Of a stretch of DNA of 41,843 nt, positions 1-41,843 are shown one piece after another. The DNA is from a bacterium (lineage in GTDB: Bacteria > Fidelibacterota > Marinisomatia > Marinisomatales > UBA1611), in the NCBI GenBank assembly GCA_018645565.1, contig JABGWJ010000087.1, forward strand, positions 1 to 41,843, in the 5' to 3' direction. How positions within the stretch are numbered: position 1 is the stretch's first letter; each line of letters starts with the position of its first letter. The position numbers were made by a program, and so were the translations under genes. Below the pieces are notes generated by a model. That model was not told the origin of the DNA, did not search any database, and saw nothing but the letters and a program-made list of their open reading frames with translations.

Positions 1-52
1 AACGTAAACACGCTTTCCAAGCGTGCGCCTTAAGCCACTCGGCCACCTCTCC
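1..52 (-). tRNA. tRNA-Ser(GGA), 5' part; truncated by the window edge
   Basis: Reverse complement reads GGAGAGGTGGCCGAGTGGCTTAAGGCGCACGC-TTGGAAA-GCGTG-TTTACGTT. It shows a D-arm, anticodon stem CACGC/GCGTG, anticodon GGA (16-18) and the start of a long variable arm. Confidence 0.95.
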
Positions 53-81
53 AAAAAATTACTAGTAAAATTTAATAGAAT

Positions 82-112
82 AAAAAAACCCCAACTAAAT
101 GCTGGGGTCTTT
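82..112 (-). terminator. Intrinsic terminator after the 141-458 gene
   Basis: Minus strand ACCCCAGC-ATTTA-GTTGGGGT hairpin (one G-U pair) followed by a T run. Confidence 0.85.
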
Positions 113-140
113 AATCTTACTGCAAAGTTAATTTAACAGC

Positions 141-458
141 TTATTCTTCTTCACCCTTAGCATCAGGGACCGTTGCGACATCACTTTCATTATTGCTATC
201 AGCGACATCCTCTTTCTTGTCATCCTCATTAGATACAAAACCAGAAAGATCAATATCTACAAGATTGCTCGCTTCATCCATACGCTTCAGAGCAGCATTT
301 AAGTCTTCGCCTTCACGAACTTTAATCATTTGCTCATTAAATCTCCAGAAACCTGTTTTTTCAGATTTAACACTTTTTACATACTTAACCATTGTAGCAT
401 CAGCATCTCCACCTCTGCCACTTGCCTTATCAGCGAAACTCTTTTGTTTTTTAGCCAT
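141..458 (-). CDS. DUF4295-like small protein (ribosomal protein bL38-like) with an acidic C-terminal tail
   Basis: MAKKQ...VKYVKSVKSEKTGFWRFNEQMI resembles the DUF4295 pattern (MAKK...K.VKS.KTG.Y.F.E) as I recall it. AGGA SD upstream and its own terminator. Confidence 0.65.
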   Translation of the reverse strand: MAKKQKSFADKASGRGGDADATMVKYVKSVKSEKTGFWRFNEQMIKVREGEDLNAALKRMDEASNLVDIDLSGFVSNEDDKKEDVADSNNESDVATVPDAKGEEE

Positions 459-529
459 TTTATTATTATCCTAAAATTTTTACGCTGGCAAATTTAATTC
501 TTAAATTCAGGAAGTTCAATGGGTTAGAA

Positions 530-1585
530 TTATTTAGTTGCATTTTTATTTCGCTCTTTTTGCTGTCTCTTTTCTAATTTTGCTGAAGCTAATTTTCTCA
601 TATCAACAACACTATCATGCTCATCAACAATCTCAACTCCTAATAATGTCTCGATTGCATCCTCCAAAGATATTAGTCCAGTCGTTGTTCCAAACTCATC
701 TTCAACTATAAAAATTTGTTGCCGCCTTTTTACAAATTGATCTAAAATTGTTGATACGGAATCGGAGTCTTTAACCGTGTGGACTGGCTCCATTAGTGAA
801 CTCATCGTAACGTCAAACTTATCTTCAGCTTGTTTATTAACTAGATCATATCGATGAACAAAGCCAATTACTTGATCTAAGGAGTTTTTAAAAATAGGAA
901 TCCTAGAAAAAACCAGCGGCGAATATTTATTAACCACTTTGCCAACTGTATCTTCATCAGATAAACTAAAAATAACTGATCTCGGGGTCATTACCTCCTC
1001 AGCCAAAATATTATCCAATTTCATTAAATTTTCAATTATATCCCCTTCCTGACTATCAATAGCACCTTCATCTTCACTGAGCTCTGCCATGGCAATCAAT
1101 TCTGCTCTCGACGCCTTAGAATTATCTTGATTATCTCTACTCAAAAATTTTGATATTTTCTCTCCAAGGAAGACCATTGGGAAAACTAAAAATATTAAGA
1201 TCCTTATCATGTAAGCCGTAAAACCAACAAGCGACTTTGTATAATTTGCACCTAACGTTTTTGGAATAATCTCTGAAAAAAATAATATTGATAGCGTCAA
1301 TATAATAGAGGAAATAGCTACCCAGCTACTACCAAAAACTGAGTAAGTTTGTGCTCCGACACCAGCAGCACCGACTGTGTTCGCGATAGTGTTAAATGTG
1401 AGTATCGCTGAAAGTGGCCTGTTAATATTTTCTTTAAGAGAGAACATCAGCTTACCTCTCTTGCTACCTTCTTTTACTAAGACTGCAATATGAGCATGAG
1501 ATACGCTCAAAAGAACAGATTCAAGTAAAGAGCAAAGGAACGAAACCACAAGGGCTATAAAAAAATAGACTAACAGAGCTGTCAT
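530..1585 (-). CDS. CNNM/CorB (DUF21 + CBS pair) membrane protein, hemolysin/Mg2+ transporter family
   Basis: SFLCSLLESVLLS, NTIANTVGA, FSEIIPKTLG, VMTPR, FSRIPI, VEDEFG..GLISLEDAIETLLGVEIVDEHD. Confidence 0.9.
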   Translation of the reverse strand: MTALLVYFFIALVVSFLCSLLESVLLSVSHAHIAVLVKEGSKRGKLMFSLKENINRPLSAILTFNTIANTVGAAGVGAQTYSVFGSSWVAISSIILTLSILFFSEIIPKTLGANYTKSLVGFTAYMIRILIFLVFPMVFLGEKISKFLSRDNQDNSKASRAELIAMAELSEDEGAIDSQEGDIIENLMKLDNILAEEVMTPRSVIFSLSDEDTVGKVVNKYSPLVFSRIPIFKNSLDQVIGFVHRYDLVNKQAEDKFDVTMSSLMEPVHTVKDSDSVSTILDQFVKRRQQIFIVEDEFGTTTGLISLEDAIETLLGVEIVDEHDSVVDMRKLASAKLEKRQQKERNKNATK

Positions 1586-1629
1586 ATATGAATGAATTTA
1601 GTCTTGTTTTTCAAACAAACAAATCGAGT

Positions 1630-3270
1630 TCATTGAATCTGTATAACTTTACCATCGAATGGATAATCAGTTTTGATATTTAATAAATTTAAAATAGTTG
1701 GTGCAATGTCTACAGTTTCAGCTTGAACTTTAATTTCAGTTTTAGATCTACCTTCTTTAGCAAAAAGAAGAGGTACATGCGCATCATAATCATAAGGACT
1801 TCCATGGCTAGTGCCGTATGGATTTCTATATAAGTAACCAGGCTCAATAATAACAAATATATCAGCGCTTTTCTCAACATGAACCATATTTTTTAACCTT
1901 AGGCTAACGTTATCTGTTTTTTTTGAATTTATAATTTCTGTTTTAGAAAAAACAGCTTTTACACCTTCAACCATCCCTAAGTACTTTTTGATAATATTTT
2001 CCAAACCAGAAGCTTCTATGTTATTCTTTTTTAATTTATCATGAAAAAAATAATAATTCGTAAAATCCTTATAAAACAAATTTTCACCGTAATATTCAGA
2101 TATTTCATCATCAATCCAGTCATACGCTTCTCGTAAATTATCCCGGTTAATGCGACCACCAGTTAAGTTTAGTTGTGGCAAGAACTCGGGTAAAGGTAGA
2201 CCGCCGTGGTCAGAAGTCATAACAAACTCTACATGTTCTAACCCAATTCTATTATCGATATGAGAGATTAATTCATTCAATTGAATATCTAATCGAATTA
2301 AATAATCCATTGTTTCTTGCGAAAAAGGGCCATAATTATGAATAACATAGTCCATTGCTGAAAACCCAATAAAGAAGAGGTCTGGGTTGTTATCAAAACC
2401 AAGGTTTTCTCTATCAAGAATTAATTTAGATAGGTCCACTAGCTTATCATCAAACCAAGGTGTATTTAGAATTTCAGCACCAGGTTTTTTATCCTGATCA
2501 AAAGATATAGGGAAAACGGGCTTATAATTATTTGTTTTAATTTTTGTTTTGGTAATTGAATCATGATCCATATGATAAGAATCTACCTCGCCAGTAAAAT
2601 TATCTAATCGTGAATGCTTTAAGTAAAGACTATCAGGTAAAATTTTTGTCCATAATGAGTCTCTGTAAGTTTCAAACCTAAGCCTATTATTGAAATCATT
2701 TATATAGTTTGGTAATGTGTCATTATAATAATCAGACGTTATAAACCTATCAATATTATTATAATAAAGAACCAAATCAGCGTTTTGACCTCCCATCATT
2801 ACAGCAGATCTATCTTTTCCAGCAATGGAAATGACTTTTGATTTTGGATTATTGCTTTTGAGGACATCACCAATCATTTTATTATTATATCTAGTAAATG
2901 AACGAGCAAGGCCATCGCCTCCAACTGTTTTTGCTTTAACATCCTCGACGCAATTAACAACCTTCCCCAGAGCCCTATCATAATAACTGTTACCAAGGAC
3001 TCCTGCAGGCCCAGGATGTTTGCCACTTGCAATTGCAAAATGACCTGGCCCCGTTGCTGTATACCCATGCTGATGAAAAGTATTCTGGAAAGAGATACTA
3101 TTTTCAACTAGCCATTTAAAACCACCGCTGTACAAGTTTTTAAACCTTGAAAGATGATCCGGCCTCATCTGATCTGTAACTAAAAAGACGACTAACTTTG
3201 TTTTAGGTTTTGATGAGCATGAAATCGAAAAAAAACAAAAAACAAATAAGCAAAATAATTTTGATCTCAA
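1630..3270 (-). CDS. PafA-like alkaline phosphatase / NPP superfamily lipoprotein
   Basis: Lipobox-like SISC, TDQMR, TATGPGH (Thr nucleophile), KDRS, DYVIH, SDHG, SHGSPYDYDAHVP. TTG start overlaps the tyrS TGA. Confidence 0.85.
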   Translation of the reverse strand: MRSKLFCLFVFCFFSISCSSKPKTKLVVFLVTDQMRPDHLSRFKNLYSGGFKWLVENSISFQNTFHQHGYTATGPGHFAIASGKHPGPAGVLGNSYYDRALGKVVNCVEDVKAKTVGGDGLARSFTRYNNKMIGDVLKSNNPKSKVISIAGKDRSAVMMGGQNADLVLYYNNIDRFITSDYYNDTLPNYINDFNNRLRFETYRDSLWTKILPDSLYLKHSRLDNFTGEVDSYHMDHDSITKTKIKTNNYKPVFPISFDQDKKPGAEILNTPWFDDKLVDLSKLILDRENLGFDNNPDLFFIGFSAMDYVIHNYGPFSQETMDYLIRLDIQLNELISHIDNRIGLEHVEFVMTSDHGGLPLPEFLPQLNLTGGRINRDNLREAYDWIDDEISEYYGENLFYKDFTNYYFFHDKLKKNNIEASGLENIIKKYLGMVEGVKAVFSKTEIINSKKTDNVSLRLKNMVHVEKSADIFVIIEPGYLYRNPYGTSHGSPYDYDAHVPLLFAKEGRSKTEIKVQAETVDIAPTILNLLNIKTDYPFDGKVIQIQ

Positions 3271-4475
3271 TTAACCACCCTCAAGAATTTCCGCTTACCA
3301 ACTTTTAAAACAAAAGAATCACCCACTGACACTTTGTATTGAATGTCTTTTATAGCTTCGCCATCAATTTTCACCGCAGATTGCTTTATCATTCTTCGAG
3401 CCTCACTTTTACTTTTCAATAATCCCGAATCTGCTATTATGTTTACAAGAAGGTCCTCTTCCTTTAGTTGATATTCTTGAATTTCATCTGGCATTCCTTT
3501 TGACACTGTCACTTGGTTAAAGTGGTTTTCAGCATCTAATGCTATTTTTTCATCGTAATACAATGAGACAACCTTTCTGGCTAAGTCTCTCTTAAGCTCC
3601 ATTGGATTAACATTACTATTTTTAAGTTTTTGTTCTACAACTTCAATATATTGATTATCAGCATCAGCAGCTAAGGTGAACCACGATAGCATTACATTAT
3701 CTGGAATTGAAAGTGTTTTACCATACATGTCATTTGCAGAATCTGAGATACCAATATCATTACCATATGACTTTGACATCTTTTCGATACCATCTGTGCC
3801 TTCTAGTATCGGCATTGTTAATATACATTGTGGTTTTTGGCCTACATCTTTTTGCAAATTTCTGCCCATGAGTAGATTGAATTTTTGATCTGTACCACCT
3901 ATTTCAATGTCAGAAACTAATTCAACAGAGTCCTGCGCTTGAGCAAGGGGGTATAAGAATTCATGTAGAGATATAGAAACTTCTGAATTATATCTTTTAT
4001 TAAAGTCATCTCTTTCTAACATCCTTGCAACAGTTGTACAGCTAGAAAGTTTAATTACATCAGAAAAGCTCATTTTTCCTAACCATTCAGAATTATAACA
4101 GACTTTAAGCTTATCCATATCCAGAATAGCTTTTGCTTGGTTTAAATAAGTCTTCGCATTTTCCTTAGCCTCCTCTAAAGTCAATTGAGGCCTAGTTTTA
4201 TTTCTTCCAGTTGGGTCACCTATCATAGCAGTAAAATCACCAATGACTAAAACAGCTTTATGACCTAGGTCTTGAAAGTGTCTCAATTTTCTTAACACCA
4301 CACTGTGCCCTATATGAAGGTCTGGCCTACTTGGGTCACAGCCTAGTTTAGCTACCAAAGGCACTCCACTTTTAACGGAATTTTCGATTTTGCTTCGTAA
4401 TTCATTTTCTGGAACGATTTCCTCAGCACCTTTACTAATTAATTTATATTGTTCATCTACAGATAAAATATTCAT
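3267..4475 (-). CDS. tyrS: Tyrosine--tRNA ligase
   Basis: [24 protein letters not shown] and a C-terminal S4 domain ending VGKRKF. Confidence 0.97.
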
Positions 4476-4927
4476 CTATTTCTCTTCATTTCTCTTTGCA
4501 TCACTTTTTCAACATCTCGTCTTTTTTTTGTTTCACGCTTATCAAATAACTTTTTACCTTTAGCTAATCCAATTTCTACTTTTAACCATCCTCTTTTGTT
4601 AAAATAAATCTTTAACGGCACAGCGGTAAGTCCTTTTTCAGCTAATTTTTGATTAATCTTTAAAATTTCATTTTTATGAAGCAATAAACGTCTTTTCCTG
4701 GTCAACTCATGACCTATAAATCCAGTATGACTATATGCACTAATATGCATTCCCCTAAGCCAGGCTTGCCCTTTTTTAATTAATACATAACTTTCCCTTA
4801 AACTAGCTTTACCTTCTCTTAGACTTTTAACTTCACTACCTAGTAGCTCAATTCCCGCTTCAAAGGTCTCCAATATTTGGAATTCATGGTATGCTTTTCT
4901 ATTATTCGAAACCGTGATTTTTTCCAT
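4472..4927 (-). CDS. smpB: SsrA-binding protein
   Basis: [43 protein letters not shown]. Confidence 0.97.
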
Positions 4928-4955
4928 AATATTAGGCTCGAGAAGCTACGTTCCA

Positions 4956-4972
4956 AGCAATAGCTCGTCCAA
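4956..4972 (-). promoter_or_regulatory. Candidate sigma54-type -24/-12 promoter upstream of smpB
   Basis: Minus strand TTGGACGAGCTATTGCT has the GG-N10-GC spacing but lacks the CAC of the TGGCAC consensus. Confidence 0.3.
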
Positions 4973-5084
4973 GTGTATTCATTGAGAGAAAACTGATAAA
5001 AATATTAATGTATATCTTCATGCAAAGGCATATTTAGTTAAACGTAAATTACACAGTCATTTTTAAAAAAAATCAATATAAATA

Positions 5085-6191
5085 ATGAAAATATTAATAG
5101 TTGAACCTTACTATACTGGTTCTCATAAACAATGGGCTGAGGGTTATAAGAAATACAGCAAACACAAAATTAAAATAATATCGATGAAAGGACAGTTTTG
5201 GAAATGGCGAATGCATGGTGGCGCAGTAACCTTAGCTAAATCTTATATCGAAATGAACTGGAGACCAGATGTAATATTTTGTTCTGATATGTTAGACCTT
5301 TCCACTTTTCTATCTTTGACTAGAAGAGAGACAAAGAATATTCCGGTAGCAATTTATTTTCATGAAAATCAAATATCATATCCTTGGTCACCAAACGATC
5401 GAGATGTGATTAACAAAAGAGACAACCATTATGGCTTTATAAATTTTACTTCTGCACTTTCTGCAGATAAAGTATTTTTTAATTCAAGTTTCCATATGAA
5501 TACTTTTCTTGATGACCTATCGCCATTTTTAAGGCATTTTCCTGATCATAATGAATTAGATACAATCAGAATCATTAAAGAAAAATCAAAAGTTTTACCA
5601 GTTGGACTTGAACTATCAAAATTTAATAATGTGAATGTTCAAAAAGATCAATACCCGGTTATACTATGGAATCATCGCTGGGAATATGACAAAAACCCTA
5701 ACCTTTTTTTCGACACGTTAATGAAATTAAAAGATAGTGGGTTATTTTTTAAATTAATAATAATCGGTGAATCATTTGGAAAAATTCCGGAGATATTTGA
5801 AAAAGCTAAAATTGAATTTGAGGAAAATATTTTAGAATGGGGATATTTGAAGACATTTAGCGAATATGCTCATTCACTGCATAGAGCTGATATTCTTCCT
5901 GTTACTTCAAATCAGGAGTTTTTTGGAGTTAGTGTAATGGAAGCAATTTATTGTGGCGTATGGCCTATTTTACCTGATAGACTCAGTTATAAAGAACTTT
6001 TTTCAGATGCAAATTATAAAGATAATTTTTATTCTGATGATTCACTTTTTTATGAAAAAATTAAACTTTCAATTTTAAATATTAAAGACATTAGAAGAGA
6101 ATCAATGAAAAACATTCCTAAAAAATATGATTGGAAAAATATTATAAAAGAGTACGATGAAGCTTTTGATGATTTAGCTAAAAATATTTAG
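5085..6191 (+). CDS. GT-B glycosyltransferase, DUF3524 / GTDC1 (QTMAN)-like
   Basis: EPYYTGSH, WKWRMHG, YFHENQISYP, FNSSFH, WNHRWEYDKNP and the GT4-type EFFGVSVMEA motif. Confidence 0.85.
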   Translation: MKILIVEPYYTGSHKQWAEGYKKYSKHKIKIISMKGQFWKWRMHGGAVTLAKSYIEMNWRPDVIFCSDMLDLSTFLSLTRRETKNIPVAIYFHENQISYPWSPNDRDVINKRDNHYGFINFTSALSADKVFFNSSFHMNTFLDDLSPFLRHFPDHNELDTIRIIKEKSKVLPVGLELSKFNNVNVQKDQYPVILWNHRWEYDKNPNLFFDTLMKLKDSGLFFKLIIIGESFGKIPEIFEKAKIEFEENILEWGYLKTFSEYAHSLHRADILPVTSNQEFFGVSVMEAIYCGVWPILPDRLSYKELFSDANYKDNFYSDDSLFYEKIKLSILNIKDIRRESMKNIPKKYDWKNIIKEYDEAFDDLAKNI

Positions 6192-6216
6192 TAAATAATT
6201 TATATAAACATCAACT

Positions 6217-7674
6217 TTATTTTTCTAACATATCAAGGACTAATCTAATACCAACACCCGTAGCACTGCCTTTAGGATTGATGCTTGAAGGCTTTGCTCC
6301 CCATGCTGTACCAGCAATATCAAAGTGAACCCATGGTATATCTTTTCCAACAAATTCTTTTAAAAATGCTCCAGCAGCTATTGAACCAGCCTGTCCTGCA
6401 GAACCCATATTTTTGACATCAGCAATATCACTCTTTATTTGTTTACAATATTCTGGCCATAAGGGTAATTCCCATACTTTTTCACCTGTAGATTTCGAAG
6501 ATTCTTTGACTTTTCGCATTAATTTTTCATCAGTGCCCATTACCCCAGTTGCAACGTGACCTAGTGTTACCACTACGGCTCCTGTTAAGGTGGCAAAATC
6601 AATAATAAATTCTGGGTCATAGTGTTTAGATGCATATGAGAGACCATCTGCAAGAATCAATCTTCCTTCTGCATCTGTATTTAAAACTTCAATGGTCTTA
6701 CCATTGTAAGCTGTAAGGATATCACCAGGCTTAAAAGCTTTAGCACCAACGAGGTTTTCTGTGGAGGGAATAATTCCGACGACGTTTATTTTCGGTTTTA
6801 AAATAGATAAAGCGTGTAGAACACCTAGAACCACAGTTGAACCGCACATATCATATTTCATTTCATCCATTTTTGAGGCGGGCTTAATTGAGATTCCTCC
6901 AGAATCAAATGTTAATCCTTTTCCTACAAGAACTTTTGGTTTTTCATCACCTCCATTATTGTATTCAACAACAATAAATTTTGGTGGTTCATCTGTTCCT
7001 TGAGCAACGCCTGCTAAACCGCCCATACCCATTTCGGTAAACTCTTCTCTATCAAAAACTTTTAATGTCATTTCATCTATTTTTGAAATTTCTTCAGCTG
7101 CATTTGCAAGATAAGTTGGTGTAGAAATATTCCCCGGATGATTTCCTAAATCTCTCGCAAAGCAAATTGCATTACCGATTGCAACACCTTTATTTAAGCC
7201 TTGATCATTACAACCATTTATGGCGACCTCTTCGACGACGAAAGAATCAATTGAATTTGTTTTATATTCAATAAATTGATAACTACCCAAGACTGCGCCC
7301 TCACCCATTGCTTGGCAGCTATCTAATTCAGAACAAAAACAGTCGACTGTAACAGTTTTTGCTTTTTTTGTAATTGCCGCTCTAATTGCTGAGCCTGTTG
7401 CTAGCCTTACAACTTCTGAAGTTACTTTTTCTTTATCACCCAGCCCTATCAAAGCAAATCTTCTTTTATTATAATAAAAGAAGTTCACCTCACCAATTTT
7501 TCCTTTTACATCCCCAACATCAACACCACTTTTAATAATATTTTTCAAATCTTGAGTAAGGTCACTTCCTCCTGGAGTAAATGATCTATCTTTGTAAACT
7601 CCAATACATATTAAATCGCTTTTAAGTTCCATCAACGGAGTATTTACTGTTTTTACGTTTTGAATGTGAGACAT
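6217..7674 (-). CDS. pepA: Leucyl aminopeptidase (M17)
   Basis: VGKGLTFDSGG, MKYDMCG, NTDAEGRL, ATLTGA, HFDIAG. AAGGA SD upstream. Confidence 0.96.
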   Translation of the reverse strand: MSHIQNVKTVNTPLMELKSDLICIGVYKDRSFTPGGSDLTQDLKNIIKSGVDVGDVKGKIGEVNFFYYNKRRFALIGLGDKEKVTSEVVRLATGSAIRAAITKKAKTVTVDCFCSELDSCQAMGEGAVLGSYQFIEYKTNSIDSFVVEEVAINGCNDQGLNKGVAIGNAICFARDLGNHPGNISTPTYLANAAEEISKIDEMTLKVFDREEFTEMGMGGLAGVAQGTDEPPKFIVVEYNNGGDEKPKVLVGKGLTFDSGGISIKPASKMDEMKYDMCGSTVVLGVLHALSILKPKINVVGIIPSTENLVGAKAFKPGDILTAYNGKTIEVLNTDAEGRLILADGLSYASKHYDPEFIIDFATLTGAVVVTLGHVATGVMGTDEKLMRKVKESSKSTGEKVWELPLWPEYCKQIKSDIADVKNMGSAGQAGSIAAGAFLKEFVGKDIPWVHFDIAGTAWGAKPSSINPKGSATGVGIRLVLDMLEK

Positions 7675-7808
7675 TTGGTTTCCTTTTTATTCTTTTAATG
7701 ACAATTTTAATATCAAAATTACTATTTGTAATTTTCCTATACAAACATACAGTATGCATAAAAAATCTAGCTTATAAAAGGTTACATGATTTTGCTTCCA
7801 TATAAATA

Positions 7809-10800
7809 ATGTCGATAATAAAAATAAAAAAAGAAGAAGTCTCTCCAATCATCTTATTGATGATGATGTTTTTTTGTATTGTAGGATCAAGTATTACGGG
7901 TGCTAGTGCAAGAGACACATTTTTTCTGACACAATTTGACAGATCCTTACTGCCTTTGATGTTTGCATTGGTTGCAGGATTAATGGTAGTGGCAATCTCT
8001 ATTTATAACAAAATAACATCAAATCTTGATTTGGTAAAGACAATTATCTTTTCATCAGTTTTCTTTTGTATAACCCTTTTTATTATAAGATTTAAATTAA
8101 ATGGTTTTGTCATTCCGCTATTTTATGCTTGGACCGATGTAATCATATCTATTACAATTTTTCAATTCTGGTTGCTTGCTAGCGAAATATTCAATCCTCG
8201 CCAAGCCAAACGTCTCTTTAGCGTTATCGGAATTGGAGGATCAGTCGCTGGAATTAGTGCCGGGTACTTAATGAGACCTTTCGTATTACAGTTTGGTGCT
8301 GAAAATTTATTAATACCTACTATTATATTTATTGCTTTAATAGGCGTTTTCGCAGCTTTCCTAAACCCATTCAGGGCAAAAAAAGAAAATGACATTAAAG
8401 AAAAGACAAATAATAAAACCTCTAAAAATGTTTTTGATCCTTATTTAAAATCAATTTTAGTGATGGTATGTGCCGCAGCTATTTGTTCGAGAATAATAGA
8501 GTATCAATTTAAAATTACAGCTGCTACCACTTATTCATCGTCAGCTGAGCTTGCATCTTTTTTTGGCGAATACTATATGTACTTAAATGGAACAACATTA
8601 ATAATGCAACTTTTTCTTACAGGTTTTATTTTACAAAGGTTCGGGATCTTAGGGGGACTAATTATTATGCCTCTCGGACTAGTAGTAGGCTCAATGTCTT
8701 TTTTAGCTCTGGCAAACCTATCGAGTATTTTTATGGCTCGCCTTTTTGATCAGGCTTTTAAATTTTCTATTCAAAGTGCTTCAAATGAAATGTTATGGAC
8801 TACCATACCAAAAAATAAGGCGCGGCGCGCAAAACCAATTATTGATTCATCAATAAAATCTATAGCAGAAGGCATAATTGGTTTAATCATTTATATAATT
8901 ATAGCAAATAGATTTTTAGAAGACACACAAATATATCTACTCAGTTTTCCTGTGATAATCGTAATAATATTATGGCTATTAAATAATTTAAGAATTAAAA
9001 GAAATTATATTTCATCAATTGAACAGGCAATAAATCGTCGTCATCTCAATTTAAAAGATATTCAATTTGATGTAACAGATAGTCATATTATCAGTACAAT
9101 TGATAAGGCTCTTAAATCTGGTGATTTTAATAAGCAATCATTCGCACTAGATTTGGTAAAAAACATGAAATGTGAGATGTGGAGCGAAACTTTAAATAAT
9201 TTATTAGATTCAAAAAATAAAGATTTACAGAAACAAATAATGCTACTTGCTCTAGAAAGGAACAATTGTCTTGATAATAAAATACTGATTAAATTATCTG
9301 AACAAGTTGATGAAGTTGGCGCATTAGCAATTACATTACTTCCTGATATATTCATTCAGAATAATATTAATTTATTTTTGAAAAATATTAACTCTACTGA
9401 TGCACACATTTCAGCAGCCTCATCGGTAGTGATGCTAAAGCAAAATCCTAAGGATTTAAAAGCCAGAAAAAAATTAAATGAATTTCTTGATGTCAAGAAT
9501 GAAAAAACAACTGCTCTAGCGTTAAATTATTTAAGAAACTCAAGCGAACTGCTACCTAAAAACATATTAAATAATTTATTACATCATCCTTCATTAGAAA
9601 TAAGTAAATCGGCACTGAATGTAGCCGGCAATCGTCTTAATAACTTTTATCTTCCAGCAATCATATCAAATTTAGAAAATATAAAATGCACTTTAAAAAC
9701 AAGAAAAATTCTCAAACTTTATAATTATAAAATTGTTATCAGACATCTAGAAGAGCAATTAAGTTTAAACAAAGATAATAAAAATTTAAAAAAAGGGATT
9801 ATGCGCTGTTTAGCAGGTTACGCAGATGATCGAGTAATTCAAATAATTAAAAGACATTTAAAAGTAAATAATATCAATATTTCTATTATTTGCTCAGAAT
9901 CATTATTAAAAATTGCAAAAAACAGATCAAAAACATTTTCTTTTGAGGATTATTTTTTTGATACTATTAAAAATTTTACGCATCAATATTTTAAACTTCA
10001 TTGCTTTCGAATTTCATTAGCGGATAATAAAAGCACATTTTTTATCAAAGATCAGATAGATTATGAAATGAGGAGATACCTATACATAATTTTAAAGGTT
10101 GTTACTCTTAAAATTCCAAACTCTCCAATAGATTCTCATATTAAAAATATTATTGAGAACAATGATAAGGACTTACCATATATACTAGAGTTTCTTGAGA
10201 CTTCATTTAGTAAAAAAACATTAAATCTATTGATGCCAATGATTGATCCAGAAAATAACTATAAAAATGAAAAAATTCAGAATCAACTAAGTAATAATCC
10301 TTTAAATAGTTGGATAAAAAACTGGTCAGAATCTGATAAAAATTGGAAATCAGCAATAAGTATAGATTATTGTCTAAAACATGATAAAGAAATAATTAAT
10401 AACATTGATTGGTCTAAGGTTGTATCCAACCCTATTCTTTCGCAGGTTTTAGAAAACTGCGATAATAAGGGGACATCTATTCCATTAGAAAAGTTCCAAA
10501 ACAAGACGGAGAAAACTATGTTTACAATTCTAGAAAAAACAATTTTGCTAAAAACTGTAGATCTTTTTCAAGATATACCTGGAGAATTATTGTCACAAGT
10601 TTCACAAATTTCTAAAGCGAAAAACTATGATAATGGTGAGACAATTTTTAGAGACGGAGATGTTGGAGATTCTATGTTCATAGTGCTTGAAGGTAAAATA
10701 TCAATAACTAAGGGCGATAAAGAGATAGCATTACTAGATAAAGGTGCCTCTCTTGGAGAAATGGCACTATTAGACAACGAAAATAGGTCTGCAAATGCAA

Positions 10801-10949
10801 TAGCAAAAGAGGACTCAATACTGCTTAAAATCAATCAAGATGTTTTTTATGAGTTGATGGAGAGTAATGCTGATATAATGAAACAAATCATAAAATTACT
10901 CACCGGAAGAATTAGAACAGCAAATGCTAAACTTGAATTGAACCTTTAA
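7809..10949 (+). CDS. Npt1/TLC-like (NTT) transporter fused to HEAT-like helical repeats and a C-terminal cNMP-binding domain
   Basis: About 12 hydrophobic segments with [24 protein letters not shown] and RAKPIID; a long helical middle; cNMP phosphate-binding cassette [18 protein letters not shown]. Confidence 0.85.
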
Positions 10950-12876
10950 TCAGGCTTTCAACTACACTAGGGTCGGCCAAGGTTGAAATATCTCCCATAC
11001 TATCTACATCATTCTCAGCAATTTTTCTTAAAATCCTTCTCATAATTTTGCCTGAACGCGTTTTTGGAAGAGCAGGTGCAAACTGCATTTTGTCAGGTTT
11101 TGCATGTGGTCCTATTTCTTTAACAACTGAGCTTATTATAGATTCAAAAATTCTTTCAGATGAATTTACGCCTGTCATTAGCGTCACAAATGCATAAATG
11201 CCTTGTCCTTTGATATCATGAGGAAATCCAACTACTGCTGCTTCCGCAACACCATTTGCTTTACCAATGGCACCTTCAACTTCAGCTGTTCCAATACGAT
11301 GTCCAGAAATATTTAATACATCATCTACCCTTCCAGTAATCCAGTAATAGCCATCTTTGTCTCTTTTTGCTCCATCTCCAGTAAAATAATAACCTCTAAA
11401 CTGCGAAAAATAAGTATCAAAAAATCGTTTATGATCCCCATAAATCGTTCTCATTTGCCCCGGCCAAGAAGTTTTTAATGCTAGCAAACCTTGCGTATTA
11501 TTTCCTTTAATTTCCTCACCTTCATCAGAAAGTAGTACAGGGTTTATGCCAAAAAAAGGTAATGTAGCAGAACCTGGCTTTGTCGGGGTTGCAGCAGGCA
11601 AAGGTGAAATTAATATACCGCCCGTTTCTGTCTGCCACCATGTGTCAACAATCGGGCAATTTTCTTTTCCAATAATTTTATTATACCATTTCCATTCAGG
11701 TTCTTTGATTGGCTCTCCAACGGTGCCCAAGATTCTTAGACTACTTAAATTTTTAGATTCAACCCAGGTATTACCCTCTTTCATTAAAGCTCTTAAAGCA
11801 GTGGGAGCAGTATAAAACTGATTAACTTTATGTTTATCTACAACATCCCAAAACCTTCCGAAATCTGGATAATTTGGTACGCCCTCAAACATAATGGTTG
11901 TTGCTCCGTTTGACATTGGACCATACACTATATAAGAGTGCCCAGTAATCCATCCTATATCTGCTGTGCACCAATAAACATCATTCTTCTTATAATCAAA
12001 AATTATTTCATGAGTATAAGATGCATATACTAAATAACCACCGGAGGTATGCAAAACACCTTTAGGCTTTCCTGTAGATCCAGAAGTATACAAGATAAAA
12101 AGAGGATCTTCGGAGTCCATTTCAACGGGTTCACAATCTTCACTGGCATTTATAGTTTCTTCGTGCCACCAGACATCGCGACCACTAACCATTTCAATGT
12201 CCACACCAGTTCTTTTTACTACCACAACAGAATCAATCGATGGTGTATTAGTTAAGGCTTTGTCAGCATTCTCTTTCATAGGAATATTGTTTTTGACACC
12301 TCTTACCCCTGTGTCTTGCGTAATAAGAATTTTACAAGATGAATCATTAATTCTATCGCGCAGAGAGTCCGCACTGAAAGCACCAAAAACAACTGAATGA
12401 ACAGCGCCGATTCTACAACAAGCTAGCATTGCTATTGATAGTTCAGGAATCATTTGCATATATAGACAAACACGATCTCCCTTTTTTACTCCTAAAGATT
12501 TTAAAACATTTGCGATTTTTTTTACTCTTACTAGAAGCTCTGAATATGTGTATTTTTTATCTTCTGATGGGTCGTTTCCTTCCCATATTATTGCAGTTTT
12601 ATCGCCATTTCCTGAATCTATATGACGATCAAGACAATTATAACTGACATTAAGTTTGCCATTTAAATACCAACTGATTTTTGCTTCGTTATAATCAACA
12701 TCACTCACTTTGTCCCACCTTTTGTACCAATCAATCCTATCAGCAACCGATGCCCAAAATTGATCTGGGCCTTTGATTGATTCTTCATATATCTCATTAT
12801 ATTTATCGATTGAATTGACATGTGCATTTTCAAGCCATTCTGAAGAAGGAAAATATGTATTATTATCTCTTACCAT
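10927..12876 (-). CDS. acs: Acetyl-CoA synthetase
   Basis: [42 protein letters not shown]. Start moved to ATG 12876, which has AAGGT upstream and avoids an overlap with the upstream gene. Confidence 0.96.
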
Positions 12877-12889
12877 TGTGTATTTACCT

Positions 12890-13294
12890 TTATTTAAGCT
12901 TTTGATTATGAGTGCATTTTGTATACAAACCATCTACCTGCTGCTTTACAGCGACCATGGTGAATTCAGCGACACATGCTAATCTTCTATCATCATGCCT
13001 GCCTTCAGCGTATGCTTGAACGTGTACTTTTATAGAAGTTTTTCCTAGTTTTGTTACCACTGCTTCAAAATTGACCCATTCACCTACGTAAACGGGTTCC
13101 TTAAACTCTGTGGCATCTATCGCTCTGGTTACAGCTGAGTCTGCGGGAGATTTTTTTAAAATCCTGTGCGCTGCCTTACTAACAGCAATATCCATCCAAG
13201 ATATCATTTGACCCCCAAATAATGTTCCAACAACATTTGCATCTTGAGGCATGACTAATTGCGAATAGCGAACTATATCTGATTTATGATTCAT
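12890..13294 (-). CDS. Acyl-CoA thioesterase (YciA-like hotdog fold)
   Basis: [44 protein letters not shown]. Confidence 0.9.
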
Positions 13295-13427
13295 ACTTTT
13301 ATCCTAATAAAATTTTATTTATTAACAATTAAAAAAATATTTTAAAAAAAGTTTCCAATGATGAAAGTATCATAGAATAAAACTGAAAAGCTAAATAAAA
13401 TTTTATGCATTGATAATAAATCATATC

Positions 13428-14696
13428 TTAAGCTGTAAAGTTTTTAGCTATCCTTTCGCCTTCATCGAAATCAACTCTAATCAATAATAAACCTCCACCA
13501 ATAAACAATATAACTAATGCAAATAAACCCATACGAGCGTTTCCAGTGACTAGAGTTACTGTACCCAATAAAACTGGCCCAACAACAGCAGAAAATTTTC
13601 CAAGCATATTATAAAACCCGAAAAATTCACCCTCTTTACCTTTTGGTACTAACCTTGCAAAGAGACTTCTACTTATTGCCTGTATTCCTCCTTGAAATAG
13701 CCCAATAATACCAGCGAGAATATAGAAATGTAGTTTCGAGTTCATGAAATACGCCGAACTAGTTGCAATAGTATAGAAAAAAATTGCAACTAAAACAGCT
13801 TTTTTTGGTGTTATGATCGAGCTAAACCAATTAAAAAGTAGTCCAGCGGGAAAGCCTATTAATTGAACCATAATTAATACTGACAGCATATCGCTTGCTT
13901 CAAAGCCCATAGAAAGAGCCAACTTCCCAGCCATTCTTATAATTGTATCCACACCGTCCATGTACAACCAATAAGACAAAAGAAATAAACCAACAATTTT
14001 CATTTTCCTAATTTCTTTAAAAGTAGATTTTAACTGCGTCCAACCAAGACTGATTGCACTGAGTAGGGAAACATTATCCTTATTCTTTGGTTCTGGAATA
14101 AAAAGAAAAATTGGAATAGAAAAAATACCCCACCACACTGCTACGGATACAAAAGATAAGCGAATAGCAGTTGTGGCATCTGGAATTCCAAACCATTGAG
14201 GATTTTGATACATTAATATATTAATAATAAAAAGAACTCCGCCTCCTAAATATCCCATTGAATAACCAAGAGATGAGACAAAATCAAATTCATGTTTTTT
14301 AGCAACTGATGGTAATAACGAATCGTAAAATACATTACTACTAGCAAAACCAATTGCGCCTACGGCATAAAGTATAGCCGCTAGCTGCCAATCCCCTTGC
14401 TCAACAAACCATAATAATGAAGTCGCTAATATTCCCAAAAATGCAAATGTAAAAAGAAATTTTTTCTTTGTTGAACCTGTATCAGAAACAGCTCCTAAAA
14501 ATGGAGCCATCATTGCAACAATTAGTGAACCAGCTGAGTTGCTCACTCCAAGATAAAAAGTACTTTGATCAACTAGTTCTGGATTTGACCAATATTTCTC
14601 AAAAAAAATAGGGAAAAAACCCGCCATTACAGTCGTAGCAAAAGCAGAATTTGCCCAATCATAAAGTGTCCAGCTTAATACTTTTTTTTTATCCAA
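13428..14696 (-). CDS. MFS transporter, UMF1/ATG22-like family
   Basis: SWTLYDWANSAF, NVFYDSLLP, GYSMGYLGG, YMDGVDT, QAISRSLF, EFFGFY. TTG start. Confidence 0.88.
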   Translation of the reverse strand: MDKKKVLSWTLYDWANSAFATTVMAGFFPIFFEKYWSNPELVDQSTFYLGVSNSAGSLIVAMMAPFLGAVSDTGSTKKKFLFTFAFLGILATSLLWFVEQGDWQLAAILYAVGAIGFASSNVFYDSLLPSVAKKHEFDFVSSLGYSMGYLGGGVLFIINILMYQNPQWFGIPDATTAIRLSFVSVAVWWGIFSIPIFLFIPEPKNKDNVSLLSAISLGWTQLKSTFKEIRKMKIVGLFLLSYWLYMDGVDTIIRMAGKLALSMGFEASDMLSVLIMVQLIGFPAGLLFNWFSSIITPKKAVLVAIFFYTIATSSAYFMNSKLHFYILAGIIGLFQGGIQAISRSLFARLVPKGKEGEFFGFYNMLGKFSAVVGPVLLGTVTLVTGNARMGLFALVILFIGGGLLLIRVDFDEGERIAKNFTA

Positions 14697-14699
14697 TGA

Positions 14700-16235
14700 T
14701 TACCACCCTTGCATATATGTTGTTATTCCAGAATACAATTTAAAACCTTCAAAAGTATTTTTTGAGTTCAATGTTTTTTTGTATCCAAAAACAATATCAA
14801 AATTAAATGGCCCCATCCGGTTTTTTGATTTAGAATTCAAAATCCATGTTTCTAAACATAAATCCCAGCGCTTATTTTCTGAATCATAACCATCATGGCT
14901 TTCCATCCATTTATCCCAATTACTATCATAAGAAGTGTAATTATCTCTGATCTTTGAAGATGTTAGCGATTGAAATTTTATCAAAATACGATTTTTAACA
15001 ATTTGAGTCTCATATCCTATGAGACTCCGAATTAATCTGCCTTCTTTAAATTTATATGTTTCGCCAACTTTGCTAATAATCGAGTCCGGATTTGTGTGAG
15101 CACCAGAAAATATATTTAATGGAGTATACAATAATTCAGAGGCACTTGATCCATAACTTAAAGAACCATATAAACGACTGCTGGTTTCATTTTTCCAATT
15201 ATAAGCACCAAAAAGCCCAAGCATTAAGCGAGTAACTCCAGAGCCTATATTAATTTGTGAAAATTGTTTTTTACCCACATCACTAAAAGGCTCAATTGTA
15301 AACCCAAATGGGATTGAGACAGATACTCTTCCATAGAGCACTCCAGACTTTTTCCCCATCCATGAAGGGTCTCCTTTTAAAAGAGCCGTTATTCCAAATT
15401 TTACGTCACCTACACCAGATGATGAACGATTTGGCTGATTATAATATTTCGCTAGACTATCAAAAGTTACCGTGTCACCAGTACTATAATTTGGTGTCAT
15501 GAACCTTGGATCTATAAAACCTCGGCTAAAGGGATCATCTTTTGCATGTAATACCCATGCAACGCTGTGCTCTCCATTTATGGTATATAAATCATTATAA
15601 ATATTTTGCAATGTGTCTCTTGTACCAGTTGGCAACATTAAGAATGACGATGTTTGGAAAAAAGAATCGAGCTTTGTTTTTGCGCTTATATGATAATCAA
15701 TAATCTGATCCGCTCCATAAATACGATCAATATTTGATGATACTTTGTAAGTCTCTTTTAATGAACTGATATTAGGGATCTCAACACTTAACATTAATTC
15801 ATTTGAAATACCATAATCTAACTTAATTATACTACCAACTTCTTTTTGCTTTCTATTTTCCGAAAAAACACCATTTGATAAAACTGTTCTGGATGTATCA
15901 AAATAACCTGCATTAAAATCTGGCAGATTTTGTTCATAATTAACATTAAAGATTTTTAAAAATGACTCAGCAGTAACAGACTGGGCCAATTCATAAGACC
16001 CAACGTGAAATAGATCACTTGAACTATTATAAATCCCAAATGTATTTTTCTTTGAATTATTAAAATATGCATGACTAATTCCGTGCATACTAAATTTTTG
16101 ATTACGTAAGCTTAACTCCTGAGAACTATTATAATTTTGAACCGTAACTCGAAAAATGTTCGCTGGAACGGTAGGCAAAACTTGACTTAAACAAAAAGAC
16201 ATAATAAATATTAGGGAAAAGTGCTTCAATATCAA
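14700..16235 (-). CDS. Hypothetical secreted protein, possibly outer membrane
   Basis: 511-aa ORF with a signal-like N-terminus, amphipathic beta-like segments and a C-terminal Trp. TTG start overlaps the TGA of the upstream gene. Confidence 0.7.
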   Translation of the reverse strand: MILKHFSLIFIMSFCLSQVLPTVPANIFRVTVQNYNSSQELSLRNQKFSMHGISHAYFNNSKKNTFGIYNSSSDLFHVGSYELAQSVTAESFLKIFNVNYEQNLPDFNAGYFDTSRTVLSNGVFSENRKQKEVGSIIKLDYGISNELMLSVEIPNISSLKETYKVSSNIDRIYGADQIIDYHISAKTKLDSFFQTSSFLMLPTGTRDTLQNIYNDLYTINGEHSVAWVLHAKDDPFSRGFIDPRFMTPNYSTGDTVTFDSLAKYYNQPNRSSSGVGDVKFGITALLKGDPSWMGKKSGVLYGRVSVSIPFGFTIEPFSDVGKKQFSQINIGSGVTRLMLGLFGAYNWKNETSSRLYGSLSYGSSASELLYTPLNIFSGAHTNPDSIISKVGETYKFKEGRLIRSLIGYETQIVKNRILIKFQSLTSSKIRDNYTSYDSNWDKWMESHDGYDSENKRWDLCLETWILNSKSKNRMGPFNFDIVFGYKKTLNSKNTFEGFKLYSGITTYMQGW

Positions 16236-17533
16236 TATAAAAGAAATTTATTTCTAAATTTACTGAACTCAATTTCATCATGCATATATTGTGGGGATAA
16301 ATAAGATGGCGGTTTTTTTTGAGCTACGAAAACCCGTAATTGGTTAGATCCAAAAAGTTTATCGATGTAACCATTCGCCTCCCATCTAAATTCTCTAGGA
16401 TGAAGCCGCTCGATTAAAGCTATAATTGATGTAGCAGTTTCTACCGGCTTTACTTTTGTCTTATTATTTACAATAATTTTTATACCGCTACAAGCTTTAC
16501 CATTATATTTAGGAATCCTGCTATTAAAAATTGAACCTCTTGGACGATACTCTATTTCTTCAAAACTAAGTCCAGGCAATTTTAGCATATCTAGTTTTTC
16601 TTTAAAGAAAGATGTTGCTAACCATGGAGTTCCAAAAACCAAGTAAGGAGAGTCTGTTCCAAACCCCACATTTATGTTTGTACCTCTTAATAAATCCATG
16701 CCTGAATACATTAATAAAGAATTCATATCATAGATATAAGGAATCGGTTTTTTCCAAGGAAGTTTAGTATCATCTAAGTAATTGCTTCTGTCCCAATTGA
16801 CAATCGGGATTATGCTTAAGTTTACTCTTTTTGAATCTTTTGCCCACCCCATTTCATTTACCATTAATAATATTTCACCTATGGTCATACCATGTCTTAT
16901 TGGTAAAAGGTGATAAGCTTCAAAAGATTGATAATTTGGTCTAGGAATAGGACCTTCAATTATTACACCCCCAAGAGGATTTGGCCTATCTAAAATAATT
17001 ATTGGAATTTTATGTTTACTCGCAGATTCAAATAACTTAGAAATCGAAGCAATGAAAGTCGTATATCTTGCTCCAGTGTCTTGGATATCAACTACAATTA
17101 AATCCAGATCTTTTAAAATCCAATTGGGAGGATATAAACTGCGTTCAAGTAAATTAAATACTTTAGCCCCAGATACAGGGTCAACCCTTTGATTACCAAT
17201 CAACTTTGCTCTTTTGTCATCCATGCCCCAAATACCATGTTCCGGCTCAAATATTGCTTTAATAAAAATATTTGGGTTTTTACCAATTAAATCTAAAATG
17301 TGGTTATCATTTCTATTTACAGCAGTTTGATTACAAAAAATTCCAATTTTTTTATTAATCAAAAATTTGAAATCCATTTGTTCTAAAATATCAAGACCTG
17401 TGTATATGTCATCAAAAAATGATAGGTCAGGAACAGAGACAATTGAAGTATAATCAAATTTTTCTGTTTGAGCTGAAACTATACCTAAGCTAATGGAAAT
17501 GCTTAATGAAACAATAATTGATATTTTTCTTAT
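16232..17533 (-). CDS. NamZ/DUF1343-like exo-beta-N-acetylmuramidase homolog (divergent); probable ATA start
   Basis: NQTA, PEHG, DIQDTGARY, DRPNP, RHGMTIGE. The frame stays open 52 codons upstream of ATG 17377 and encodes a signal peptide plus the TGLDIL motif. Confidence 0.8.
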   Translation of the reverse strand: MRKISIIVSLSISISLGIVSAQTEKFDYTSIVSVPDLSFFDDIYTGLDILEQMDFKFLINKKIGIFCNQTAVNRNDNHILDLIGKNPNIFIKAIFEPEHGIWGMDDKRAKLIGNQRVDPVSGAKVFNLLERSLYPPNWILKDLDLIVVDIQDTGARYTTFIASISKLFESASKHKIPIIILDRPNPLGGVIIEGPIPRPNYQSFEAYHLLPIRHGMTIGEILLMVNEMGWAKDSKRVNLSIIPIVNWDRSNYLDDTKLPWKKPIPYIYDMNSLLMYSGMDLLRGTNINVGFGTDSPYLVFGTPWLATSFFKEKLDMLKLPGLSFEEIEYRPRGSIFNSRIPKYNGKACSGIKIIVNNKTKVKPVETATSIIALIERLHPREFRWEANGYIDKLFGSNQLRVFVAQKKPPSYLSPQYMHDEIEFSKFRNKFLLY

Positions 17534-18954
17534 CTCGCAGATAATAGCTTATTTTCTTTTGTAACGAAAAGTCCAAGACAAACAATAAGAGCATTAACAA
17601 TAAGAATTTCAAACCCAATTGAATAATAAGTTTGAATTATATAGCTTAAAACTGGAGCAATAATTGCGATATATGGTACAAGCTTATCATTAACGCTATA
17701 TGAGGTAAAAAGTCCAAAGAAATATAGACCCAAAAGTGGACCATAAGTGTACCCAGCTACACTAAATATAGAACTAATGATACTTTGGTCATTGATAGCA
17801 TTTAAAGTCAGTATTACAACCAAAATGATAATTGAAAATAATAAATGAATATATTTTCTTCTAATTATACTTGATGAGTCTTTAATATCAATTTCTAAAA
17901 TATCCACGCAAAAAGAAGTTGTTAATGAGGTCAACGCAGAATCAGCACTTGAGTAAGCAGCTGCAATTAACCCCAAAATAAAAATCAGTATTAAAGGAAA
18001 TCCTAATGTCTCGCTTAAAACTACCGCTGGAAATAAATCATCCGGTTTTGAAAAACTTATTCCATATTTCCCCGCAATCGAATAAAGCAATGCGCCTAAA
18101 CATAAAAATAATAGGTTTACAATGACCAAGCTAAGACTAAAGTACATCATATTTTTTTGAGCTTCTTTAATATTTCTACAACTTAGATTTTTTTGCATCA
18201 TATCTTGATCCAAACCGGTCATGACTATTGCTATGAAGGCACCAGTAAAAAACCGTCGTAAGAAATGTTGGTCGCCTTCCCAAAAAAATATTTTTGAATA
18301 ATCACTTTCAATGATAAAAGGAAAGATACTTGCATAATTTAAACCAAGATCTTTTCCGATTAGGTAAACTGAGAGAGCCAACGCAAGTAACATAAAAAAA
18401 GTTTGAAGCGTGTCTGTCCAAATAATAGTTTTAATTCCACCCCTAAAAGTGTAAAACCAAATCAGTAAAATTGTTATTGATACTGTAAGGTAAAATGGGA
18501 CACCCCAACTTTGAAATACACTTAAGTGTAGAACCCTAGCAACAATGTAAAGTCGAAATGATGCTCCAATAGTTCGAGAAATAATAAAAAAGACAGAACC
18601 GGTTTTATAAGACGCTATCCCAAACCTATCACTGAGGTATGTGTATATTGAGGTTAGGTTAAGCCTATAATAGAGTGGCATTAATACTGCTCCAATGAAA
18701 GCATATCCCAATAAGTAACCAAATACCATCTGCATGTAACTAAACTGACTTGATTCTACCCATCCAGGAACAGAAATAAAAGTAACGCCCGATAATGAAG
18801 TACCTATCATTCCAAATGCTACTATATACCATGGAGATGATTTATTTCCTAAAAAAAATGATTCATTGGTATCATTTTTACCTGTAAACCAAGATATAGC
18901 AGATAGAAATAAAAAATAAAGAATGATGCAAACAACAATGTAGATAGAGTTCAT
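17530..18954 (-). CDS. Sodium:solute symporter (SSS/SLC5)
   Basis: FFLGNKSSPW, GTSLSGVTFISVPG, GGIKTIIWTDTLQ, GLDQDMMQKNL, AAYSSADS. The TTG at 18960 is an alternative start. Confidence 0.92.
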   Translation of the reverse strand: MNSIYIVVCIILYFLFLSAISWFTGKNDTNESFFLGNKSSPWYIVAFGMIGTSLSGVTFISVPGWVESSQFSYMQMVFGYLLGYAFIGAVLMPLYYRLNLTSIYTYLSDRFGIASYKTGSVFFIISRTIGASFRLYIVARVLHLSVFQSWGVPFYLTVSITILLIWFYTFRGGIKTIIWTDTLQTFFMLLALALSVYLIGKDLGLNYASIFPFIIESDYSKIFFWEGDQHFLRRFFTGAFIAIVMTGLDQDMMQKNLSCRNIKEAQKNMMYFSLSLVIVNLLFLCLGALLYSIAGKYGISFSKPDDLFPAVVLSETLGFPLILIFILGLIAAAYSSADSALTSLTTSFCVDILEIDIKDSSSIIRRKYIHLLFSIIILVVILTLNAINDQSIISSIFSVAGYTYGPLLGLYFFGLFTSYSVNDKLVPYIAIIAPVLSYIIQTYYSIGFEILIVNALIVCLGLFVTKENKLLSAR

Positions 18955-19059
18955 TAGCAATAATAAAATTTGTTATTGAAGTATTTGAATATATTATGTT
19001 TCATTTTATGAAATTAATTTTTTCTTGCATAAAACAAAATAATACGCCAGTTTTCGCAC

Positions 19060-20589
19060 ATGCCAAAAGAAAAAGAATCTGGGGGCGGTTTTGATAAAAC
19101 GACTGATTTTAAATGGTTTGGAATCGGTCTCCTTGTCTTTGTTATAATATGGGCTATGCCAACTCCTGATTCAATGATGGCTAAAGCTCAGGAATTATTT
19201 AGTGATTTAAATCCTGATCAAATCACTACCAAAGCATTCAACATGAAAATTATCATAGCGTTGTTAGGCTGCTGTACAGTTTTTTTTGCTACAGAAGCTT
19301 TACCAATGCCAGCAGTCGCACTTTTTATTGGTCTGGTTCAATTATTTTTCGGTATAACAGAACCAAAAAATGTCGTAGCGACTTACGCACATGATGCGGT
19401 CTGGTTTATAGCTGGCTCTTTAGCAATGGGTGCAACAATGGTTAAATATGGCCTAGATAAACGAATCGGTATGTTAGTAATGAATTTATCTGGTACAAAA
19501 GTCAGGAATGTAGTTCTTGGGATATTAGTAGGTACTGCAATACCATCTGCTTTCATTAGTGAAGCATCAATTGCTCCAATGTTTTTGCCGATAGCCATGG
19601 CTTTATACACTTTAACAAGTAAGAAGATTGGCGATGCAACTCAACTAGGGAAGCTTTTGATGATGTCAATTGCAATAGGATGCATGGTCGGCGCTCCTAT
19701 GAGTCCTACTGGAGGTGCAAGAAACGCTATTATGATAGGATTTTTAGGTAATTTAGGACCTGAGTATGAAATTAGTTTTATGCAGTGGATGATATTAGGA
19801 TCGTTTTATACCTTTTTTCTTGGGTTGTTTTTTGCGTTTTTATTACCTCTATTGTATAAACCTGAAGTCGATGATTTATCTGATGCCGTTAATACATTAA
19901 GAGAAGATTTAAAAAAACATGGTAAAATGACTAGAGATCAATGGTTAGTCAGCGGCATTGCTTTCCTTATGATAATAGCTTGGATAACAGACAAAGATTT
20001 AATTGCCCCTGTTCTCGGTTTTCCACTTGGCTTAGGCGGTGTTGCTATGACTGGGACTGTATTATTTATGTTACTCGGTCTAACCTCATGGTCTGATTAT
20101 GAAAAAAATATTAGTTGGGGTGTAATTGTTTTATATGCCGGTGCAATTAGCTTAGGAGCTGTTTTCAAATCAAGTGGAGCTGCAAAATGGCTTGCAGACA
20201 GTTTAATTGATATTTTAACTACATTTAACATACAGGAAGGTCTTCCCCTCGCAATATTGGTTGCTGTAATTGGAGCATTAATGACGAATTTAATGAGTGC
20301 TGGAGCAACAGTAGCGGTAATTGGACCAGTAGTTCTTGAAATGGCGGTAAGCTCAGGAACAAATCCGATAATTGTAGGCGTAGCTCTAGCAATTGCTACG
20401 TCAATGGCATTTTGGCTAGTTATCGGAACCCCTGCCAGTTCCGTTGTTTATTCAGCAGGACTATTAGATGCTAAAGATTTTATAAGAATGGCAACTTTTG
20501 CTTGGCCTGCTGCCTTGATTATTATGATAGTAATGATCACATTTTACTGGGTAGGACTTGGTCTTCAACCAATAATGATAGGAAATTAA
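19060..20589 (+). CDS. DASS/SLC13 sodium:anion (dicarboxylate/sulfate) symporter
   Basis: TEALP, GLDKRI, SPTGGARN, ISWGVIVLYAGAISLG, SGAAKWLA, GTPASS. Highly hydrophobic. Confidence 0.88.
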   Translation: MPKEKESGGGFDKTTDFKWFGIGLLVFVIIWAMPTPDSMMAKAQELFSDLNPDQITTKAFNMKIIIALLGCCTVFFATEALPMPAVALFIGLVQLFFGITEPKNVVATYAHDAVWFIAGSLAMGATMVKYGLDKRIGMLVMNLSGTKVRNVVLGILVGTAIPSAFISEASIAPMFLPIAMALYTLTSKKIGDATQLGKLLMMSIAIGCMVGAPMSPTGGARNAIMIGFLGNLGPEYEISFMQWMILGSFYTFFLGLFFAFLLPLLYKPEVDDLSDAVNTLREDLKKHGKMTRDQWLVSGIAFLMIIAWITDKDLIAPVLGFPLGLGGVAMTGTVLFMLLGLTSWSDYEKNISWGVIVLYAGAISLGAVFKSSGAAKWLADSLIDILTTFNIQEGLPLAILVAVIGALMTNLMSAGATVAVIGPVVLEMAVSSGTNPIIVGVALAIATSMAFWLVIGTPASSVVYSAGLLDAKDFIRMATFAWPAALIIMIVMITFYWVGLGLQPIMIGN

Positions 20590-20592
20590 CAA

Positions 20593-20922
20593 ATGGACAG
20601 CGGTATTTTACTTATTATTGCCCTTATCATCATTGGCTTTGCGATAACATGGAGCAACCAAGGTCAAGTTAAAGAAATTGAATCACGTCAGTCAGAATTC
20701 GCTAAAAAAAGAAATGAAATAGCTGATCATGACAACCGAAGTGAAATTGAAGTTGATGAGCAACGAAATGAGATGTTGAAAACATTAGATGATTCAATAA
20801 AGGATAATCCAGAGCAACTAAATAAAATTAAACATATCATAAATGATTGGGCTGATATGAAAATAAAATCTTTTAAAAATAGAAGATCATGGGTACGAAA
20901 TCCTGATGAAGATCATTTATAA
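20593..20922 (+). CDS. Hypothetical protein with an N-terminal membrane anchor
   Basis: One hydrophobic helix followed by a charged helical region. Starts 3 nt after the DASS stop. Confidence 0.7.
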   Translation: MDSGILLIIALIIIGFAITWSNQGQVKEIESRQSEFAKKRNEIADHDNRSEIEVDEQRNEMLKTLDDSIKDNPEQLNKIKHIINDWADMKIKSFKNRRSWVRNPDEDHL

Positions 20923-20924
20923 TA

Positions 20925-21566
20925 TCAATCATCAAAAATAATATTATTAGGTTCGTTTCCATTTTCCCAAATATCAAATTTTTTCATCATATTATTAAAA
21001 ATATCTAGTTGCACTAATTTCTCAAGCCATTTTGACAGATTGACAAATATTTCATTAAACCTGTTTATATCTACATTAGCAAATTGTCGAATAAAAGGAA
21101 GTAAGGCAATATCGCCAAAGGAAATTTGATTGCCAAAAAGATTATCAGAACGCTCTAATATTTTTTCATAATCATCTAATATTTTTTCACACTCTGATCG
21201 ATAAAAACTTTTTTCATTATCAGGGTATCTAACATGATATTTATATTTATCTAACCATTTTTTAAAATGAGAGTCATTCACAAGAATAGCTTCTAATTGC
21301 TTTTCTTTTGAATTGTGAAACCATTTTTTAGGATCATTTAAAGAAATAGCCCATTTCATTATCTCAAAACTTTCATCGATTACCTTACCTGATTGCAATT
21401 CTAAGACTGGCACTGTGCCTTTAGATGATATATTATAAAGTTCTCTTGGCCGATTTTTTAATGAGATTTCTCGATGTTCATAATTTATTTTTGAATAGTA
21501 CATCGCTAAACGAGCTCTCATTGCATAAGGACATCGACGGAAAGTATATAAAACAGGTAGCTTCAA
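20925..21566 (-). CDS. Glutathione S-transferase family protein
   Basis: LYTFRRCPYAMRARLA, KGTVPVL, DES, LDKYKY, PFIRQF. TTG start. Confidence 0.9.
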   Translation of the reverse strand: MKLPVLYTFRRCPYAMRARLAMYYSKINYEHREISLKNRPRELYNISSKGTVPVLELQSGKVIDESFEIMKWAISLNDPKKWFHNSKEKQLEAILVNDSHFKKWLDKYKYHVRYPDNEKSFYRSECEKILDDYEKILERSDNLFGNQISFGDIALLPFIRQFANVDINRFNEIFVNLSKWLEKLVQLDIFNNMMKKFDIWENGNEPNNIIFDD

Positions 21567-21577
21567 TTATTAATTGA

Positions 21578-22594
21578 TTAAAGTTGTGGACTTTTAAAGT
21601 ATCGTCTTTTATCGGGCGAATTTCGGTTCTTTCTAAGATCTTTTTGAGTTTCAATTGGTAAAGAGGCTATCTCTTTGCATTTATCTGAACAGCAGCCATT
21701 TAAATCACGTTCACATTCTTGACATTGAATAAATAATATATGACAAGCATCATTTTTACAGTCTCGATGGATGTCTGAAGATTTATTGCATATATGACAG
21801 TTTGATATAATATCATCTGAAACACGTTCTCCAAGTCTAGCATCAAACACAAAATTCTTCCCAATAAATTTAGATTTAACTCCGTTTTTTTTTATATCAT
21901 GAGCATATTGGATTATACCACCTTTTAATTGTTTAACATTTTCTATACCCTCATTTATTAAAAATGAGCTAGCCTTTTCACAACGTATACCACCAGTGCA
22001 ATAAAGTAGAACTTGGTGATGCTCTCTTCCTTTGAGCATTCTCCGTACTTCAGGTAATAAATCTTTTGATTTTTCTACTTGCGGTATCTCAGCATTCTTG
22101 AATTTTCCAACTTCACTTTCATATATATTACGCATGTCAATTATAGTAGTTTGTTCCTTGTTTATAGCACTATTGAATTGCTCAGTACTTAAATGCTTGC
22201 CAATTATTTTCATATTATATTTATTTTTTGGAATTCTGTATGCAACTATTTCTTTTTTTACTTTTACTACCAATTTATAGAATGAGATACCTTCACTAAT
22301 CGCTTTTTTTATTTGAACATCAGATAATTCACTTATTTCGCTTATTGTTTTTAAAAATTTAGCCCAATTATGACTTGGTACACTTATTTGAGCATTTATA
22401 CCTTCATCTGCGACATATATCCTACCAAAAATATTCAGAGTATGAAAAAGAGAATAAAGCTTGTTTCTAAAATCAAAGGGGCTATTGATTTTTATATAAT
22501 TATAAAATGAACATGTAATACGGTTAAATGTTTCAGCTTCTAGATTTTCTATAAGTATATCTTTACTTTTCTTATTATATAATTTTTTAATCAT
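21578..22594 (-). CDS. trhO: tRNA uridine(34) hydroxylase, rhodanese-domain (YceA/UPF0176)
   Basis: GRIYVADEGINAQ, DMRNIYE, YCTGGIRCEK, GKNFVFDAR and a Cys-rich C-terminus. Confidence 0.92.
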   Translation of the reverse strand: MIKKLYNKKSKDILIENLEAETFNRITCSFYNYIKINSPFDFRNKLYSLFHTLNIFGRIYVADEGINAQISVPSHNWAKFLKTISEISELSDVQIKKAISEGISFYKLVVKVKKEIVAYRIPKNKYNMKIIGKHLSTEQFNSAINKEQTTIIDMRNIYESEVGKFKNAEIPQVEKSKDLLPEVRRMLKGREHHQVLLYCTGGIRCEKASSFLINEGIENVKQLKGGIIQYAHDIKKNGVKSKFIGKNFVFDARLGERVSDDIISNCHICNKSSDIHRDCKNDACHILFIQCQECERDLNGCCSDKCKEIASLPIETQKDLRKNRNSPDKRRYFKSPQL

Positions 22595-22597
22595 TTT

Positions 22598-23728
22598 TTA
22601 TTGATTTACGTAAATGTATTTTGTCCGACCACCAATAGATGTAAGCAAAACATAGGCAGTACTATTTATATTTTCAGCAATGGTTTCAACTTTAATTTTG
22701 CCAAATTCATTCTCCCCAAAAAATAAAACATCCTCTCCAACGATTGGAATAGTTTTCCCAAAATCAATCATTAATTGATCCATGCAAACTCTTCCTGCAA
22801 TTTTATAGTTTTTACCTTTATAATTGACATATCCATCATTATACCAAGGACGTGGAAAACCATCTGCAAAACCAGTTTGAATAACTCCTATATTAGTCTC
22901 AGAGGTACTTTTATAAACACCACCGTAACTAATATGCGTTCCTTTTTTTACTTTCCTAACATTTACTATACTACCATAAAAACTCATCACGGGTTTTATT
23001 CCAATGTTATCTTTTACTTCATTAGAAGGCAAGGCACCGTACAACAACATACCTACACGAACCATATTAAAATATGAATCTTTGATATTGATAATAGCTC
23101 CGCTATTTGAACAGTGTATGTTTTTAAATTTAATTCCGTATTCGTCAGCTTTTTCAACAACCTTCTTAAAATTATTTAACTGCCTGATAGCATAAGATAA
23201 GTTCCCTTCATCTGCTGTGGCAAAATGCGTGTAGACACCTTCAAGATATTTAACTATATTTTTATTAAGATTACCATATATCATACTAGCATCTGTAAGA
23301 TCAAATCCCAAACGCGTCATACCTGTATCAAATTTCAAATGATATCTAGGGCAAGATCCATTTAACAAAAAGTAAGAATTAATTTCTTCTATATCTTCAA
23401 TAGCAGAAATATTTAAAGTAATATTATTTTCATACGCTAACTTAATATATTGTGATTGCATCCTCGAAAACACAAGTATGTCATTTTGTATATTGGAGTT
23501 TCGAAGTTCAAGCGCTTCTTCAAATGAAAAAACCGCAAATTGCACATTTTTAAAATTTTCGATTGCTTTAGCAATCTGAACTGCTCCGTGGCCATAACCA
23601 TTAGCTTTAATGACGCAGAGAAGTTTTCTGCCACCAATTCTTTTCTTAATAGCTGACAAGTTTGAACGGCATACATCTAAATCAATATAAGCTTTTGGGC
23701 CAATTATTTTATTTTTTTTAATATTCAA
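22598..23728 (-). CDS. alr: Alanine racemase
   Basis: VIKANGYGHG (PLP Lys), DTGMTRLG, THFATAD, ISYGG (catalytic Tyr), GRVCMDQ. TTG start. Confidence 0.95.
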   Translation of the reverse strand: MNIKKNKIIGPKAYIDLDVCRSNLSAIKKRIGGRKLLCVIKANGYGHGAVQIAKAIENFKNVQFAVFSFEEALELRNSNIQNDILVFSRMQSQYIKLAYENNITLNISAIEDIEEINSYFLLNGSCPRYHLKFDTGMTRLGFDLTDASMIYGNLNKNIVKYLEGVYTHFATADEGNLSYAIRQLNNFKKVVEKADEYGIKFKNIHCSNSGAIINIKDSYFNMVRVGMLLYGALPSNEVKDNIGIKPVMSFYGSIVNVRKVKKGTHISYGGVYKSTSETNIGVIQTGFADGFPRPWYNDGYVNYKGKNYKIAGRVCMDQLMIDFGKTIPIVGEDVLFFGENEFGKIKVETIAENINSTAYVLLTSIGGRTKYIYVNQ

Positions 23729-23799
23729 GATAAATAGGGTAAATAATTATATCATATTTTCAAAAAATTAAAAACAAACTAAAAAATTAAAAAGTTTAG

Positions 23800-24549
23800 C
23801 TATTGTTTAAGTTTATTTTTTATGAGAATTGAATTTATAAACAATAGAAAAAAGCTCGAAAGTATTGGAATAATGGTAAAAGCCCAATTAAAAAATCCAC
23901 TAAACAAGTAAGATTGCATGGATTTAATACACATTACCAAAGGCAAGAGAGATAAAATACTTTTTATTGTTGGCGGATAAAAATTAAGACTAATAATCAG
24001 ACTACTGCCGAAGAACATAAAAAATATAAAGCCAAATAAAGAAATGAATAGAGTAGATAATTTATCCGAGATAATAGAAACAGTTATGAAGATATTCGCT
24101 AATAAAAATGTGTAAATACAAAAATAAAGAATAAATCCAAATGTTTGAATAATCCCAAAGGGGTAAGGAAGAATTACTGAAAATAATATAGCTGAAAACA
24201 ATCCAAAAATTAAACTTTCAACAAGAGCAACAATTGAAAAACTAAAAATCATATATATTTTTGAATAGGGAGATAAAGACAAATACGATAAAACTTTTTT
24301 ATGAACTCTTAAATCAAAGAGGTCTCTAAATATGGATGGCAAGATGGCTAATCCTGTAACTAAAAAAATCATGCTTGGATATATCCATATATCAAATGAT
24401 ATATCATATAAACCGATTGAAGGTATTTTTCTTAATGCTAAATTTGTAAAAATAAAAACTGTTAATGGAAACAGGAATAGAATCACTAAGCTCGAAGTTA
24501 AATTATTTCCTAGCAACCAGATCCTCCTTGATAAAAGCGCTTTTATCAA
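23800..24549 (-). CDS. ABC-2 type transporter permease
   Basis: About six TM segments, LSLSP motif and FYPP..KSILSLLP. TTGA overlap with the ATPase gene. Confidence 0.75.
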   Translation of the reverse strand: MIKALLSRRIWLLGNNLTSSLVILFLFPLTVFIFTNLALRKIPSIGLYDISFDIWIYPSMIFLVTGLAILPSIFRDLFDLRVHKKVLSYLSLSPYSKIYMIFSFSIVALVESLIFGLFSAILFSVILPYPFGIIQTFGFILYFCIYTFLLANIFITVSIISDKLSTLFISLFGFIFFMFFGSSLIISLNFYPPTIKSILSLLPLVMCIKSMQSYLFSGFFNWAFTIIPILSSFFLLFINSILIKNKLKQ

Positions 24550-25472
24550 TCTAAGCCACCTCCCGCAAATTCAGAATCCATCAAATCTACTAAACCTAAC
24601 TTCTTAACATTTAAATCAATCATATAGTTTTCTGATGCTTGTCTAACAATATCAAAAAATACATTTCTCTCTCTTCCATAAAAATGAAATATGTTATTAA
24701 TTCTGGTTGGTGATACAATCGTTGTAATATTACAGAGTGTCCTATAAAGGTCATCACTCAAATTTTCAAACTCAATTTGAAACTGATGATAATCAAGAGT
24801 ACTTTCTAATAGCTTATCTAAATTACCATCCATTATTATTCTTCCATCTCGAAAAACTAATATTCGATCATGAGCCTGTTCAACTTCCGGCAATGAATTG
24901 CTCACATATATTATAGATTTTTCACCTTTTATTTTTTTTAATAAATCCCAAGTAAGTCTCGAAGAGGGTGCATCCATAAAACCTGTAGGTTCATCCAATA
25001 CTAAGATTTCAGGGTTATGGATTAGAGCTCTTACTAGCATCGCTCTTTTCTGAATTCCATAAGACACCGATGAAGATACCTGACCTAAATACTCATCAAT
25101 TTCTAATGTATTTGAAAAAGACATAAGTCTTTTATTGTAATCTCTGCTATTAACATTATATAATAATGATGAAAATTTTATGTTTTGCTCAATGGTCAAC
25201 CATGGATCTAAATCTGTTTCATGCGGAACGAAACCGACCAGTTTTCGGGTCTTATTTTTCCTTTTTTGCATATCTAATCCGTGAATAAATATGCTTCCAT
25301 AATCTGGCTTTTCCATACCTGATAACAGTTTAAGAAGCGTTGTTTTACCTGTATCATTTGCACCAACTATTGCAACTAATGACCCTCTTTCGACTCCGAA
25401 TGTTAATCCAGCAACAATGGTTTTATCATCTATTTTTTTGCCAACTTTTTTTAAAGTAATACTAGCTTCCAT
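24546..25472 (-). CDS. ABC transporter ATP-binding protein with degenerate motifs
   Basis: Walker A GANDTGKTT, Walker B ILVLDEPT, signature VSYGIQKR. Confidence 0.88.
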   Translation of the reverse strand: MEASITLKKVGKKIDDKTIVAGLTFGVERGSLVAIVGANDTGKTTLLKLLSGMEKPDYGSIFIHGLDMQKRKNKTRKLVGFVPHETDLDPWLTIEQNIKFSSLLYNVNSRDYNKRLMSFSNTLEIDEYLGQVSSSVSYGIQKRAMLVRALIHNPEILVLDEPTGFMDAPSSRLTWDLLKKIKGEKSIIYVSNSLPEVEQAHDRILVFRDGRIIMDGNLDKLLESTLDYHQFQIEFENLSDDLYRTLCNITTIVSPTRINNIFHFYGRERNVFFDIVRQASENYMIDLNVKKLGLVDLMDSEFAGGGLD

Positions 25473-25480
25473 TTTATTCC

Positions 25481-28186
25481 TTAGTGAGCTTCAAACCAAT
25501 CTTTACCTGAACCATAATCTACAATTATAGGGACTTTCAACTTCATCGCATTTTCCATGGATTTTTTTACTAAGGGAATTAAAACATCTTTTTCTTCAAC
25601 TGGAAATTCAAACAATAATTCATCATGAATTTGCAAAATCAATTTTGAGCTCATATGCTCTAGCTCTATATTTTTTTGGACATCTATCATAGCAATTTTA
25701 ATTAATTCTGCGGCTGAACCTTGAATCGGCATGTTAATTGCAATTCTTTCTGCTGCCTGTCTTTTTAAAGCATTTTGACTATTAATATCCCATACTGACC
25801 TTCGCCTACCAAGTAAAGTTTCAACATAATTATCAGATCTAGCCTTATCAAGAGTGGCCGAAATGTACTGTTTTACACCAGAATATTGATTAAAATATTC
25901 TTTAATTATTTCTTGTGATGCTTTTCTCGAGATACCAAGCTCCTGACTAATTCTAAAAGGTCCAGCACCATACATGATACCAAAATTTATTACCTTTGCA
26001 GTTCTTCGCATATCAGGTTGAACATCATCAATAGAAACGTTATATATTAAACTTGCAGTTCTAGTATGAATATCTAAGTTAGCATTAAATGCATTGCAAA
26101 GTTCAAGATCTTCAGATAAATGAGCCATAACTCTTAACTCTATTTGAGAGTAATCAGCAGATAATATTTCCCAATTTTCTCTCTGCGTAATAAAAGACTT
26201 TCTAATTTCCCTACCTTCTTTTGTCCTAATCGGAATATTTTGAAAGTTTGGATTTGTACTAGATAGTCTTCCTGTTGATGCTATTGTCTGATTAAAAGTA
26301 GAATGTATTCTATTTGTATCAGGGTTAATAACAGTTGGTAGTGCATCAACATATGTGTTTTTTAATTTATTAAGCTTACGATATTCTAATATTAAGGTTG
26401 GTAATTCATGCTCTTGAATAAGTTCTTTTAATACGTTCTCAGCTGTAGATCTTTTTTTAATTTGTGTCAGCTTTAAATCATCAAATAAAATTTTAGCTAG
26501 CTGCTGAGTTGAATTTACATTGAATTCAGTATCAGAAATTTTGTATATCTCTTTAACAAGTATATCCAGTCTGTCACCTATTTTAACTGACATTGCATTC
26601 AAAGATTCTTGATCTACAAAAACGCCTTCCAGTTCCATCTTAGTCAAAACAGTTATTAATGGCATTTCAATATCAATGAAAAAATCCATTTGTTTATTTT
26701 CTTCAAGCTTAGATATAAAAATTTGGGATAGTTGCAAAACGATGTCTGCATCCTCCGCAGCATAATAAGCAGCTTTTTCAATTGGAACCATATCCATTGT
26801 TATTTGATCTTTACCTCGACCAATAAGGTCCTCAATAGGGACCATTGTATAATTTAGAAACTCTACACTTAGCATATCTAGTTTATATGATCTTGCAGAT
26901 GGGTTCAAAATAGATGCCGCAACCATTGTATCAAAATAAATTCCTGTAACATTAATACCATTTCTTGAAAAAATTAATGTATCATATTTAATATTTTGAC
27001 CTACTTTTTTTATTTTATCATTTTCTAAGAAACCTTTAATGTTTTCTAAAACAATTTTCAGATCGTCTGTACCAAAATTATTTTTATTTTTTTCTAAGTA
27101 TAATATTGGTACATAAAAGCCTTCATTCTTTTTAAATGAAATACTCACTCCAACAATTTCAGCAACCATTGGATTAACAGAAGTCGTTTCTAGGTCAATA
27201 GATACCATATCTGAGCTTTGAACCTTTTTTACTAATTCTTTTAACTCATCAATATTCAAGATTGTTTTATATACTTTTTCAATTTTTTTTGTTTTTATAT
27301 CTACATCATCAACTGATACATATTTTAATAAGCCATGAAATTCTAATTCTTTAAACTTTTTGGATAAATCTTCAAGATTAAATGAGTTTGTTATAAATTT
27401 TTCTATAGAAGTATCAACGTCAACATCTTTTACTATTGTTACTAACTCTTTACTCAAATAGGCACTATCTCTGCCATTAGTTAATCCATCATAAACACGT
27501 TTATTTTTTATCTTTGAAGCATTATCTAAAACAGATTCAATATTATCATATTCTTTTAATAATTTTACAGCTGTTTTGACACCAACCCCAGAAACGCCTG
27601 GTACGTTATCTGATGAATCACCCATTAAAGCTAGTAGATCTATAATTTTTTCTGGAGGAAGACCCCATTTTTTTATAACACCTTGCCTATCATATATGAC
27701 TGGAGGATAATTTCTTTTACCTGGCGCATATAAAAATACTTTGTCATTAATTAACTGCATAAAATCTTTATCGCCACTAACGATATAAGATTCAATTTGA
27801 CTATCTGAAACTGAATTTGTAATAGTACCAATAATATCATCAGCCTCGAAACCAGGCTTCCTTAAAACTGGAATATTCATTGCCTCAAGCACTTCCCATA
27901 AATGAGGAATTTGCTGTTGCAATTCAAGAGGCATTTCAGGCCTATTTGCTTTGTAGCTTGAGTACATTTTGTGTCGAAAAGTTTTTTCTTTAGAATCAAA
28001 TGCACAAACTAAATAATCAGGATTTTCATCATTAATAAGTTTGATTATATGATTTGAAAAACCAAAAAGAGCACTGGTATGAAAACCATAGCTCGTAATC
28101 AAAGGATTACGTATCAATGCATAATGCGCTCTGTATAAAATTGCATAACCATCAACAATGAATAGTTTTTTCTTGATTTCTGTCAT
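25481..28186 (-). CDS. polA: DNA polymerase I
   Basis: 5'-3' exonuclease (DG..YRA, EADD, GDSSDNVPGV); intact 3'-5' exonuclease motifs DLETT, NIKYD, YAAEDAD; polymerase motifs DYSQIELR, KVINFG, QIHDE. Confidence 0.98.
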   Translation of the reverse strand: MTEIKKKLFIVDGYAILYRAHYALIRNPLITSYGFHTSALFGFSNHIIKLINDENPDYLVCAFDSKEKTFRHKMYSSYKANRPEMPLELQQQIPHLWEVLEAMNIPVLRKPGFEADDIIGTITNSVSDSQIESYIVSGDKDFMQLINDKVFLYAPGKRNYPPVIYDRQGVIKKWGLPPEKIIDLLALMGDSSDNVPGVSGVGVKTAVKLLKEYDNIESVLDNASKIKNKRVYDGLTNGRDSAYLSKELVTIVKDVDVDTSIEKFITNSFNLEDLSKKFKELEFHGLLKYVSVDDVDIKTKKIEKVYKTILNIDELKELVKKVQSSDMVSIDLETTSVNPMVAEIVGVSISFKKNEGFYVPILYLEKNKNNFGTDDLKIVLENIKGFLENDKIKKVGQNIKYDTLIFSRNGINVTGIYFDTMVAASILNPSARSYKLDMLSVEFLNYTMVPIEDLIGRGKDQITMDMVPIEKAAYYAAEDADIVLQLSQIFISKLEENKQMDFFIDIEMPLITVLTKMELEGVFVDQESLNAMSVKIGDRLDILVKEIYKISDTEFNVNSTQQLAKILFDDLKLTQIKKRSTAENVLKELIQEHELPTLILEYRKLNKLKNTYVDALPTVINPDTNRIHSTFNQTIASTGRLSSTNPNFQNIPIRTKEGREIRKSFITQRENWEILSADYSQIELRVMAHLSEDLELCNAFNANLDIHTRTASLIYNVSIDDVQPDMRRTAKVINFGIMYGAGPFRISQELGISRKASQEIIKEYFNQYSGVKQYISATLDKARSDNYVETLLGRRRSVWDINSQNALKRQAAERIAINMPIQGSAAELIKIAMIDVQKNIELEHMSSKLILQIHDELLFEFPVEEKDVLIPLVKKSMENAMKLKVPIIVDYGSGKDWFEAH

Positions 28187-28244
28187 TATCTCAGCATAAA
28201 AAATTACTTAAATGATTGTTATTGAACATGAATTTTTTAAAAAT

Positions 28245-28270
28245 AAAAAAGCCCCAAATAAGGGGCCTTT
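28245..28270 (-). terminator. Intrinsic terminator after groEL
   Basis: Minus strand AAAGGCCCC-TTATTT-GGGGCTTTTTT. Confidence 0.88.
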
Positions 28271-28299
28271 CTATTCTTTTCAGATTTTATAAGCGATGA

Positions 28300-29955
<1,656 letters not shown>

Positions 29956-30246
29956 TTACATTATTGCGAGAATATCACTCTCGCGCATGATTATATAATC
30001 TGTTCCAGCAACATTTACCTCTGTGCCAGAATATTTACCGTATAATATTTTATCACCTTCCTTAACAGACATCTTAACTAAAGTACCTGCGTCACTTACT
30101 TTGCCTGGACCCACTGCAACAACAGTACCCTGCTGAGGCTTTTCCTGCGCTGTGTCTGGAAGAATAATTCCGCCAGATGATTTTTCTTCTGCAGCAGCTG
30201 CTTCAATTACAACCCTGTCAGATAATGGTTTTAGACTTAAACCCAT
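29956..30246 (-). CDS. groS: Co-chaperonin GroES
   Basis: [42 protein letters not shown] upstream. Confidence 0.99.
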
Positions 30247-30343
30247 TTTTAGAACTCCTTATTTGTGTTTTAGATAAATTTTTCAGTGATTGAGCATATC
30301 AAATTTATATGATGCTTAAATCAATGCTTCCATAGTTGTAGAT

Positions 30344-30358
30344 ACAAAAATTATTCCA
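30344..30358 (-). promoter_or_regulatory. Candidate sigma54-like element upstream of groES
   Basis: Minus strand TGGAATAATTTTTGT (GG-N10-GT). An imperfect match. Confidence 0.3.
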
Positions 30359-30403
30359 AACTATTTATTCATGCATTCCATCATAAAATAAGATTATATA
30401 GGA

Positions 30404-30416
30404 TGACAATTTGGCA
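30404..30416. promoter_or_regulatory. Near-palindromic candidate regulator site upstream of groES
   Basis: TGACA-ATT-TGGCA, an inverted repeat with one mismatch in an otherwise very AT-rich intergenic region. Confidence 0.35.
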
Positions 30417-30427
30417 TAAAATCAAGA

Positions 30428-30865
30428 TTATTTACCAGTACTTCCAAAACCATCTTTTCCCCTTGATGTTTGAGATAACTCATCTGTTAAATCAAAATGT
30501 ATTTCTGATCCATCCATAGCCACAATTTGAAATAATCTTTGACCAACCTCTAAACGATGCGGGATATCTTTAATATTATCAACAGCAGCCATTATCTCAC
30601 CTCTATAACCCGCATCAATTAAACCAACAGAATTAGCAAGACGTAATGGCGTTTTCGAAATACTTGAACGAGGCATGAGAAAATATGCTTTTCTATCAAT
30701 GTTTTCACAAGATATACCAAGCTTAATTCTTGTTGTTTCCCCTGAATTAATAATTTGATCTTCTACAATATAAACATCTAAACCAGCATCGCCCTGATGA
30801 AAGTGCTTATGGTTCTTGTACATATTATAGATTTCTTTTGAATATGGTCTAATTTTAAGCTTCAC
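30428..30865 (-). CDS. dut: Trimeric dUTPase
   Basis: GDAGLD, PRSS, GLIDAGYRGEI, RLFQ, RGKDGFGSTG. GTG start. Confidence 0.95.
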   Translation of the reverse strand: MKLKIRPYSKEIYNMYKNHKHFHQGDAGLDVYIVEDQIINSGETTRIKLGISCENIDRKAYFLMPRSSISKTPLRLANSVGLIDAGYRGEIMAAVDNIKDIPHRLEVGQRLFQIVAMDGSEIHFDLTDELSQTSRGKDGFGSTGK

Positions 30866-30866
30866 T

Positions 30867-32165
30867 TTATGTTTCCGTTTTAATTGAGAAATATAATCCT
30901 AAACTTATTACAATCAAACATACTCCAATCAGTGATTCAAACGGCTGGAGCCTAATTGTGTAATATAAAATCCAAGTATTTAAAATAACAAATGTTATTG
31001 GAGTAAAAGGATACCCCCAGACTTTATAAGCTCTCTTCAAATTTGGTTCCTTAATCCTTAAATATATAAGTGAGCATACTGTAATTGAAGTTGTAATAAT
31101 CAAAATAATGCCTGTATAGAGCATCACCTCTTCAAAAGTCGAGGAAATAATAAATATAAGACTTATAAAAAGCTGAAGTGAAAAAGCATTTAATGGTACG
31201 CCCTTTTTGTTAACTTTTGAAAGAAAGTTTATCTTTTCATAATCTTTTCCAATCGCCTGAATGATTCTTGGCCCAATATATACATAACTACTTACTGTAG
31301 ATAAAAGTAATAGTCCTATAAAAATAGAAACTATCTTTGCAGTTTTAAAACCGAACAGATTTATGCTAGATATATAGCCAATTTCAATTTTTCCCATAAG
31401 GACATCTATTGGAGATATTAATAAAAATACATAATTCAATAGCACGTATAATGCAGTTACAATTAAAGTTCCAATTAAAATTGATCTGAAAATGTTTTTA
31501 TTAGGTTGTATTATTTCTCCAACCACGTAAATACTCGAGTTCCACCCCGCATAAGCATATGAGACCCAAACTAAATTAACTGCAAATTCAGGACTAAATA
31601 AGATTTCAAAATCTTCATATTTAGGTATAAAAGAAATGCTCTGTTTGTCCTCATATAAAAAGCCTATAGATACAAAGCTAAATATTATAAATAATTTTAA
31701 AAATGTTGACCAAACCTGAAAAGATTTTCCAGTATCTAAACTATAGGCATGCATTAAGTTCATAGATAAAATCACAAAAATTGCTATAATCTTGATATTC
31801 ATAAAAGGCATTATTGGATTTAGATAATTTGCAAGAGCAATTGCTGCTAAAACAGCTGGCGCAGAAAAGCCAACAGTTGCTGAAACAAGCCCGGCGCTTA
31901 ATCCAATAGACGGGTGTAAAATTCTAGAAAGCAAATAATATTCCCCACCTGATTTAGGCAGAGCTGAGGCCAACTCACAATAGCTTAAAGCGCCAAAAAG
32001 TGAGATCACACCACCAATTAACCAAAGCATTAATATAGCAAATACAGACTGTATATCAACAAGTTGATAACCCAAGCTGGTAAATACGCCAGTACCTACC
32101 ATACTCGAAATAACCAATGAGACAGCTGCAAATAAACTTAAATGACGATTCTCTTCACTAACCAA
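30867..32165 (-). CDS. APC family amino acid permease
   Basis: MVGTGVFTS, YCELAS..PKSGGEY, YAYAGWN, YKVWGYPFTP. TTG start. Confidence 0.92.
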   Translation of the reverse strand: MVSEENRHLSLFAAVSLVISSMVGTGVFTSLGYQLVDIQSVFAILMLWLIGGVISLFGALSYCELASALPKSGGEYYLLSRILHPSIGLSAGLVSATVGFSAPAVLAAIALANYLNPIMPFMNIKIIAIFVILSMNLMHAYSLDTGKSFQVWSTFLKLFIIFSFVSIGFLYEDKQSISFIPKYEDFEILFSPEFAVNLVWVSYAYAGWNSSIYVVGEIIQPNKNIFRSILIGTLIVTALYVLLNYVFLLISPIDVLMGKIEIGYISSINLFGFKTAKIVSIFIGLLLLSTVSSYVYIGPRIIQAIGKDYEKINFLSKVNKKGVPLNAFSLQLFISLIFIISSTFEEVMLYTGIILIITTSITVCSLIYLRIKEPNLKRAYKVWGYPFTPITFVILNTWILYYTIRLQPFESLIGVCLIVISLGLYFSIKTET

Positions 32166-32172
32166 TTATAAA

Positions 32173-32541
32173 TTAAGATAGCTTATAAATATTATAGGCA
32201 AAGGTTAACCAACTTGCTATCAAAATGACTCCACCAATAGGAGTTATCATACCAAATTTTTTAAAGCCACCTAGAGAAACTAAGTACAAACTTCCCGAGA
32301 AAATAACAATCCCAACAATCATCATAATACCAGGTAAACTTATAATCTCTTCAGTTAAAATGTATCCAAGTAAGCCAAAAATTAATAAACCAAAGGAATG
32401 ATACATCATATATCTGGTTGCAATTTCAAAAATAACTAATTGATCTGAACTAAGTTTTTCTTTAAGAAAGTGAGCCCCAAATGCACCAAATAAAATAGAT
32501 ACAGCAGCAAAAATTGAACCTATTAATAAAAACAGCTTCAT
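32173..32541 (-). CDS. DUF423 (YgdD/TMEM256) membrane protein
   Basis: GAFGAH, YMMYH, FSGSLY, GMITPIGG. Confidence 0.92.
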   Translation of the reverse strand: MKLFLLIGSIFAAVSILFGAFGAHFLKEKLSSDQLVIFEIATRYMMYHSFGLLIFGLLGYILTEEIISLPGIMMIVGIVIFSGSLYLVSLGGFKKFGMITPIGGVILIASWLTFAYNIYKLS

Positions 32542-33608
32542 TTTTTTTCATTTTTGTGAATAACAGTTCTCATAGGGAACGGAATTTCGATACCCGCTTC
32601 AGCATATTTTTTATGCAAAAGTTTAATGAACCTATCTATAATCGGGTTCTGATCTCCATAACGATTTCCTCGAAAATATACCATTAAGTTTATACTTGAT
32701 TCACCAAAATTTTGAAATCGCATAGTCGGCTCATAATTTTTATTCGTTTCATCCATAGAAATTTGAATTTCTTTAATCACTTCATGAGTCACTTTTTCAA
32801 CTTCATCTAAATTTGAACTATAACCAACACCCACAGGAATTTTTACTGAAAAACTACGATCTCCGCTATCAAAATTCTTGATAATAGCAGAAGATAATCG
32901 AGTGTTGGGTATATGAATTATATTATTTGTTCTTTCCATTATCGTAGTATTGCGCCACGAAATATTTTGGACATAGCCCATATCACCAGTATCTATTTGA
33001 ACAAAGTCACCGACTTGGACTTTTTTGCTAAGCAATATATGCAAACCAGCAAAAACGTCTGTAAGAGTATCTTTTAATGCCAAAGAAACTGCAAGGCCAC
33101 CAACCCCAAGTGCAGTAATCATTGGAGCAATAGAAATGCTCAAAGCATCTAAAATAATTAGAGCGCCAATAACATAAATTGCAATCCTAACAAAATTTGT
33201 AAACATCGTTGTCGACGGAAAGCCCTTTTCTTGGTCTCTTGCCCAAGAATTAAAAAGACTAACAGCTAACTTCCCAAAAGCTAATGTTATAGAACCGATA
33301 AGCATTATTACCAAAAATTTTGATACGTAATCATTTAAAAAACTTTTTAAATATGTGTTTTCCATCGCTACGGAATCAATAGTCGAAGTCGCTATTGATA
33401 AGGCACCAAGGAAAAACCAAACAACTATATGAGGTTCGATAGCATCAAGGACTGCATCATCTCCGGTCCATGTGGATTTTTTAGCTGCTAGTTTAAGTTT
33501 TGAATGAATGTACCTTTTAAATCCAAACCCAAAAAAGATACCGCAAACTATTATAATTAAAGGCGAAGCGAATATTTCGAAATTATTATAGAACCAAATT
33601 TTATCCAT
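32538..33608 (-). CDS. mscS: Small-conductance mechanosensitive channel
   Basis: ALGVGGLAVSLALKDTL, VGDFV, IPN, FGESSI, GIEIPFP. ATG 33608 lies just after the smc stop; the ORF track uses TTG 33617. Confidence 0.92.
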   Translation of the reverse strand: MDKIWFYNNFEIFASPLIIIVCGIFFGFGFKRYIHSKLKLAAKKSTWTGDDAVLDAIEPHIVVWFFLGALSIATSTIDSVAMENTYLKSFLNDYVSKFLVIMLIGSITLAFGKLAVSLFNSWARDQEKGFPSTTMFTNFVRIAIYVIGALIILDALSISIAPMITALGVGGLAVSLALKDTLTDVFAGLHILLSKKVQVGDFVQIDTGDMGYVQNISWRNTTIMERTNNIIHIPNTRLSSAIIKNFDSGDRSFSVKIPVGVGYSSNLDEVEKVTHEVIKEIQISMDETNKNYEPTMRFQNFGESSINLMVYFRGNRYGDQNPIIDRFIKLLHKKYAEAGIEIPFPMRTVIHKNEKK

Positions 33609-33609
33609 C

Positions 33610-36600
33610 TTAATCAAAGCTTACAGAGACAAGCTTTGACACCCCCCTCTTTTCTTGCGTAACTCCATACATATGATTTGCTATTTCCATCGTAAGTTTA
33701 TTATGAGTGACAACAATGAATTGGGTTTCATCAGCAAATTGTTTTAATACTTTTGTAAATTTATGAATATTGATATCATCCAGAGGAGCATCAACTTCAT
33801 CCAAAATACAATATGGACTGGGTTTTACTTGATATATTGAAAAAAGAAGTGAAATTGCAGTTAATGCTTTTTCTCCACTCGACAGTAACCGTAATGAAGT
33901 ATTTTTTTTCCCTGGTGGCTGAGCGTCGATTACTATATCAGCTTCTAAAGGATCAGGGTCACCAACCAACCTCAGAGCGCCATACCCACCCTCGAAAAAT
34001 AGATTAAATAATTTTTCATAATTTTTACTTATAAGCTTAAAAGTTTCTTGGAATTTTTTTCTAGCGATTCTATCAATTTTTTGAATAGTCTCTCTCAAAT
34101 TTTCTTCCGATTCAACCAGGTCATCTCGCTGCTTGCGCAAATGACTTAAACGTTCTGAGTCTTCGTTGTACTCATCCTGAACTGCCATATTTACAGGTCC
34201 AATATTATCTAAACTTCTTTGGATTTTATCAACTTGGTATGATAATTCATCTTCTACATGGTCAACAATTAATTTTTTAGGTATCGAAGTGTCATAACGT
34301 TCTTTAATTTGTTCTCTGACAATTTCAATTTTTTGCTTTAACTCATTTAATTTGAATTCTGATAATTTCAAATTTTCTAAAATAGATTCTCGATCTTTTT
34401 GTTCAAGTTTAATTTTTGTTTGAATCTTATCAATACTATCATAAGTCTCTCTAAAAACAGATTGCTTTAAATCAATTATCGATTTTTGTTTTTGCAGCTC
34501 AGCATTTGTTTCAGTTAGTTTTTTTTCACCATTTTCAATATTTTGGGAATACTCTTTTTTTAATAAAATCATTTTTTTCTCTTCTTCAACGATTTTAGAT
34601 TGAGTTTTTTCAATAGTCTTGATCTGCTCTTTTGCAGAATTAGATTTATAAACTATATTATCATTTTTTGATTCAATATTGACCATTTCTATTCTAGCAT
34701 CTTGCAATATTTGTTGCTGAGAATCTCTGCTTTTTCCTTGATTCAAGACATTTTGATTAGCTTTATTTATTTTTTCTTGAAATGATGATAATAATATTTC
34801 AGCTTTTTGGATACCAGGCTCTATTTTTTTTAAAGAGAGCTGTGAATCATTTAGTACTTTTTCTGTTTCAGCCAACTCATTTTTAAAATTTCCCAAGCTT
34901 TCTAAAATTTGAGTCTGATTTAGATGATTTTTCATCAACGATGAATCTAATTGACTTAATTGACTTTCACTATTTTTTATTGATTCTTGTTTTTTATTTA
35001 ACTCAATTCTTGATAAATCTATTTTCTTTTCAATCAGTGCTTGATTTGTAATTGTTTTTTTCTCTTTGTTTTTTGAATGAGCTAATTGTTTAGAAATAAT
35101 TTCAAGTTTATTGCGTCTGCCAATTAGGTTACCGTGCTCAGAAACTTGCCTGCTTTTTATGACTAAATTTTTTCCAGAATATGTACCATTTAAATCAACC
35201 AGTCTCCAGCCATCTAATTTTTTATCATTTGCAGCATCTTTCAAATCACTCACTACAATAAGATCACCCAAAATATAATCTGCGAGGGGCGATAGTTTCT
35301 TATCGGTTTTTACCAATTGAGAAGCTAAAGCAATAACATTATCTGACTTTGGTAAAGATTTTAATTTTACTTTATAAGCTATTGCTTCTTTTAAAGGAAT
35401 AATTGTTAAGTCACCTGCGTTATCCTCAAGTGCTTTTTCTAGTGTAGATAAACCAGTCCTTTTATCTTTAGTTATTAGACAATGCGATAACTCACCTAGC
35501 CCATTTTCTAAAGCATCCCTATATTTTTCTTCGACCTGAAACATATCTGCAACAGTACCAAGCACACCTGGAAAAACTTTAGGGTTTTCAAGAATATATT
35601 GAGTGCCCTCAGGAAAACCTTCATTTGACTCAATTAGCTCCTCATAAAATCTAGCCTGATCATTTAACGATTCAATTTTTACACTTAAACTATTATTTTT
35701 TTTTATATGCTCTTGTTGTTGATCAATAAAAGTTTGAAGTTTATTCTGAATCTCAGTTAAATCTTTTTTTTCTTCCAAATAATTTTTATCAAGTTTTAGT
35801 TGTTTTTTCTCAATTGATTTAATAGTACTACTTATTTGTTTCGACTCTTTTTTTAATTCAAGTATCTTTTTACTAAAAATTGAAGCATTAAAAGTTTTAT
35901 CATTTATTAAATTTTTTGTTCGATCATACATTGACTTATTCGAGGCAATAGTTTTTTGGTGGTTCCACCTCTCATTCTGAACTTGATCGAGATATTTTAA
36001 TTCTTCGTGGTACTTTTTTTCAATCTTATCTAATTCTTCTTTTTTATTTTTATAGGAAGATAATGCAAGATCCAAATCATTTTGCAATTTTTCGCTCTGC
36101 TCAATAAAGGAATCAACCTCTCCACTCAAAATGCCCAACCTTTGGTCATTCGTTTTATAATCAGTTTTTCCTCTTTCAATGGAAAGTGAGGTGGAATTAC
36201 CTTTTTCAGTCCAAATCAGAATGTTTTGCCTTACTTCCTGGCGATTTTCCGTAAGAGTTAGGAGTTTAGCTTGCAAAGCATTCAATTCATCTTCTTGCTC
36301 TTTATATACTAGCCTATTTTTTTCTAATACTTCTTCATATTTCGAAGATTTATCTGTCTTTGAGCTTTTAAGGTAATTGTAATCTTTAATCTCTTGCTCA
36401 AGAGGAGACATAATGTTTTGGTATTTGTCAACTTTCAGAAATGCTAATTCAATATCTTTTTCTCTAAGCTGATGAGTAAGATTTTCATGACGCTTAAACC
36501 TCTTTAGCTGAAGTTCTAAACCATGAACTTTTTGTTCAACCTCAGAAATGACATCATTAATTCTTTCAAGATCAAATCTAGTAGCATCAAATTTTCTTAA

Positions 36601-37131
36601 TGTTGATTTTCTTTGCTTTCTATATTTATTTATCCCTGATGCCTCTTCAAACATTCGTCTTCTATCATCACCATTTTCAGAGAGTATTTGTTCAATCATT
36701 TTTAATTCTATTACGCTGTAAGCATCAGAACCCATACCTGTATCAATGAAAAGATCGTTAATATCTTTAAGTCTACATGGCGTTTTATTAATAGTGTATT
36801 CACTCTCACCATTTCGATATACTCTTCTTCCAATTTCTATGTCATTATATTCAATTGGAAGCTTTCCTTTATTATTGTGCACTGTAAGTGTGACATCACA
36901 GACGCTTAAAGGTTTCATGTTTTCTGCGCCATTAAAAATAACATCTTCCATTTTACCTCCACGTAAAACTGAAGATTTTTGCTCTCCTAAGACCCATCGT
37001 ATTGCATCAACTATATTTGTTTTACCGCACCCGTTAGGCCCGACGACTGTGGTCACGCCTTGACTTAGCTTTAAAACTTCTTTTTTTGCAAAGGACTTAA
37101 AGCCGTGCATTTTTAATTCTGAGATATACAC
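33610..37131 (-). CDS. smc: Chromosome segregation protein SMC
   Basis: GFKSF, GPNGCGKTN, long coiled coils, hinge GVLGTVADM, LSSGE, LDEVDAPLD, VTHN. GTG start. Confidence 0.97.
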   Translation of the reverse strand: MYISELKMHGFKSFAKKEVLKLSQGVTTVVGPNGCGKTNIVDAIRWVLGEQKSSVLRGGKMEDVIFNGAENMKPLSVCDVTLTVHNNKGKLPIEYNDIEIGRRVYRNGESEYTINKTPCRLKDINDLFIDTGMGSDAYSVIELKMIEQILSENGDDRRRMFEEASGINKYRKQRKSTLRKFDATRFDLERINDVISEVEQKVHGLELQLKRFKRHENLTHQLREKDIELAFLKVDKYQNIMSPLEQEIKDYNYLKSSKTDKSSKYEEVLEKNRLVYKEQEDELNALQAKLLTLTENRQEVRQNILIWTEKGNSTSLSIERGKTDYKTNDQRLGILSGEVDSFIEQSEKLQNDLDLALSSYKNKKEELDKIEKKYHEELKYLDQVQNERWNHQKTIASNKSMYDRTKNLINDKTFNASIFSKKILELKKESKQISSTIKSIEKKQLKLDKNYLEEKKDLTEIQNKLQTFIDQQQEHIKKNNSLSVKIESLNDQARFYEELIESNEGFPEGTQYILENPKVFPGVLGTVADMFQVEEKYRDALENGLGELSHCLITKDKRTGLSTLEKALEDNAGDLTIIPLKEAIAYKVKLKSLPKSDNVIALASQLVKTDKKLSPLADYILGDLIVVSDLKDAANDKKLDGWRLVDLNGTYSGKNLVIKSRQVSEHGNLIGRRNKLEIISKQLAHSKNKEKKTITNQALIEKKIDLSRIELNKKQESIKNSESQLSQLDSSLMKNHLNQTQILESLGNFKNELAETEKVLNDSQLSLKKIEPGIQKAEILLSSFQEKINKANQNVLNQGKSRDSQQQILQDARIEMVNIESKNDNIVYKSNSAKEQIKTIEKTQSKIVEEEKKMILLKKEYSQNIENGEKKLTETNAELQKQKSIIDLKQSVFRETYDSIDKIQTKIKLEQKDRESILENLKLSEFKLNELKQKIEIVREQIKERYDTSIPKKLIVDHVEDELSYQVDKIQRSLDNIGPVNMAVQDEYNEDSERLSHLRKQRDDLVESEENLRETIQKIDRIARKKFQETFKLISKNYEKLFNLFFEGGYGALRLVGDPDPLEADIVIDAQPPGKKNTSLRLLSSGEKALTAISLLFSIYQVKPSPYCILDEVDAPLDDINIHKFTKVLKQFADETQFIVVTHNKLTMEIANHMYGVTQEKRGVSKLVSVSFD

Positions 37132-37210
37132 TATATACGCCTATTAGATGGTCTATAAATCTAGCAATTTTACTAGATATTTACACGAAGAGAATAAAAT
37201 GAAATAAAAA

Positions 37211-37810
37211 TTACTTGTTCTGCAAAAACCGATTAAATGATATATGAATCAGTAAACCACTATAATCTTTTTTCTGGTCGGCTTCTTTTTTCAGTTTAAT
37301 TATATCTGATCCTATATGCAAAGCGACAGAACTCTGATTGTACCATCTGAATTCAACTCCTCCCCCAAAGAAACCAATAGGAGACCACTGCGTTTCTGCT
37401 TTTTGCCATATCTTTTTGTAACTACCGTCGCCTTCTCTCCCGTCAATAGAAAGGTTTAGCCCTCCTCTAATAGTAACAAAAGGAGAAAAGTTATTTGCAA
37501 TTTCTCCTGCAAAAGGATGATAGTTAAAGCCAACTAAAACCGGTATAAATAATAAATTTTGCCCGCTAATCGTTATGTATTGATTGGTCCAATTGTCATA
37601 TACTATGCTTTCTGTTTCTCCTTTTATGTCGAAGTATCTAACCTCACCAATAAAATCAAAATTCTTTTTATTATTACCGTGCAAATAATTAAAAAAAATT
37701 CCTGAGCCTCTTGATCCAACATCTAATCCAGCACCATATCTTGTATTTAAGCCACCAATAAGGTTTGTATTAATGAAGAGAATAGATATTGTTATAAGTT
37801 TAAAAATCAT
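37211..37810 (-). CDS. Hypothetical secreted protein, likely a small outer-membrane beta-barrel
   Basis: Signal-like N-terminus and Gly/aromatic-rich alternating strands (PVLVGFNYHPF, PFVTIRGG, GGGVEF). Confidence 0.65.
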   Translation of the reverse strand: MIFKLITISILFINTNLIGGLNTRYGAGLDVGSRGSGIFFNYLHGNNKKNFDFIGEVRYFDIKGETESIVYDNWTNQYITISGQNLLFIPVLVGFNYHPFAGEIANNFSPFVTIRGGLNLSIDGREGDGSYKKIWQKAETQWSPIGFFGGGVEFRWYNQSSVALHIGSDIIKLKKEADQKKDYSGLLIHISFNRFLQNK

Positions 37811-38140
37811 TTATTTAGTACTTAATTGATCTTTGGATGCTATTAATTCTTTTACTGGTTTATCTTGAAGAACAGATTCATTAAATATTGTACGAATATT
37901 TTTTTTATTAACATCCAGATACCAAAAACCACTAGGATATATTACCATTGCTGGGCCTTGTTCACAGACATCTAAACACCCAGATTTATTGGCTCTTACT
38001 TTTCCTTTTAGACCTGAGTCATTAATCAATCTAACTAGATCTTTTCGCAAATCTGGACCGCCACAGGAACCACAACTTTTTCTTAAACTATTTTCATCGC
38101 GTTCATTTGTACAAATGAAGATATGTTTTTCAAATTTCAT
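37811..38140 (-). CDS. Thioredoxin-like [2Fe-2S] ferredoxin
   Basis: HIFIC10..C23..SGC55LDVC59EQGP..VIYP..WY. Confidence 0.92.
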   Translation of the reverse strand: MKFEKHIFICTNERDENSLRKSCGSCGGPDLRKDLVRLINDSGLKGKVRANKSGCLDVCEQGPAMVIYPSGFWYLDVNKKNIRTIFNESVLQDKPVKELIASKDQLSTK

Positions 38141-38307
38141 ATATCTTCATATTCAGCATCTTGGATATCCATTTTGCTAACCTTCCGTTTGAAGTCTGCT
38201 TTAGTTACTTCGTCCTTTATTTTTGATTTTACCTTGAATAAGGATAACACAAAAAAACTAATTTTATATAGCGAATATCCAAGGAATATTAATAAGATTA
38301 GTTTCAT
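38137..38307 (-). CDS. 56-aa small membrane protein (not in the ORF track)
   Basis: MKLILLIFLGYSLYKISFFVLSLFKVKSKIKDEVTKADFKRKVSKMDIQDAEYEDI. Starts 4 nt after the kinase stop and ends in an ATGA overlap with the ferredoxin. Confidence 0.8.
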   Translation of the reverse strand: MKLILLIFLGYSLYKISFFVLSLFKVKSKIKDEVTKADFKRKVSKMDIQDAEYEDI

Positions 38308-38311
38308 TCAT

Positions 38312-38953
38312 TTAGAATTCTGTTACTGGATTGAAAAATTTAGTTCCAGATACTGGCTGTCTTATATAATCAATAACTTCTTTTAAATCATTTTCATTTT
38401 CAACAAAATCTATATTGTTCGTATTTATTATAACAAGGGGCGTATCCTGATAACGAAAAAAATATTCTGTATATACTTGGTTTAATGCATCTATGTATTC
38501 CCAGGTAACATTTCTTTCCATATTACGACCTCGCTTTTCAATATTCTTCATTAAAACATCCGTGTCTGCTTGAAGATAAATGACAATATCAGGCTTAATA
38601 ATATTTCTTTCAAGAAGACTTGCAACTGTGTCATATAGCTGCATTTCTTTATCTCCTAAATTTAAAGAAGCAAACAAACGATCTTTAACAAACATATAAT
38701 CTGTAATTAATAATTTTTGAAACATATCAACTTGTCTCAAATCTTGTTGTTGACGATACCTTTGTAAAAGAAAAAACAATTGAGTTTGGAAACCAAACCT
38801 TTCAGGATCATTGTAAAAGTCTGGAAGAAAAGGGTTGTCTTCAAAATCTTCAAGAACGAGTCTAGCTCCTAATTCTTTAGATAATAGCTGAGCCAAGCTT
38901 GTTTTACCGACGCCAATTGGGCCTTCAATTGCTATATAATATAAATTTCTCAT
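38312..38953 (-). CDS. Deoxynucleoside kinase (dNK family)
   Basis: IAIEGPIGVGKTS, NPFLPDFY, QLFFLLQR, RGRNME. Confidence 0.93.
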   Translation of the reverse strand: MRNLYYIAIEGPIGVGKTSLAQLLSKELGARLVLEDFEDNPFLPDFYNDPERFGFQTQLFFLLQRYRQQQDLRQVDMFQKLLITDYMFVKDRLFASLNLGDKEMQLYDTVASLLERNIIKPDIVIYLQADTDVLMKNIEKRGRNMERNVTWEYIDALNQVYTEYFFRYQDTPLVIINTNNIDFVENENDLKEVIDYIRQPVSGTKFFNPVTEF

Positions 38954-39462
38954 GCTTTATTTCCCAATTCATACATTTTAACGAGTGATGTATCCGAACA
39001 TCTTACAAGAAGCTCATTAACTGTCAAATTAACGTATGGTATTTTAAAATCAGGAGCAATCTCATCAAATGGAATTAATACAAATTTTCTATTAATTAAA
39101 CCTGGATGTGGTATAGCTAATTCCTTTGTTTCTATAACCGATGAACCATGAACTAATATATCTATATCAATTGTTCGTGGCATGTTACGTTTCAACGTTT
39201 TTCGTCTACCTAACATATGTTCAATACTTTTAATGAAATCTAATAATTGAAACGGATTTAGATCTGAATCAAGTCCTACCACCGTATTAATAAAATATTC
39301 TTGATTTAGATTATATAACGGTTCTGTTAAATAAAAGGAGGCGCTACTTAAGTTATAATTCTCCCTTGGCACCTCAATAGCTGAAATTGCTTGGGCAATA
39401 TTAGATTCCCTATCTCCAATATTTGAACCAATAGATAAATATACTTTATTTCCAACTTTCAT
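38950..39462 (-). CDS. folK: 2-amino-4-hydroxy-6-hydroxymethyldihydropteridine diphosphokinase
   Basis: YLSIGSNIGDR, PRTIDIDIL, PHP..RKFVLIP. Confidence 0.95.
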   Translation of the reverse strand: MKVGNKVYLSIGSNIGDRESNIAQAISAIEVPRENYNLSSASFYLTEPLYNLNQEYFINTVVGLDSDLNPFQLLDFIKSIEHMLGRRKTLKRNMPRTIDIDILVHGSSVIETKELAIPHPGLINRKFVLIPFDEIAPDFKIPYVNLTVNELLVRCSDTSLVKMYELGNKA

Positions 39463-39815
39463 TTAACTCTCTGTAACTCCACCTCAACATTTTTAAAATC
39501 AGCTTCTATGGGAGCATGAGGTTTCCTCACACGTATAACGATTTTATCTATATCAAACTCTGCCAACAACCTATTGCAAACAGAATTAGCGACAGCTTCT
39601 ACTAATGAAAAACGTTTCTTAGTGAACTCCTCGATTGTGCAAGAAATAATTTCTTGATAATCAACAGTGTCACTCAACTCATCAGTATCCCCAGATTTTT
39701 CTAAGTTACAATATAAAACTAAATCTATTTCAAAAGTACCATCCTTAGATTTTTCAAAATCATAAACTCCATGCCTAGCTATGATTTTTAAGTTATTAAT
39801 TCTTATTGTATCCAT
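39459..39815 (-). CDS. folB: Dihydroneopterin aldolase
   Basis: HGVYDFEK, DELSDTVDY, LVEAVA, VRKPHAPI. Confidence 0.95.
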   Translation of the reverse strand: MDTIRINNLKIIARHGVYDFEKSKDGTFEIDLVLYCNLEKSGDTDELSDTVDYQEIISCTIEEFTKKRFSLVEAVANSVCNRLLAEFDIDKIVIRVRKPHAPIEADFKNVEVELQRVK

Positions 39816-39821
39816 TATACC

Positions 39822-41774
39822 TTATTTGAGATAAATAACCTTCTGGGTGTTAACGTAATTATCCGTGGATAACTGAATTAAATAAACACCTGCAGGTTTT
39901 CCTTTTGCATTCCAAGATTCTTTATGAAAACCAGATTGAAACATCTTTTTGGTTAGAGACTCTACTAGACCACCATTGATATTAAAAACATTAATGCTAA
40001 TATTTTGATTACCTAGCACTGGATGAACATAAAAACTCAGTTTTAAGTTTGAATTAAATGGATTTGGATATGCAAGTTGAACATTTACATTCTCAGGCAA
40101 GAGATTATCAATCCCATTCGTAGTATACGACACTTCTTTTAATATCCAGTTGTTTGGGTCTAAGGTCACGTTTTCTACAATGAAATTGAGTCCAGAAATT
40201 TCATACAAATGGTTCAGACTATTATTTTCAACAACTATAATTGTATCAATTAATAAAGGTCCAATACTTCCAGAAAAATTAAGGTCTATTGGCATAGAAA
40301 AAAGCCCGCCTGATTGAATTTGGTCAATTTTTACTTTATAAGTTGCATTGCCATCATGCCACCAAGACATTTCATACTTAGGATATCCTTCTTCATATAT
40401 CCATTGTTGAAAAAACAATTCTAAATTTTGATCTGAAATATCTTCACTGATTTTTTGAAAATCAGCCGTTGAAGCTGCATTATAGGCAAGTGTATCATTA
40501 GACGCATAACTTTTTAAAATTTCAAAAAATGTATCATCCCCCACTTTTCGCCTCAACATATGTAGTACCCATGAGGCTTTATTATAAGATAAGTTAGAAT
40601 TAAATATCTGAGAATTTGAAGATGGGTTTTCAACATATATTGTTCCATCGCCATAATAGGCATAGTCATTCATAAAACTAAAATATGCTTCTTTACCATT
40701 TATATGTTCGACCCAAAGTGCTTGACAATATCTTGCAAAGCCTTCATTAAGCCAAATATCATTAAACGTTTTACAAGTAATAAGATTTCCCCACCAACTG
40801 TGCCCCAGCTCATGGACTATAAGATTCTGAGATGAAGAACCCATACTTGAAAGAGTTTGATGCTCCATTCCGCCACCCCATTTAAAATCTGCATGCCCAT
40901 ATTTTTCTGATATAAATGGATATTCACCAAACAAGCCCGAGAAAAAACTAATCATTTCGCCTGTTAATGAATAATTAGAGAATGAAGACTCGTACCTGTC
41001 AGGAAAAACATAATGTTCTATTGCCATAGTATCATTCGAAATAGAAGAAATATATTGTTCGCTCCAAATTGTGTATGGATAAATTGCTAAGGATACAAGA
41101 TACGTAGTAATGGGATATTTCTCTTTCCAAAAAAATGTATTTTTATCCCCATCATTCGTTATACTATCAAGCAAGCCATTTGAAGCAACAATAAAATTTG
41201 GATTTGCAGGAACTGTAACTCTAACATATACAGAATCGGCTTTATCACTAGGGTCATCCTTACTAGGCCACCAGCTTCTTGCACAATAAGCCTCTGATAA
41301 TGTCCAAACGTGATCGACACCTAAGTGCTCGTCAAATTTAAAACCACCCGCCCCGCAGTCTTGAGGTGTACCTTGATATTTGATAAGTATTGAAAAATAA
41401 TTATCGCCTTGAATAATGATATTATTAATCGGGATTTTTATCTTATTCTGCTCATGCAAAAAAGACACTTGCCCATTATTTTGCAAAATCGAATTAACTT
41501 CCATATTGTTGTAAAAATCTAATTCGATATATTCAGGAAGATTATTATCTATAAAGCCATTTACACCTACGGAACCATTAATAGTATTTGATTCAAAATT
41601 TATATCTATTGAAATATCGTAAAATGATATATCAATTTTACTTTGGTTCAGGGATAATGTTGAGCTGTTAGATATCCACCGCTCTACAGACTTACCACGA
41701 GAGCATAGATGTTTTGGCTCTTTTTCAGCACTGCATAGAGATAGCAGAAAAAGAAGAAAAGTTATTGGTTTCAT
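39822..41774 (-). CDS. Secreted M1 family aminopeptidase with a T9SS/Por-type C-terminal domain
   Basis: Signal peptide, GGMEH, HELGH-x-NEGFA zinc motif, YNKASWVLHMLR, and a tail AYPNPFN...GVYLIQL...KVIYLK. Confidence 0.92.
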   Translation of the reverse strand: MKPITFLLFLLSLCSAEKEPKHLCSRGKSVERWISNSSTLSLNQSKIDISFYDISIDINFESNTINGSVGVNGFIDNNLPEYIELDFYNNMEVNSILQNNGQVSFLHEQNKIKIPINNIIIQGDNYFSILIKYQGTPQDCGAGGFKFDEHLGVDHVWTLSEAYCARSWWPSKDDPSDKADSVYVRVTVPANPNFIVASNGLLDSITNDGDKNTFFWKEKYPITTYLVSLAIYPYTIWSEQYISSISNDTMAIEHYVFPDRYESSFSNYSLTGEMISFFSGLFGEYPFISEKYGHADFKWGGGMEHQTLSSMGSSSQNLIVHELGHSWWGNLITCKTFNDIWLNEGFARYCQALWVEHINGKEAYFSFMNDYAYYGDGTIYVENPSSNSQIFNSNLSYNKASWVLHMLRRKVGDDTFFEILKSYASNDTLAYNAASTADFQKISEDISDQNLELFFQQWIYEEGYPKYEMSWWHDGNATYKVKIDQIQSGGLFSMPIDLNFSGSIGPLLIDTIIVVENNSLNHLYEISGLNFIVENVTLDPNNWILKEVSYTTNGIDNLLPENVNVQLAYPNPFNSNLKLSFYVHPVLGNQNISINVFNINGGLVESLTKKMFQSGFHKESWNAKGKPAGVYLIQLSTDNYVNTQKVIYLK

Positions 41775-41777
41775 TTC

Positions 41778-41843
41778 TTAAAAGAAGGAACTGAAATGTT
41801 TGTAGCCCAGCCAAGGTATTATAATGAATAAAATAGTATCTCT
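41778..41843 (-). CDS. 3' end of an upstream membrane protein gene (partial)
   Basis: Open frame from the window edge, RDTILFIIIPWLGYKHFSSFF*, stopping 3 nt before the peptidase ATG. Confidence 0.45.
   Translation of the reverse strand, partial: RDTILFIIIPWLGYKHFSSFF

Follow-up and report, generated by a model that had tools for sequence, protein, structure and literature searches.

The window, a stretch of 41,843 nucleotides from the genome of a marine bacterium of the Marinimicrobia, holds at 5085..6191 (+) an intact, ATG-started open reading frame of 368 aa (ORF listing of the window), which encodes a GT-B glycosyltransferase of the QTMAN/GTDC1 family, hereafter the GT. A divergent intergenic region of 157 bp (4928..5084), running from the start of smpB to that of the GT gene, separates it from an operon on the opposite strand, just as the preliminary description had it. 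The first gene of this operon, smpB (4472..4927, −; PF01668, E 1.1e-56), overlaps tyrS (3267..4475, −; PF00579, E 3.2e-71, with S4 and SYY_C-terminal domains) by 4 nt, and tyrS is overlapped, also by 4 nt, by a gene of the type I phosphodiesterase/nucleotide pyrophosphatase family (1630..3270, −; PF01663, E 1.8e-29). The other flank of the GT holds an M17 aminopeptidase gene and a 1046-aa TLC/cNMP-binding gene. Fourteen ORFs of at least 120 aa, assigned by Pfam, lie in 1–20.6 kb: a CNNM/CBS protein, the type I phosphodiesterase, tyrS, smpB, the GT, the M17 aminopeptidase and the TLC/cNMP protein, together with an acetyl-CoA synthetase, a thioesterase, an MFS transporter, one frame without a Pfam match, NamZ, an SSF symporter and a Na/sulfate symporter. 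None of the 14 is a polysaccharide, LPS, sugar-nucleotide or envelope gene, which bears out the initial impression of a solitary GT; the whole genome has just three PF00534 matches. No Rfam family, tmRNA included, was found in the window or in 4928–5084, and no promoter or terminator signal in 4928–5084 rises above shuffle expectation.

The GT is composed of two domains followed by a tail. Residues 2–175 (5088..5609, +) match PF12038 QTMAN_N, the former DUF3524, with an E value of 9.7e-62 and 208 bits against a cut-off of 25, and the match spans profile positions 1–168 of 168, that is, the full length. This putative acceptor-side domain carries the invariant alignment columns S13-H14, W39-K40-W41-R42 and H93-E94-N95-Q96-x2-Y99. 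Residues 183–310 (5631..6014, +) match PF00534 Glycos_transf_1 (E 8.5e-12) and form a GT1/GT4 nucleotide-sugar domain with invariant columns in W195-N-H-R198-W-E-Y-D202-K203 and in E278-x7-E286, an EX7E-type acidic motif. The three motifs first noticed in the letters are all present in the translation of 5085..6191: WKWRM at residues 39–43, YFHENQ at 91–96 and WNHRWEYDKNP at 195–205. R198, D202, K203 and E286 are invariant in the alignments of relatives; in GT4 enzymes such as PimA, an Arg/Lys pair and the EX7E motif bind the donor.

An AlphaFold2 model built from a 24-sequence alignment (A1) has a mean pLDDT of 92.6 and a pTM of 0.90, and folds into two Rossmann-like halves. When this model was compared with the PDB by Foldseek, the matches listed were all retaining glycosyltransferases of the GT-B fold at 10–18% identity. 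The best was glycogen synthase 3l01 (E 3.4e-13), and others were GlgM, MshA, HepE, SdgB, BshA, the pterin glucosyltransferase 9v0l and PimA. Sequence searches of the PDB, with the single GT protein and with a profile, returned generic GT4 C-domains and no QTMAN chain; neither in these searches nor among the Foldseek matches listed was a solved QTMAN structure found.

With PF12038 joined to a GT4 C-terminal domain, the GT is by its sequence a true member of the QTMAN/GTDC1 family, and on this point the preliminary description was right. Homology-based catalogues already include the family, and the GT is a further member of the uncharacterised “DUF3524 domain-containing proteins”. Animal QTMAN (GTDC1), a tRNA-queuosine alpha-mannosyltransferase, was reportedly discovered by Zhao et al. 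2023 (Cell). Published accounts describe it as using GDP-mannose to make manQ34 on tRNA-Asp, the sugar being alpha-linked to the allylic hydroxyl, and as having a K296A mutant that serves as inactive control. In the same literature manQ is held to be a vertebrate or mammalian feature, and one preprint calls it unique to mammals. Like animal QTMAN, the GT joins a complete QTMAN_N domain (PF12038) to a C-terminal GT1/GT4 domain, and the two further share a retaining-type GT-B fold, an EX7E-like motif, an invariant donor-loop Lys and a host that makes Q-tRNA. Unlike animal QTMAN, the GT is bacterial and shorter (368 aa). No report of bacterial DUF3524/QTMAN/GTDC1 homologues or of a bacterial glycosyl-Q was found in open-access papers and bioRxiv, which fits the earlier statement that no sugar-modified Q has been characterised in bacteria. 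A different decoration is nevertheless established, since GluQRS (YadB) is the glutamyl-queuosine tRNA-Asp synthetase of E. coli and decorates Q34; therefore bacteria do hypermodify Q. GluQRS resembles the role proposed here for the GT in that it adds an optional decoration to the Q34 cyclopentenediol in bacteria, and differs from the GT in its unrelated fold and chemistry.

The two halves of the GT are conserved to the same degree. Across 128 of 150 representative relatives, those of 340–420 aa that share about 38–52% identity with the query, alignment columns average an identity of 0.523 in the N-terminal domain and 0.525 in the C-terminal one, against 0.288 in the tail; 26 columns reach 95% identity or more, 14 of them in the N-terminal half and 12 in the C-terminal half. 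In GT-B enzymes the acceptor is usually bound by the N-terminal half. Since conservation on this acceptor side equals that on the donor side, the GT family appears to act on one invariant acceptor across very different bacteria.

The family is large and widely spread. A search of 1.84 billion representatives, counted as 50%-identity clusters, gave 982 clusters at E ≤ 1e-30, a number that rises to 1934 when the threshold is relaxed to E ≤ 1e-10 and to 2952 at E ≤ 1e-3, and a scan of one genome per species placed the family in at least 597 species. Marinimicrobia, Bacteroidota (with numerous Saprospiraceae), Balneolota, Desulfobacterota, Chloroflexota, KSB1, Acidobacteriota, Krumholzibacteria and an anammox planctomycete are among the sources of the best 80 loci. 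Named isolates that carry the gene include Geomonas diazotrophica Red69 and Geothermobacter hydrogeniphilus HR-1, both Desulfobacterota, and Portibacter marinus. In a FastTree phylogeny of 99 rows, in which all 98 loci were kept, the rows group largely by phylum: the tree needs 11 label changes, where 8 is the minimum and shuffling gives a mean of 32.7. A few placements in the tree suggest transfer or mis-binning. None of 25 pattern matches in viral contigs is a member of the family proper. Because its tree follows phyla and viral copies of the family proper were not found in this set, the gene behaves like one of housekeeping type.

Within the phylum, PF12038 is present in 68 of 199 genomes of at least 90% completeness, and its distribution differs sharply between taxonomic families: 14/14, 16/17 and 20/33 genomes carry it in three of them (f1, f17 and f9), against 0/16 in f12 (genomes of 0.8–1.1 Mb), 0/15 in f23, 0/19 in f29 and 0/13 in f30. 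Judged by tree and distribution, the family is mostly vertically inherited within phyla, yet dispensable. One PF12038 copy in the phylum has two in-frame stops. The 5.8-billion-protein collection contains only three long forms, and fusion to a tRNA-related domain was seen in none of them (0/3). PF12038 is also absent from all 14 control genomes (0/14), and E. coli makes Q without a PF12038 gene.

The host genome, a Marinimicrobia MAG of 1.90 Mb in 207 contigs at 93% completeness, has a single PF12038 gene, whose nearest named homologues are Candidatus Marinimicrobia proteins (57–60% identity) and which also falls among Marinimicrobia rows in the tree. The same genome encodes tgt (E 3.7e-143), queA (E 3.2e-136) and queG (307.5 bits against a cut-off of 200); queH was not found in it. 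No host gene scores above the GluQRS cut-off, the best being a 471-aa GltX-like frame (252.6 bits vs 276.7). A 347-aa ManC-like gene for a mannose-1-phosphate guanylyltransferase-like protein reaches 319 bits with the GMP part of TIGR01479, short of the 373 that this bifunctional model has as its cut-off. Of the Q-type tRNAs, tRNA-Tyr GUA and tRNA-Asn GUU are present in the assembly, while tRNA-Asp and tRNA-His are absent among only 28 assembled tRNAs. By its gene content, then, the host organism makes queuosine-tRNA, a substrate that would be available to the GT. The lack of tgt had been named at the outset as grounds for giving up a tRNA-Q acceptor; it does not apply here, because the host genome has tgt, queA and queG.

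Co-occurrence with queuosine genes extends beyond the host. In 50 PF12038-positive genomes of about 10 phyla, chosen from the best 80 loci for taxonomic spread, TGT is found in 48 (47 of them strong matches) and QueA in 47, and every one of the 50 has at least one queuosine-pathway gene. The genome without both TGT and QueA (G060) has QueG at 338.6 bits. Two others (G076 and G079) have a TGT match and neither QueA nor QueG above the cut-off, which may count against a Q-tRNA acceptor. TGT is, however, present in 38/41 relatives and 194/199 phylum genomes whether PF12038 is there or not. Four of the five phylum genomes that lack TGT (5/199) are PF12038-positive, which at face value also speaks against a Q-tRNA acceptor; since QueA is found in all five and QueG in four, the missing tgt is probably an assembly gap in each. 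Among the genomes examined PF12038 is confined to those that make queuosine, and nearly all genomes of these phyla make queuosine. The co-occurrence proposed at the start as a check therefore holds and does not discriminate, because Q genes are near-universal in these lineages (TGT 194/199 vs PF12038 68/199), and we set it aside as positive evidence. Seven of the 50 PF12038-positive genomes, all Desulfobacterota, also have a GluQRS match that reaches the cut-off; because of these seven, mutual exclusion of the two Q decorations was rejected.

Distant relatives of the GT are found in phages. A tblastn search of the GT protein against 50,697 phage records gave a single match, a glycosyltransferase of Sinorhizobium phage Phosso (25% identity, E 8e-6), whose own relatives occur in 23 phage records. 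The Phosso gene is located among FolE-like and QueE-like genes, and in PA5oct-like Pseudomonas phages, Acidovorax phage ACP17 and Xanthomonas phage X1 the glycosyltransferase is likewise accompanied by QueE-, QueD- and FolE-like genes, and the X1 gene is directly upstream of one annotated queuine tRNA-ribosyltransferase. In all four phage lineages inspected (4/4), the glycosyltransferase is thus inside a FolE/QueD/QueE/TGT-like 7-deazaguanine cluster. Alignment A1 matches two of the phage proteins by hhalign with E values of 1.7e-11 (274 columns) and 3.1e-9 (325 columns) and probabilities of 97.3% and 96.1%, and both domains are spanned, whereas two other GT4 genes of the host, used as controls, give 1.8e-5 (91 columns, C-domain only) and 0.25. 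The phage enzymes share with the GT this distant two-domain similarity. They differ from it in their identity of about 25%, in not keeping the HENQ motif and in their presumed acceptor, which is phage DNA and not tRNA. None of them matches PF12038 even at E ≤ 10, and on these comparisons they are a distant sister group rather than members of the PF12038 family. Measured against two controls only, the similarity gives moderate support to a tie, the second and an independent one, between the GT lineage and 7-deazaguanine bases in general.

Our most likely reading, held with moderate confidence and built on homology, is that the GT is a glycosyltransferase of Q34-tRNA. The GT would be a soluble, cytoplasmic, retaining GT-B enzyme of the GT4 type, the bacterial counterpart of animal QTMAN (GTDC1). 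In the proposed reaction, the C-terminal domain would bind a nucleotide sugar, for which GDP-mannose is plausible; the QTMAN_N domain would bind the anticodon loop of a tRNA with queuosine-34 made by Tgt, QueA and QueG; and a hexose would then be moved onto a cyclopentenediol hydroxyl to give glycosyl-queuosine. The acceptor, the donor sugar and the choice among the four GUN tRNAs are what we infer; in hand are the family membership, the fold, an intact gene, a host with the Q pathway and a ManC-like gene, and the lack of an envelope context.

An alternative that we regard as unlikely is that the GT serves a non-tRNA acceptor near 7-deazaguanine or pterin chemistry, such as free queuine, queuosine, a precursor, or a small cytoplasmic cyclitol or pterin-like metabolite. 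Small-molecule GT4 enzymes (MshA, BshA, the pterin glucosyltransferase 9v0l and GlgM) are among the closest folds, and the acceptors of the nearest solved structures are mostly small or soluble (inositol phosphate, malate, pterin, glucans), which weighs against a Q-tRNA acceptor. So does the finding that tgt/que genes adjoin the GT in just 1 of the best 80 loci (tgt, in L068); a second apparent case, with tgt close to the GT in the L037 genome, was a coordinate coincidence and proved false on checking. The phage relatives, whose acceptor in the setting of a 7-deazaguanine cluster is presumably something other than tRNA, and the presence of GluQRS alongside PF12038 in some Desulfobacterota can be read in the same way. 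Against a small-molecule acceptor, the N-terminal domain of the GT fits a model named for a tRNA enzyme over its full length, and the NCBIfam BshA model TIGR03999 gives the GT 24.3 bits where its curated cut-off is 273.7, a score not reached. Salvage or transport genes, moreover, are not recurrent beside the GT in the 73 loci that were usable for neighbour clustering among the best 80 (up to three genes on each side; the GT was not recovered in seven).

Returning to the neighbourhood, a very unlikely explanation of the position beside smpB-tyrS is that the GT glycosylates another translation component, be it a different nucleoside of tRNA or rRNA, tmRNA or a protein. What speaks for it is the persistence of the arrangement within the order of the window. 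Among 18 loci of same-order relatives, the GT is divergent beside smpB-tyrS in 15, with gaps of about 136–940 bp in 13 and inserts of about 2.5 kb in two; of the remaining three, two lack an smpB gene within about 2.5 kb and one is at a contig end. Of 20 further loci, the arrangement is found in 2/5 of the same order and in 0/15 from other orders or classes of the phylum, so that the order totals 17/23, down to about 50% GT identity. Across bacteria the adjacency is seen in 3 of the best 80 loci, all three Marinimicrobia, and the phosphodiesterase gene accompanies the smpB-tyrS block in relatives, as expected of a stable stretch of synteny. Together with the lack of a tmRNA or other Rfam family in the window, these observations argue against a shared role in translation. 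Because the adjacency is order-specific and the phosphodiesterase gene travels with the same block, it is not functional linkage: it is the inherited synteny of one order, incidental and without a functional message, and the smpB-tyrS operon is outside the system of the GT. We therefore rejected it as functional evidence.

The preliminary description had allowed that the adjacency might be incidental, and this caution was justified. Conservation of the smpB/tyrS neighbourhood, which it had offered as a check, does not extend beyond the order of the window (17/23). Its hint at tRNA-Tyr, drawn from tyrS, likewise falls away, as nothing in the data points to tRNA-Tyr specifically and the adjacency is confined to one order. 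Its candidate tRNA-Q glycosyltransferase stands as the best reading on homology, to which the smpB-tyrS adjacency adds nothing. The order-specific place beside smpB-tyrS is the sole feature that sets this copy apart from the family, and the genomic context of the window adds nothing beyond that of other family members.

Elsewhere the GT has lineage-specific partners only. The commonest neighbour in the 73 loci is an alpha/beta-hydrolase-like gene (13/73, mostly in Saprospiraceae), and no glycan, envelope or sugar gene recurs. That the GT is an ordinary cell-envelope or storage glycosyltransferase making a glycolipid, exopolysaccharide or glucan is quite improbable: its generic GT4 C-domain matches, the label “glycosyltransferase involved in cell wall biosynthesis” given automatically to some homologues, and the glycogen synthase and LPS glycosyltransferases among its Foldseek matches would suit such a role, but envelope and sugar genes are absent within 20 kb and not recurrent in the related loci, the NCBIfam polysaccharide and exopolysaccharide models score far under their cut-offs (best 31 bits vs 550), and the N-terminal domain is strongly conserved across phyla, unlike that of enzymes acting on lineage-specific glycans.

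Taking the GT as a Q34-tRNA glycosyltransferase, we tentatively raise the wider possibility that glycosylated tRNA queuosine is made by many free-living bacteria, among them Marinimicrobia, Bacteroidota, Balneolota, Desulfuromonadales, Anaerolineae and KSB1, and that the animal enzymes and those of the phage deazaguanine clusters are branches of one ancient 7-deazaguanine glycosyltransferase lineage. If so, glycosylated queuosine, so far described only in animals, would be far older and wider than assumed, and Q glycosylation would be open to study in cultivable bacteria. The sugar on Q might tune the decoding of NAU/NAC codons. Another possible role is to protect GUN tRNAs against anticodon nucleases, much as human tRNA-Asp is protected from cleavage according to one published account.

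RNA-library contigs from seawater cover part of the locus. The stretch 3200–7700 is partly matched by 17 RNA-record rows, and all matching rows taken together come from 12 studies. Contigs of four seawater RNA-library runs from four studies were compared with it without a DNA control. In 4/4 of these runs contigs cover the greater part of the ORF: those of one run (X1) span 5148–6144 without a difference, and those of the three others cover parts of it, which is compatible with transcription of the GT gene and no proof of it. On the smpB side the contigs end at 4968–5022 and on the GT side they begin at 5033–5148, leaving a gap at about 5023–5032 that is a weak hint of separate transcripts.

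The smpB and tyrS genes and a gene for a type I phosphodiesterase/nucleotide pyrophosphatase, identified from ORFs and Pfam matches, lie on the reverse strand of the window at 1630-4927. With a 4-nt overlap at each junction, the three genes look like one translationally coupled operon, and the block is kept across the order to which the window belongs. The N-terminus of the phosphodiesterase product is hydrophobic, with a Cys at the end of this stretch. Downstream of the QTMAN-like gene, a forward-strand gene (7809-10949) encodes a 1046-aa protein with a membrane region resembling the TLC ATP/ADP transporter (PF03219, E 5.9e-10) and, at its C-terminus, a domain for cyclic-nucleotide binding (PF00027, E 9.5e-22); pepA adjoins this gene in several relatives too. 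Further along, a reverse-strand ORF of 511 aa (14700-16235), with genes for an MFS transporter and NamZ on either side, matched no Pfam family at E<=1e-5.

Across bacteria, tgt adjoins the QTMAN-like gene at only one of 80 PF12038 loci, L068 of a Chitinophagaceae MAG (6001-8237), where the two genes are convergent and separated by ~240 nt. Since the TGT match of this genome is split in two pieces, its tgt may be frameshifted. The PF12038 match of one Marinimicrobia genome (G149:C3:17886-18410) is broken by one TGA and one TAA and is probably a decaying copy.

Many PF12038-bearing Bacteroidota and Balneolota genomes (G045, G046, G052, G055, G057-G059, G061-G064, G077 and G081) carry a second full-length QueA paralogue, more divergent than the first, with matches at E about 1e-74 to 1e-117. 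Desulfuromonadales-type genomes (G068, G070-G072 and G074) and all 13 genomes of f30, a Marinimicrobia-phylum family without PF12038, each have two full-length TGT genes.

The FolE/QueD/QueE/TGT-like clusters of four large phages (L138-L141; PV764938.1, NC_071039.1, NC_041997.1 and OQ427096.1) contain a GT4-like gene distantly related to the QTMAN-like family, and its position inside these clusters suggests that the phage DNA contains glycosylated 7-deazaguanine.
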